Shown here: positions 1 through 64,000 of the stretch, one piece after another
Numbering within the stretch: the first letter of the stretch is position 1
Layout of the letters: each line of letters opens with the position of its first letter
Assembly: GCA_028534125.1 (NCBI GenBank)
Contig: CM052816.1
Coordinates: 56,112,001 to 56,176,000, forward strand
Length of the DNA: 64,000 nt
Direction: 5' to 3'
DNA from: Lama glama
Taxonomy: Eukaryota
Program-made: the position numbers and the translations under genes
Notes under the pieces: generated by a model
Seen by the model: only the letters and a program-made list of their open reading frames with translations
What the model was told of the DNA's origin: nothing
Databases searched by the model: none

Positions 1-827
1 GCTCCTCCAGGAACTTACCAACCAGCCGAATCAACAAAATGCTTGGATCAAAACCTTATTTTCTATCTTCCTTTGACTCTTAACACATTGATTGCCTGCT
101 GTCGGTCAAGTGCCCCTGAGGAAACACAGCTGTTACCCAGATTTGAGTGACATGGTGATCTACATGTTAAAGCAAGATTTAGAATATTATAGTACAAATA
201 GACTTTTGCCTTGGAAGCCCTGCTAACTGTTCCTGAGTCACTATTCATAGCTCTGCCATTTTAGTTGTGAAATTATTCTACTCAGGTAGAGAGTTCTATA
301 GCTATGCTAGTTTTATTATGTATAGATTTGGGTAATTAAGTATGTAAATGTTATATTTTGATGAAAAATTCATCATGTTACAGTCAAATTTAAGTAAATA
401 TTTAAATCTAGTAATTTGGGAAAAGAGTAAGAGCTTAGATAATTATGAGTTTATTCACTGAGCCACATTTTGATGTAATACCCTTTTTAGAAGGGAATAT
501 AACTGCATTTAAAATTGAACACTGTAGAATTATTGTGAAATTTTCTTTTTTAAAATAGTAACAGTGAGACTAAATGCTTGAATGCTTACTCAGATACTTC
601 ATCTTTGCCCTTGAAGAATCGACTGCCTGGTGGTTTCTAATACACGTATCTGTACCTGTGACACAGATTAAGAGCACTGCAAGCACATGCAGTAATAGAA
701 GTGCAAAATCCTGTGGATGTAAAGGAGAGCATATTGATTCTCATTGAGGGGATGGAGAACTTTCACATTTGGGTCAGGGCTTCAAAGATAAGTAGAAAGC
801 ACAGTTGAGAAGAAGACTTTCTAGTCC

Positions 828-1225
828 AAGGGTATACGAACTATGGTCTGTAGGCCAAAGCTGGCCCACCACCTACTGTAAATAGGATTTTATTGTAACA
901 CATCCATGCTGAGTAGTTTACATGTTTCTAATGATGGCTTTGCTTTACAGTGGTGGAGTTGAGCAGCTGTTCAGTGACCACATGGCCCACAAGACCTAAA
1001 GGAAGAGTTTGCTGACCCCTGGTGTACACCAGGGCTGTCCAAAGAACTTGCTGTATGATGAACATGTTCTGTATCTGCCCTGTCCAATATGGCAGCCACT
1101 GCTCAGTGTGCTTATCAGTGAGCACTCGAAGTGTGGTTAGTGCAACTGAGGAACTGAGCTTTTAATTTCATTTAGTTTTAGTTACCATGAATAGTGATGA
1201 GTATCTTGTGACTACTGTATTGCAC
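828..1225. mobile_element. Adjacent MER58A-like and MER3-like hAT MITE relics
   Basis: Similarity to recalled consensus (aactatggtctgtaggccaaa...; cagggctgtccaaagaac...). Confidence 0.55.
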
Positions 1226-1678
1226 TGCGTAGTTCTAGACTACAGAAATAACATGAGCAAAGGCACAAAGCTAGGAGGGGGGTTGATAAGGATAACTGAT
1301 ATATAGGGTAAATTGTAACATCTAGTAGGAGATAAAAATACAAGAGTCTGGTCATGTTAGGCTTTGAAGGGAGGCACACTTTATTCTCCGAGCCATAGAG
1401 AACCATCAGAATTTTCTGAGCTGGACTGTCACAGGTACAGATACTTGTGTTTGAAACATAGCTCTGGAAACCTTACTGAAGAATGTATGTACTGCAAGAC
1501 TGAAGATGGATTAGGAAGATGTTACAGTGGTCCAGAGAGAATTGGACCTGAAGTAGGAAGATGAAAATGGGAATAGAGAGTTAAGGATATATTTGAAAGG
1601 TATTTCAGAGGTAGAACTAAACCATATTATTTATTGTCCAAACTGATATTTTTGAGAATGAAAGGGGCATTATTAATA

Positions 1679-3851
1679 CAGGTATACCTCAGAGAGACTG
1701 TGGGTTGGTTCCAGAGTGAATATCACAATAAAGTGAATCACATGTATTTTTTTGTTTCCCAGTGCATATAAAAGTAAGTTATGTGTATGCTATACTGTAG
1801 TCTGTTAAGTGTGTGATAGCATTATGTCTAAAAAAAACCCCAAACATACCTTAATTAAAAAATAGTTTATTGGTAAAAAATGCTAACCATCATCTGAGCC
1901 TTCAGCGAGTTGCAATCTTTTTGCTGTTGGAGGTCTTGCTTCAATGTAGATGGCTGTTGATTGATCAGGGTAGTGGTTGCTGAAGATTGGGATGGCTGTG
2001 GCCATTTCTTAAATAAGATAGCCATGAAGTTTGCTACATAAATTGACTGACTCTTCCTTCCACTGACAGTTTCTCTGTAGCATGCAATACTGTTTGATAG
2101 CATTTGACATACAGTAGAAATTCTTTCAAAATTGGAGTCAGTCCTCTCAAACCGTCCTGCTGTTTTATCATCTAAGTTTATATAATATTCCAAATCCTTT
2201 GTCATTTCAGTAGTCTTTGCAGTATCTAACCAGGCTTCTCAAGAAGCCGCTTTCTTTTCTTACCCATAATAAGCAACTCCTCATCTATTTAAGTTTTATC
2301 ATGAGATTGCAGCAATTCAGTCACATCTCTGGCACTATCTATGAAAGCTATAGCCTTATGAAATGTATTTCTTAGATAATAATACTTTAAAGTTGAAATG
2401 ACTCCTTGATCCATGGGTGGCAGAATGGATGTTTTATTAGCAGGCATGAAAACAACATGAATTTTGTTGTGTGTCTTAGAGCTCTTGGGTGACCTGGTAC
2501 GTTGTCAGTGAGCAGTCATATTTTGGAAGGCAGCTATGCTCACCACTATACCACCAACGCATGCAGCAGTCATATTTTGAAAGGACTTTTTTTTTCCCCC
2601 TGAGCAGCAGGCCTCAACAATGGGCTTAAAATACTCAGTAAACCATGTCAATAGATGTGCCATCATCCAGGCTTTGTTGTTCCATTTAGAGAGCACAGAC
2701 AGAGTAGATTTAGTATCATTCTTAAGGACCCTAGTATTTTTGCAGAGGAATATGAGCATTGGCTTCACCTTAAAGTTACTACCAGCGGTGTTAGCCCCTA
2801 ACAAAGAGAGTCAGCCCATCCTATGAACCCAGGCATTGACTTCTCTTCTCTGGCTGTGAAAGTTCTAGATGGCATCTTCTTCCAGTAGAAGGCTGTTTTG
2901 TCTCCATTGAAAATCTGTTGTTTACTTTCATTAATGATCTTAGCTAGATCTCCTGGATAACTTCCTGCAGCTTCTGCATCAGTGATGGCTGCTTCACCTG
3001 GCACTGTTACGGAGATGGCTTCTTTCCTTAAACCTCATGAACCAAACTCTGCTAGCTTCAGACTCTTCTTCTGTAGCTTCCTCACCTCTCTCAGCCTTCA
3101 TAGAAATGAAAAGAGTTTTAGGGCCTTCCTATGGATTTGTCTTTGGCTTATGGGCATTGTAGCTGATTTGATCTTCTATCCAGACCACTAAAACGTCCCC
3201 ATATCAGTAATAAGGCTATTTTCCTTTCTTATCATTCATGTGTTCACTAGAGTAGCACTTGACATTTTTTTCAACAACTTTTGCTTTGTATTCCCAAGTT
3301 GGCTAACTGTTTGGCACAAGGGACCTAGCTGTTGGCCTGTCTCAGCTTTCAACACGCTTTTCTCACTGAGTTTAATCGTGTCTGGCTTGACTTAAAGTGA
3401 GAGACATGCGATTCTTCTTTTCACTTGACCACTTAGATCCATCACAGGGTTATTAACTGACCTAATTTCAATATTGTTGTTTCTTAGAGAATAGGGAGGC
3501 AGAGGAGAGAGAGATGGGGGAACAGCTGGTTGGTTGGAGTAATCAGAGCACACATGTTTATCCGTCAGGTTTGCCATCTTATGTAAGTGTAGTTTATGGT
3601 GCCCCCAAACAATTATAATAGTAACATCAACTAGTCCCAGATCACCATAACAAATGTAGTAATAACAAAATAGTTGGAAGTATTTTGAGAATTACCAAAA
3701 TGTGACACAGAGACATGAAGTGAGCAAGTGCTTTGAGAAAAATGGTGCCAGTAGACTTGCTCAACATGGGATTGCCACGAACCTCCCATTAGTAAAACAT
3801 ACTGTCTTTGAAGCACAATAAAGTGAGGTGCAATAAGATAAGGCGTGCCCC
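1679..3851 (-). mobile_element. Tigger1 DNA transposon, near full length, decayed transposase
   Basis: TA|CAGGTATACCTC terminus; ORF fragments [22 protein letters not shown] and [18 protein letters not shown] match Tigger1 transposase. Confidence 0.9.
2523..2560 (-). pseudogene. Tailless retrocopy of tRNA-Gly(TCC) 5' half
   Basis: Minus strand GCGTTGGTGGTATAGTGGTGAGCATAGCTGCCTTCCAA; 15-bp TSD agcagtcatattttg at 2511-2525 and 2565-2579. Confidence 0.9.
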
Positions 3852-4173
3852 CAGTTAAGCCGCTGCCGGGGCCAAGCTGGAAACTCAATTGGCTGTCCTA
3901 GGTGAACTGGGAGGTATGTGCTTTCTAGGAGAACAAGGTCCAGTCAGTACACATAGAGTAAAAGAAAGGTCTAGTTTACATGATTGAAAAGATGGTGATC
4001 AAACTGGAAAATGAGACAGTAAAGAGAACAGATTTGTAAGAAGGTCAAGAAATTGGTTTTGGACCAAACAACAGTTAGTTGGTTCTCTAAGGTGTTACTT
4101 TGTTAACAGATTCCTAAAATTTTGTATTCATCCTTAATAAAACAAGTTGGGATGGTTTACTTTGGTTTTCTAG

Positions 4174-4330
4174 ATTGGAGTCTACTGCACATACATCAGA
4201 GAGCTCAGAAGAATTCTTGGAAGAGGGACCTGAACAGAATGTGATGGAATTTGCAGATGTAAGTAGTGATAAAGATGTTCGGCCAGCACCAGAAACCCAG
4301 CCACGCCTGGAAAAGCAAGATGGTGAAAAG
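4174..4330 (+). CDS. FAM169A: FAM169A (SLAP75) third-last coding exon
   Basis: ttttctag| acceptor, |gtatga donor; translates LESTAHTSESSEEFLEE...EKQDGEK, resembling the FAM169A acidic C-terminal region; ends phase 0. Confidence 0.93.
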
Positions 4331-6850
4331 GTATGAGATTCGCTTATTAAATAAAATGAATGGAAGTAACCAATTTTAACTTTCTTAATCATATATGGTT
4401 AGAAAAGTGCAATGATATATTTTAGACTGTTAGTGGGAATTGGATTTAATGCTAAAAAGCATGTATGTCTGTATTAAGAAAGATCAGGAAGTGTAGGATA
4501 AAGTTACAGGTACTTTATATTTCAAACTGAGCTTATAAAGGTTGACTTACTGAGAACATAAAATAGAGGATGTTTAGATAGCCATGTCCCTCAGTGTATT
4601 TAAGATACAAATTAATTTGTGGAATTAAACATACTTAAGAAGTGACACAAGTGATGTGACTATACAAGGTCTGCCTTATAAAACAAGTTAGAACACTTGG
4701 AGGTTCAACAGGCCCCCCGTTGCACTCCTATTTTGGTTAGAAGGGCAGAATTAGTTGTCCAGAAAAAAATATGTATTTGACCACAATTGACTTATAAATT
4801 CCTGGAGAGATAACTAAATGCATTTCTTTTTTAACACTAGAAGACAAGTAGGAAAATCCTTTGTGACTGAGTAAACTTTTTATCTGGCTTGATTTCTGCA
4901 GCTCCCCAATTATTTGTCCCTTTCTTTCTTCTTCTCTATTTCCTGTCCTGTTCTTCTTCAATATCTTCAGTCTTTCCCTGTCTATAGATTTCTTATTTCT
5001 TCTTTCAGATGTGCTTAAGTTGCTTTAAAAATCGTTTGCGTGTTTGCCAGTCCAGCCAGGAGCCAGTTAAGCAAGTCAAACTGCATTGCCAATTTCACTT
5101 CCTTAACTTGCTCCAGTTTAGCTCTTCTTTCCTCTGCCTCATGAAACTGTATATTTAAATGGCATTTCTTCTTTTGTTGTAGAAAATGGGGAGAAAAGCA
5201 CATATTTTAAAAAGGGATTTATTTGTTTCTAGATGTTTATGGGAATGTGTATTTGTGGGACTTTTTCTCTTTAAAAACTTCAGATTATACTGTATGTACA
5301 TCATGTAACCTGTTTCTTTTGTCCAATGAACTATTGAGCAAATACTCTTACAGGTGACCAGTGACACTTTCATTCAATTCCAGTGGCTTTCCTTACCTCG
5401 ACTGACTACTCTCTCTTCCTCAGCATTCTCTGGTCTGACTTCATAACATGACTGTATTTTTTTTAGTTTTTTCGTTTTCTTGTCTCTGAAGTTTTGGTTT
5501 GGTTTTATTTGTCTGCTTTTTGAGTGTTCTGTTTCCTGTTTTTTTTCCTTATATTTGTGGACGTTCTTGAAGACTCAGTTCTTGACTTCCTGCTCTTTGG
5601 TTCATGCACCTAGTCTAATGGCTCCGTTGTCATCTCTGTGGGGATGACCAGTAACTAGACTTCCAGCACTGATCCAGACTGTAGTCCTATAATGTTACTT
5701 GCCTTCTAAATATTTCTATTTAGACAGATGTCTTTTATCTTAAATTCAGTGTCTCTATTCTTTCCTGTCACTTCAGTATTGAGCCTTTTTTCCTATTTAT
5801 TTTTCATTCTGTTTCCAAACATAAAACTTGAAGGACTGAGTTTTTCTCTCCTGTTGCTTCTCACTTTTAGTTACTCACCAAAATTTTTTGTTTTACAAAA
5901 GCTTTTGCTGTGTTTTTCTCTTTTTCTTTCTTTTAACATTCTCCTACCCTAATTGGTCCTTCTATGAGCTTTATTATAATTACCTTCTGTGTGCAATTTA
6001 TTCTTTATACTACCTGGCCAGATTAATTTTCTAAGTCTCTGATCTCACTATTCCTAGGGAAAATGATTTCAGGGGTCCTATATAATCCATTCAAATCTAT
6101 TTCTTAAAATGAGCGCATCGCTTTTCTAATTTTTAAAATGATAATAAAATAAAATGCCCTCTAATTATTAAAATGTCACTAGGATAAATTAGAAATATTA
6201 GACATTAAATGGAAGTCTTGTTAATCAATAAACCTCGGAGGAAGCAGTTTCAGAAATTGGAAGGTTTGTGTTATCAGATTGCTTTTCCATATTTTAATGG
6301 GATTTAAGGAGCAGGATTGTTCAAAAATGACCCTGGGTTGACTGGACAATGAGCTGACCAAGCCGGGCCTCTCTTCTCCCAGGAGGAAGCTGAAGCCAAC
6401 TCGGCTTCCCTCAGGACTCGTAGTACTTCCTCCCCCCGGCAGTGTGAAGTGCAGCTTCCCACAGGCTCCAAGATTCCAGCTGCTGAACAGCGGATGTTCT
6501 GTTCAGAGCCGGCACCAAATTTAGACTTTCTCTGGTGCCTTTTTACTGAAGTTCTTCTTGTGATTGCCGCATTAGAAGGATGAGCAAGGAGTCAGGGTCA
6601 CTTCACTGAATCTCAGACGCACCCTGGGTCTGCAGGGCATCCCGGTCCTGTCCTCTCTCCACGAGGACAGCGGGGATTTCGGGTGCATATGGACTCTTTT
6701 CTCTTACTGACTCTACTGTTCCTTAACCTGTGCCCTGTGATGTGGTAGAATGTATCTTGAGTTCTGAGGGGAGCTGAGAATGGACCCATCTTGCATGACA
6801 AGTAAGTTAATCTGTAATGTGTCCTGCCTTTTTTCCCCTCTGTGGTGTAG

Positions 6851-7054
6851 GAATCTGAATTAGAGCCCGTGAATGGTGAGATAATGGATGATACTCTTAA
6901 AACTTCACTTATGCCAGAAGAGGAGGACTCCACTAGTGAAGTTTTAGATGAAGAATTAAAATTGCAGTCTTTTAATTCCAGTGAAGATTCTACAAATCTT
7001 GTTCCACTGGTGGTAGAATCTTCAAACCCCCCTGAGGCTGCTACTCAGGATAAG
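6851..7054 (+). CDS. FAM169A: FAM169A penultimate coding exon
   Basis: gtgtag|GAATCT...GATAAG|gtaatg; 204 nt, ESELEPVNGEIMDD...PEAATQDK. Confidence 0.95.
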
Positions 7055-7374
7055 GTAATGGGGGGAAATAACCAAATTTTTTTTATAGTTAGAGTGTTCC
7101 AGTGTTGATGGCTTGGCTGGGGCACTGTAGGATATATATTTGCCTCAACTTTAACATGCACAGTCCTTCTGGAAAATTAAATTATACTAGATTTGGTATT
7201 TTAAGTTGCAGTCAATAATATTCCATATATTTGCATCTTTTGTAACCTTATTCATTCATATCTGGATAAAGCATTATTTACCAAATATTTGAATACCTAT
7301 TGCTTACGTAGTCTCTGACCAACATAGTCATTTTAATTTGTTTTAATTAGGGAGACACTAATTAGACACTAATT

Positions 7375-7430
7375 CACAACACTGTAAAATGATTATGAAT
7401 CAATAAAAAATGTTAAAAAAAACAAAAAAA
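7375..7430 (+). mobile_element. Extremely 5'-truncated young L1 3' tail
   Basis: AATAAA plus A tail; 18-bp TSD actaattagacactaatt at 7357-7374 and 7431-7448. Confidence 0.8.
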
Positions 7431-7496
7431 ACTAATTAGACACTAATTAGATCAGATTAGTGAGGAAAACTTGAATGGAGTATTTTAAAATAAAAT

Positions 7497-7960
7497 TTTT
7501 TTTGAAATAAAGTTGATGTATAACATTATGCGAGTTTCATGTGCGCTGCATAGTGATTTGATTTTGCATACATTGTGAACTGATCACGGTAAGTCTAGTA
7601 ACCGTCTGTCCACCATACAAAGTTGTTACAATATTATTGATCATACTCCTTATGCTGTGTATTATATCCCCATGGCTTGTTTATTTTTATATCTGAAGGT
7701 TTGAACCTCTTAATCTCCTTTACCTGTTTCAGTCCCCTTACTTTCTCCCTTCTGGCAACCATTCATTGTTCTCTTTATCTGAGCCTGTTTTCATCTTGTT
7801 TTGTTTCTTTGTTTTGTTTTTTAGATTTCACATGTAAGTGAGACCCTATGGTGTTTGTCTTTCTCTGACTTACTTCACCTAGCATAATACCCTCTAGGTC
7901 CATCCATGTTGTTGCAAATGGCAAGATTTCATTCTTGTCTTTATGACTGAGTACTATTCG
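7497..7960 (-). mobile_element. L1 3' end fragment
   Basis: L1 3' motifs (tccatccatgttgttgcaaatggcaagatttc). Confidence 0.75.
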
Positions 7961-8495
7961 ATTTTTGTGTGTGTGCGTGTGTATGTATCTAAAAAGAATT
8001 TAATTTTTACTTTTGAATATTCCAATTTAAGGCTAAAAAACTATCATAAAGCATTATTTTTATTAGCGTTTCACATAATTAAGTGAATGCCATTTCCACT
8101 GCCCTCACCTGTCATCTCATAGTCTAAACTCAGTGGGGTGGCATGGTATCAGGTTCCCAGGACTCTTGGTTCTGGCTCCAGGAACACCAAGAGACTAAAA
8201 ACTGAGTTGGTTCTTGGTTTTGAAGAATCTTGATATAAAGTTTAAGTGTCTTAAGTACTTTTTGAGATAAAATTACTTTTACTATATATTTAAAGCAAGA
8301 ATTTAATGTATCCAAATTATCATGCAAGACAGTTTTGAAGAAATTGAGCTGTATTCAGAATATGTGCCCATGCTTAACAAAAGTAATGAGTACTGAATCC
8401 TCTAAAACACAGTTCAGGGTCATTGTGTAGCAGTGTCTGAGAATAATTGATGTAAGAACTATATTGCAAAAGTTCACCAGGTTTTCTGTTTTTAG

Positions 8496-9044
8496 ACTTC
8501 ACGTATAACTGACTCAGAAACCTTGCTAGACGAAGGCCCATCTGATGAAAAAGGGCACACTGAGGAGAAGCTGCCTCTAGTTTCAAGAAAGAAAGCTCAC
8601 TTTGGCAGTTCAGACAACGCTGCTACTATCCCAAATGAAGAACGGTCCGACAGTGGTTTTCCAAACTCTGTGGTCACTGAATTTTCTGAAGAATCGATCT
8701 CTGAAAATGTGTCACCCAACACTACTTCCTCATTGGAAGACCAGGGTGAGGAGGGGGTCCCTGAGCCCCAGGAAACGTCTCCGGCTCTCCCGCAGAGTTC
8801 TTTGATAGAGGTTGAACTTGAGGATGTGCCATTTTCACAGAACGCCGGACAGAAGAACCAGTCAGAGGAGCAGTCCGAAGCATCTTCTGAGCAACTGGAT
8901 CAGTTTACACCATCAGCAGAGAAAACTGTGGATAGCAGCTCAGAGGAGATAGAAGTGGAGGTGCCTGTCGTGGACCGGCGGAATTTAAGAAGAAAGGCCA
9001 AAGGGCACAAAGGACCTGCAAAGAAGAAAGCCAAGCTGACCTGA
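8496..9044 (+). CDS. FAM169A: FAM169A last coding exon
   Basis: tttttag|ACTTCA; 183 codons ending RRKAKGHKGPAKKKAKLT-TGA, the recognisable FAM169A C-terminus. Confidence 0.96.
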   Translation, partial: TSRITDSETLLDEGPSDEKGHTEEKLPLVSRKKAHFGSSDNAATIPNEERSDSGFPNSVVTEFSEESISENVSPNTTSSLEDQGEEGVPEPQETSPALPQSSLIEVELEDVPFSQNAGQKNQSEEQSEASSEQLDQFTPSAEKTVDSSSEEIEVEVPVVDRRNLRRKAKGHKGPAKKKAKLT

Positions 9045-9924
9045 ATAAAGAAGAAATGCAGATGAAAAAGCCTCTTCTTTGTTACGTAATTGTCGTTTTT
9101 AAAATATGGCAACTAATAAATAGCATGGGACACAGGATAAAAATTCCAAATTTTCAATTCGAACTTATTTATGATGCTGTTTTTCCCTCCCCCATAGGAC
9201 CTAGAATTCACTGTTCTTTTTAATTTTTCAGGCTATTTTGTGTAAATACAACTTTTTAATTTTTATTAACCATGTTTCGATTTGGGGAAACCAGATCATA
9301 CTATATTTTCATTAGTAGTTGGGGGCTATCTGACCATTAATATTTCAGAAAATACAAAGTGAAAAACTGAAAGTAGTAGAGTTCCCATCAGTTGTAAGGA
9401 TCACAGAAATCTTTTATACTAAAGGTTTTAATAGTAAATTTGGTGAAGGTTCTAGAAGTTTTATCCTAAATATCAAAACTAATCACCATTTTTTAAAAAC
9501 GTAGGCATGCTTAAACAAAAATGTCAGTAAATTAGGATAAACATAACTTCAACTAAATGAGAGCACAAATTCAGAAATGTGTGGTCAAAGGTTTGTGAAG
9601 GTGGGTATTTTGGCCTTTCAATTCTTAGTTGAAGGTGCAAGTTTCTTCCTTTGACTTCACTCTTTATAACGTCTGGTATTAACAGTACTGCTAGGGATTT
9701 AACTCTGGCATGTCGACAGTATTACTATTTAAAATATCATTTGAAGCCGGGACTACACTTTTGTCCTCACCCAATTAACGTGTATACTTTAGAAGTGTGA
9801 GAACCTTTCCAAAGGCTTCTCCTTAATCTGCCACTGCCTTTATTCTAGAATCTTCTTTATATTCCCCTCAGCTTTCATCCACTTCCCTAACTCATGGAGT
9901 GATTCCTGTCTGAAGATCTGCTTG

Positions 9925-9956
<32 letters not shown>

Positions 9957-12775
9957 CCAGCTTATGTCCTTGGCTTTCATTTTTGGTAGGTTTGGAACTG
10001 CGCCCCACAATCTTAGACTGAGACGGCAGGGATAAGCTACTCTAGGAACCGCAGTTATGAGAACTTAAGTCAGATCAGAGCTTCGTTTGTCCCTTCGGGC
10101 TTACTCCCTCTTGATTTGTTCTGTGAGGGCAGGTTACAAGCAAGCTAGCCTCTGTGTGTACATTGAGTTGCCAGAACAAAGGGCTTTGCCTGGGAAAACT
10201 GAAAGCAAAAAATAAACCCCAAAACCCCCAATTGTTTTTTTTTCTTTTTTTTTTTGTTGTTGTTGAAGTAATTTATTTAAAAATGAACAAAATGGTTATT
10301 CTTATGATCCAAAGAGAATCTTGAAACAATCCTACTTTTTAGACCTATTGTATGTACTCAGATTTTCACTTAAGTTTGAGAATGCTTTGAGATCATTTAG
10401 GTTGTTTTTAAAACTGCTTGGTCCTTAAATGAAAAAAATGTGTTGTGACTTTGTGTCATTATTTGAGGTGCTAAGGATTGACGTTGAAAGTTTATTCAGT
10501 CTACTGTCAGGTGACGTTGTTAAATTTTATTTTGGGATGTTGGCATTTCAGAAAGATTTAAAGTTGAGATGAAATCTTTAGCAGGCAAAATAGCAAACCC
10601 TCCTTATTCATGTAGAATTTTTGAATACTTGTGTCCCCTACATTTTCTTTAGTTTATTGGTCAGAGGTAAGCTAGACCATTTCATTCTAAGTGAAAGTTA
10701 AGCTCTTTGACCATTTGTTTTCTTAACAGATGCTAATCAAGTGAAAGAATAAGTATGACTTAATACTAGTGTATCTATCAAACATTTATGCTGTTTTATA
10801 CATTTTGTGAGAAATTTTTGTTAATACCACAAATAGGGAAATAAAGATTTAGTAAATTCTTAACCTTTTCATTTTTAATTTCTTAAAATAGGTTTAAAAG
10901 CCTAACACTGATTTACTTTTTTACTTGGATTCTTCATTGTTCTCTTTAAAATACTTTCTTTAAAGTATTTTAGTGTATAATTTAAGACTGAGCTCACTGA
11001 CAACTCTTAACATGTGAATAGTCGCTGAGTTTACAAAAAAGGTTAGTTATTCATATATGATCCCTAAGGACTAACAGTATAAACTTATTAAACTTGTTTG
11101 GTTTATTCTTAAACAGTAAGTGCATTTTAAGAAGTTTCAGAACTTTTTGTTTAAGTAAGAAAATTTCTGTCACGTGTCTCTGACAGAATGTTATTTTGGG
11201 GTTTATAGATGGTAGATGAAAAAAAAGTTAGGTCACATGGAAAAACCGAATTTTCGTGTTCCGTAACGACGAGTTCTATACTCAGTAGGTGAGGACAGAC
11301 TTTGTAACAGCATTTATCCTCAATAAGGAATCTAAAGAAAACTTAATCAGATCACTTACACTTTTTGCAAAAGGCATTAAAAAACCTCTGGGAATTCCAG
11401 AGGATTGCAGTCATACTTCAGCCAGATAAGCTAGTTGTTGAGTGTCCAGTCACATTTCTGTAGTCCTTTGTGAACTGCTTTTTTCTGTTTAGAAGTCTCA
11501 TTTGTGGAGAAGGGAAGTTCACTTCAGTTTGTATAAATACGTATATATTTCCTTGTGTAATATAAAGCAGACAGTTATTAGCAAAATTTTAGTTCTACTT
11601 TCAAGTTTAAATTATTCAATTGCTAGACATCACAGAAATATATTGAAGAATTTATTATAAAGTTCCTCTACAACTTTTAAAGGTGAGAGGGTCTATTATG
11701 GTTTTTTATAAAATCAAATAGCATGACAGAATGTCTATCTTCTACTACTTAAAATGTGTCTATATTCATGGTGTTTCCATTCAGTGCAGAGAATTATCAT
11801 GGCAAGGATAAAAATTGCTAGTGATTAATGGTTCACTTTTAGCTGACCACCGAACACCACCTAAAAAGGTTTCAGTGATTGTAGAAAAATATCTTGAAGG
11901 TTTATGATTGCATCAAATTGAGCCTTTACCTAGTATCTAAATACCTGCTCTTACATTCTGCTTTACCCTTAGGGATTACCTTCTAAGGTTTGGTCACACC
12001 AGCAAACTGAAACAGATCTTAATGTAAATAAAAAATTTATACTAACATTACTCATCTGTGTAACAGTATTTTAGAAGTTTCTGCCTTGTATGTCCACTAG
12101 TAGCAATATGATGTTTGAAGTGTTATCCAGTCTTTCATGGGTGTGATTAGTTAAAATGTTAATGCTTCTGTTTGCATACTTAGTATCAAGCTTTATTTGT
12201 ACAAGCTAGTTAACTTGCTTATTTTTGGTTGTGAAAAATAAGCAAACCTCAGTTCTGTATCTAGTGTTTAGCTAATTTCTTTTCTTTCATCCTCCAAAAC
12301 TTGTTATTCACACCTTTCCCATTTCTCTTAGTGGCAAAATCATTTGTTAAACTTTTAAGTGTAAGGAAGGTTAGCTTCTGTTATCTTGAAGTAATTGTGT
12401 CATACTGGATAGCCACTCCGGAGGAACTAGCCTTTCTTTTTCTAAGTGTCTCTGTGTTCTAAAACTTTACTGTGTTTATAGAACTTAGAAAAGATGTTAT
12501 ATTATTCAGAATAGCAAGATTTACTCAAGTACTTATGTTTGTTTTCTTGGTAGTTTTTTTTTTTTTAAACAGTAGTAATTAAATCTATATTTTGTGATTG
12601 TTTCCTGGTCTGTGTTTTGAAATTCCTTCCCTTTCCCCTAATTTCATTGGTGAAGATGTGTTTAGATACTGAGTTTGTTTAGACATTGATTTTTGTTAAT
12701 GGCACAATTTAATCACATTGGTTGTACTTTCAAGACAAGACTTTAAAAAATAAACAGAATTTAAAACAATTAATG
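9045..12775 (+). other. FAM169A: FAM169A long 3'UTR (distal end approximate)
   Basis: Repeat-poor AT-rich stretch after the stop; AATAAA at 9044, 9115 and about 12749; TGTAAATA Pumilio-type motifs at 9241 and 12023. Confidence 0.6.
9923..9958 (+). repeat. (TGCC)9 microsatellite in FAM169A 3'UTR
   Basis: Nine perfect units. Confidence 0.95.
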
Positions 12776-13039
12776 TGATTATAAATTAATGTAATATATA
12801 GGCACCCTAAGTCTCAGTCACAAACGTTAACTCAGATCGTAGACGTGTTTTTGACAACTATATAGCATGACCCTTTTAATGTTATCTAAGTAACTAGATT
12901 TCTCTCTAAGGGTATCAGTGTAGTCTTTTTTAAAGTATTTTACCTGGGATTATTTAAACAAATTTTTACTGTTCTAAAAATATACAACCCTAGGTTTAAA
13001 GTATAGAAAATGCTTAAAGTACAATCATTTTGGTGGGTC

Positions 13040-13242
13040 TTTTTTCTTTTTCTTTTTCTTTTTGAGTAAAGGTAGATTTGTTCAGAAAGATACATACTCC
13101 ATAGACAGAGTGCAGGTTGTTTCAGAAGGCAAGAGAGACAAAGGTCACGAGATGTGGGGGTTGGGTACTTACTTTAAAGTAAAAGTAGATACACACTCCA
13201 TAGACAGAGTGTGGCCCAGCTCATTCAGAAGGGAGAGTGGCC
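13040..13242 (-). mobile_element. Poly(A)-tailed ERV-LTR-like retrocopy with internal duplication
   Basis: T-rich tail 13040-13063; 25-bp repeat 13088-13112 / 13187-13211; flanking cattttggt repeat. Confidence 0.55.
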
Positions 13243-13803
13243 CATTTTGGTTTATTTTTCTCATATGTCTTGAATAGAAAATATAGTTCCAAGTACATGG
13301 TATTATACATGATGAATGAGAGGGGAAAAATGTTTAAAATATTAATTCCCTCCATGACTTACTGTAGGAAAAAGTTAAGGATTAATTAGGGGTAAAAAGT
13401 TTTATCTAAGTTCTTCTGAACTTTATAGTGTAGTGTGCCTTCTCTCATATACTTTTAGTTTATAAAGTATTTTCATTTAAACGTTGTGTTAATGCTGTAT
13501 TTCTTAGGATTCTTAGGATCAGTAATCTACGATGAGGTGGAAGAGACCTTGGGTAGACATGAGTTTCTTGGCCTAGACCTCACATTTAAGTACACACTAA
13601 CCTTTATGATAAAAGGTGTTTTCAACTACAGTGGCTTTTCTAATAATGACAGACCTGCACTGCTTAGTACCACTTATTAATGCAGATACTGAGGAAGCAG
13701 GATATTTCTATAATTGATTTTTTAATCATTCAGTTTTATGGACATCTAAACACTGAACAGACACAAAAGACCAATTTGTAAAACTAGGCCATTTTAATGT
13801 TTG

Positions 13804-13809
13804 TTTATT
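13804..13809 (-). terminator. NSA2: NSA2 poly(A) signal AATAAA
   Basis: tttatt on + strand about 140 nt after the stop codon. Confidence 0.7.
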
Positions 13810-13948
13810 TTATAACAATAAAGTAGTTTTCTTGATGACTACAGACATGTAAGGCTGATTGGCAGTATTCAGAAACATCACAGTAATAGTTTCCTGATTG
13901 AGGTGTAATTTTCAGTAACTATAAGGAGTTATTTGTGTGTAACCGCTA

Positions 13949-14016
13949 TCAAACCAGTAAGACGGCATTTATGCAGCCATCATTTTCAGGGTTGTTGGTA
14001 ACCTGGGCGTATTTTC
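13949..14016 (-). CDS. NSA2: NSA2 exon 6 (last coding)
   Basis: (G)[26 protein letters not shown] acceptor at 14018-14017. Confidence 0.97.
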
Positions 14017-14897
14017 CTAAGGGAAACAAAACAGAAAAAGGAGAGATGTTAGGTAATAATTAACTTTAAAGAATACATATAACCTTTGCCCAAAATATTT
14101 ATAGTTTTAGAAAAGAAAAAATGAACAATAGTAGGATAGGTGAAATTTTATAAAATTAAATCACTCAGGACCAAGCTTGAGTTCCGAATATAATTTTTAT
14201 ATAAATACTGTTTTTACAAATGGCCAACTCCATACTGTTAGCAAGTTGTATTAATAATAAGCCTTTGTGCATTGACCTGAGCATTACTATTGTCCCACAC
14301 CATTCTCACTGGAAAAAGCACCAAGTATTAAGTTTCAACCTATTAACAACCTATTTTAAAATTGAGGACAGCCAACATGAAGTACATGCCAATGACTCGT
14401 TGAAGTTTCAAACTACAGAGTGCATTCTTTTAAAGAATATTAAAGTTTAGAAATATCAGGGTACTAAAAGCAGAAAACTAAGAAAATGAGGAAAAAAATT
14501 TAAATCACTGCATGATGTATTTCAGGTTTAAATTATTACTGAAATAGTGTGGCTATGTTTGATGTTTGCCTCCCTTTCCCCATTCATGGTTATTTTATTG
14601 TATTTTCTAACAGTATTTTTCAGTTATAATCATACTTCCCATCTGCTTTCCTCGTAATGCCTTTTTAAATAAACAGCATCAAAAAATATCTAGCAATGTA
14701 GTATATCTTATATAACTGAAGCCATAACTTAAGAACTGCATTCATAGCTACTTTTTCTACAAAAAGTATTCTTAAAGATTGAAATCTGATTCACATCACG
14801 TTTAACTGCACTAAAATTTGCTTTGTCCTTTGTCAATTTCAGGATTTCTATTTTAGAATTCTAACACCAGTAGCCCCATATTCAAAAATTAACTTAC

Positions 14898-15090
14898 CCC
14901 AGATGACCTTGCCTCCCTGTGTCACAAGGCCCAACTCGCTCACGTTCACTTCAATGACGGTACCTTTGGTGATAACACCCAAGCTCGTGTATAGTGGGGA
15001 TGAGGGATTCTTCTTCACACCAAGTATCGGCAGGCAAAAGGTAGCTTTCAGCTCAGGATGTGTTACGTGGGCCTTCTTGAAACGTAAGCC
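14898..15090 (-). CDS. NSA2: NSA2 exon 5
   Basis: [21 protein letters not shown]...QGGKVIW; canonical AG/GT. Confidence 0.97.
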
Positions 15091-16886
15091 CTAGTAAGTC
15101 AAACACAAGAATGTTTTGAATCGAAAATGTTAAGTATGATGAATAATGATCCTTTTTGCTTATCTTTTCCAATCATTTCCCCATCCCGCCAAAAAAGGAC
15201 TGAATAATGTCCAATCTTAAGGCATCACAGCAAATACTTAGAATTAATCCTACAGACTAAAAACCTGACAGTTACAGGAAAGTATATAGGGAAAACACCC
15301 AAACATGTACTGAAAAGTTTTCACTGTGGAACAGCTAGCCAGCATCATACTCAGATTTTCCTCTATTCAGTTATCTACACTCACTGAAGACTTGCTACAT
15401 ACCAGGCACTCTGCTGGAACTCACAAACAGCTCATTTAAACATGATAACCTTAAAACTCCTCCTATTTTTTTTTAAACTATAAAACAAGGATCAGCAGAT
15501 TAAATGACTTGTTCTCATACTAAACAGTGTGAGGATGGAATCAAACTTAAGTATCCTGATTCCAAGTCTTTGTATGCATCAGCCACCTTTCATGATGAAA
15601 AAGTCTGTCAGCTTTCTTTGTGCTGATGATAATACTGGTCAAAGACGAGAGAGCCCAGAGAGGTCTCTATTACAGACCAGATTCACCCAATCACCTAGGC
15701 ATAGTCTTTCAGGGTAGAGCACTTTAGAAGCCACAATGCTTTGTAGTCTCTTCAATTTGATTTTTGTCTGTATGTGAGTAGGGGGCAAATGACAGTAAAT
15801 CAGATTCTTAGTAATACACTCATTAATCAAGCTTATATACCACTCAGAATGCTATCTGATTAATTCATAGCAAGAAACGTCTGCTAAGCTACAGTAAGTC
15901 TACAACAGCTTGACTAGTATATTTCTCTCCCTGTAGAACTTGATAAGGTTACCAAAATGCATTTAGAAGATTGTGAATATGAAATGAAAACAAGGGGAGT
16001 ACATGATGAGATTCAGGAATGAGTGAACACTTTCTGTAAATGACCAGATAGCGAACATTTTATTTTAGGCTTTGCAGGCCATATGGTCTGTTAGATACTC
16101 AAACTCTGCAAGAAAAAAATAGCCACTGACAATATGTAAATGAATAACCATGGCTGTGTTCTAGCAGAACTTTATTTATAGAAGCAGGCTGTTTGACAAC
16201 ATTTTAATCCATTGAAAATTATTCAGGTTTAAGAGATAGAGTAACACTGCCAACTTTCCTGATTCTTTGTTTTTCTAAGCAAGCTGATATCCAGTTGGGA
16301 GATTAGTTCATTCTGTTTAAAGGGATTTTGCAAAATATATCTTCAGTTATACTTGGGGAGGCAAGGAGGAAATTGGTTTTGACCATCACTGCTGTCAAAA
16401 TATTCAAGTCCCATTTTAGTATTATATTCTCTTTTTTTCAATGATTGCATACTAAGTATTTTCAAAAGCATTAAGATACTTTTGTTACTAAACTGGAATT
16501 AACTTTAAAAAATCCCATTCAAGTTTTCTAACTGTTCACAAAGACAAGTGTCAGGCATATAGTAATCACTTGCTGAATGAGTAAAATGACTTTGTATATG
16601 GAAAAGTGAAGATTCTAAGGTCATGTTTAAAAGTTAGGATTCACTGACAGTCTCTGTAATGAAATTTTTTTTCACCTCTTGTTAACCTGAAGATAAGATT
16701 CTTGATAGTCGTGGAAAAGTTCTAAGCAATTCCTGTGATAACCTAAAATAACAAAAATAGCCTAAAAACATCTTTCAACCTTTTTTTTATGTATCAATTC
16801 TAAGAATATTGGGAAATTGTACATCACTTTATCCAGTTTAACACAGGAAATGATATTTAAACCACTGGGCTCTAGTAGGGACTTAC

Positions 16887-17066
16887 CATTGGCCTAATGA
16901 ATCTTTCATATTTAGGTGGTTTTCGAGTAAAACCATCTCCAACAAAGCAGACTTTAGTAACCATCCTCTTCCAGGCTTTCTTCTTCCTCTTTCCTGTTCG
17001 GATAACTTTTAATACTTCTGTTTCTCCCTGGGCACGAACTTTGGGCAGCGGGACTTCCCATTTTCC
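16887..17066 (-). CDS. NSA2: NSA2 exon 4
   Basis: [15 protein letters not shown]...YERFIRPM; 180 nt, canonical sites. Confidence 0.97.
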
Positions 17067-17131
17067 CTAAAATAGACCACAGTTAAAATTTATAGTTAGT
17101 AAAAGGCAATGAGGATAAAAAATCAAATATG

Positions 17132-17440
17132 AAAATGCTATATATTGCTTATATGTAGAATCTAAAAAAAAAAGGCACAAATGAACCTACCTACAAAACA
17201 GAAACAGACTCACAGACATAGAAAACAATCTTATGGTTGCCAGAGGGTAAAGGGGTGGGAAGGGATAAATTGGGAATTAGAAAATTGCACCTCTTGGGGA
17301 GTGGTGGAAATGTTAGCTATCTTGTTTGCGGTGGTGGTTACTTAGTGTATACATCTATCAAAATTCATCAAACTGTATATCTGAAATATGTATAATTTAC
17401 TGTACAGGAATCATACCACAATAAAGGTATTAAAAGAAAG
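17132..17440 (+). mobile_element. Truncated L1 with variant (chimeric) 3' end
   Basis: L1 3'UTR motifs, AATAAA, TSD tcaaatatg at 17123-17131 and 17441-17449. Confidence 0.75.
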
Positions 17441-18719
17441 TCAAATATGTTTTAGTTGTTCAAAGTAGTAGATTCATTTTTTTTGCTTAACTAACAAGAT
17501 TTTGGCTCTATTGTTTTCTAGAGGTCTGCACCGTCTCCTCAGAAACTCCTAATTAATCAGAACTACTTAAGTTTACATATCGTGGGTACATTAAAAAAAA
17601 AAAGACTTGCCAAAAAACCTTTAATGCCTTGTTATGGACAAAAAATACTGTAATATGGCAGTAATTTCTCTAAGCAGTATGTATGTTTGATATTAAATAG
17701 TAAACAGTGTAAAACTGGAAGACTGTCTCCACCTTTTAACACATCTCTGTACTTCTACGTCGAGTGGATTTTAAGATTACGTTACTAGTAAGAAAATCAT
17801 CACCTGATATTTTGTACGACCCTAGAATGCAAATCCTATGAGAAAACGGAAGCAGTTTAAGGCAGTAGGAAGAATTTTGGACTTATTACTATAAGTCACA
17901 GGTTCCAGAAGCAACTACCATTTCATAGGTAAGTGCCCGTAAGAGTAATTTACAATCTCATGGACTACAGTCTCTTCATCTGTGAAATGAGGAGGAGTTA
18001 AGTAGATAATCTGTAAAGTTTGTTTTGGTCCTAAGTTCTACCGTTCTAATTTTGAAAACTGCATGCCAAAAATTAGCGGTAAGATTTTTAAAATCAAATT
18101 TGAAACCGTAAGTTCTTTAACTATAGATACTGCATATTCCGCTATCTAGATTTCTGTCAACTTATACACAGGTATTTAAAATAGTTTCTATGTCTTTTCC
18201 TTTGCTTTTAGCAGAATTTAACCTAATCTGACACCAAACGCAACCCTATTTTTTTAAAAAACTGGAATTTTTAAGTCAAATCACTTAGGATATTTTCCAC
18301 CATTCTACTTTTTAACCAGTTTTGGCACACTGCAGGATAGAAAAACCAAGAAGCAGATATATCTTTCTACACAAAAATACGTTAGTTGTCAAGTATAGGA
18401 AGCCACTAGAACACTGAATGAGATTCACTGCTTACTTACAACCTTTTTGTTTTTAAATAATTTTTTAAAAAACTAAAGATGTATGGCATTCTAAAATTTT
18501 TAAAAACCCACTGAATGCCAAAATGTTCTGGTGATGAAAAACAGTTTTTATTACTTAAACATTTTATACAAAATGAAATTTACAAAGACTTCAATATCTA
18601 AACAATGAGAATAGTTGGAATTCATTTTTCCAATTAAACTGAAGAAAGAAACCAAGAATCTCAAATTCGAATTTTCCTGAACAACATCAAAAATAAAGAC
18701 TCCAATTTTTATTGCTTAC

Positions 18720-18870
18720 CGCTTTCTCTTTTCTTTTTTGTTTAATCATATTGGAAAGTACTTTAGCTCGGGACTGTCCCTCTCTGTCCAGTAGATATGC
18801 AGGTACTGCTCCTTGTGGAGTCTTTTCATCATTCTTCTGTTTGGTGTTTCTCTTTTCGTGCATCTTGATA
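18720..18870 (-). CDS. NSA2: NSA2 exon 3
   Basis: [12 protein letters not shown]...KQKRKEKA; canonical sites; 92-nt intron upstream. Confidence 0.97.
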
Positions 18871-18962
18871 CTACCAAGAAGGGAAAAGATTCAAGATGAT
18901 CAGTTTTAATAACTGTTACTCAAAAGGTGTTACCTTGATACAACAAATAAATGATCACTTAC

Positions 18963-19150
18963 GTCTTTTTCATTTGTATTTTCTCAGCATGGCGCTGTTT
19001 ATGGTACAGCTTAGCTTTCAGACCAATCATCTTTTTTGCCTTCTTTGAACGTTCATGAGCCTCTCGGCCTTCCTTCTTTCTCTTTTTCTCATGGTAATCC
19101 AAACGGTATCCATAGCGCTTACGGTGTAACTCAATATATTCGTTTTGTGG
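18963..19150 (-). CDS. NSA2: NSA2 exon 2
   Basis: [21 protein letters not shown]...IQMKK, conserved Nsa2 N-terminus. Confidence 0.97.
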
Positions 19151-19774
19151 CTGTAGCAATGCAACAGGCGTTACTTTAATTTTAAAAAACTGCTGACAAA
19201 ATTATTCTTTAATACTTTCTTTTGAGCAGCATATAAAGTACAGAAGATCCAATGTCATCCACCATTCACTTGATTAAGTAACTCTTGCACTATTAAGCCT
19301 ATTCACATGATGTAAGTTTTTTTTTTTTTAACTGAAGTATAGTCAGTTTACACTATGTCAGTTTCTGGTGTACAGCATAATGTTTCAGTATACATGTACG
19401 TACATTTTGATCCTGAATGATATGAGGCATTAAGATTTACATCTGTAGTAATCTCAGTGAAAGTTACTGTTCATTGAAGGGAACTGTCCAAAATCCACCG
19501 GACCACAAAAGGGATAAACTGATTCCAGGATCTCTTTTCTTAATATCAACAATCTTGTTTTTCAGTATCATCATTATTCATACTTCTTATTTAAACATTT
19601 AAAAATTTTACTCAGTTTTATTGAAGTATAATATACATACATACAGTGGAATGTGCCCTTTTCAGGTGTATATATAGAGTTATAAGTTTTGACAAGTTCT
19701 ACAGTTCTGTAATCACAATCAAGACTGAGAATATTTCCAACACCCCAGAAAGTTCCCTTGTGTCACTCTGGTCA

Positions 19775-19809
19775 GCGCCGCTGGTGTAGTGGTATCATGC
19801 AAGATTCCC
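19775..19809 (+). pseudogene. Tailless retrocopy of tRNA-Gly(CCC) 5' half
   Basis: GCGCCGCTGGTGTAGTGGTATCATGCAAGATTCCC; 16-bp TSD cccttgtgtcactctg at 19755-19770 and 19808-19823. Confidence 0.9.
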
Positions 19810-20867
19810 CTTGTGTCACTCTGAAGTCAATCCTCTTTTTCCACCTTCAATTTGGTATCTATTGTTCTAGTTTTGCCTTTCCCAGCAGGAAATGTAAACG
19901 GAACCTACAGTAATGAGGATTTTTCATCTACTTTTTCACTTAGCGTAAGACTTTGAGATCCCCTCATGTTACATATATCCACACTTCAATTTTTAATTAA
20001 CAAGTAGTATCCCACTGTATGGATACACCACCGTTTGTTTATTTATTTACCAAGTGATGGATATTTGGGTTGTTTCCAGTTTTTAGTGAGTAAATACTTG
20101 CACCTAAGTCTTTGTGCGGACATATGCCAAACTGTTTTCAAAGTGGCTGTACTAATTTGCGTTTCACCAACAATGTGTGGGATCTCCTTTTGCTTTTTAA
20201 GTGCCTGTTTTATTTTATACAGTAATGTTTTATTTTAAACATGCGGCTCCATTCCATGTGTACTTTTAAGACTACAAAAATAAAACAATGCAAAGCCAAC
20301 TCCCGTACGGAGAGTAAAGTAACAACGAGGTAGTTGGGATCAGGTGTGGAGTTTTCAACTGCTATCACATAAACTTTGCAGCAACCGTGAGAAAGGTCTG
20401 AAGAATGCCATTTTGCAGAGAAATAGAGATTAAAGATGTAGTAAAAAAGACAGAATCTGGCAGCCCGATTTGGGCTGTATGCTTGGTTCTGCAATTCATT
20501 AGTGGCTTGGCTGGTGACAAGGTGTGCCTTCAGTGTGCTCCGCAGAGATGAGAATCAATGCGAGATTAAATCCTACGGTAGAGTTATCAGTAGGCTCTGA
20601 CACTGATGTCCACACAACTTTCAGCGAAGCCAGGAATTGAATAAAGTGAAACCCGTCTGGCTCCAAAGCCTGTGCTCTGGCAAATACCCGACTCTATGGC
20701 CCCAAAGTGAACGTCTTCACTTTACAGAGCGCACCGCACGGTGTCCACCCTCATTCCCTCAACAGTACCTCACTTCTGCCTACCACCTCTCACTGCCAGC
20801 CCCAGCGCCCTCAAGCCCCGCCAACTCTGATGCCGTCGGTCGCGAGCGCCCGAGGAGACCCTCTCAC

Positions 20868-20870
20868 CAT
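20868..20870 (-). CDS. NSA2: NSA2 exon 1 coding part (ATG only)
   Basis: GCCGTCACC-ATG|GTGAGA on minus strand; exon lengths sum to 783 nt = 260 aa + stop. Confidence 0.92.
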
Positions 20871-21129
20871 GGTGACGGCCGCCGAGCCGCCGGGTGCAGC
20901 AGCCGGGAAGCGAAGAAGCTCTCAATTTTCGGGTCTCAGAGACCCACGAGCCGACTACACACCACCAGCGACAGGAAAGGGACGCTTCTAAAAAGGCCGA
21001 CTTCAGAGAGAACGCAACGCAGCCGTTCCGACCCTCGGTTCTCCACTTTCAGCTAGAAGTGCGGAAGTTGCTGGCCGGCGGCCTTTGAGTGGGGCACCAC
21101 CGGAAGTGGTGAAGAGCGGCGCTGGCGGA

Positions 21130-21343
21130 AGTGGTAAAGCGCAGCGCCGGCGGAGGCAGAGGGCAAGAGCGGCGCCGGCGCGGGGAGAGCGAAAGAAATT
21201 AGCTTCCCTCCGCCCGTCCCTGGGCGTTCGCTGAGGTAGGGCGTCGCGACAGAAGGCCTTTGCAAGCTTGGGGGCGGCCCGCACCTCCGCTCTCACCAGC
21301 CTGGCGGGAAAAAGCCGGCCTTCGGTATGCGACCGAGTGACAG
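21130..21343 (+). other. GFM2: GFM2 non-coding exon 1 (start approximate)
   Basis: Strong donor CAG|GTGAGT at 21343/21344 (weaker alternative GAG|GTAGGG at 21235) within the island. Confidence 0.65.
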
Positions 21344-24300
21344 GTGAGTACCAAGTCGCGCGTGCGACTCCCGCGTGTTTAGAGCCCTGCCCCACGCTGG
21401 CCAGCGGCCACCCTCCGGGATGCCACAGCTAGGCCTGGACGAGGACGGCAGGGCCTTCCACATCTCGCCTCTCGACGTCCGCCCAGGTGTGGGCCTTTCT
21501 CTTTCTCTTTCAGCGAGAGCGGCTCTTCTTTGTTCCTGTCATCTTGTGTAATGTGTGCAAGGTTGAGAAGGATGCAGAGGAATGAAAACTTAACTGTAGG
21601 AGAAAGCAAAATTGGTAAAAGCTGTAGGAAAGAAAGACAACGCCCTGTTTTTCTAGACTGGTACCTGAAATTCCTGGGGCCTTTTGGTGCACAGGACGGT
21701 GCTGAGCGTATTTGCATTTAGTGGTCCTCTAGTGCTGCTATATGTACTGTCACTGTAAGACAGTACATCTAACTCAGGAAGCGGCCAGTTTTACCTTTTT
21801 ACTGCACAGTCACAGGAGTTCCCTTAATTACTCCACCGTCTGGAACGTCCTTCAGTTACGTTGCGAAAGTCACATTAGTCACCTCTCTAGGTCTTAGTGT
21901 GAATTTCAGGCAGGTTTTTAAGGCTCCATCTTCTAACTTGATTGTCATTTTATTTAAAACTCGAACAAATTCTAACTAGCGTTTGTATGTTTTCAAGTAC
22001 AGTAAGATACGTAAGTAACCTCTTCTTGGAATGCACTTCCTTCTGGTGTTGCCTTTCTCACCTACAGTCAGGTCTTTTCTTAAATGTGTACTGTTTTATT
22101 GAGGCCTTCCCTGACCTCCTTACTTAAAATTAACTACTGCCCCTGTTCCCCTTTCCTACTTAATTCTTCTGTATAGCACCTATCACAATAAAAAGTGCTA
22201 TGTTTTTAAGTTTATTTCTTTTGTTTATTGTCTGTTCCCACTGACTAGGATACATTATTTCTGTTTTGTTCTTGTCTTTTGTTCACTACTTTTAACCCCA
22301 TTACCTAGAGGGCAACAGTAGACACTCAAATTCTTGTTGAATAAGTGAATTTAATTCTCACGTGGATCCTGTGATGTGATGGATCACAGGCTCAGAGATT
22401 TGACGTGAAGATCAAAGAAGACTTGAGACTTTAGCAAGTCCTCTGTAAAGCCTACTCCGGCCTCTTCACCACAAGTGAAGGGCCCAGTTGACATTTCTCT
22501 TACAATTTAAAGTTTGTGGAGAGTTTTTAAAAGACTTTTTATTGACATGCAGTAATTATGACACACAGGAAAATGCATCCTGGAGATGTATGTTTTAGTA
22601 GGTTTTCAAAACCTGAATACACGCATAATAAGCAGCACCCAAAGCAAGAAATTGTGTTAACCTGTGCCCGAGAAGCCCACTCCCAGGGTTGAACCCTATC
22701 CGGACTTCTAATTGAGTGGATTAGTTTTGCCTGTTTTTAATTGGAATCACACAGTGTGAGTGAACTCTTTTGTGGTGGTTTCTTTTGTTTAACATTGTGA
22801 GATTTATCCTTATTTCCTGTTGTAGCTCTTTCTGTTTATAGAAATTTTTAATAGGTTTGTTTAAATTGTGAACTCATCAGTAGTTTTTTCTTAAGTCTCA
22901 GAGCCATAATGTCCTTTTTCCTTCTGAATCAGGAATAGAAAATAAATGGTTTCAAATGTTAAGCAGTAGTCACATTTTGATTTGTGTAAAATAGAGGCAA
23001 AGTGGTCAGCTATCTTGTTTTTCTTCATACTGTGTTCTTTCATCTGTGACTGTGGGATAAAAATGGCCTAAACAGATCAATGTCAGCAAAAAGCTCTCTG
23101 AAAAAAACTTCTTTCTGTGTACTTGGCAGTAGCCAAGTTGGGTATCATCACTACTTTGTTACATTTGCCAAAAATATTTACTAAATACTCACTCTTTGCG
23201 TTTTGGCTATCAGAAGTGTAAAAATGTGTTCCTCTGATCTGTATGAGACTGTAGGCAGTATTGGTGTAGACAGGATTAGAAGGATAAGCCAGGAGGATGT
23301 GAGAACTGCTTTATAAATAGTGTTAAAAATATCAAGCTTATTTGTGTTAAATAAGGAACAGATACAGTATTAAGAGTCATGCAAAAAGCATTATGAATGA
23401 AATGTTTGTTGTGATATGCAGGAGACAGAGTAGGGTTTTTAAAGTTAACTTTTTTCTTGAAGTCGGGGATCAGGTGTTACTCATTTTTATGTTTGCAATA
23501 ACCATCTCCTCGTGTTGCTCCAATAAATGTTAGATGATCAGGGATTTGGAAAGTGCTTTTTCAGGCCAGGTGACCTAAATTTAAGAGTATCTTTACTGAG
23601 CTTTTTTTTTTTTAGCAAGTAAAAGTTGATTTGTCAGATTTTCTTCTACAGTGAAGTTAAAGGCTAGAACTAATTTTTAAAATTTAGGTGAATAGCTTGT
23701 TCTAGAACTTGTGACATAAATTTTGTTGTGAAAATGAGTTTAAGTTAATAGCTTGAGTTTATCTATTCAACATAAAAAGAAAAAAGGCAAAGATGATATT
23801 AGGGATTGATGTTAATTAATAATGAACATATTGGTCTAATTCACATTTGATACTTTTAAAAAACATTGGATAAGACACAGATCTGAATTAAAGTTTCTAA
23901 TTTAGGGAAAATTACCAAGTACAGTAACAAATACCATATGCAAACACAGATTATTTTAACCTAATCCTTTAGGTCTCTTTTCCTGCATTGCTTGATCCTC
24001 AGCAGCAACATCTCAGTTCTGCTTGCATACTGATGTGTTTTGTGATTGCCCTTTGTGTCCCATGATTCCTGTTTGTGTGTATTTAGCCTTACAGGCATTT
24101 TTTAAAAATGGTTCTTGGGTTCTTTTATTTACTGGTAGTGTAATTTGTTGCTAATAATGTAGAATGGGTATTTACCCATTTTCTCGCATTACCAGTCCTT
24201 TTTAGACCGTCAGGTGTTACAGTGTTTAGCGAGTATGTATTGCCCAAGGCCTAAGGAATTCTGGGCTTTGTGAAATAACTCGCTTGATAGCACCAGTAGG

Positions 24301-25079
24301 AAATCATTTTTGTTGAAAATCACTGAGCCATGTGGAGGAAGAATGTCAATGGCAGGCCATAAATGACTTTATAGGTCAAGAAATGAGGCACAGGCTGCTA
24401 GTAGAAGATGCCTCCTTTTGGGGAGCTCACAGTAGTGAGGATAACTTGGAAGTATGTTTGTTATGAGTAAGTTAAATTGCAGGTGTTTTCACAGAAAAGG
24501 TAGTATTAAAAACTGTAGGAAATTAGGAAAGGCTTTCAAGCCAGGGCTTGAAGATTGAATAGAAATTTGCCAGGTATGTGGCTTTGGGAATAAGAGGACT
24601 GCTTTCAGAAAAGTGGCACCATTACGTGAAGAGGTGTGAGGGTGTTACGAGTGTGATGTTTCTGGGGAGTTTTGGCTAGAGCTCCTGTATAGAGTGGGGA
24701 GTAGGGGAGAGTACGGGGCTGTGAAGGTAGTTGAGGACAGATTTTTCATATTAAGAACTTCTACAGGTTTTTAAGTAGGGAGTTGATGACTTGAGATTGT
24801 TTATTTGAAGGATATATGTCAAGAATGAATTAAAGCAGTTTTTTCCACTGAGTACTACCTTTTAAGACTGACATCACTTGTGCTATTAATTACTGAATAA
24901 TTTTCCTTAAATTAATTCACATTTTAACATAAATAACTTCATCATAGGCAACACTGTCTGCAAAATCACAGATTTTGTTGGCTATTTTTTCTAACATTTA
25001 TTTAGTAAACAATTTTTTTTGGTCTATAATCTAACATAATCATGGGCATTCATTTTGGGAAACACAATATTGGAATAAG

Positions 25080-25630
25080 TTTAAAAAATTTTTGGTCAAT
25101 AGGAACCCTTTATACTTTTAAAAATGATTCAGAACTCCAAACAGTTTTGTTTATATAGGCTATAATTAATATTGAAATACTAGAAATTAAAACAAAACTT
25201 AGGTTTTAATTCATTAAAAGTAACAAATCTATTAAATATTAGTATAAGTAATACAGTTTTATGAAAAATATCTATTTTCAAAAACAAATTATTTATTTTG
25301 AAGAGTGTTACAATTTTGCAAGTCTTAAATGTCTGGCTTAATAGAAAACGACTTACGTCTGCTTTTGTATTTCATATGTTACTCTATTTTTAGTTGAAGT
25401 GTATGAAGAAGATCTTGCAGCGTAGATATGTGTGGGAAAGGGAGGAGTATTTTAATAGTCTTTTCAGAAAATTGTGGACCATCTTAAATGATATACCAGG
25501 CTTTGACAAGTGAGTTTTTTTTAAAGGTTAGTTGCACTGTGGAATCAAACCATATTAGTGAGCTTTTTGTATTCTGTTATGTTAGAATCCATTGTTCTGT
25601 TTTAGAATGGATCTAACATACATGATTTTT
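25080..25630. mobile_element. Charlie1-like hAT relic
   Basis: Similarity to recalled Charlie1 consensus. Confidence 0.5.
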
Positions 25631-26462
25631 GCAAACACTCAGAACTTTGGCATTGGAAATGAAGAGGAATGGATTCAAGATATATTTAGGGAATAAATCA
25701 AAAGGACTTGGTGACTCCCTAAATAAAGATAGTGACTGTATCTGTCTTAAGATATGGAAAGGAGCAGATTTAGGGGGAATAAGGAATAATAATGAGTTTT
25801 GACATAGCTTTTTTTTTTTTTGACATGTTGCACAATGGTATAACCTTACCTGTTTACTTGATACCCATTCCCCTCAGTTTCATATGCTTCTGTGCATTTC
25901 TCATAGCTTTTGAGAGTGTACTTGATACATAGAGAATATTTAGTAAATGTTTTTAAACTAAAGATCCTTCATTTCTGTGATCATAGAGAGGATTTACTTC
26001 TGTGTATTTTTTTACATAATTTTATTTTTACATATTTATGGTAGAAAAATCAGAATACACAGATAAACCAAAAAGTTATATTACTTTTTGAGAAATTACC
26101 AAGATGCTTTCTATAGTTAATTATTTTTCTTACTTTTATGTAAAAATGCATTTTGGTTGATCTGACATTTTGTAGTTTTAGTATATCTTTTTCTTTAGTA
26201 TCTTCATATCTTTCTGGAAGAATTAAAGGATGTTGAAAAATAAGGGATGTTTTAAGCTTGAGAACCATATTATGTTAGAATTATTTTCTGAATATGCATT
26301 GACTTTGATAGCTAAAAATATTGTTTCTGATTTTTAAAAGTGATACATTTTTACGATGTATATTACACATGACTGACTTACATGTCTTACATGTAATGCA
26401 TAAACTTAGTTTTATAATTTTGTATATTTCTTTTTCAGAGAATAACAATTTACAGGGCCAAG

Positions 26463-26522
26463 ATGTCCAGCCTGAGGATATTTGTAGTGAACCATAAGAA
26501 TATATGCAGCTTGCACATTAAT
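26463..26522 (+). CDS. GFM2: GFM2 exon 2, first coding (exon starts 26439)
   Basis: tttttcag acceptor; ATG MSSLRIFVVNHKNICSLHIN|gtaagc, presequence-like N-terminus. Confidence 0.9.
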
Positions 26523-26535
26523 GTAAGCTTTTCTT

Positions 26536-26718
26536 TTTTTTAACATTTTTTATTGATTTATAATCATTTTACAATGTTGTGTCAAATTCCAGTGTTCAGC
26601 ACAATTTTTCAGTCATTCATGGACATATACATATTCATTGTCACATTTTTTTCTCTGTGATTTATCATAACATTTTGTGTATATTTCCCTGTGTTATACA
26701 GTGTAATCTTGTTTATCT
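26536..26718 (-). mobile_element. Young truncated L1 3' end at GFM2 exon 2 donor
   Basis: Poly-T tail; 19-bp TSD attaatgtaagcttttctt at 26517-26535 and 26719-26737. Confidence 0.85.
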
Positions 26719-27989
26719 ATTAATGTAAGCTTTTCTTGTAAAATTAAATGTACTTCAACGACTTCAGCTACTTTACTTCCCAAAGGCCTAGTATATCTTA
26801 TGTATTAGTATATCAGCAGCTTCTTAACAGGGAATATGGGAGAACTTGTAACCAGGAAGAAGTGTGCCTTATCATTAGTCTGTAAATTCATTTTGCTACT
26901 TTAAAATTACCTGTACAGCATTTTGAGACTATCTGTAGTCCATTTTGAGGTCATTAGTGGCCCAAGGAATTACATAGTTTTTCTTTAGTGTTTTCATTTC
27001 TGATGCTTTCAGATTATACACCCAGTGACAGGTGATCCTGTTTTACCCTGGTCATTATGAAGTGAAAATTTAAGTAGTTTGATTCTCTTCTCTACTCTTT
27101 CTTAGGATAATAGTGTTTTATTGCCAGAAACTTGGTAACTCAAGTAGGAATAATATGGAAGGCACAGGTATGCATTCCGTGACATCATGAAAAGCAGATT
27201 GTGGCAGCCCAAAATCATTACATACTTTGCAAACAATTCCAGATATGTTGGCAGCCATTAAGTGTGTATCTAGTGGTCTAGGCATGGATTGTTGGAGAAC
27301 ATTTGATCTCTATGTGGGAACATTAGGAGAAGATACCTTGGGAACTTTAAAAGGTGCCAGTTCCTAGTTCACCCAACTTCTCCCACTTCCCCATCCTCCA
27401 GATGTTTTTAAAAAGCTTTCCAGGTGATTCTGCTTTGTAGCCACTGTTATAAAGGTAGGTGAAAACACCTAATGGCTTCAGAGTTTATGACCCCCCCACC
27501 AGCTCTTAACGGCCTTAAAGGAGAACTGAAGTATCCAGGGTGAGCGACCTTATTTAACCTTTCTAACTTTCTGGAACCTTCAGTCGTGATCCTCAAACTG
27601 TAGCTATCAGAATCACCTGGAGGGCTTGTTAAAACAGATTTTTTTCAATCCCATCCCTGGAGTTTCTGATTCTCTTATCTGCAGCAGGTCCTGAGAATTT
27701 GTCTTTCAAATAAGATTCCCGTGATGCTGATGCTGCAGGTCTATGAAAGTCATCATCTCAGGTCAGCTCAAAAGAGCAAATCAGTATTAATTTTATCCTT
27801 ATTTTTTTTTCTGTAGTGTAATTTTGTGTTGTCACTTTGTAAAATAATTAGAGTTAAGAAATTTTAGGACTACTTTATGGAGATTCACAATATTTTGTCC
27901 TCTGACAAAGTAGAGTCATGATCTTAAAACTACTGTAATAAGTAATGCTAAAATAAAATTAATGTCAAGTTTCTTTTTCTTCTTACTAG

Positions 27990-28074
27990 AATACTTGTTG
28001 CTATAAAATAAGAGCGAGTCTAAAAAGATTAAAGCCACATGTGCCTCTTGGAAGAAATTACAGTTCCCTCCCAG
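27990..28074 (+). CDS. GFM2: GFM2 exon 3
   Basis: [32 protein letters not shown]. Confidence 0.94.
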
Positions 28075-28529
28075 GTACAAATGTTAGATTCTTTTCATTT
28101 TACTTAAACTGCTTGCTTGCTTTCTGCCTTCTCTCTGTCTCTGTCTCTCTCCCTCTCTCATTTCCAAGCATCTCCCTTATTTGGGGTCTCAGACTCCCTT
28201 TTACTTCTTGGCTATTTCCTTGAGATTATGAGGAGTGTTCTGGTAGATGCCAGGAAGTGATACCAGTAGACTTATGCTCCTCAGCTGCTGGCTGTCTAAT
28301 GAGCTGAACAAAGGGAAGGGTTGGTGGCTTGAGTAGCTGGCTCAAAGGTTTAGCAGGTGAGTCTACTTGTAGAGTGCTCTTGCTGTAAAATACTGATTGT
28401 CCTACTTCCTCTCTGGTTTTCATGCCAGAAGTATTTTCTGTCAGTAGAGGTTTAACAGAATAATTTATTTTGGCTAGGTTAGGTTAGATAATATGGCTGT
28501 TAAAAGCCTGAAGGCTGAGGAAGTGACTA

Positions 28530-28757
28530 CAGTTGCCCCTTGAACAGGTTTGAACTTCGAGGGTCCACTTATGTGCAGAATTTGTTCACTAAACATGTAC
28601 TACACTACTACATGATCCATGGCTGGTTGAATCTGCCCGTGAGGAGCCTAGGATACAGAGGAGCCAGGTATGGGAGGGTGAGGTGTAAATTATACTCGGA
28701 TTTTTGACTGCACGGGAGTGGGCACCCCTAACCCTTAAGTTGTTCGAAGGTCAATTG
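28530..28757 (+). mobile_element. Tigger2-family MITE
   Basis: TA-flanked TIRs cagttgcccctt / aaggtcaattg. Confidence 0.8.
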
Positions 28758-28818
28758 TACCCTGATTGTCCTTTATGTGTTTGAAGTAAACAAGCATATG
28801 GGAGGTCCACTGAAACTA

Positions 28819-29041
28819 CATTTGACCCTTGAATAATGAGGGGGTTATGGGTGCTGACCCCTCGAACAGTTGAAAGTCATGTGTAACTTTACAGTCAGCC
28901 CACAGTAGCTGCAGTTCCACATGCACAGACTTAACCAGCTGCAGTAATACTGCGTAGTACTGTGAAATGCATGTATTGACTAAATCTTTGGGTTTAAGTG
29001 GACCCATGCAGTTCAGACCTGTGTTGTTCAAGGGTCACCTG
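28819..29041 (-). mobile_element. Tigger2-family MITE, inverted relative to neighbour
   Basis: TA-flanked TIRs catttgacccttgaa / ttcaagggtcacctg. Confidence 0.8.
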
Positions 29042-29585
29042 TAGCTTCATTCTGTAGCTGTTCTTGTTACCATCTTTGTCATGTGAGAGTAATGAAGTAA
29101 AAATGCTCATTTGCTGTGTACCTTGTCCTTACAAGTGAATTTAGTGACCTGCATTATTGGTGTGTTCCTGGGTTTCTGTATTTTGCCCATGCAGATTTAT
29201 CTGTAGCAGTACAGGTTATCTTTCAGTCTAGAAGTAGACTGTAGAAGTAGAAGTAATTCTACTTCTGCAATTCTATTTATTATAGAATTCTATTTATATA
29301 GAATTGTAGAAGGTGGCAGAGATTGGGATAAATCTCTATTTTTCTAAGGATGTAATCTAGAAATTGATATTTAAAAACTTTGCCTTGTTTTATTGTCATC
29401 CATAGCCTTTTCTTTAAAGATTGCAAGAAAATAAATTTTAGGTAAATGAGAGTTTTACTTAGCTTGAATGTTACTTTAATTGGAATTACAGTATTTGCTT
29501 AGAATTATTTTAACTTGCTGCATTTGTAAACTAAAGGAAAATTTCTTTAAATTTAACAATTCAATTTTAACACTCTTTCTATTAG

Positions 29586-29643
29586 GTTTAATAGGAAATG
29601 ATATCAAATCCCTTCATTCCATCATCAATCCTCCCGTTGCTAA
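29586..29643 (+). CDS. GFM2: GFM2 exon 4
   Basis: LIGNDIKSLHSIINPPVA; AG/GT, phase consistent. Confidence 0.94.
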
Positions 29644-30081
29644 GTAAGTACTGTCGTTGTTACTGTCTTTTCCATAGGCTGCTGTGAAAGGTTACAAGTT
29701 TCTCTCCTAGGCTTAATTCAGCATTTAGTGAATGCTCTAATTTGTCTAACTTTCTGCCCTAGCTAATTATAAGTAGATATCGGTGTGTATCTTAAAAGCT
29801 TTTCTCTTGTCTGAATTCCGTGCTAAAAACTTTTAGTATAGCAACATCACATTTTTCATAAAAATAAATATAAGATATTCACAAGATTGTAGTTAGCTCT
29901 TTTGTTACTTATTTTATCAGAGTAATGTGATAGTGATGTTTTCCATTTTTCTAGTTTTTATACCATTATATAAATTATAAAAATACTAACCAGCTTTGAA
30001 ATTTGCATGGCATAGATATTTGGTTTTACAGTTTTAGTGATGTCCACCTTATAATACTTTTTTTTTCCCCCTTTTAAACAG

Positions 30082-30179
30082 AATCCGTAATATTGGAATC
30101 ATGGCTCATATAGATGCAGGCAAAACTACCACCACAGAAAGAATACTGTATTATTCTGGATACACAAGATCACTGGGAG
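30082..30179 (+). CDS. GFM2: GFM2 exon 5 (P-loop)
   Basis: [30 protein letters not shown]1 motif. Confidence 0.97.
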
Positions 30180-30707
30180 GTTAGAATGGATTCCTCCTCT
30201 CCCCAACCCCCATTAAAAAAAAAAATCATCAGAGAGTATTTTGATTAAGAAGTCAGTGTAGAGATCTTGAGTATGGTATGGAAGTACTGATGTCTGAACC
30301 ACAAAATAAGGTTAAGGTAGTTGCAGTACTCACCAAAGGGTCTTTTTAGGTTCAACTAAACATTCAGATTCGTAAGACTATCTTGGGCTATAGTTGGCAC
30401 TGGTCTATTCAGAAGGCTGAGACAGAAACCATAGCTTACCAGCAGACCAACAATAGATCTTATTCAGAAGTTCTTACAGCAGTCTACACAGCTATGTGGG
30501 GAATATCTTCTTTGGCCACTCAAAAGTGATAGCTTAGTTGCAAGCTAACAAGATTCATAGGAGCCACCCTAGCTTAGAAGACTTAATGTCCCATAGGGAC
30601 GAATATCTCTTACTACAGCTTCATGGGCCATCTTCCAGGTTTCCCACAAGGGACCCTGTGCCATACTCGACTCAGGGAAGCCTGAAACTATGACTTTTCA
30701 CCAGGTG

Positions 30708-30841
30708 GTATTTTTTTGGGTGGGGGGCATAATTTGGTTTATTTATTATTTATTTATTTTTTTAACAGAGGTACTGGGGATTGAACCTGGGACCTTGTAC
30801 ACACTAAAGATGCGCTCTACCACTGAGCTATACCCTCCCAC
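30708..30841 (-). mobile_element. tRNA-Ala-derived SINE (vic-1-like)
   Basis: A/B boxes on minus strand; TSD ttcaccaggtg at 30697 and 30842. Confidence 0.85.
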
Positions 30842-32184
30842 TTCACCAGGTGTTTATAATTCATTTATAGTTCTTCCCAGGTCAGATGTAGTTTACCAAT
30901 CAGAAATTATTTTTTCCATAAGGTATGTTGCCTAGCAATGTAATTTACATACTTGTTTTCTGGACTCTAGAAGAAAAGAGACAGAAAGTTAACCAGAGGT
31001 CAAATTGAGTATATTCACACTGGTTGCAACCATTCTCCCCAATTTTTTCATCTTGCAAAACCCAAACTGTATGCTCATTAAAATGTCATTGAGCCTTAAC
31101 TCATAGTAATAGCAGTATTTACCTAAGTTTTGAATTTATTTTTTAATTATAGTATGCCAAAATTTATGACTCTTGACCAGGCATGCACATTTAATACCCA
31201 CGTAGCTTTAAAAAAATTTTTTTATAAATAATAATGCCCTAGCTCCATTCTGAAAATTAAGATGCAGCTTGTTTGGGTATGGCCTGGACATCTGTATTTT
31301 TGTTATGTATTTTGAAACTCTCTATTTGACTTATACACATTTGTGATTGTTACATTTCTCTGATCAATCTTTTTGTCATTGTAGAGTGCCTTTCTTTAGC
31401 TGTGATAAAACAGTTTGTTTTGAAGTTTGAGATGGAGATCATCAGGTCCATAATACCAGAAGTGGGAATATCTTTTTCAAAAGCTCAACCGTGATTTTGA
31501 AATGCACTCTATTAAGAACTATTTCTCTACACCCTTGGAATTGGCGGAGACAATGTTTATAGAGGAGAAAACCACTCAGGATTAGAATCTTCATGAGGAT
31601 GGGAACATAATTTCTCATAGAATTATTGCTGTGTAAATGGAAAACAGCAAAACTTTGAACTTTGTTAGGTGTCCTCTTTTGTGTCACAAATCTGATTAGA
31701 ATCCTTCCCTCACATCCCCGGTTTGTATCCTTGAAGCAAGGATTCAGATTAGGTGGACCTAGGTAATTATCAAGTTTTTTTTAAATTGTTGTTAAAAAAA
31801 TATGCACATAAAATCTACCATCTTAACCATTTCTAAGTGTACAGTTCAGTAGTGTCGAGTATATCCACACTGTTTGTAACCATTCTCCAGAACTTTTTCG
31901 TCTTGCAAAATCCAAACTTTTTCGTCTTGCAAAATCCAAACTATATACCCCATTTCCCCCTCTGCCCAGCCCCTGGAAACCACCCTTCTACTTTCTCTTT
32001 CTGTGACTCTGACCTCTCTACATACCTCATATAAGTGGAATCATACAGTATTTGTCTTTTTGTGACTGGCTTCTTTAACGCTTAGCATAATGTGCTCAAG
32101 GTTCATCCATATTGTGGCATGTGTCAGAACTTCCTTCTTTCTTAAAGCTGAATAATAATTCCATTGTATATATGTGTATGTGTG

Positions 32185-32190
<6 letters not shown>

Positions 32191-32224
<34 letters not shown>
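32191..32224. repeat. (TA)17 microsatellite at the end of an L1 fragment
   Basis: Direct reading. Confidence 0.9.
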
Positions 32225-32230
<6 letters not shown>

Positions 32231-33515
32231 GTTTTGAGGTTCTTTTCTGGTTCAGGTCAGAGGCCTAGAAAATACCCAGATTGTGACAGAACTTGTTGAT
32301 TCAAGGTTGAGTTTATGAGTGATATGTGTAAATTATAAAGAAGTAATAGGAAATAAAGATCTTTCTCTTTGTAAAAATTTTTATGAGTGTCTTAAAAACT
32401 TAGTGCCTTATTTAGAATTTTTGGTTAGTTATTTGGTCTTTGTCTTAATGATGTTTGTTTTCTTGGTTAGTTAAACTGTGAATAACTGGCAATACTAACA
32501 CAGGTCTTTAATACTGATATTTGACGGATACATTATTCTCACTATTTTCCCCTCTGTGTAATAGCAATAGCAAGAAATACACACATACACACACAAACTT
32601 GATAATGGGTAGACTAGTTAGCATTTTAGAGGTTTAATGCTTATGTAAGTCGTGGTAGTATAAAGCAATCATAACCTGGGTTCTTTAATTTTGATAGGTA
32701 AGAATCAGCTGTCATTTCTTTTACTGTGTAAATTTCATCAGAGTAAAATATATAAATCAGGATTTTACTGCAGAGTAATTTTGAGTGACCTTTTTGGTAG
32801 TCAGAATAAACTTTATCCCTAACTTTATGCTGTAGAAATTATACAAAGACTTAATTTGCATTTGTATAAGTAAATCCCTTTTGGTGGGAAAATTTAGTAA
32901 TGAGAAAGATTTGTAAAAGATAATTTAACTTGGAAGGAATTTTTTCTTTACCTTGTTCCATGTAGCTACCATTTACTTATTTAATGAGCTAGGTACTTTA
33001 CACATGTAGTCTCATTTCAATCTTATAACAGCCCAGCAAGGTTGGTTTTCTTAGCCTTATTTTACAAACAAGTTTAAATAACTTGATAAAGATCACAGAG
33101 AAGTAGGTGATACAAAGTTTGGATTTAAATTTGGCTTGTCCGTCCTCTTTATTGCACTACTCTGCCTCCTGTCTAGGGATCAGCTATAAGAAATGTCAGA
33201 TAAAGAAGGGGTAATGAAAGTTAGACTGGGAAAAAATGGAAGAAGTATATGGTTCAGTGAAATTGAAATGTTTAAACAGAGTTTAATCTTACTTGTTACA
33301 GAAAAAAAATCTTTATGCAAAAATTACTAATCTGCTGAAAAAGCTTTTACTAGAATGAAGATTTATTTAAAGAAGGATTAAGGGCTTCAAATATTGAACC
33401 AAATATTTTATGAACAGTTTCTATTAAAGCAAATTAAACTATGTTGGATAGATATCAATACTAATAAATAACACTTGCTATCAAGCCTAACTATGTCATC
33501 TTTTTTCCTGGTTAG

Positions 33516-33641
33516 ATGTTGATGATGGAGACACAGTGACAGATTTCATGGCTCAAGAGCGAGAACGAGGCATAACTATTCAATCAGCTGCTGTTACATT
33601 TGATTGGAAGGGGTATAGAATCAATCTAATTGATACACCAG
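33516..33641 (+). CDS. GFM2: GFM2 exon 6
   Basis: [25 protein letters not shown]...LIDTP (G2/G3). Confidence 0.97.
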
Positions 33642-33714
33642 GTATAGTGCTGTTCTCGTAATGCAGAGGTGATGTGTCATTTGAGGTTTTTGTTTGTGTA
33701 TGTGTGGGTTTTTT

Positions 33715-34280
33715 TTTATTGTGGTAAGAAAAGTGTATCATAAAATTTACTATCTTAACCATTTTTAAGTGTACAGTTCAGTAGTGTTAAGTATGTTTAT
33801 ACTCTTGTGAAACAGATCTCCAGAACCTTTTCATTTTGCAGAACTGAAACTCTATCCGTGTTAAAAAACAACTCTTCTCTTCCCCTCCCCTGACCCCTGG
33901 TAACTGCTGTTCTGCTTTCTAGATCTGAGATTGACTACTTTAGATACCTCTTACAAGTAGAATCATACATTTTGTGTCCTTTTGTGATTGTCTTATTTCA
34001 CTTAGCAAAGTTTTTCAAGGTTCATCCATGTTGTTGCATGTGAAAGGATTTCCTTCCTTTTAAAGGCTGCATAGTATTCCATGCACATATATAACACATT
34101 TTGTTTATATACAAAATTTTGTGTATATACCATTTATCCATTGGTGGATATTTGGGTTGTTTCTACCTCTTGGCCATTGTTAATAGTGCTGTTATGAAAA
34201 TGGGAGTATAAATATCTCTTTGAGATCATCCTTTCAATTCTTTTGGATATATACCTCAGAATGGGATTGCTGGATCATGT
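33715..34280 (-). mobile_element. Old L1M 3' fragment followed by (GGT)n
   Basis: L1MA/MB-type 3' end motifs. Confidence 0.75.
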
Positions 34281-34350
34281 GGTGGTGGTAGTGGTGGTGG
34301 TGGTGGTGGTTTACAGATTTTAAGTGTTAGATTTCTCATCTTTGTTTTAG

Positions 34351-34439
34351 GTCATGTGGACTTTACTTTGGAGGTTGAGCGCTGCCTAAGAGTGTTGGAT
34401 GGTGCCGTGGCTGTGTTTGATGCCTCTGCTGGTGTAGAG
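34351..34439 (+). CDS. GFM2: GFM2 exon 7
   Basis: [29 protein letters not shown]. Confidence 0.97.
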
Positions 34440-34659
34440 GTAAAAAATATTGCCAGAGTAAAGTGAAGATAGAACAGCATGATTTCACAAAAAGTAGAAT
34501 GTATCAGATTGATTTAACTATAACCTTTTGGTAAGTTCATATAAATTGAACTAGGGTTAAAGGAAGTTGGAATTTAATATTGAGATATGACCTATATATG
34601 ATCTCATCTGTTTCACAGTAAAAGGAAAGTTTACTTTTCTGTAGGAAGTATGAACGTTA

Positions 34660-35158
34660 GTTTTGATAACTCTGAAGAGCCCGAGATTGTACCTTACTTT
34701 CAAGCTAACAAATTAGTCTGTCATCGCTTTATGTATTCTGGCAGAAGACACGAGATTCCTGAGTCAGGGACAAAGGACTTTGTTTGTTAGTCCCTGAAAT
34801 AGCAATATCCAGAGCACCAGCATTTCCTTGTGTTGGTTCCTCAAGCCCTAAGTCCCATAGGGTGACAAAGGGAAGTCAGGTGACAGCTGCGCATGCAGTG
34901 GAACCTTGTGCTTAGAGAATGGAAATATTTTATAATGGGTAGTAAGCATGCTTACTCTTTGCTCTGAAGGGAGACATTGTCTTCCAAGGTTGCAAGCCAA
35001 CCTACCATTTGCTCTGGAGGGAGACACTGTCTCTGTCTTTCTAAGCTGTTCACTGTACAGACATCTTTGCAAAAAATAGTGCAGAATAAAGGCAGTCAGT
35101 GCCTCTCTAAACAAAACATGGAGAAATGCGAGTGAATCGTGAAGAATTTTCTCCCAAA
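34660..35158 (-). mobile_element. Solo LTR, LTR40-like (ERVL)
   Basis: Minus strand ttgggagaaaattc...gaggcactgactgcc...gtgtctccctccagagcaaa resembles recalled LTR40. Confidence 0.65.
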
Positions 35159-36429
35159 ACTTAATGTAAAGCTCCTTGGATAAATCCTGAAAATAGGTTC
35201 ATAATAAATTTTTGCCACTGGGGTCAGCTATGCTCTCTTTAGCTGGTACCCCATTTGCCTTACAATCTCAAGATTGGCTTTAATATCCTCCCTCCCACCA
35301 CCACACCCAAAACTTAGTTTGGAATGGATCATAGTGTTAAGCTATATCTGTATATTTTCTAAAGGAAAAATAAAGTATCTTCATAACCTTGGGTGATAGG
35401 TAACAGTTTCTCAAGACACAAGAAACATAAAGCAAAGTTGATTCATTGGACCTTATCAAAATTACATATTTGAAACTGAAAAATAAAAAGGCAAGCCTTA
35501 GACTGTGAGAAAATATGTAGCATTAAATAAAATATATGAATATTAAATTTCCAGAGTGCAGTAACACTTGATTACGTAGAGAATATCACTGTCTTAGGAA
35601 GTATGTGCTAACATTTTCACAGAACATGTTTGTGATCAATCCAGTATATATGAAGAACTACATATCAATAATAAAAACTAACGCCCCGATTAAAAAGTAC
35701 ACAAAGGACTTGAATGAATAGATACTTCACCAAAGAAGACATGTGAGTGTCCAGTAAGCACATGACAGGATGCTCAGTCTCATTGGTCATTAGGGAAATG
35801 TAAATTAAAATTACAAAGAGAGGCTGTTTTATACCCATAAGAATGGCTAAAATTAAAAAGAATGATGGCAAATCTTGGTTGAGGATGTAGAGTAAGTGAA
35901 ACTCTTAGATATTGTTGGTGGAACTGTAAAATACTATAACCACTTTGGAAGACTATTTGGCAGTTTCTTATAAATATACACTTGTTCTATAACCCAGCAG
36001 TTCTACTCTTCTGTTTTTATCCAAATAAATGAAAACATTTACCTACCAGAGATTTGTGCGCAATGTTTATAGCAGCTAAATTCTTAATTGCCTCAAACTA
36101 GAAATAGCCCAAGTGCACATCCAGATGTGGATAGAAAAACTGGTACATTTGTGTAAAGGAACTTAACAATAAAAATGAATGAATCAGTATACCCAACAAC
36201 ATGAATGAATGTCAGAGACGTTATGTTGAGTGAAAGAAGCCATACCATTTACATGAAGTTCAAAAATTGGCAGAATCTATGGTGACAAATCAAAAGAGGT
36301 TGCCATGGTTGTGTGGGATATAAGAAAAATCTATCATGTTGTGTATGTTCTGTCTCTTGATTGGGGTAATAGTTATCACCAGTATGTAGATTTATAAAAA
36401 TTTATTGAGCTGTACACTTAAAATCTGTA

Positions 36430-36630
36430 CAGTTGACCCTTGAGCAAGATGGGTTTGAACTTTGTGGGTCCACTTATACATGGATTTTTTTCACTAAGTA
36501 CAGACTACTGAACTACATAATCCATTATTGGTTGAATCCACGGATGCAGAACTGCAGATGGGAAGGGCCGCTTGTAAAGTTTTAAGAGGATTTTTGAGTT
36601 TGCAGGAATTGGTACCCCTAACCCTTGTGC
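36430..36630 (+). mobile_element. Tigger2-family MITE inside old L1
   Basis: ta|cagttgacccttgagcaa terminus. Confidence 0.7.
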
Positions 36631-36675
36631 TGTATTTTATCATATAAGTATATTTTACCCACTAAAACAAATTAT

Positions 36676-36790
36676 GGGGGGAGGATGTAGCTCAGTGGTA
36701 GAGTACGTGCATGCATGAGGTCTTAGGCTCAATCCCCAGTGCCTCCATTGAAAAATAAATTAATAAACGTAATTACCTCCCCCCTGCGAA
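36676..36790 (+). mobile_element. tRNA-Ala-derived SINE (vic-1-like)
   Basis: ggatgtagctcagtggtagag...ggctcaatccccagtgcctcca head, A-rich then C-rich tail. Confidence 0.85.
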
Positions 36791-37684
36791 CCTCCCCCTG
36801 GAAAATGACAAACTGGCTTCTATTTTAACTAATGTCAGCACATGAGGCTTTTGATGCTCTACTTCTGGGCTCTTGGACTCCACTAGTCACACTATTTATA
36901 TTTAACATGTATAGAAAGTGGAATTAAAAGAGGCTAAATAGAAAAGCATGTGAGGATTGCAACTTAGCAATACAGATATTGGCTTCTTTTTTACCCTTAA
37001 ATCCTCTTCAGTTTACATGAACATCCAAATATTCACAGTACAAATACCTGATTTTTATCACAGTAGTATCTTTATAATACCCTCTTTTCTGTTCCTGTCT
37101 GAATTAAGGCAAAAGTCCATATTTCACAGAGCAGAAAACTGATTAGTTCAGTATTGTGAGACGTGTACTAGGTGAGGTGAAGCCAAACAAAAAGTAGGTC
37201 TTCTAATAAATCCCCCAAAATATTAACAGTGGTCATATCCTGGTGTGGAATTACAGATGATTTTAATCTCTTGCTTGTGCAGTTCTCTATTGTACAAATG
37301 TTCTATAGTGTACATCAATTACTTGTTCTGTCAATTCATTTTTGAAAAATTTAAAGAAAAAGTAGGTCTTCTAGTTCTTCGTTAAGTCCCATTTCTGTGT
37401 CTCCTAGTACATCACAGTTGTTAATTCCCTTTGTGTTGCGTCCGAGTTCACCTAAAGTATTATTCTCAGTTTGAAGCACAATCTTCAGTCATACTTGATC
37501 ACATTCTTAGCTGTTTTAACCTGATAGTGTAAGAGTGGGTCTAGAGGTATATGTGCAGTGACACTAACTCTGTGCTATAACAGGGCCCAATTCCATGTTG
37601 TAGAGCCTTAGATTTGCTTGTTCAATGTGTAGTAACCTAGTTATTTTTGTTTAATGTGTGTTTTTTTCCTTATCTTTGCTTCAG

Positions 37685-37773
37685 GCACAAACTCTCACAG
37701 TGTGGAGGCAAGCTGATAAACACAAGATACCTCGAATCTGTTTTTTAAACAAGATGGACAAAATTGGAGCAAG
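37685..37773 (+). CDS. GFM2: GFM2 exon 8
   Basis: [29 protein letters not shown] (G4 NKMD). Confidence 0.97.
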
Positions 37774-37828
37774 GTATTTAAAGTCTGTTTCTTTGGCTCA
37801 TCAAAGTAAGAATGCAGTTTGAGCTTTT

Positions 37829-37964
37829 TTTTTTTTTAACTTTTTTTTAACATTTTTTTAATCGAGTTACAGTCATTTTACAATGTATCAAATTCCAGTG
37901 TAGAGCACAATTTTTCAGTTATGCGTGAACATACATATATTCATTGTCACATTTTTTTTCACTG
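37829..37964 (-). mobile_element. Young truncated L1 3' end
   Basis: Poly-T; 16-bp TSD tgcagtttgagctttt at 37813 and 37965. Confidence 0.85.
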
Positions 37965-39441
37965 TGCAGTTTGAGCTTTTAATGGACTATAACTTAAATT
38001 TAGAAATAGTATTCCCTATAGAGGATAAATATTCCATGGACTCCCAGTTCAATCCTTTTTTAGAAAAATTTCAGAGCCGCTAACTCATAGCTTAAGTACC
38101 AACCTGTGGGATTAAAGAGAGCTGATAGATGATTGATCATTCTGATTCTGATGTAGAGAGGCTATGTCCTAGTTTCTAGGGTCCTGACAGTGATGTCTTG
38201 CTGATTCCACTGGTTTTATTTAGAGCGGTATGGTATAGCCCTTATATTGATGAACATTACAGTGCTCCCTGTCATTGCCAAAGGTAGAGGGGTTGCCTCA
38301 GAGAACAATGTTCTTCCTTGTCCCCTGATTTTCTTTAGCTACTAGGTAAAATGCTCTCAACAAAAGGAAACTAGGAGAGGAGAAGATGTTTTGAAACCTA
38401 CGGGTAGGACAAAAGTTAATGCTGAGACGTAGTCATAATACTCCAGACTTATAGAGTGATATTCCAAAATGGATATGCTATCTGAGAGCAGAATTCAGAA
38501 AATCAATAGTGTATGAAGGATTTGGAGAAAATGTGAAAGGGCGAAAATTAAGAATACAAAGGATTGTGGGGAAATGTGATAGGGAGAGATCCTAGTCTGT
38601 GATATGAGAGTGGCCATGGGAAAACATAAACTATGCTTCTCCTAATACCACACTGTGTGCTTTGTGTTTCTGTAACTCTCTGCAGTAATTCTAAGGCTAC
38701 TGGCTTAAAGGACTTTTGTTTTGATTAGTAGAAGCATAGCACCCTTACAATGTGCTAGGCTAAGTTTCTGACACTTTTCTGTTTGGAGTTCCTTGAGGTA
38801 GATGGAAGTACTACCTGTACTGACTGACAGCACCTATGTTGATGGGGAGGGAGGTTCTCAAAGGCTGGTTTGAGAACTAGGCTGGTTCTCAAAGACAGAA
38901 CCGGAATGGTCTGCATATGTATATGAATCAGCCCATGTGCCAAGATGGCATGGGGGTCCGTAGGTAGCCAACTCTAGTATTAGCACAGAAATGAACAATG
39001 TAGCATGTGAGATTACGAATGTCTAAGATAAAAGTGTAGAAAAATTAGTCAGACTGGCCTTTGGAAGAAAGTGGGTAGCCATGTGTGATAACAAATGTAG
39101 TTTTTAGAGGAAAGAATCTTTGGGAATCACACATCTTGCGTTTGAATCCTAACTCCAATTTATTATCTGTGACCTTGATCAATTCATTTAACATTAACCT
39201 CAAACTTTAGTTAAATGAAGTTCACAATAATAATAGTACCTTAAATATCTGTGGGGCAGAATTATGGTAGATAATCACTGATATCTGAAATCAACATTCG
39301 AAGTTTTGACGATACTGACCTGTGGAAAACTGTAAATGGTGAACATTAAGGATAATAAAAAGGGTTATAATTTTGGAGAACATTCTTAAATCCTGTTTTA
39401 AGAATTTTAACATTTTAAACTAATTATTTTGCTTTCTACAG

Positions 39442-39502
39442 TTTTAACTATGCAGTTGAAAGCATCAGAGAGAAGTTGAAGGCAAAGCCTTTGCTTTTAC
39501 AG
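39442..39502 (+). CDS. GFM2: GFM2 exon 9
   Basis: FNYAVESIREKLKAKPLLLQ. Confidence 0.96.
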
Positions 39503-39756
39503 GTTGGTTGATTAATAGCAATAACTGCTCAGTGTCCTCATCAATTTATTTTATTGTGACATACTAAACATTTTTGAACTATGTCAGATTCTTTTTGGAA
39601 AAAATTAGGATATAAATAAAAATAGGTATAGATTATGGTAATAATAAGAGACATTTTGGGGGAGGGATTGGGGAAAGACAAATTTTATCACCATTGCAGT
39701 TCTAATTGAGTTCTAATGATCATTTAATAAAATGTTAATCTCATTCTGGCTTATAG

Positions 39757-39936
39757 TTACCAATTGGTGAAGCCAAAACTTTCAAAGGAGTGGTGGATGT
39801 AGTATGTAAAGAGAAACTTATTTGGAGTCCCAAATCAGATGATGGAAAAGACTTTGAGAGAAAACCCCTCTTGGAAATGAGTGATCCTAAATTGCTGAAG
39901 GAGACAACGGAAGCAAGGAATGCCTTAATTGAACAA
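39757..39936 (+). CDS. GFM2: GFM2 exon 10
   Basis: [16 protein letters not shown]...EARNALIEQ. Confidence 0.96.
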
Positions 39937-41484
39937 GTAAAATAAATACTTTGAGTTTAAAATCATATAAATATTTATAAACGTTAAAAATACTTACTGT
40001 GAAGTTTCATGTAAAGTTGCATATGGAATATGCAAAGTATAATGAATAACACAGCGAACACCAGTGTAATCACCACCTAGCTTAAGAAATAGATTATTAG
40101 CAATACTCTTGCATCTCTGTGTGCTACTTCCTGTTCTTTCCCTTCCACTAATCATCTACACTCCCGTGTTGATTGCAGTGTTTAGCTTTCATTTGCTTTC
40201 TTTTATAGTTTACTGCAAATGTATACCTAGAGAACTTAGCTTTCCATGGTCTGAATTTTACTTAAATGGAATGATACTGTTTATATCTCATTACATTTCT
40301 CAGTATCATGTTTGAGATTCGTTCATGTGTTATTGCATTCATTTTCAGTCTTCTGTAGTGTTCCAGTGTATGATTATCCCACAATTTATTGTCTGTTCTC
40401 TTGTGGATGGACTTTGAGATGGTTTTCTCTTTGCTGTTAGAAACAGTGTTGCTGTGAACATCTTGGTGTGTATCTCTGCACACATGTGCAGGAATTTGTT
40501 AAATGTAGGAGTGGAATTGCTAGGTCAAAGGGTGTGTCCGCTTTTTACATTAGCAGATGTCACATTATTTAGAAAATTTTAAAATAATCAATTTTATACT
40601 TAATATATAACTCTGGACCTCATCCACCTTCTAAATTTTAATACAAAGCAGTAAGAGTGTTAATATTTATAATATTTATATGATATTGTCAGTGGATAGA
40701 GCAATAAGTAAAACATACTCTGTACAAACTCCCAGATTCTTGTAGTCGAGAAAAGCATGAGTCCGAATCCTTTGATTTTTACACTTCTAAATTGATCTGA
40801 GCAAAATAGATCCACTCATCATTAATTTTTTCATTCCTCTTTATATGAAGTTATTTTTAAAGTGATTATTTTCCATTATAATATATAGTAGTCATCAACT
40901 TTATCATCAGTATAGTAATGATTGTTGTTATTGTATTATTGAATAATAGTTGTTGAGGACCTCCTAGGATCTAGCATAAGTGCTCTACATGTATTACTTG
41001 GTCATCCTGGCAACCTGTAGTATCCCCATTTTGTAGGTGAGGAAACAGAGGCTTAACAGTGTTTCAATAAGTTGTCATAAAGGTAATAAGCAGCAGAGCT
41101 GGAATCTGTCTCAGTTTGGCGCTAGAGCTGTTATCTGTTCTGCTGTTACTGCTTCTCTAATTTGGAGGGGCTTAAAAGAATATAAGTGGAATTGACATTC
41201 ATTAATCAATAATTGGTTACGTAATTGGTTCCCCTTTGAGGGTTTTGTTTTGTTTTGTCTTATACAGAGTAGTGACCCTAAATTGCTGCCTAAACCTCAG
41301 AATAAACCTAAGAAGGATTTTTGTACTCTGGTTGAGGAGCCAACATATACTTGCATATATATCCCCTGTTGTTCCAGGACAAGGTAGTATATAATAAAAA
41401 TAAAGAAAATTTGAGACAATCAGATAATAATAAGGTGATGATTACAAGGAATACATATGTATGTGTAGAACTAGAGAATAAGAC

Positions 41485-42170
41485 CACATCACACCTCTTA
41501 GGATACCTACTGTCAAAAAAACAGAACATAAGTTTTGGCAAGGATGTGGAGAAATTGCAGTCCTTATGCACTGTTGGTAGGAATGAAAATGGTGCAACTA
41601 CTGTGGAAAACAGTATCATGGCTCCTCAGAAAATTTAAAATAGAATTACCATATGATCTAGCAATTCTACTTTTGGGCATAAATCCAAAATAATTGAAAG
41701 CAAGGTCTCAAAAAGCTATTTGTACATCCTTGTGCACAGCAGCAGTATTCACAATAGCCAAAAGGTAGAAGCAACCCAAGTGTTCATCAGCAGATGAGTG
41801 GATAAACAAAATGTGCTATATTTTATTCAGCCTTAATAAGGAAGGAAGTTTTAACATGCCACAATGTGGATGAACTTTAAGGACATTATGCTAATTGAAA
41901 TAAGCTAATTACGAAAAGATACTGTATGACTTCCCTTACATAAGGTATCTAGAATCCTCAACTTTATAGAGACAAAAAGTAGAGCTGGAGTTGGGGACAA
42001 TGAAGAAGAGTTGTTTCATGGGTATAGAGTTTTAGTTTTGTGATATGAGAAAATTCTGGAGATTAGTTTTACAACAGTGTGAATGTACTTAACACTACTT
42101 AACTGTTCACTTAGAAATGGTTAAGATGGTAAATTTTATGTTTGTTATATTTTACCACAATTAAAAAATT
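41485..42170 (+). mobile_element. Old L1M (ORF2 end + 3'UTR)
   Basis: Translates GKDVEKLQSLCTVGRNENGAT (ORF2 C-terminus-like). Confidence 0.8.
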
Positions 42171-43165
42171 TTTTTAAATTAGAGAATAAGATTAGTGTGG
42201 ACCAGAAGCAACTTTGTGTTCTAAAAGTGAATAGTGATGAAAACCATACTTACTGTATACTTGACCGATGTTCTGGAAGCATAGTTTGAATTAGTTAACT
42301 TCACAGCAGCCCCAAGGGTAAGTACTAGTATTATCTCCATGAGTAACCAAGGCAAAGAGAGGTGAGTAACTTGACGAAAGTTTTTTTGAACAAATTTGTA
42401 AGTAGCAGAGCCATTTTCAGACAGTTTGACTCCAAAAGCTGTGCTTAACCTTGCTGCTTTTTGGAAGGATGGTTGGGTACATTTCTGCTATAGTTAGCTG
42501 TTAAAAATGTGTTTTTCTCACCAAGTTTGAATGTTTTGCTCCTTTGTACTCTTACAAACTTTTGAAACTTATTAATTTTATTGTCAGCTGAATTCTCCTG
42601 TCATATATAGGCAGATGATTATGAAAAGAACATGAATTAGAGCATTTTTATTGTTGAAATGGTACCATAATCCCCTCAACTTAAATTTATTCCCTCAGTG
42701 AAGGATTACAAACAAGATCAGTTCTTTTACTTTGTCTTAGGAGATCTGGTGAATGTTCAAAATATTAGACAACTACCAATTATAACTTTTTTTTAATAAA
42801 CTAAGATTTCCCCCAATTTATCTAGAAACAGCAGTCCATTGTATATATTATTGGCTCTGAATTGTGGGTTTTCTTTTATTTCTTTTGAGTACTCAGAGTA
42901 GGTAGCACTTTATTGAGCTGCTTTATCTGACTATAGATTCCCATGAGTTTAGGAAACTAATGAGCATGTATCTTCAGTTTTCAGTTTCTTTTTCTTTGAA
43001 AGAATAACTCTTTATCTCTTTAGAAAATGCGAAGAGTTCCTTGGCCTGGATAAGTTACGTTGTGTGGCTTGAAATCTTTGGACAATGTGTATTTATGGTA
43101 TATAGACTTAAGTTAATAGTTGTGACAATGCATGCAAATTATAGAACTAAAGCCTTTCTTTATAG

Positions 43166-43246
43166 GTTGCAGATTTGGATGATGAATTTGCTGACTTGGT
43201 TCTAGGAGAATTTAGTGAAAATTTTGATTTGCTACCAGCTGAAAAG
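43166..43246 (+). CDS. GFM2: GFM2 exon 11
   Basis: [27 protein letters not shown]. Confidence 0.96.
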
Positions 43247-44576
43247 GTATATTTTATTCATTTACTTTGACCAAGTTTTACTGATTGGATGTGATTTGAT
43301 TTCTCTGTTGTAGGGGTGTGTGTGTGTGTTTGTTTTCAACTTTGCATAACATTAGAAAATGTAGACTTAAAAATTAGGAGAACACTGTTAAAAATTAGAG
43401 AACATTGTCCATTCGCTGCAGTCTTTTCTCTTCATTGTGATTCTTTAGTTTTAGGAAAGTCACAGAAAAAAAAATTTTTTTTTTAATTTACTGTCTTTCA
43501 GACTACTACCATGATCATTTTTCTCAGAACATTTTTCCTGAATCTGTTTTAATTGTTAGTGGAAACTTATTGCAAGTCTTTCCTTTTTTTTGGTTTTCTT
43601 TTGAAGTACATTAAACCAGAGAATAACCGAGTAAAATACTGATAGTATTTCAATTATGACAGATTTCTTCAAGGCATTTCTGGTTTTTTCTGTCAGGGAC
43701 TTTCCCCTGTGAAAAGTGTTTTTAAGTAGTAATATGTGTTATATTTTTAAATGGGCTCTAGGATGAACTCAGCAAATTCACTTGGTTATTTTTCATGAAA
43801 AGAATGAAAGAAAAACACAAGATCTGTAGATCAATTTCGAGCCATTTGAAGTTAGAGGTGAAAAAAATGATTTTTTTTCTTTTGAATGAAATGCCATAAT
43901 TTTGAATTTTTTTCTTGTTTAGTAATTGAGTGCTTAAATGTGGTGTTTATTATGCCCTATAGTCATATAACATGATACCTGCTTTCAAAGAGGTTACAGT
44001 CTAAAATGAGATTGACCTACCATCTCTCTTATCAATAGCTTGCAAGCACATGTTAGCTTTTCTTGGTTTTGAGGTCTTATAAAAATGGTTTTTACTTTAA
44101 TACCTCATTTTCCTTTGGATTTTATTTGATGTGGATTTAATTCATTTGAAGAAATTGCTAACTCATATTTATATTTCTAACTTTCAACCAGTTACTCTAT
44201 TGGATTATCAAGGTTAAATCACAAGTATATTAATTCACTTATTTAAGAAATATTTTTATGCACCTACTTTATTTTAAGCACTTTTCTAGTTTCAGGTGGT
44301 TTAGCAGTGTTTTTATGAGACTTAACTATAATGTTTGTATGGATTTTGTATTCTAGTAGATAGACAGTGAACTAATAAATACATATCTAATGTACCAGGT
44401 AGTGATTAATATTATTTACAATGAAAAATAAAGAAGAATAAGACCATAAAGAATGATGAAAGTGTTCTGAGGAGTGCTGTTTCATGTGGTTGGTTAGGGA
44501 AGGCATCTAATTTTGAGGTATTTTGGCTGAGACCAGTATACTGCACATAAAACACTTACATATCTCTGCTTCGTAG

Positions 44577-44725
44577 CTACAAACTGCTATACGCAGAGTA
44601 ACACTGGCTCAGACAGCAGTGCCTGTACTTTGTGGAAGTGCCCTGAAAAACAAAGGCGTCCAGCCCTTGCTAGATGCTATTACCATGTACTTGCCTTCAC
44701 CTGAAGAGCGCAACTATGAATTTCT
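44577..44725 (+). CDS. GFM2: GFM2 exon 12
   Basis: [34 protein letters not shown]...(G5). Confidence 0.96.
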
Positions 44726-45527
44726 GTAAGTATGCAAGTGCATAGATTAAAATCTTACAGCCTTGAAAAGACAGGTAGGCACACAGGTCATGCTTCACAA
44801 AGAGAAGTTGAATCACCATTCTTGAATAGCATTGGTAAAGAGTATTACTGTAAATAACATAATGTACAGCCATAGTGATTTTTACTTGAAAGGGACATTT
44901 GTCATCATCTTTTGTAACCTGCTGTGTTTACAGATGGAGCTAAGAATGTGTGGCTCTTTTGCTGTATAAAAGTAAGTGTTGAGCCTGCCATCTTAGTTTA
45001 AAAATAAAAGGCAGTATACTGGGGATGTTTGATGAATATGCTATAGATATGTTTACATTTATTCTAGATTTCAAGATTTTTTCATAAGCTCAAAATATTT
45101 TTGACTGTAAGGACGGTCCATTGCTTTACTATTGTCTCTGTCAGCTTTGTCCTTGATAGTAAGTGGTCTAAAATCTGAGTGAGTTCTGTGCAAAATGGCA
45201 GACAGAGGTAGACTGTAATCTTATTAACTAGCACATTGATCACTTTTCATCTCTCCCAGTTGGAGAGGCATTATGATGAAGTTATGAGCATGGACTATGT
45301 ACTACCTGATTTAAATCTCAGGTCTTCCAGGTTGCTTAGCCTCTCATCTATAAAATGCAGCGAGTAAGACTTATCTCATAGGACTGTTATAATATGAGAC
45401 AAATGAGCTAATATGTATAAAATATTTATAGAACAGTGCCTAGTATATTGTAAACTCTCTGTATAAGGATTTGTTAAAGTTAAACCTCGGAGAGAATAGG
45501 AATAAGATTTGAGAAGTTCTGTAACCT

Positions 45528-45920
45528 TAAATGAAGTAAGCCAGAAAGAGAAAGAAAAATAACCATGTGATACCACTCATATGTGGAATCTAAAGGAAAA
45601 AAAAGACAAATGAACTTACATATAAAACAGAAACAGACTCACAGACATAGAATACAGACTTGTGGTTGCCAGGAGGGAGGGGGGTGGGATGGGATAAACT
45701 GGGAGTTTGAGAATGCAGATACTGACTGGTATATATAAAACAGATAAACAAGTTTATACTGTATAGCACAGGGAACTATATTCAGTATCTTGTAGTAGCT
45801 TATGGTGAAAAAGAATACGAAAATGAATATATGTATATTCATGTATGACTGAAGAATTGTGCTGTATACCAGAAATTGACACAACATTGTAAATTGACTG
45901 TACTTCAGTTAAAAAAAAAG
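45528..45920 (+). mobile_element. Lineage-specific L1 3' end
   Basis: L1 3'UTR ending tgactgtacttcagtt(A)n. Confidence 0.8.
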
Positions 45921-46539
45921 AAGTGTCTAACCTACTTTGAGTCATGGACTCCTTTTAAAGTAGTGAAAATATGGAGCTTTTCCTCAGAAAGATGTACTTA
46001 TACACAAAATTTGGTAATTTCAGAGGGATTCAAACTTTCTGAAACCAATCAGTGAACACCAGTTTAAGGATGTCATTCTGTAGGTGTTGACTGTGTAAAC
46101 AAGTTCAAGTTTATAGTGTGGATTTAAATGACTATGCAGCTGAAGAGAAAGTGGGAGGAGAAAGTGAAGGCAATAGTTGGAAGTACCTATTTGTTTACTT
46201 ACTCTGTACAGTTTTTAAAGTGGTGTGATGTTCCTAGGTATATTTTTTGAGGAAGGAGTTCTTTGCAAGAATTATTTGCTGATAGAGATAATGTTTGGAA
46301 GAGAATCCATTGTTTTTAGTTTTGAGAAATTAATGGTAAGATCTCCATTAAATAACTTTGTCTAGTGGAAGAAGAGAGTTACATAATGTATTATTTAATT
46401 GGCCTGGGTAGCTAAACTAGAAGATAAGAGAAATCTTTGGAGGACATCAGAGTTAAGTTAGTGCACTGATTCTGATCTGTATAGACACATAGGAAGTGTA
46501 TTTTAAAGGCTTTTCTGAAATTTCTCCTTAATTTTCTAG

Positions 46540-46680
46540 GCAGTGGTACAAGGGTGACTTATGTGCACTGGCATTTAAAGTTCTCCATGACAGGCAGCGA
46601 GGACCACTGGTTTTTATGCGCATTTACTCAGGCATGATAAAACCCCAGTTGGCTGTCCATAATATTAATGGAAACTGCAC
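46540..46680 (+). CDS. GFM2: GFM2 exon 13
   Basis: [31 protein letters not shown] (domain II). Confidence 0.96.
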
Positions 46681-46763
46681 GTAAGTAGAAGCCTAGGTTA
46701 TTTTCTAAAACTTCACTCATTTCTTTAAAAGTACTTTTACTAATTTAAACCATGGTTTTACAG

Positions 46764-46863
46764 GGAGAGAATAAGTCGTCTGCTTTTGCCATTTGCTGAC
46801 CAACATGTAGAAATCCCTTCACTGACTGCTGGTAACATTGCTTTGACTGTTGGGCTTAAACAC
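46764..46863 (+). CDS. GFM2: GFM2 exon 14
   Basis: [33 protein letters not shown]; 83-nt intron upstream. Confidence 0.96.
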
Positions 46864-47028
46864 GTAAGTGACCAAATGGTTTCTCTTAAAAATAACAGCT
46901 TGATTGTTTAATTAAAAGTAGATATTTTGTATTAGCAGAAACCTGTAAACAATCCCAAAGCTATCAATAGTGGAATAATGAATACTGTAGCATATTTATC
47001 AACATGGTTGAGTCTCAAACATTTATTG

Positions 47029-47139
47029 CGGGGGAGGAAGGTATAGGTTTTTTTTTTTCTTATGGAGGCACTGGGGATTGAACCCAGGACCTTGTGCATG
47101 TCAAGCATGCACTCTACCACTGAGCTATACCCTTCCCCT
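47029..47139 (-). mobile_element. tRNA-Ala-derived SINE (vic-1-like)
   Basis: Minus-strand head gggtatagctcagtggtagagtgcatgc; flanking tcaaac[a/g]ttta repeat. Confidence 0.85.
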
Positions 47140-47719
47140 TCAAACGTTTAATAAGAAAGAAAAAAATATAAATTATAGAAGACACTAAGCAGTATTAATT
47201 GTATTCATGTAAAGTTCAAATCTAAGTAAAATAATACATTATTTATGGATACATACATATGTTTTAAGTTTATATAAAATAATACTATTCCCATCGGGGT
47301 TTTTTTTTTTCCTCTATCTTGATTGTTGCAGACAATTTAGTCTAACTTTATAATTGATCAGGTAGAAAGCAAAGATATTTTGCCAGTGAAATCCCCATAA
47401 AGGCAAGGATTTTTGTCTCTTGTTCTTTTATCTCTTTTGTTCAAAGATACATTTGTTTTGCGAGATGAATTTTGAATGTATTTTGTGTGTGTGTGTTATT
47501 AGAATTTATTACAGCAGTGTTTTGGATAGAGTTCTTGTAGAAGTTAAGTTAGCTTTACCTATGCAAAGTTGTAATGAGCTTTATAAATGTCTCTCCCTTT
47601 TAAGTTCTGATGAAAAGAAAGTACCACATTAAAATTTTTCTTTGGTTTTTGTGGTTCTCATTGGAAGCTGAGTGTTCGCCAGTAGTCAGTTTTGTCCCAA
47701 GGCATCTTGTTTGTTGCAG

Positions 47720-47909
47720 ACTGCCACTGGAGACACCATTGTCTCATCCAAGTCCAGCGCGTTAGCTGCAGCTCGTCGAGCCGAAAGGGAGGGAGGAAAG
47801 AAGCACAGACAGAACAGTGAAGCAGAGAGGCTTTTACTGGCTGGGGTGGAGATTCCAGAACCTGTTTTCTTCTGTACCATAGAACCACCTTCAGTGGCTA
47901 AACAGCCAG
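47720..47909 (+). CDS. GFM2: GFM2 exon 15
   Basis: [22 protein letters not shown]...[18 protein letters not shown]. Confidence 0.96.
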
Positions 47910-49117
47910 GTACAAATAGTCATGGTGTATCAATTAATTAGTGCTCTGATCATTTTGATAAAACAGTTACATTTTAATGCCAAAAGATTTCTTATGTCAT
48001 TGAGTTCAGTTTTATTAGCATTCATTGGTAAGTATTTCTTGTGATTTGTCTAGTTTTTATTTAAGATGCTTTGATTTTTACAAACCCTTTTCATTTTTTC
48101 TTTTATGTTGGCCCTTCTTCACTTAAATTTGTCCCTACTCTTGTTCTTGTGGTGTTATCTATGGGATTCTAAATTACTGACCTTAGGCCTGCCCTTCCAG
48201 TGTATTAGATGAGACAGTAACCAATTCATTATTGATTCAGTTTCCCATCACCATTTATAAAAATCAACTTTTCCCTGTTTTCTAGCTCAATCTTTAGAAC
48301 TCAGTCAAGATATTTATATACTGTGGTTAATGTCATTTGACCTTTTTGAATGTTAAATACTTTGTTCTTTAGCATATTTGCCTAAAATTCTTCAGTGGCT
48401 TCTCTGCTTATAGGACAAACCCAAACTCCTTGGTATGGTGTATAGTAAAGCTCACAATTCCAGCTGTATCATTTCCAGCTAGATTTGGTTACACAGAGCA
48501 GCAAACCCCCAAATAGCAAGTGTTTCAATGACAAAAGTTTCTTTCCTTCTCTTGTAAAATATCCCTTGAGTTGGTAATAGCCCAGGGGTTGGAGGGTGGC
48601 TCCTCAACATCGTTAGGCAACCAAGCTCCAGTCTTTCCACCCTGCTTCTTAGAATTTTCCTCTAGCCGCATTGAAAAGAGTTAAGGTAAAATAATTAATT
48701 TTAGTAATATATTTTACTTAACTCAGTATATCAAAAATATTATCATTTGAACATAAATATCAATATTAAAATTACTGAATTATTTTACTTTCTTTTTTTT
48801 TTCATGTTGAATCTTTGAACCTGATATGAATTTTACACTTATAGCACATGTTAATTCAGACTAGTGATATGTTGTACAGATGGCTTGTGGCTACCCTTAG
48901 GACCATGCAGGTCTAGAAGATGTGGTTTATATACCTAAGAACACTTAAATGTGTGACTGCTAAGGTTACTTCATTATTTCATTGCTCAGCTCCTTTCTTC
49001 AGCTTTATGTCTGTGGAATTTCTAATGTCTTTTATAAAGAGGGAATATATATGTATCAATTTGATTGTATTAAAGTATCATTTTACTTTAGATGGCATAT
49101 TTAATATAAATAATATA

Positions 49118-49330
49118 CAGTTGACCTTTAAACAATAGGGGGTATAGGGGCACCGACCCTCCATGTAGTTGAAAATCCAGGTATAACTTATAGTCAGAGT
49201 CTCTGTACCTGTGGTTCTGCATCCAGAGTCAACCAACCACAGATCGTGTATACTGTACACTGCAGTAGTTACTATTAAAACATTCCGAATAAAAGGGGAC
49301 CTGCATGGTTCAAACTCCTGTTGTTCAAGT
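49118..49330 (-). mobile_element. Tigger2-family MITE
   Basis: ta|cagttgaccttt terminus; homologous to the 28.5-29 kb copies. Confidence 0.7.
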
Positions 49331-49998
49331 TTCAATTATATTCTTATGTCTTCTTTGGTTGTGATAATTCATCATAGGGTGAGCATGTTAGCATCTCTTT
49401 ATTCGTGATGTAATTTAGCTTACTTCTGCCAGTTTCTCATTACTGTTTGTGTTTCTGAAGGCTTTTCAATTTTTTGTCAGCTCCTAGATTGACCATTTCA
49501 GAATATAATCAGATGATGTTATTGTCCCACTTAAAATCCTTCAGTGACTTCCTAGTGCAAATCCAAACTCTTCACCATCTCCTTCAAGACCTTACATGAT
49601 GTCATCCTAGCCATACATCTCCCTTCTCTTCTGATGCTACTCTTCCTTTTGTCCACCAGTATCTTGCTACTCTGGCCTTCTTGTTTCTCTAATAGAAATC
49701 ATTCCTTGCACAGCTATTTCCTCCATCTGGAATTCTTTTTCTTCAGGATCTTACTTATGAGGGCATTCTTTTTGGTTTGTGTCTTTATCTAAATCATCCT
49801 GGAAAGTCTTCCTAGGTCACCCAAGTACTTTCCCATCACTATTTTGTCACCTTGTTTTATTCTCTACAAAACATTTATGGCTGTTTGAAAAAAAATTTTT
49901 TTAAAGTTGCTTGTTCATCTGTTTTCCCCACTAGAATGTATGGTACATTATTTTTTTTAAATGAAACGTAAAGGTAACAGTTATTATTTATCATCTAG

Positions 49999-50075
49999 AT
50001 TTGGATCATGCATTGAAATGCCTTCAGCGTGAAGATCCCAGTTTGAAAGTGAAGCTAGATCCTGACTCTGGACAA
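49999..50075 (+). CDS. GFM2: GFM2 exon 16
   Basis: LDHALKCLQREDPSLKVKLDPDSGQ (domain III). Confidence 0.96.
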
Positions 50076-50869
50076 GTACGCATATTATTACTTAATCCCA
50101 GAAATCTTTCAGTAACTTATAGAAGCAGCTTATTAAAGGGAGGATGCAAAGGCACTTTTAAAGATGATAACACACATAAAATGGATGAGAAGTGATTACA
50201 GCTTAACAATGTGGGAGGAAATAGAGTCTCAAAGGAGATAGAGAACTGTGCTGTATATTATAGCACAGTAGAACAACACATGTTCATTCTGCATCTTCTC
50301 TTCAGAAAGCCAGGGAAGAGTTTATACAAGATTCTAGAAAAAGTTCCTTAAAGAAATTATAAATTTGTCTTTAAAAAGGATAAACTGATTTCCTTTGAAA
50401 TCAAAGGAATCTGAGGAATATGGAGTACTTTATTTTCCCAAATGCCAGCCAAATCAAGTAGCAGTTTAGTTTAATTGATCCTGAAGGCTGCAACAACAGA
50501 CACTTTTTATTAAAAAAAAAACCTTTGATTTAAAAAATGTCAATACATATATTTTTTAAATAGAAATAGCATGCAGGTGTACAAAGTAAAGAGTTACAGT
50601 CTCCCTTTCTGTTTCTCTATCCCATTCTACACATGTAATCACTGAAATCTTGGTGAATTGCCTTTTATTCTTTTCCAAACATCTGTTTTTTGGCTGTGCT
50701 GTGTTATAAAGCAGAGCATATACTTCTTCAAATATGTACAGACATATATTATAACAAGTCATTCTATTGTATTATTCTACAACTTGCTTTTTTTTCAAAA
50801 TAATTCACTTCTTTAACTTCAAATTATAGCCGTCATATACCAAGTAATTTTTTGTTATTCCTTACAATT

Positions 50870-51318
50870 AGAGTTTTATTTCAGTGAAAGGATACAAATT
50901 AGAACCACCCAAAGGAAGAGACACATAGGGCAGAATTTGGGAGAGTTCCAAATGCAAAGCTTTCTTCATCCTCAGGGACTTGTTACCCTCTTGGCAAAGC
51001 CAACCAGGGAAACTCACCTAAGCCTTTGGTGTCCAGAGTTTTTAATTGGGGCATGATCACATACTGCCTGTGTGGTTGGCCTTTAATCTTTAGTGCCTCT
51101 GTGGCTTTGGGCCACTGTCTTTATTCTTGAGGTTGTAAATGGATATGGCTATTCCAAAGCCTGCATCGTAAATCAGTTGTTAGACTTTCTGGTGGACAAA
51201 GGCCCTAGACAAGCAATGACTGTTCTATCAGGCAGCACCTTGGCCTAGATATAACTTCCCAGTAGCTGAAGGCAAGGGCCAGATCTCTCTTTGGGGTAAA
51301 GTTAATTCTTCACCACAC
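50870..51318. mobile_element. MER21-like LTR fragment
   Basis: cagtgaaaggatacaaatt...ggccagatctctctttggggtaaagttaattc resembles recalled MER21. Confidence 0.6.
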
Positions 51319-52066
51319 AGATGGTATATGAATAAGATGGGGGCAAGTGTTGATTCCTTGCTCTGTACTCTCTCATACACAGAGACCTTCAGGAATAACC
51401 ATTGTTGCTTTAAAAGAAAAAATAAAGCATGGTTTAATTGGTTTTGATGCAAGTTTGGCTTTTCTAACAAGGACCCAAAATAACATTGGTTCAAAGAAGA
51501 TAAAGGTCAACTTCTCTGCCAAATAAAGATCTAGCTAGTCTGGAAGTTTTGACTGCCCACAATACTGTCAGGTGCCCGGGATGGCTGAGAAACAGCCATG
51601 TGGTTGGGAGTGCTTGGGGGAGGGTTATTCTCGCCATTCACAGAATGTTGCCCTCATTCACATTTCAAGACAGATGCCTACATCTTCATTAAGAAAGTGG
51701 CTTTATTTAATGCCCTTTCCTTAAAGACATTACCCAGAAGTTGCCAACATCACCTATACGTTATGTTCCATTGGCCAGAACTTAGCTGTGTGGTTGGGAA
51801 GTGTACCCTAGTTAGGTGCCACTTGCCCAGCTATAATTCAGCTATCAAGGAATAAAAGAATGACATTGTAATTCACTTTTAATTGATTTATTATTCTAGT
51901 CAGAAAAGCTAAAAACAGTGTTTTGATGTAAGAGCCAAAAAGAATTACAGAAAAAACCGTAAGTAATGAAAAATAAAATGTATTGATATAATACCTTTAT
52001 TAGTATTTTGTAATAAACATAGCTTTTTCTTTGATTTTTGTTTTGTTTTCTTCTTCTTTTAACCAG

Positions 52067-52205
52067 ACTGTCCTTTGTGGTATGGGGGAGTTACATATTG
52101 AGATTATTCATGACCGAATCAAGAGGGAATATGGACTGGAAACCTATCTAGGGCCTCTCCAGGTGGCATACCGAGAGACCATCCTAAATTCAGTTCGTGC
52201 CACAG
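52067..52205 (+). CDS. GFM2: GFM2 exon 17
   Basis: [23 protein letters not shown]...VAYRET (GMGELH motif). Confidence 0.97.
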
Positions 52206-55200
52206 GTAAAAAAACAAAAAACACTTAGAATTTGCTGGTTTTGTTTCTCTCTAGGATATGTTTTCTGATTTTCTGAATCTCTTAGTTTAGCTGCATAAAG
52301 CAGAGTTCATAGTCTCTAGTGTCTTCCATCAATGAGGACACGTTTTATGTCTGCATTTTCTTGTTTTTTAGGATGTGTTTTGTTTTAAACGCAGCCTCAT
52401 TTCATTACTGTTCATTACATCTATTGGCTGAGCCACTCAGCAGGCCAGTTTGCAGCAGGATGAGCCCTTGAAGTAGATGGCTCGTCCCAGTCCTCACTAC
52501 CGGGAAAGTATAAGAATTTGAAGTTGGTGTGTTATTTTTATTCTATAAAGTGATTGGAAAATGGGAGGTCGTGGGGGTGGGTGGTGAAGTCAAAAAGCAC
52601 AAACTTCCAGACAGGTAAATAAGCACTAGGGATGAAACATAAAACATGATAAAGATAATACTGCGATATGTTATAAATGAAACTTAACAGAGTAAATCTT
52701 AAGAGCTCTCATCACAAGGGAAACAAACTTTTTTTCTATTTCTTTAATGTTGTATATGTATGAGATGACAGATGTTCACTAAACCTGTTGTGGTAATCAT
52801 TTCATTGTCTATGTAAGTTAAATCATTATGTTGTTCACTTTAAACTTACACAGTGCTATGTCACATCTCTCAAAATTAGAGATGTAATTTTTAAAGTTTA
52901 AAAAGAAAAAACAATGAGTGGAAAATAATTTCCACTATTTAATAAATATGGTTATCCTATGCTGATGACATTTTTGAGAAAGTGTAGTTTTTATATTTTC
53001 TGTTCCAAAATGTAAGAATTCGTGATTTTTCAACATATGATAATTTGAATTTGGTTCCCTTAAGCAAAAGAACATGACAATGCTGTCCTCCCCAAGGAGA
53101 AAACATGGACAAGTTTATGAAGAAATACAGAAAAAAGATGTTTCAGACAACTAGGCGCTTTAAAGCAACTCAGTGATTTGTAGAAAGGCCAGATGGTTAC
53201 TTTTCACTGAACTTTGAAAAATTAAACAAGCAGAATATAGGAACAAATGACATGATGATTTTTCTTTCTGGACTCTACATCTGGAAAAACTGAAAATGCT
53301 GGGAAAATATAAATAATGTCTTTTAAATTAGTAGCTGAGCTGGTTAGGATGTGATGGAAATTTCAAGAGGTCAAAAGGAAGCTGGAACAGGAATCTTGGA
53401 GAATAAGTCAGCACCAAAGCCTAGAGGAATTCGCAGTCATCTCTGCTGTTTCCATGGAGACTTGGCTGAGGGCAAGGGGCAGAATTGCTGAGAATTTGTA
53501 ACCATCGGCTTCTGATAACATTTTTGGCCTAAATTCATAGAAGCAATATGACCTGAAAAACTCTTAAGAATTTAGTATAAAGTGCTGATGGATTGGTAAT
53601 ATACCAAGGTATTTGGAGAGAACAATATAGGGCCTCCTTAGATAACTGTATCTTCGGCCTAGGCCTCAAAGAAAATCCCACAGATAAAAGAATATGAAGT
53701 CCTCACAATTTAAAAAAAAAAAGGGTTTAAAATCGTAAAACCTTGAGAAAAGGCACAACGAACAAGAAAAGCAGTATACACTATAAATATCACAGTCAGA
53801 CCAGCAGAGACCTCTGATACTGGAATTATATGCATAACATGAAATAAGAATTGAAGGAACAAGAAAGGGGATAGAAAGTATTAGTAAGAAATAGGAGACT
53901 ATCAAAAATAAGCAGGCAATGGAACATCATGTTGTCTGAGAAAGAAAGGAAATGCTCAAAAAAATAAAGGGGTCATGCCATAAGGGCACAAGAACCAGCT
54001 TGAAGAGGCTCCCCTGGCTGAATCTGGATTAATTTGAACTCCAGAATAATTACAAACAACAATTACAGACCATTGAGAAAAGGTTGGAACTCATGAGTCC
54101 TTACTGATAATAGACCAACAAGAAGAGAGTGTTCTTCCTTACACTGGAATGCAGAGTGCTGAGTGTTAGGTGATGAAGAGGAGGACTGGAGTGGGAAATC
54201 GTCATTTTGCAGCTATGGTGAATGTTTAATGTTGGGAACTAGACATTAAAGAAGACCAATGTTAAATGGAAAACCGTACTATTTATGGCTAAGAGTATCA
54301 TGAAGATACCAATTCTACCCAAAGAAGTGTTTCAGACATTAATACTTATAAAACCACAGTCATTATGATACTAACCAAGCCAGGAACAGACAAGTATACC
54401 AGTGGAATAAACCAGAAAGCCTAGAAACAGACTCATGTATGTCGAAATGCGGTTACTAGTAACCTATAATGAAAAAGAAAATGAAAACGAATATATATGT
54501 ATGACTGAAACAGTATGCTGTATACTAGAAATTGACAAACAACATTGTAAACTGACTATACTTCAATTTAAAAAAATGTGATTACTGTCAGAGTGATATT
54601 GCAGTAGGAAAGGGTGGACTGATGTTCAATAAATGGGCCTGGGATAATTATCCATATGGAAAAAGACATAGATTCCTACCTCATGCCATATAGAAAAGTC
54701 AATTCCAGGTGAATTTAAAACCTAACTGTGAAAGGAGTTTCCCTTGGAGCACAAAAGAACAAAGAGAATAAACGCTAATATATGCAAGAAAGAGGAAGAA
54801 GAAGAGAAGAAGGCTGGAAACACTAAAACTTTGCATTTGTTAGAATACACTAAAGAAAGCAAAAAGGCATACCAAAAACTGAGAGAAGATAACTTGCAAT
54901 GTTTAAAAGCTGACAGATCAGTATCCAGAATATATAGAGCACTTCAAAAATTCAGTAAAAACATGACAACAAACCAAGGAGAAAAGTGAGCAAAGAAGAT
55001 TGAACAGATACTTCACAAAAGATGATACCCAGAGGCCCAGGAACATATTAAAAGATTCTCATTCTCAGTAATGATTAGGATTGCAAGTCAAAAGGACAAG
55101 ATAATCATTTTACACTAACAAAACCGCCAGGAATTAAAATCTGACAACGCCAAGTGTTGGTGAGATGTTGAGCAATGGAAACAAAAAACTTCTGGTGGGT

Positions 55201-56260
55201 GTGTAAATTATATAACCACTATGAAAACAATTTGGCGACTTTCTGATGAAGTTGACCATGTATAGAACTTACTACTTAGCAATTCCCCTTGTAGGTATAT
55301 GCCCTAGAGAAACTCTTATATGTGTGCGTTCAGAGATATAAGAACCTTCATTAATAGTATTGTAATAAAACTTCAGGTAGAGAAAGCACCCCCAGATATT
55401 TGTGGGCAAAAGAATGGGTAAATAAATTGTACTTTTGCTCATGCAGAAGAGTGAACTACATCACCAAGTATCAGCCCAGATGACCCAAAAATGTGAAGCA
55501 AAAAAACCAAATTGCCGAATACTTGCAGTATAACATATTCAAAATGAAGCAGAAGTAAACTATGTTGTTAAGGATACATGCATCTGTGGTACAGCTCTAA
55601 AGGAAATCATGAATGATTAAATACAGCATCATGATAGTAATTGCTTCAGAAGGCTTCTAGGTTACTAGTAACATTCTGTTTCTTTAGTAATAGTAGGTTT
55701 CATGGATGTTTTTTGTTTTCAGCTTATGCATATATTTTTAAGTATGAAGTATGTCATAAAATTTAGCTTTAAAAGGAATTATGAAGAGAAATTGGGCTAT
55801 AATTCTTAGTTTTGAATTTGGGCTAGTAGTCACTGCGTTACATGGTCACTCACATAAATACAGCATAGTTTTGTTTTAGAGAAATATTGGAAATTGGTGA
55901 CAGCTATTGGTTGTTAGCAAATGAGAGATCCTATTTTCAGTCAGAAAAAGATCACTAGTGTTTTGGGAAAAAAATCACAAACATGAAATGCATAAAATAT
56001 TGCTGGAGAAATACATGAACTTTAACAGTTTGTGGGTTGGCAGGGTTAAAAGCCTTTTAATTTTCATTAGATAACTTTTGTACTCTGTTTTAAATAAAAA
56101 TTTTGTAATTGAAAGACTTTCGGTCATATAAGATGTTTCAAAGTATAATCTGCATACCAAAATTTGTGTGATCAGCTGCCTGAACACATTCTAAACACTG
56201 AAGCAATCTTAACAGGTGATTCAGAGCAGGTTTTTAACAGTAAACACAGAAGCAGATGCT

Positions 56261-57765
56261 TTTCTTTTTTTTAAACAACTTTATTGTGGTATAATTTCTG
56301 TACAGTAAACTACAGATATTTCAGGTGTACAATTCGATGAATTTTGAGAAACTAGTGAAACCACTGCCACAATCAAGATAGCTAACATTTCAGAGACTCA
56401 CAGACATAGAAAACAAACTTCTGGTTACCAGGGGGTAGGAGGTGAGAAGGGATAAATTAGGAGTTCAAGATTTGCAGATACTGACTGGTATATATAAAAT
56501 AGATAAACAAGTTTATACTGTATAGCACAGGGAACTATATTCGATATCTTGTAGTAGCTTATGGGAAGAAGAATGAAAATGAATATATGTATATTCATGT
56601 ATAAAGGAAGCAATGTGCTGTACACCAGAAATTGACACAACACTGTAAACTGACTATACTTCAATTTAAAAACAACAACAGATAGCTAACATTTCCATCG
56701 CTCCCCAAGAGGTACAAAATATCAAACTCCCAGTTTATCCCTTCCCTCCCCCTTTACCCCTGGTAGCCATAAGTCTGTTCTCTATGTCTGTGAGTCTGTT
56801 TCTGTTTTGTAAGTTCATTTGTGTCTTTTTTTAGATTCTACATATAAGTGATATAATAGTTTTTTTTTCTTTCTCTTTCTGTCTTACTTCACTTAGAATA
56901 ACGATCTGCAGGTTTGTTCATGTTGCTGCAAAAGGCATTATTTTAACTTTTATGGCTGAGTAGTATTCCATTGTGTGTATGTGTATATATACACACACAT
57001 ACACACATATACATGCATATACATATACACACCACATCTTCTTTATCCAGTCATCTGTTGATGGACATTTAGGTTGTTTCCAATTCTTGGCTATTTTAAA
57101 TAGTGCTGCTGTAAACATTGGGGTGTGTGTGTCTCTTCAAATTATATTCTTCTCTGGACATATGCCCAGGCGTGGGATTGCTGGATCATATGGTAAGTTT
57201 TAGTTTTTTAATGAACCTCCATACTGTCCTCCATAGTGATTGTACCAGTTTACATTCCCACTAACAGTGTAAGAGGGTTCCTTTTTCTTCACACCCTCTC
57301 CAGCATTAATGGTTTGTGACGTGAGGTAATAACCTCATTGTAGTTTTGATTTGCATTTTTCTAACAATTAGTGATATTGAATATCTTTTCATGTGCTTGT
57401 TTTGTTGATGGTATCCTTAGCTGTGCAAAAGCTCTTAAGTTTAATTAGGTCTCATTTGTTTATTTTTGCTTTTATTTCCATTGCTCCAGGAGGTTTGAAA
57501 ATAAATACTGCTTTGATTTATGTCAAAAAGTGTTCTGCCTGTGTTTTCCTCTAAGAGTTTTATAGTATCTGGCCTTATATTTAGGTCTTTAATCCATTTA
57601 TTTTCATATATGGTGTTAGAGGATGTTTTAATTTCAGTCTTTTACAGGTAGTTGTCCAGTTTTCCTGGCACCTTTATTGAAGAGACTGTCTTTTTTCCAT
57701 TGTATATTCTCACTTCCTTTGTCATAGATTGACCATAAGTGCATGGGTTTTTTTCTGGACTTTCT
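56261..57765 (-). mobile_element. L1 (ORF2 3' part + variant 3' end) interrupted by a younger + strand L1 tail at 56392-56679
   Basis: ORF2 motif MFTAALFKIAKNWKQPKCPSTDDWIKKMW; nested TSD agatagctaacatttc at 56376 and 56680. Confidence 0.85.
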
Positions 57766-57817
57766 TGACACTTTTCCAGAACAAATCTCTGAGGTACTAT
57801 ATTCAATTTGTTTACAG

Positions 57818-57997
57818 ATACCTTAGATAGAACTTTAGGAGACAGACGGCATCTTGTGACTGTAGACCTGGAAGCAAAGCCAGCCGAGACTTCATCTCTT
57901 CTGCCAGTTATCGAGTTTGCAGAAAGTGTTGGTGAAGACCTTTCACAGGCCTCACAAGAGGCTGTTGAAAATGGAATTCATAGCGCATGCCTCCAAG
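57818..57997 (+). CDS. GFM2: GFM2 exon 18
   Basis: [19 protein letters not shown]...GIHSACLQ. Confidence 0.95.
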
Positions 57998-59298
57998 GTA
58001 AAGTACTCAGATAACAGCAAGCATCAGCATCACACTCGGTGATTTAATCACTTCTAATATTACAAATTGTTTCATTCTTCTTTTCTAATTTTGATGGTGT
58101 TTTCTCCCTGTCTCTTTGCATCATGCATATGTCACACCTTTATAGTTGTCCCACAGACCTTGGGTATTCTGTTCGGTATTTTTCAGGTTTTTGTTCACTT
58201 TACTTTTCAGTTTTGAAAGTTTCTGCTGATATATCCTCTGACTCAGAGACTCTTTACTCAGACACGTCCAGTCTACTTTAGAAGCCCATTGTCAGTGGCA
58301 TTCTTCATTCGTGTTGACAGTGGTTTTGATCTGAAGCATTTCTTCTTGGTTCTTGGTTAGGATCTCTCTCTTTGCCGTCATTGCCCGTCTGTTCCTGCAT
58401 GTCTGCTTTATCTGTCAGAGCCCTCAGCCTATATTAATCATAGTCATTTTATATTCCCAGTCTGATCATTCAACATCCCTGCCATGTCTGGTCTGGTGCT
58501 TGCTCTGTGTATTCAAATTGTGCTTTTTGCCATTTAATATGCTTTAAAAAAATTTTTTTTTTGATAGCCAGATATGATGCATGGGTAAAAGGAACTGCTA
58601 TAAACAGGCCTCTGTTACTGGTGGTGAGGTGTCGGGGAGCACTCTGTAGTCCTAGGATTAGATCTCAGTCTTCTAGTGAGACTGTGCCTTTGGACTCTGA
58701 ACTACGCAACTGTTTCTCAGTTTTTTTCACACCCCCCCCCCATAAGTGGGACAGGATGGCTAGAGTAGGCTGGAATTGGGTACTTCCCTCAAGTCAGTTA
58801 GGCTCCCGTTTCCCCTGTGGGCAGGCCTCGTTAACAACAGAGTGCCTTGGAGTATTTCTGAATGGAGTTCCCCCTCCCTTGAGTTTCTGCTATTTACTGT
58901 GAAAACCTGCTTGAACTCCTAGAGGTAAACTTCACAAAATTGTGCCCCTCCCATCCCCAAGACTGGGTCTCCTGGAAATTTTAACTCTTACTTGTCCACA
59001 CTGAGCCTCCAATAATTCATCAGTTACAGTCCAGGTGTGACTCCGCACTCACCTGTCTGTTTCTCTTGTCTTGGGGGCAGTGGTTTGCTCTTTGTCCTCC
59101 CCTGTCTTATGGATCCAGTAAGATTTGTTGACTTTTCAGTCTGTTCTGCTTTTTACTTATCGTTAGGACAGAGTGATGACATCTAAGCTACTTACATGCA
59201 GAACTGGAAACTGGAAGTTCTCTATCTCTTTACACTTCCCAGTTACTCCTTACTATATATGGAGTCCTAACACTGTACAACTTTTTCTCCTTGCCTAG

Positions 59299-59414
59299 GA
59301 CCATTGCTTGGATCCCCAGTTCAAGACGTGGCAATTACTTTACATTCACTGGTAATTCATCCCGGTACCTCTACAGCTATGATTTCTGCCTGTGTCTCCA
59401 GATGCATACAGAAG
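59299..59414 (+). CDS. GFM2: GFM2 exon 19
   Basis: [38 protein letters not shown]. Confidence 0.95.
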
Positions 59415-61902
59415 GTACAGAATTGTCCTAATCTTTGTTGCTTAAGGGTGACAGTATTGTCTGATCCTGATCCACTGGTCCACCGACAGCTGTGCTCTCG
59501 CAGTGCCTGACCTTGCGTCTTTGCATCTGAGCCTTATAGTCAGTGAGAGTTTTTACGGTAAAGAATCTTCGATTTCTTAATCACTAAGGTTTTATTCAAA
59601 AGAGGATCTAAGAAATTACTATTTAACACAGCTAGCTATTAAATATCCTCTGATTCTGGCAAAGAGGCAAGTTTTCTTAAGTGGCAACTCTGCTTTCCCC
59701 ATCCCAGATACACAGCCATTAGAGGCAAGCTTGGTCGGTTTGAGTAAAAGATATTTCTGGCATCAGCTTGGCCCCAAATGTACTATAACCTAAAGGACAT
59801 TGAAGATCTAATATTGGTTACAGTGTTGGAGTTCATGTTTATTCAAAGAAGATTACTTTAATCAAGGATCATTGAAATCAGAGAAGTCCTGCTGAGTAAC
59901 AGATCAGATAAGCATCTTCCCTTCTCAAAGCCTCAAGCAGTCTGGTCGTCTTGGTGTGATTATTTGGGGGCTGTGTCCTTGAGTGTGTTGCCCTAGTCAT
60001 CTACCAGAGCTGGATTAACCCCCAGGACCTTAGTGTGCTGAACGCTGATTCCATGCATTCTCCTCAGTGTGGGAATACTCTAGTTTTGTGGGTGACTGAT
60101 TTTGCACTAAAATACTCGGTTTTATAACCATTTTCTAGTATTTCTGAACTGTGTTTGAGACTTGATTTTCTGTAGTCTTATTTGAATCCGTAATTATAAA
60201 GTAATTATAAAGTTAATTTAAATACCCTCAGTCCCTAATTTAATGTCTCTTTCATCTGAGTTCAAATTCATACTTCTTAAAGTTTTTTGATTTAAAAAAA
60301 TACTTTCAAAAATAGTCACTTATTGTTTGCCTAAGCATATAGTTAGAAATACCACCTGTACAGTAGTCATAATAAAATTGTTAACATTTACCTTCCAGTA
60401 ATTCTTACAGTTTCTCCTGCAATTGGTTTTGGTATTGAAATACCAATAACCAGAAAGATGATGTAATGTTTCTGAATTAACCCAAAGCCTCAGTCCTTCA
60501 AAAATCTAATATGCCTTCGTTAGCCTTTTTATTAAGATCATAGTAGAGAACAACGATTAACTTTACGGGGCTGTCATTACTTTAAGTAAAATCCTACTAA
60601 TGGAGGTACTCTAGCCCTTGTTAAACATCATCTGGTGGGGAAGCTCCTCTGCTTAAGAGAAGTTAATGATGCTTCATATATTTATTGAGTCATCTGTGTT
60701 GTGCTTACCGTGCACTGGGCACTGAAGACACAAATAAGATGCATACATTTTTCTTGACCTAAAGGAGTTTATGATTTAGAAGGGAATTAAATATAGCCAA
60801 ATAGCCAAAATATTAGATGGAGTAGACTGAGATCTATAAAAGCTGGAAAGTGGGGAATCTGGGCAGGTTCTTGGAATATTTAAGCTGTGATGATTTGAAG
60901 GATTAGGCACAGTGAGGGGGCGGGGGGCATTCCAGACAGGGGGAACCTAAAGAGTCTCTTTAGCTGTAGTACCAGATGAAGGTAGGAGAGTAGTGAAAAA
61001 GAGGGTTGGAAAAGTAAGATAGAGTCAGACTCTAGAGAAACCTTTAAAAACCACATTTAGGAGTTTGAGGTTTGTTTTGAGAACAGTGGCAAATAATTTA
61101 AAGTTTTTGAAAAGAGTAGTATAATCATTAAAATACAGGATGGACTGGAGTAGGGAAGGGATAGTCTAGGATAGGGAATGGACTGGGTCTGTACTAGGAT
61201 ACCTGCAACAGGAATGGAAATCTTTCAGCTCAACAGTGCAGGTCCTGGTGAACTGAAGGCTTGTGATGCCACCAACAGAAAGAGGAAAGAGCAGACAGAG
61301 GTGTTTGGAAAAGAAAGCAGGAGTTCAGTTTGGGGCAGATTGGGTTGCTGTAGGATATTCAGACACTATCCCAGGACAGGCCAGTGGATTACAAAGCTGG
61401 AGCACTTAGAAACTCTGTCCTGGGTGAAGTTGAAAGTGTTTGAGGAAGCTGTGTAGAAACTTTCTGAGGCCCTGTAACTGAGCAGTGTTGCCAAGGAAAA
61501 GACTGACGAGGAGGGAGGACTAAGGACAGGTCCACGAGCACGGCACATCCTGCTCAGTTACACAGAACTCAATCCTTTCCTTAGTTGTAACATTTTTTTC
61601 TCTTAATTTTTAACCTTTTCCCACTCCATTATTTTGTTCTAAAAGACATTATGTGAAGTGGCACAAAGCTTTTTAGTAAGAATTGCAGGAATACAGAGGA
61701 TATATTTAGTTGTTTGCTGTTGACAGTATTTTTTAGTAATATTTTCATTCAGTATTAGTATATTAGGTTTTCTGTAGTCGAGTCATTTTGGTTGATAATG
61801 ATTTTAAAGACTTAATTCAGCTATGAAGAACTGAGAGGTTATGTTTTTACTACTATGTGTTCTGTTTTTTTGAAATTTCTATGATAGAGAACATACTATT
61901 GG

Positions 61903-62683
61903 TGTTACTGATCTGGCCACTTTTCATGCTTTATGAAGATAGGAGGTAGAGGAGGAGAACGTGAGGTATCTGGACAGAAGGGTTGGCGGCCCAGGCCACT
62001 GCTTGACAATGCAGTGAAAATACCCACACCTAAGGCCTTAGTAGTAATGAGGCGTGAGCGGTGGCCGGGGGGAGTGGAGAGATGACCAGCCAAACCCAGA
62101 GGTGAGGCCACATCCCATAGCTCTAGCTCTTTCATCTGGTTTCCTTTGCTAAATCTAAGTTTACATCCCACCTGACCACCAGCCAGAGGCTTAACATTTA
62201 CAGGACATTGTTTTGTTACTTTTGACCTCTGTGGGCTGGAGAGGTAGGATAGCTTTCTCCCAGTAGCCACAGCACTTGCAAACGCCATCCAAAACGCATT
62301 TACCAATCTGTTCCTTTTAAAGAGAGACTGTGTTTCCATTAACTTACTGTGTGTATGTTTAGCTCTCCCTTTTATTTCCCTCCTGACTTGTAGCATGCCT
62401 ATTACTATAGGCATCAAAAACAAAAAATAAGTCTTTGGAGGGGGAAAACCATTTTATCTTCCTATCTCTGGGCACATGTTCACAGGCGCTCTACATGTTC
62501 AGACTTTACTAAGCATCCCCTTGAAACATACCATTTATGAGAGCTCAGATACACTGTTGTCATGAATGTACAAGCAAGTATTGCCTTCTTACAGAGTGTT
62601 AAAGCTGGCTTATGTCTTTTCGGTAGAGGCTCTAGGCCTAAGAGTATGGATAGTATATGTGTTTTTGACTCTTCCCTTTAACA
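61903..62683. mobile_element. Putative solo LTR
   Basis: TGTTA...TAACA termini, composition differs from flanks; no clean TSD. Confidence 0.45.
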
Positions 62684-62737
62684 GAAATTTGATCTGTAAT
62701 TTAAGGAAGTAGGGTAAACATGCTTTAATTTCTTTAG

Positions 62738-62920
62738 GCTCTGAAGAAAGCTGATAAGCAAATTTTGGAGCCACTGATGAATCTCGAGGTTACAGTGACT
62801 AGAGATTACCTCAGCCCTGTCCTAGCAGATCTGGCACAAAGAAGAGGGAACATTCAGGAAATCCAGACTCGTCAGGACAACAAAGTTGTTATTGGATTTG
62901 TTCCCCTAGCAGAAATTATG
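62738..62920 (+). CDS. GFM2: GFM2 exon 20
   Basis: [18 protein letters not shown]...[10 protein letters not shown]...VPLAEIM (domain V). Confidence 0.96.
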
Positions 62921-63562
62921 GTAGGTACTTTGTGACTAAAAGTACATACTCTTCTTAATACAAAGGATATATATATATGCTTAGCAAACATAGATGACTG
63001 GTAACACCTAAAAGCATCAAGGCTCTGCTTTAGAGACATGTCGTTTCATCCATAGGGAACTATTGGGAATTTGGACATAAATTGCTGGGGGAATCCAGGG
63101 GATTTCAGCAGCACAGGGTGGATGGGGTGGGGTGGGAGGTCTTTTTCAGTCCTCCTCAAAGGTTGAGGTCTGCTGTACCAAAATGTGTCACCACCCTAAG
63201 TGACCATTTATTTTTCCCATTCCAAGTGCTTCTCTTACTTCTAGCATTGCCAACTTTCAAGTGTCCTCCTCCCCACAGCCTCTCCTGCTCTAGGACAGGT
63301 ACCTGAGTCAGGCCAGCAGAGTCATCTCACCAAATGCTGGGTCCAGGGAACACTTTCGAAGCATACCCAGACTACTGCTGGTTTTCTGTCCTCCACAATA
63401 CTTACCAAATTTCTCCTGAAAAAAATGTTAAATGAGCCATTTAGAAGAAATGATATGATATGGTTAATCCTGACCTTTCCTGATAATGGTCAGAAGATCA
63501 GCAGGAAGAGAGACCTGAGGCTTGACTTTGCTGCCATAACTGACTGACATTATTTTGATTAG

Positions 63563-63691
63563 GGTTATTCAACTGTGCTTCGAACGCTAACATCAGGCTC
63601 AGCTACTTTTGCCTTAGAACTGTCTAATTACCAAGCCATGAATCCTCAAGACCAAAGTACGCTGCTCGGCCGGAGAAGGGGCTTGTCCTAA
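63563..63691 (+). CDS. GFM2: GFM2 exon 21 (last coding)
   Basis: [19 protein letters not shown]...RRRGLS-TAA; all coding exons sum to 2331 nt = 776 aa + stop. Confidence 0.96.
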
Positions 63692-63919
63692 GTGCGTAAG
63701 GTCCTTGGACAGAAACCACCTACTTCATTTTCAGTAAGAACAATTTAAAAGGATACTTTATAGAATGAGCAACATGCTTTGATGGTGAAGGTTAGTGAAT
63801 GCACTGTGTATCTATGAAGTTACTACTATCATTAGTAAGTACTCAGTTGCTTGGAATAGCTGGTTGATTTTAAGCTGCTCTCACAAAGATGACAGTCTTC
63901 TAAATGTATAGTAAGATAG

Positions 63920-64000
63920 AGATTCAATCAATAAAAAGATCTTTTATTTAAAAACACGATTTTAAAACATGATTTTAAACTCAAGTTGATTGTAGTACAG
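63920..64000 (-). other. HEXB: HEXB 3'UTR end with poly(A) signal (63948-63943)
   Basis: Minus strand reads ctgtactacaatcaact...aataaaagatctttttattgattgaa, resembling the HEXB mRNA end as I recall it; HEXB lies tail-to-tail with GFM2 in mammals. Confidence 0.7.
63930..63935 (+). terminator. GFM2: GFM2 poly(A) signal AATAAA
   Basis: AATAAA about 240 nt after the stop. Confidence 0.75.

Follow-up and report, generated by a model that had tools for sequence, protein, structure and literature searches.

Tailless retropseudogenes of therian mammals reportedly entered the literature with a founding paper by Schmitz in 2004. The available text of Noll 2015 (PMC5322556) describes tailless copies of processed and unprocessed tRNAs with 2–18 nt of complementarity to their targets and argues for internal priming. 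Its human list holds 67 Gly-TCC, 16 Gly-CCC, 15 Asp-GTC, 13 Gly-GCC and 9 His-GTG copies; by eye, the Gly-TCC copies are mostly 36–38 nt long, and 7/9 His-GTG copies measure 36 nt. Pre-tRNA retropseudogenes are also cited in the accessible part of a study on 3'-truncated U snRNA pseudogenes (PMC4476161). A 2025 preprint on tRNA/L1 chimeras (bioRxiv 10.1101/2025.02.02.635956) prefers, as far as its available text goes, cleaved tRNA halves, and the origin of tailless copies is debated between this view and the internal priming of Noll 2015.

Here we analyze a tRNA-Gly(TCC) 5' half in a 64,000-nt stretch of the Lama glama genome (contig CM052816.1, positions 56,112,001–56,176,000; hereafter the window). 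What is new is the species and the locus alone, the class being already catalogued in humans. We favor, with a probability of roughly 0.7, L1 target-primed reverse transcription in the germline that began at the anticodon of an intact pre-tRNA-Gly(TCC) and not on a germline half.

Results

The insertion at 2511–2579 of the window is bounded by a perfect direct repeat (15/15 identical), with one copy, in tRNA orientation, on the 3' side of the half (2511–2525) and the other on the 5' side of the insert (2565–2579), separated by 39 nt of unique sequence (2526–2564). Read on the minus strand, the order is GCAT (2561–2564), tRNA nt 1–35 and then the repeat, whose first 3 nt, CAA (2525–2523), double as tRNA nt 36–38. 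The tRNA portion (2523–2560, minus strand) is identical at 38/38 positions to nt 1–38 of three full-length genomic genes (L031, L032, and L033), which ARAGORN assigns to tRNA-Gly(tcc) and which share its G20; a fourth Gly-TCC gene (L034) deviates at this nucleotide (T20). There is no oligo(A) tail, and the A run past the anticodon is target sequence that is found in paralogues of the host element too. When lengthened, the repeat reaches 20 nt at 95% identity because the target already resembled the tRNA anticodon region (7/8 nt), and a pyrimidine run before the 5' repeat copy gives an L1-endonuclease-like pyrimidine/purine site. A sequence-only reading of this DNA had reported the 38-nt minus-strand tRNA-Gly-TCC 5' end, the perfect 15-bp target site duplication (TSD), the CAA common to tRNA and target, the missing tail and the four extra nucleotides, and all of these are borne out here.

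The copy comprises nt 1–38 of 72, within the size limits of tailless retropseudogenes (at least 30 nt, 5'-complete, 3'-truncated by at least 10 nt, TSD of 8–35 nt). It ends in the anticodon loop at nt 36–38, a position taken from standard tRNA numbering and ARAGORN, and its complementarity to the target is 3 nt when exact and 7/8 when lengthened, inside the 2–18-nt range. Together with the sequence match, the absent tail and the empty paralogous site described below, these features make it near certain that the insert belongs to this class, as proposed earlier; we regard it as a true tailless retropseudogene of tRNA-Gly(TCC), and a young one. Neither ARAGORN nor Rfam reports the tRNA half in the window, a weak match to snoTBR5 (E 3.5) was taken as chance, and MFE folding did not recover a cloverleaf (z of the insert +0.85). 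We rejected a tRNA-derived SINE, which would carry a 3' tail in addition to the A and B boxes, since the insert has neither the B box-bearing 3' half nor a tail.

Perfect 15-nt repeats spaced by at most 100 nt occur just five times in the entire window. Two, at 7357–7445 and 31891–31940, comprise one around an A-rich 59-nt stretch (a possible short retro-insertion) and one that is a 24-bp tandem duplication. Another tailless tRNA half, which we take to be tRNA-Gly(CCC), lies at 19755–19822 (plus strand) with a perfect repeat of 15 bp (19755 and 19808) and five extra bases; it stops at a CCC common to the target and has 16 further genomic matches, 4 of which begin within the extra bases. A tRNA-like element with an A run after it at 47063–47134 (minus strand; ARAGORN Val(gac), Rfam tRNA 43.5 bits) is presumably a camelid tRNA-derived SINE of the Vic-1 type.

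An exon at 8496–9041 of the window matches FAM169A/SLAP75 proteins (best 98%, to Camelus ferus), and FAM169A exons are found on either side of the insert, at C1:56111400–56111561, ∼440 nt ahead of the window start, and at 4169–4330 of the window (plus strand, by protein and exon matches). The insert is therefore intronic and antisense to FAM169A, in line with the intron named by the sequence-only reading. An ESM Atlas search with the last FAM169A exon gave no usable match; weak FAM169A-like exon matches at C15:6515988–6528274 and C32:2141990–2155048 possibly represent paralogues.

The host element (1679–3850, minus strand, limits set by eye) is a decayed pogo/Tigger-type DNA transposon, presumably Tigger1, and Pfam DDE_1 was found on two of the seven peptides scanned, the minus-strand ORF pieces 2508–2810 and 2292–2504 (E 6e-10 and 3e-12). 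In 8/8 aligned paralogous transposon copies, picked from 40 scored out of 1384 candidates, we find an empty single-copy site without the insert, and an A>C change is present in both window repeat copies and in 0/8 paralogues. The transposon thus predates the duplication, and the relative age given earlier stands. Zero differences across 68 site-lineages set a 95% bound of 0.044 substitutions per site; the insertion is young, to the resolution of this bound.

A genome-wide search with a 26-nt core, allowing at most one mismatch, returned 122 matches, of which 100 were listed and retrieved. The listed matches represent 95 distinct contexts, of which 4 are genes and 91 are halves, and all Gly-TCC counts below refer to them; with about a hundred sister copies in the genome, the rarity implied earlier does not hold. 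The core pattern is blind to copies ending before nt 28 and its mismatch limit is biased toward young copies, and within these bounds the matches of the 91 listed halves end at nt 34 (1), 35 (1), 36 (5), 37 (29), 38 (44), 39 (9) and 42–43 (2), that is, at nt 36–39 in 87/91. The TSD filter was passed by 81/91 listed halves, 55 of them with perfect repeats, and the remaining ten (L028, L030, L042, L107, L112, L121, L122, L127, L136, and L137) were left out of TSD-based counts. TSD lengths among the listed matches are centered on 15–20 bp, and along the target consensus a pyrimidine-rich part gives way to a purine-rich one. A query with the 3' half over the genome recovered the genes (4/4 matches) and no 3'-half copies, and two older Gly-TCC copies (L035 and L041) are near full length. 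Full-gene control queries gave short 5' matches in 18/27 cases for His-GTG, 2/12 for Asp-GTC and 2/26 for Trp-CCA. We rejected spread from a master copy, given the missing B box and the varied leaders. One listed half (L076) lies within tRNA-SINE-like sequence, and another (L042) has such a sequence starting ∼50 nt downstream. Four ∼1-Mb contigs (C92398, C102397, C105730, and C101286) carry two copies of one locus, oppositely oriented and at roughly mirrored positions, and have the look of an assembly artefact.

Among the 81 listed copies with a called TSD, 62 carry 1–9 extra 5' bases and 19 carry none. Classes drawn by eye, after the data were seen, divide the 91 listed halves into GTGCA-type (25), GAG-type (20), GCAT/GTGT-type (7), T20 CG-type (7) and other or none (32). 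Exact GTGCA is present in 22/91 listed halves (including L008, L021, and L027; p 2e-33) and GCAT in 4/91, or in 3/90 when the window copy is set aside (p 0.004). The leaders of L032 and L033 end in GAG, that of L034 in GGCTCG and that of L031 in GCGT. Likeness to the leader of the T20 gene is found in 5/13 T20 copies versus 0/75 G20 copies among the listed matches (p 3e-5), and the same isodecoder leader test was not significant for L031, L032, and L033. At position −3 of the T20 leader, seven copies (L029, L071, L078, L085, L088, L089, and L095) have A, C or G and the gene L034 has T, which suggests that the flank of this gene has changed since those copies arose.

An exact-pattern search for GCAT directly before the tRNA start yielded four genomic places, all of them half insertions. 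The sequence-only reading had proposed looking for GCAT ahead of a genomic tRNA-Gly-TCC gene; this came out negative (0/4 genes in the assembly), the nearest leader being the GCGT of L031, one transition off. The extra bases of the window copy agree with the L031 leader at 3/4 positions, and over the final 8 bases the junction matches at 7. Post-insertion CpG decay by itself was rejected as the source of GCAT: GCGT is intact in 0/7 listed copies of the GCAT/GTGT class, too few (p 3e-6) at the rate of 15/91 given by the CpG within the tRNA itself. GTGCA, the most frequent leader class, matches none of the four assembly genes, which implies a missing or lost source gene, and the source genes of GTGCA and GCAT are probably unassembled, lost or since mutated.

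Because the extra 5' bases fall into recurrent classes and go with the isodecoder, the GCAT of the window copy is most likely a precursor leader, though no gene here carries GCAT exactly. Alternatively, L1 could have been primed internally on mature tRNA, with GCAT as junction filler of untemplated or template-jump bases. This would account for GCAT preceding no gene and occurring also inside the tRNA (nt 22–25), and extra 5' nucleotides are described as common at full-length L1 insertions in the available part of PMC2912911. The 19/81 listed copies without extra bases indicate that mature templates were probably used too. Filler should not recur, however, as GCAT and GTGCA do in the listed halves, nor should it follow the isodecoder, and long leaders of tRNA-His halves agree with genes. 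We consider filler on a mature template unlikely for the window copy.

The His-GTG set (17 retrieved of 18 halves, L147–L163) served as a control. Leaders of 18–21 nt are present in 7/17 and agree with the upstream flank of one gene at 15–20 positions; these point to specific genes and mark likely transcription starts. Four of the 17 carry a single extra G, with C or T at −1 in 8/8 His genes, and a single G is found in 1/81 listed Gly copies versus these 4/17 (p 0.003). G-1 is added to mature tRNA-His, and the lone-G copies fit this addition. The remaining His halves have a single A (2), no extra base (3) or a failed TSD call (1). The endpoint is nt 36 in 16/17. Precursor and mature templates are thus both used, with long-leader and lone-G copies sharing one endpoint.

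The bases of the target at the junction follow the anticodon. For Gly (n 79–80, listed matches), T34 is present at a frequency of 0.59, C35 at 0.46, C36 at 0.90 (72/80), A37 at 0.92, A38 at 0.59 and A at the position of G39 at 0.71. For His, T35 is found in 15/15 and G36 in 13/15, and position 37 is A or T, never G. Across the two families, the base at 36 depends on the anticodon (p 5e-9 and 3e-14). A37 is more frequent for Gly (73/79 listed matches) than for His (8/15, p 6e-4), and A38 shows no enrichment (p 0.78). In the simplest reading, the end of the nicked strand would pair with anticodon nt 35–36, and with nt 37 where this is A, in a codon-like manner on an intact loop. The microhomology priming suggested earlier is supported.

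The junction sequence would look alike for intact-loop priming and for a precursor already cut at nt 36–38. In the latter case, a nuclear nuclease would have cut the precursor in the anticodon loop, after nt 37 in Gly (the tRNA-intron position) and after nt 36 in His, and the free 3' end would have paired with the nick. The endpoints are indeed very tight, and pairing ends at A37, leaving A38 unused though it lies in the loop. For His, the endpoint agrees with the UN^N rule of RNase L, an enzyme that cleaves the tRNA-His anticodon stem-loop according to the available text of PMC5648034. Against a prior cut, endpoints vary by tRNA in step with the pairing open to an A/T-rich nick, leader-bearing and leaderless copies share endpoints, and Gly-TCC genes are intron-less (72 nt); in addition, for 5S and U2, the available part of Noll 2015 (PMC5322556) reports neither truncated copies with an A tail nor cDNA ends that match. 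A pre-cut template appears improbable to us. It would be a long shot, too, that pre-tRNAs with a leader and no intron are cleaved in the anticodon loop in germ cells, behind nt 37 in Gly-TCC and behind nt 36 in His, and that L1 captures these unreported leader halves. If this were true, the ∼100 copies would be a fossil record of the cut, of tRNA transcription starts and of lost or unassembled Gly-TCC genes (GTGCA, GCAT).

Discussion

Priming on the intact precursor can be laid out in four steps. L1 endonuclease would nick the DNA at the observed pyrimidine/purine, A-rich site and leave a DNA 3' end, which may then pair over 2–3 nt with the anticodon loop (C36, A37) of a leader-bearing tRNA-Gly(TCC) precursor; the register is suggested by the base composition of the targets and the precursor template by the recurring leaders. 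Reverse transcription to the RNA 5' end would copy nt 35 back to nt 1 and then the 4-nt leader, as seen in the product, and a second, staggered cut would yield the observed 15-bp duplication. Target consensus and TSD lengths fit an L1 origin, an enzyme assignment that sequence can make plausible and not demonstrate. The sequence-only reading had left the template open between a cleaved half and internal priming on a (pre-)tRNA; the second branch fares better, and the cleaved half is less favored.

An angiogenin- or sperm-type 5' tRNA half from the cytoplasm is a distinctly improbable template. Gly-TCC 5' fragments have been reported in sperm, according to the available text of a review (PMC9110440), and halves have been proposed as templates of tRNA/L1 chimeras in the accessible part of the 2025 preprint (bioRxiv 10.1101/2025.02.02.635956). 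Angiogenin-type halves, as described in that review, come from mature tRNA and are 30–35 nt long; the window copy needs nt 35 at least and, in place of a start at mature nt 1, has four extra leader-like 5' nt, and just 2/91 listed halves end before nt 36. Copy number and half abundance are also out of step, both in the human list as available (Gly-TCC 67, Gly-GCC 13, Asp-GTC 15, His-GTG 9) and in the llama genome (short 5' matches: His 18, Asp 2, Trp 2). The link drawn earlier to abundant germline halves is not supported, most copies having precursor-like leaders and human Gly-GCC, whose half is a classic example of an abundant one, numbering 13 versus 67 for Gly-TCC. The clean duplication at the site largely excludes an endonuclease-independent repair patch or chance DNA duplication: some targets are poor L1 sites (5/91 listed halves end at nt 36 without a next A), but TSDs are centered on 15–20 bp, targets are pyrimidine-then-purine and no target was lost at insertion.

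The single insertion carries little weight: it is probably neutral, most likely an inert intronic passenger because it lacks the B box along with the 3' half, and it could mark presence or absence among camelids. The family is of somewhat greater interest in hinting at the template and at how copying starts. Leaders and the His G-1 separate precursor from mature templates copy by copy, both with one endpoint, and the question of cleavage versus priming therefore becomes testable computationally in any mammal. Tailless halves may also mislead small-RNA mapping of tRNA fragments. Our literature search found no paper on leaders or codon-like anticodon pairing in retrocopies; Schmitz 2004 may already report both, and the novelty of the leader matches and of the anticodon pairing is uncertain.

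Taken together, the llama copy resembles the therian tailless retropseudogenes, as far as the available descriptions of these go, in its 5'-complete and 3'-truncated tRNA, its TSD within 8–35 nt, the lack of an A tail and target complementarity within 2–18 nt. The tRNA-specific match to nt 35–36 of the anticodon that is present in the llama set is not discernible in the pooled target consensus of Noll 2015 (PMC5322556) in its available form. The 3'-truncated U snRNA pseudogenes (PMC4476161, accessible part) are alike in L1 priming on a nick-paired single-stranded RNA loop and in nuclear recruitment, and differ in the template RNA. The tRNA-derived SINEs likewise have a tRNA head, a TSD and L1 dependence; unlike them, the llama halves carry neither B box nor tail, and each seems to have been captured independently from tRNA genes and not from a master element. 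The tRNA-half/LINE-1 chimeras (bioRxiv 10.1101/2025.02.02.635956, available text) also span tRNA nt 1 to ∼37 with TSDs; they are fused to L1 and have been read as cleaved halves, whereas the llama copy is solitary and has a leader-like 5' end.

Follow-up and report, generated by a model that had tools for sequence, protein, structure and literature searches.

The window analyzed here is a 64,000-nucleotide (nt) stretch of the Lama glama genome (GenBank assembly GCA_028534125.1, contig CM052816.1, positions 56,112,001 to 56,176,000, forward strand). It carries two short copies of the 5' part of a glycine tRNA, one of Gly-TCC (site 1) and one of Gly-CCC (site 2), each flanked by a perfect TSD. 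The features at the two sites are as follows, in window coordinates.

2292..3391, minus strand: decayed DNA transposon remnant hosting site 1, with DDE_1 and CENP-B_N Pfam matches (ends not mapped)
2511..2525, no strand: site 1 TSD at the 3' junction of the insert, one half of an exact 15-bp direct repeat
2526..2560, minus strand: site 1 tRNA-Gly-TCC nt 1-35, with 0 mismatches against the assembled genes
2561..2564, minus strand: site 1 5' extension of 4 nt, preceding the mature 5' end
2565..2579, no strand: site 1 TSD at the 5' junction (the original target), exact 15-bp repeat partner
4174..9041, plus strand: final coding exons of the gene that hosts site 1 (acceptor 4173, 1.6 kb downstream of site 1)
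19151..20867, minus strand: NSA2 intron 1, host of site 2, with bounds from splice sites
19755..19770, no strand: site 2 TSD at the 5' junction (the original target), exact 16-bp repeat
19771..19774, plus strand: site 2 pre-tRNA leader of 4 nt, the same 4 nt that precede the Gly-CCC gene at G000:C3:3110994
19775..19809, plus strand: site 2 tRNA-Gly-CCC nt 1-35, ending with the anticodon, with 0 mismatches and its CpGs intact
19808..19823, no strand: site 2 TSD at the 3' junction, exact 16-bp repeat whose first 2 nt are shared with the anticodon

Two 5' tRNA-Gly copies in old intronic repeats

At site 1, 38 of 38 nt are identical to an assembled Gly-TCC gene once the TSD-shared bases 2525-2523 are included. 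These three bases are C36, A37, and A38 of the tRNA on the minus strand as well as part of the TSD, which gives a priming microhomology of 3 nt. The final TSD base could also belong to the leader, making it possibly 5 nt long. This leader has an ending common to three further copies in the genome (L028, L047, and L056) and matches none of the four assembled Gly-TCC genes; it is probably the pre-tRNA leader of a Gly-TCC gene absent from the assembly. The surrounding transposon remnant, which we take to be of the pogo/Tigger type, is interrupted within its transposase DDE domain: matches to Pfam DDE_1 positions 7-72 and 93-147 flank the insert, a CENP-B_N match lies further upstream, and 3 of 6 frames have Pfam matches. 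This repeat yielded 1009 first-look candidates genome-wide, and all 5 of the 5 aligned paralogs have a single copy of the target and no tRNA.

The plus-strand gene around site 1 is presumably FAM169A, although none of its six exon frames has a Pfam match. Of its exons, one ends some 450 bp before the window begins and the following one starts at 4174, so site 1 is intronic and antisense to its host.

For site 2, the leader identifies a source: the matching Gly-CCC gene at G000:C3:3110994 is full length. The microhomology here is 2 nt, C35 and C36 in standard numbering. The target lies in an old interspersed repeat, presumably L1M-like, and 4 of 4 aligned paralogs of this repeat lack the tRNA, in an alignment rougher than that for site 1. 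Site 2 is about 620 bp from the NSA2 intron 1 acceptor and, with NSA2 on the minus strand, is likewise antisense. An earlier note on this DNA had described two Gly tRNA 5' parts with 4-nt leaders, anticodon-loop ends, 15- and 16-bp TSDs, and junctional microhomology, both intronic and both antisense; the sequence bears out every structural element, and the exon positions and gene strands agree.

Membership in the tailless tRNA retropseudogene class

Tailless tRNA retropseudogenes were described in 2004 (Schmitz et al., as cited in PMC5322556 and PMC2912911) and in 2015 (Noll et al.). By the published definition they span 30 nt or more, are complete at the 5' end, where as many as 20 nt of precursor are tolerated, and are truncated at the 3' end by at least 10 nt with the break in a loop; the TSD is 8-35 nt long and at least 70% identical, there is no oligo(A) tail, and the last 2-18 nt of the RNA are complementary to the target (PMC5322556). 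Both window inserts are 5' complete, consisting of nt 1-35 plus a 4-nt leader, and lack 34-37 nt of the tRNA 3' part, with the break in the anticodon loop. Their TSDs are perfect (15 and 16 bp) and accompanied by empty-site paralogs, the tRNA directly abuts the TSD without an oligo(A) tail, and target complementarity is 3 and 2 nt. They also resemble the class as catalogued in 2015 in that unprocessed leaders are allowed there, Gly-TCC is among the top sources, and lengths lie mostly in the mid-thirties (PMC5322556).

The target consensus of the class, TT/WAAAAWW, is a statistical logo and not a filter. Site 1 fits it except for a C at the first position. At site 2 the upstream TT is present, but the target is C-rich after it; this departure from the consensus counts against the explanation that we favor.

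We assign both inserts, with a probability of about 0.88, to the neutral tailless tRNA retropseudogenes, ordinary by-products of L1 activity that arose in two independent events close together by chance. Both are true insertions into disposable sequence, the old repeats. That L1 ORF2p was the enzyme is suggested by the TSD length and the A-rich class consensus, and the inserts are probably neutral. A segmental duplication or assembly artifact is ruled out by the different isoacceptors, unrelated flanks, perfect TSDs, and empty paralogs. Each insert is far beyond chance, given that the reversed-pattern control produced 0 matches; Rfam and ARAGORN did not detect the tRNA halves.

Three related kinds of element differ from the window inserts. 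tRNA-derived SINEs, of which the window holds three copies, are also tRNA related, mobilized in trans, and TSD forming. They carry both Pol III promoter boxes and an A-rich tail and are self-amplifying, whereas at both sites the T-arm half, and with it box B, and the tail are absent, leaving one-off copies of tRNA gene transcripts. The tRNA/LINE-1 chimeric insertions (PMC13174262) share tRNA up to about nt 1-37, a TSD of 9-19 bp, and attribution to L1 ORF2p, but they are fused to L1, mostly antisense to it, and no L1 lies between the TSDs of the window sites. Sperm 5' tRNA halves and tsRNAs overlap the inserts in sequence, end in the anticodon loop, and prominently include Gly isoacceptors; in PMC11740426 tsRNA fractions are given as 30-34 nt long, beginning at the mature end, whereas the window copies have leaders and end at 36-38. 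A mature half would begin at the mature 5' end, and instead we find a genomic leader at site 2 and a probable leader at site 1.

We next turn to the 2.35-Gb assembly, which was surveyed with 35-mer patterns, a design that cannot see fragments of 30-34 nt; DNA searches list nothing below about 55 bits, so short or diverged 30-34-nt fragments may be missed there as well. With up to 3 mismatches allowed, the Gly-TCC 35-mer has 160 matches (control, 0), and the 3' half accompanies only 4 of these 160 places, leaving about 156 halves, a few of which are assembly duplicates. Of 92 places fetched from the 160, we dropped 4 duplicates and one gene; the 87 analyzed comprise 3 genes and 84 5'-only halves, and 79 of the 84 have a TSD (median, 16 bp). 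Therefore, the architecture shared by the two window sites is that of the class. For Gly-CCC there are 20 matches, with 2 genes and, after merging five small contigs of one locus, 14 distinct halves (13 with a TSD). His-GTG has 29 matches, including 8 genes, and 19 distinct halves among 26 examined (18 with a TSD). Asp-GTC has 11 matches with 2 halves, as judged by alignment span, and 2 of 26 Trp-CCA rows of the DNA search are 5' only.

The human list contains 666 tRNA cases, led by Cys-GCA (71), Gly-TCC (67), Gln-CTG (66), Met-CAT (60), and Ile-TAT (51); Gly accounts for 96 of the 666, with 16 Gly-CCC and 13 Gly-GCC, next to 15 Asp, 9 His, and 7 Trp (PMC5322556). Gly-TCC is thus among the three commonest human classes, and its enrichment is shared with human. 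List S1 of that study covers 15 species other than the present one; relative to it, Gly-TCC appears denser here and the site 2 target is C-rich. Our literature searches found no camel-focused study of tailless tRNA copies, which is not proof of absence. Each mammalian genome holds hundreds of such copies, and adding two gives the locus itself little importance, but both inserts are usable as clean presence/absence markers. Fourteen public sequencing runs share at least half of the sequence words around site 2, which speaks neither for nor against its presence in related animals.

Priming register and the nature of the template

To define the register of priming, we aligned each original target to the tRNA. 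For Gly-TCC, 69 copies were in register and 10 with extra junction bases were set aside; target and tRNA agree at C36 in 63 of 69, at A37 in 66, at A38 in 42, and at G39 in 13, with pyrimidines just upstream. The 14 His-GTG copies in register (4 set aside) agree at U35 in 14, at G36 in 13, and at G37 in none, and 6 of the 7 Gly-CCC copies in register (6 set aside) agree at C36. From these counts it follows that the nicked DNA end pairs over 2-3 nt that include the last anticodon base. Gly-TCC targets have A at 37 more often than His targets do (P = 0.003), and the Gly-TCC template therefore extended at least to A37. At position 38 there is no such difference (P = 1.0), and a preference for cutting A-rich sites may be all that the A there reflects. 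Among the 17 Gly-CCC rows and 18 His rows, which come from searches listing nothing below about 55 bits, no half ends before position 36.

These registers are consistent with a scheme in which L1 ORF2p would nick genomic DNA and the freed 3' end would anneal to 2-3 nt on the 3' side of the anticodon loop, at position 36 plus A37/A38 where these fit. The template would be a nuclear pre-tRNA, probably intact, with its leader still attached. Reverse transcription would then reach the 5' end of the RNA, and a second nick 15-16 bp away would create the TSD. Under such a scheme Gly-TCC may be favored because its C36-A37-A38 fits the A-rich sites cut by L1.

The leaders bear on the template. Apparent Gly-TCC leaders range from 0 to 12 nt, which rules out a universal 4-nt leader; the 4-nt extension that the earlier note took as a shared rule occurs in only 9 of 79 copies. 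The leader that occurs most often on Gly-TCC copies (19 of 79) is not that of any assembled gene, a hint of a highly expressed source missing from the assembly. Among Gly-CCC copies, 5 of 13 have 4-nt leaders, and all four copies of the C3 gene begin at -4, as would be expected of a fixed Pol III start. Seven His copies have leaders of 18-21 nt. Since leaders are present at both window sites, the simplest template there is a nuclear pre-tRNA primed in the loop, and the proposal that mature, sperm-type tRNA halves were the source loses ground.

A somewhat unlikely variant keeps the same class but has a pre-cut template, either a leader-bearing pre-tRNA fragment or a mature 5' half ending at 36-37, in place of an intact tRNA primed internally. 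Several junction details would suit it. Ends are sharp, with 16 of 18 His rows stopping exactly at 36, and of the 13 TSD-bearing Gly-CCC copies, 4 show 1-7 additional C at the junction, as though the enzyme had slipped on reaching a template end. A G is added at -1 to mature tRNA-His, and a lone G at -1 that resembles it is found in 4 of 18 His copies, although none of the 8 assembled His genes encodes it. Halves have also been proposed as templates for the tRNA/L1 chimeras (PMC13174262). On the other side, the leaders at both window sites disagree with a pre-cut mature half, and Gly-TCC targets match through A37. For 5S and U2, matching truncated RNAs and tailed intermediates were not found and internal priming was favored (Noll et al., PMC5322556). 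Gly-GCC, the most cited sperm half, ranks last among the Gly classes of the human list (13 of 96). Internal priming of a pre-tRNA thus remains our reading of the two window sites, and pre-cut templates are possible for a subset of copies.

A broader combination, which we hold to be unlikely, would join an anticodon-priming rule (the nicked DNA end pairing at position 36 as a codon would), gene-specific Pol III starts, a subset of copies from cut mature halves (the His G-1 and Gly-CCC C-runs), and a true 3-fold or so rise of Gly-TCC in this lineage. If it were true, tailless tRNA copies would preserve germline tRNA fragments as a heritable fossil record. The genome-wide junction registers, leaders, and C-runs bear on internal priming, favored in PMC5322556, versus pre-cut halves, suggested in PMC13174262, and these junction statistics are the only part of this analysis that deserves a specialist's second look. 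Junction C-runs and isoacceptor-wise registers do not appear in the portion of PMC5322556 seen, and Schmitz et al. (2004) may already report such details.

Density, proximity, and orientation of the copies

The earlier note had read the pair as a sign of a lineage pathway, possibly a burst of tRNA-half retroposition. A recently active pathway is supported by the 46 perfect Gly-TCC 35-mer matches. The inference from shared architecture holds only in part: Gly-TCC is indeed overrepresented, but the architecture is that of a known class and Gly-TCC is a top class in human too. Gly-TCC copies number about 66 per Gb here versus 23 per Gb in the human list, roughly 3-fold denser by methods that differ, whereas Gly-CCC is equal (6.0 versus 5.5 per Gb). 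Among five isoacceptors, Gly-TCC makes up 80% here and 59% in human (P = 7e-5, from unlike methods and with 20 His halves used), and any "Gly bias" rests on these five, Gly-TCC, Gly-CCC, His-GTG, Asp-GTC, and Trp-CCA.

A lineage-specific burst visible as local density is, on balance, quite improbable. The higher Gly-TCC density, the mismatch classes, and the commonest leader, with its hint of a highly expressed source, would favor one. For 0, 1, and 2-3 mismatches these classes hold 54, 40, and 62 copies, with 11 copies credited to a variant gene, and perfect copies are mildly more numerous than equal classes would give (P = 0.01). Yet the classes fall gently without a peak, only 2 halves each of Asp and Trp make these two rarer here, and Gly-CCC is no denser. 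Moreover, four boreoeutherians (cow, dog, human, and mouse) differ 3.6- to 5.7-fold in the densities per Gb published for 5S and U2 tailless copies, a spread that covers the Gly-TCC difference. The data support continuing, perhaps modestly raised activity and not a distinct pathway.

Chance also accounts for the local density. With 170 Gly halves placed randomly, 0.21 pairs are expected within 17.3 kb (P = 0.19 for any two Gly copies), which gives the pair no support as a burst signal. Narrower classes give lower chance values, 0.032 for a Gly-TCC with a Gly-CCC and 0.002 for two perfect copies of these kinds, both defined post hoc; a human-sized set of 666 copies of all kinds would be expected to give 3.3 pairs within 17.3 kb. 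On human chr6, an Ile-TAT and a Gly-TCC element of the list are separated by 15.9 kb (PMC5322556). Among 104 listed places in the llama genome, no two lie nearer to each other than the window pair (within 20 kb, 1 pair observed versus 0.11 expected). Observed and expected pairs are 5 and 2.7 within 500 kb, 6 and 5.4 within 1 Mb, and 12 and 10.7 within 2 Mb, with no excess clustering at 1-2 Mb among these places. The pairing of the two sites does not clearly exceed what chance allows, and a mildly lucky coincidence like this one is to be met in a genome scan.

It is very improbable that the inserts function as nuclear tsRNA target sites in the two pre-mRNAs, the remaining suggestion of the earlier note. 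Each host transcript could pair with the tRNA 5' part in a predicted duplex of 34 bp without mismatches (about -71 kcal/mol), and mouse sperm is reported in a review to contain fragments of Gly-GCC, -TCC, and -CCC. That complementarity, however, is given by construction in any antisense copy and follows from the origin of the insert. Both inserts are young, lie in old repeats, and are 0.6-1.6 kb from the nearest splice site, and the human list has no Gly element near the presumed human counterpart locus. As far as the sequence indicates, no result points to use as tsRNA targets. The shared orientation also has a simple background: the canonical TT/AAAA motif has no strand bias in two of the three host-gene stretches of the window, but across all three the Gly-TCC target motif is found at 170 antisense and 99 sense positions (63% antisense), and because of this bias the probability that both inserts are antisense is about 0.4, compared with 0.25 without it.

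Leaders and junctions of the tRNA 5'-half copies

The tailless His-GTG copies recovered in the genome-wide census are of two kinds. One is mature-like, with a single G at -1, the base just before the mature tRNA start, that is not encoded by the assembled genes (copies L137, L144, L152 and L168), while the other is of precursor type and carries genomic leaders of 18 to 21 nt (L143, L148, L149, L154, L155, L170 and L171). Nearly all His-GTG copies end at G36.

The most frequent leader ending among Gly-TCC copies genome-wide (19/79) matches none of the four assembled Gly-TCC genes, implying that expressed source genes are absent from the assembly. These absent genes perhaps belong to a collapsed tDNA array.

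Extra C, 1 to 7 nt in length, separates the anticodon from the target site duplication in 4 of the 13 Gly-CCC copies in the Lama glama assembly (L082, L085, L089 and L091, all outside the window). These C runs suggest slippage of reverse transcriptase on the CCC anticodon during priming. A common leader ending that differs from both present-day Gly-CCC genes is found in L087, L089, L092 and L095, which are older and more diverged among the Gly-CCC copies; this ending is perhaps a trace of the flank in an ancestor, or of a gene since lost.

Quality of the assembly

On several unplaced scaffolds (G000:C92398, C105730, C55592, C83510, C394591, C101286 and C97953), the same match occurs twice, in opposite orientation, near both scaffold ends, which suggests mirror-duplicated assembly. 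Multiple identical matches to a variant Trp tRNA lie on many contigs of <500 bp, very small contigs that may represent redundant fragments or foreign DNA within the assembly.

Other features of the window

Three tRNA-derived SINE copies with A-rich tails are present:

47063-47134, minus strand, copy 1
30768-30836, minus strand, copy 2
36682-36747, plus strand, copy 3

Both ARAGORN and Rfam called copy 1 as tRNA-Val; this call is probably a miscalled SINE head.

The CpG island upstream of NSA2, the minus-strand host gene of the Gly-CCC insert, contains a 25-bp tandem repeat (21101-21196) that is rich in GC and carries CGGAAG motifs. The divergent gene expected at this island is presumably GFM2, and the motifs are possible Ets-type sites of a bidirectional promoter.

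Follow-up and report, generated by a model that had tools for sequence, protein, structure and literature searches.

The window analysed here is a stretch of 64,000 nt of the Lama glama genome, and the insert that we describe lies in an intron of the minus-strand gene NSA2. A match to NSA2 residues 2-64 (E 1.4e-32) identifies the exon that begins at 19150, and exon 1 ends with ATG, followed by GT, at 20870-20866. From the strand of NSA2 and these exon bounds it follows that the insert is antisense within intron 1, with the acceptor about 600 nt and the donor about 1040 nt away. A GC-rich island occupies 20800-21500 at NSA2 exon 1; it is apparently a promoter common to NSA2 and a plus-strand gene arranged head to head with it, probably GFM2.

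Structure of the insert and its host sequence

The insert comprises 39 letters, namely a 4-nt leader and the front part of a pre-tRNA-Gly, and it is set between the two copies of a short duplication (Table 1). The last two C's of the tRNA piece are common to that piece and to the 3' repeat, and the junction has a run of 4 C's, where tRNA and target have 3 each. The insert has kept both of its CpGs, and its junction passes straight into the repeat without an A tail. Pairs of exact 16-mers no more than 100 nt apart are present at a few other places in the window (24 overlapping matches, the first 20 of them listed). A 16-nt repeat is thus not unique by itself, and its weight rests on its position around a perfect tRNA match.

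Table 1 Features of the insert and its surroundings, in window coordinates
Feature	Position	Strand	Observation
TT before the duplication	19753..19754	+	position of TT in the TT/AAAA-type target of the L1 endonuclease
Target-site duplication, 5' copy, 16 nt, opening with CCC	19755..19770	+	100% identical to the 3' copy
GTCA, 5' leader of the L003 pre-tRNA	19771..19774	+	identical 4 nt precede +1 in gene L003 and copies L009, L010 and L032
tRNA-Gly-CCC bases 1-35, ending at the anticodon	19775..19809	+	35/35 to L003 and L005
Target-site duplication, 3' copy, 16 nt	19808..19823	+	exact direct repeat of the 5' copy
Old dispersed repeat hosting the insert	19672..20000 (bounds approximate)	.	paralogous loci
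NSA2 intron 1	19151..20867	-	exon matches and splice site

The fragment was not detected as a tRNA by ARAGORN or Rfam, and no B-box-like motif was found in 19771-19960. Six weak Rfam matches nearby (E about 2-6.5) were put down to chance. A functional tRNA gene or a tRNA SINE would have a cloverleaf, or an A plus B box, a body and a tail; the insert fits neither description. It is a tailless retropseudogene, a class that is already known. It is a 5'-complete, 3'-truncated copy of a cellular RNA (bases 1-35, 35/35, where the class begins at a length of at least 30 nt), without oligo(A), flanked by an exact 16-nt duplication within the 8-35 nt of the class, and truncated in a loop with two to three C's shared with the target. 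The A-rich target TT/WAAAAWW, a class average, is not seen at this site, which reads TT/CCCT and keeps only the TT part. The first-pass annotation had described most of this anatomy. Its 35-nt match to tRNA-Gly-CCC up to the anticodon, 16-bp duplication, intact CpGs, missing A tail, GTCA extension, position in NSA2 intron 1 and old host repeat are all present in the window.

The insert sits in an old dispersed repeat, called an L1M fragment in the first-pass annotation, whose non-tRNA matches in the same genome are 74-89% identical. In the 15 host-repeat paralogues examined, the duplicated segment is present as a single copy and the tRNA piece is absent; these are paralogues rather than the orthologous site, and their local alignments are noisy, with a single 40-46-nt gap at the insert in 3/15. 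No empty allele was found among 40 scored matches of the locus in the same genome. Nineteen sequencing runs carrying four organism labels hold 0.80-0.96 of the words of the locus, a measure by which filled and empty alleles are indistinguishable. The absence of changes over 69 nt sets an upper age limit of about 11-19 My under assumed rates, so that the insertion, earlier called recent, is only loosely bounded in age.

Several other features were observed in the window. An 18-nt direct repeat at 7357-7448 surrounds a short segment that contains AATAAA and an A-rich tail; it is probably the end of an L1, heavily truncated on its 5' side, together with its duplication. A 17-nt direct repeat at 13096-13211, with copies 99 nt apart, resembles repetition within an older element, and a tandem duplication with a spacing of 24 nt runs from 31891 onward. 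At 47063-47134 on the minus strand, an ARAGORN call of tRNA-Val(GAC) is followed by an A run; this element looks like a tRNA-derived SINE head or an A-tailed pseudogene rather than a gene.

Related copies and their target sites

We searched the same genome (2.35 Gb) with the 35-nt piece as a pattern and with the reversed pattern as a control. The piece matched 15 places with at most two mismatches and 20 with at most three, and the reversed control gave 0. Two of the matches, both without mismatch over 35 nt, are the intact tRNA-Gly(CCC) genes L003 (G000:C3:3110994) and L005. Apart from the genes there are 18 places, which make up 14 loci, the window copy included, when the short contigs L011-L015 are counted once. 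These five contigs hold one Gly-CCC copy with identical flanks, and represent either a multi-copy region or assembly redundancy. Both genes carry CACTTAC just upstream of their leaders (L003:1481-1500 and L005:1481-1500), which suggests an old duplication that took in the flank.

All 14 copies end at the anticodon or within two bases of it. When the gene was used with its flanks as a BLAST query, 17/19 matches ended at query positions 54-58, where the anticodon ends at 55, and the other two were the genes themselves; none of the 19 was a 3'-half-only piece. Such searches detect only copies that are nearly complete at the 5' end and would miss those whose synthesis aborted on modified bases of mature tRNA. 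For a tRNA with two genes, Gly-CCC is unusually prolific in copies. Corresponding 5' halves were sought for other tRNAs and were found in 0/21 Pro, 0/8 Arg-CCT and 0/20 Arg-TCG matches.

The target sites follow a common pattern. Duplications of 9-19 nt flank 14/14 copies, some with mismatches and that of L007 degenerate. The first base of the duplication is C in 13/14 (p 5e-9; L031 is ambiguous), and TT precedes the duplication in 7/13 siblings with a clear target start (p 6e-5). An A follows the target C's in 11/13 copies, which fits A37 of the tRNA and equally the A preference of the endonuclease. The Gly targets, TT/C(C)(C)A, are the TT/AAAA site of L1 with its first bases swapped for ones that pair with the anticodon. 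The duplication, the TT/C target and the 13 siblings support the earlier reading of the insert as a microhomology-primed tailless retrocopy.

The extent of the microhomology is smaller than had been proposed. The likeness between the target aagttccc and the tRNA end aagattccc is literally in the sequence; as a primer, the usable part is 2-3 nt (CCC). The aagtt part falls outside the duplication, across the nick from the primer, and the junction still reads CCC where the target has fewer than three C's, so TT is not part of the primer. We also considered a longer stretch of tRNA-like target sequence on the upstream side of the nick and rejected it: over the 14 copies, the four bases before TT match the tRNA at the level of chance (mean 1.0, against 1.15 expected; the offsets of L031 and L032 are one base off).

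5' leaders and the state of the template

Upstream of +1, gene L003 reads GTCA and gene L005 reads AAGTA. GTCA is found in four copies (Table 1), and the L005 leader is matched over 5 nt in three others (L001, L004 and L011). A leader match of 4-5 nt is thus present in 7/14 copies (p 2e-11 by flank composition), or in 6/13 without the window copy (p 1e-9). The 5' ends of the 14 copies lie 2-7 nt upstream of +1 and are never flush with it, and 13/14 have A at -1. The GTCA copies begin at a G after C, and the L005-type copies at or beside an A after T, as expected for Pol III starts. The first-pass annotation had asked whether GTCA is the genomic leader of a tRNA-Gly-CCC gene. It is identical to positions -4 to -1 of L003 and recurs in three independent copies.

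Four further copies carry AACA before +1: L006 (G000:C5:48729220), L008 (C6:227234), L030 (C4:71871155) and L033 (C36:42656829). No Gly-CCC gene with this leader was found among the BLAST matches, of which only L003 and L005 are full-length. It may stem from a third gene, lost or unassembled, or represent the L003 leader as it once was. At L008, the host has an AACA of its own immediately behind the 3' repeat. The remaining 3/14 copies have extensions of 2-5 nt without a leader match, although the TA of L031 fits L005.

As a control, 14 5' copies of tRNA-Lys-CTT were fetched together with 17 candidate genes (8 copies plus 6, the latter from 40 scored of 91 candidates). All 14 carry 3-7 extra nt, and seven of these extensions match the sequence upstream of a gene by 4-8 nt. 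In copies L080, L082, L086 and L116 the extension is of a (C)CGGC type that is absent from the 17 candidate genes fetched. The extension of the single Thr copy examined consists of the last 4 nt upstream of its gene. Over the three tRNA types (Gly, Lys and Thr), 0/29 copies are flush at +1. Since the Lys-CTT copies and the Gly siblings are extended at the 5' end alike, the template is normally a pre-tRNA. A copy of a cleaved mature 5' tRNA half would start at +1 without a leader, and the insert has one of 4 nt. The term 5' half, as applied to the insert earlier, describes its length and does not point to a cleaved half as the template. Among the modified bases on which the copying of mature tRNA could abort is m1G9, which tRNA-Gly-CCC presumably carries and which presumably blocks the L1 reverse transcriptase. 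An account of m1G9 is given in an excerpt of PMC10275265.

The 3' junction and the route of insertion

More than three C's stand at the junction in 7/14 Gly copies (13, 7, 6, 6, 4, 4 and CCCCTCC), against extra junction bases in 0/14 Lys copies (Fisher p 0.006, a post hoc comparison). In five of the 14 (L001, L004, L008, L010 and L032), the run exceeds the C's of tRNA and target combined, so bases were added. The clearest case is L001 (G000:C1:4967830-4967864, minus strand), an unmutated copy with a 13-C run at the junction and an exact 15-nt duplication. The single extra C of the window copy and of L006 could have arisen through off-register pairing. Extra C's are found in 3/3 unmutated copies and in 4/11 others, a difference that is not significant (p 0.19). 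Their presence in unmutated copies, including the 13-C run, does not suggest later expansion, with the reservations that the trend is not significant and that short-read run lengths may be inexact. The extra C's are best read as stutter of the reverse transcriptase on the anticodon. According to the available part of PMC3415434, slippage of ORF2p at priming lengthens A tails at insertion. The Gly-CCC junctions resemble this expansion of new Alu A tails by L1 ORF2p in their extra bases at the priming site, which in the Alu case are explained by weak initial pairing and re-annealing; the Alu template is a long terminal poly(A), whereas that of the Gly-CCC copies is a run of only 3 C's, internal to the RNA and placed in a tRNA loop.

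We propose, with a probability of roughly 70%, that the window copy arose by an L1-type nick, priming on the anticodon of an intact nascent L003 pre-tRNA, a slip, and copying to the start of the transcript. First, an L1-type endonuclease/reverse transcriptase would nick germline DNA at TT/CCC. The freed 3' end, GGG, would then pair with the anticodon, CCC, which lies in the open loop of the leader-bearing nascent pre-tRNA-Gly-CCC from L003, and the enzyme would slip, or pair off-register, by one C. Reverse transcription would run back to the putative first transcript base at -4, and a second-strand cut 16 nt away would give rise to the duplication. The length of the duplication and the TT/ pattern point to L1 ORF2p as the agent. 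As judged from its sequence, the product, which is without a B box, T arm or tail, is most likely an inert and silent fossil. The short pairing counts against the proposed priming. In the part of PMC3649969 at hand, four terminal matches gave efficient priming in vitro, on a poly(A) template only, and the 2-3 nt of the window fall below that number.

The main alternative, though an unlikely one, is that the same L1 machinery used a leader-bearing 5' fragment, left by an earlier cut of the pre-tRNA in its anticodon loop and perhaps tailed with oligo(C) or CCA, and was primed at the 3' end of this fragment; the extra C's would then have come with the RNA. Such a template would agree with the termination of 14/14 copies within two bases of the anticodon and with the 5/14 C runs that are longer than tRNA and target C's combined. 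In-register copies speak for an uncut loop, since 4/7 of their junctions continue through A37 and U38 of the tRNA (pairing with U38 in 4/7, against 0/7 for the others, p 0.07, not significant). Stress tRNA halves derive from mature tRNA, whereas the Gly copies retain their leaders. tRNA halves have been proposed as templates of tRNA/L1 chimeras (preprint 10.1101/2025.02.02.635956, as excerpted); by contrast, the accessible text of PMC5322556 reports no truncated RNAs that match the break points, in a test of 5S and U2 only and of A tails only. That the template was uncut is our inference.

Far less probable is a mature tRNA, or a mature 5' half, as the template, with GTCA derived from the host (through a longer duplication and a later loss of 2 nt) or untemplated. 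The host does read AAGTCA directly after the 3' repeat, which puts GTCA 2 nt past it (chance about 1.4% over four offsets), and 9/15 host paralogues continue with AGTCA or AGTTA, like the window after its second repeat (by eye, in noisy alignments). Taken alone, the GTCA of the window copy could thus be host-derived. Yet GTCA stands at the same place in three unrelated loci whose hosts lack GTCA after the 3' repeat, the L005 leader recurs in three others, and flush starts are missing from all the copies of the three tRNA types. Finally, the least probable route is one that does without the endonuclease, in which RNA, cDNA or gene DNA is captured while a pre-existing break is repaired: it would account for the short microhomology and the non-A target, and the part of PMC2912911 seen describes 3' microhomologies of similar length in endonuclease-independent L1 insertions and tailless copies, but the duplications are clean in 14/14, TT precedes the nick in 7/13, and the copies end just upstream of +1 and never contain 3' parts of the gene, a pattern that the capture of DNA would not produce.

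Comparison with known elements

Because the leaders differ by gene among the 14 copies, each copy derives from a tRNA gene and not from a master copy. Human chr16.trna34 is, we assume, the same Gly-CCC isodecoder as the one studied here. The supplement of PMC5322556, as far as available, contains 16 human GlyCCC copies, of which nine are from chr16.trna34 and five of those nine are 35 nt long. Tailless retropseudogenes (Schmitz et al. 2004, as described in the excerpted text of PMC5322556) are 'processed or unprocessed', truncated in loops, and have 2-18 nt of target complementarity; that text gives a duplication of 8-35 nt, no A tail and a consensus target TT/WAAAAWW with A-rich priming, allows 20 nt for precursor sequence, and favours internal priming 'by default'. 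The Gly-CCC copies share with this class the complete 5' end, the 3' truncation at a loop, the absence of an A tail, the duplication and the short target complementarity; unlike the published examples with A-rich priming, they are primed on C's (TT/C).

Two other groups are related. tRNA/LINE-1 chimeric insertions (10.1101/2025.02.02.635956, as excerpted) likewise contain a tRNA segment of about 1-37 nt, duplications and an L1 signature, whereas the duplication in the window encloses no L1 sequence, the flanking repeat being the older host. tRNA-derived SINEs share the tRNA head, the duplication and L1-type mobilisation; unlike them, the window copy has no B box, body or tail. The less familiar features are the extra C's at the 3' junction and the AACA leader without a surviving gene. 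Neither extra junction C's nor a gene-by-gene assignment of leaders was found in the excerpted text of PMC5322556, and a literature search for oligo(C) junctions or leader assignment in a limited library found nothing, which is weak evidence (further background is in PMC3747384, as excerpted).

Implications

The single insertion in NSA2 is probably neutral and at most a clean presence/absence marker. As a family, the copies could say more about the L1 reverse transcriptase. It is possible, and we put it forward tentatively, with the odds against its being both true and unpublished, that this enzyme hardly ever takes tRNA other than as nascent pre-tRNA not yet cleaved by RNase P, and that a telomerase-like stutter on the anticodon C's leaves oligo(C) in place of an A tail. 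The copies would then be a fossil record of the tRNA genes active in the germline and of their exact start sites, including the AACA leader of a lost or changed gene. The C runs provide a testable handle on internal priming versus pre-cut RNA, a choice settled only 'by default' in the available text of PMC5322556. The C-primed targets indicate that pairing between RNA and target can prevail over the preference of L1 for A-rich sites. Lastly, the near-universal retention of leaders would place the capture in the nucleus, within the short lifetime of the pre-tRNA.
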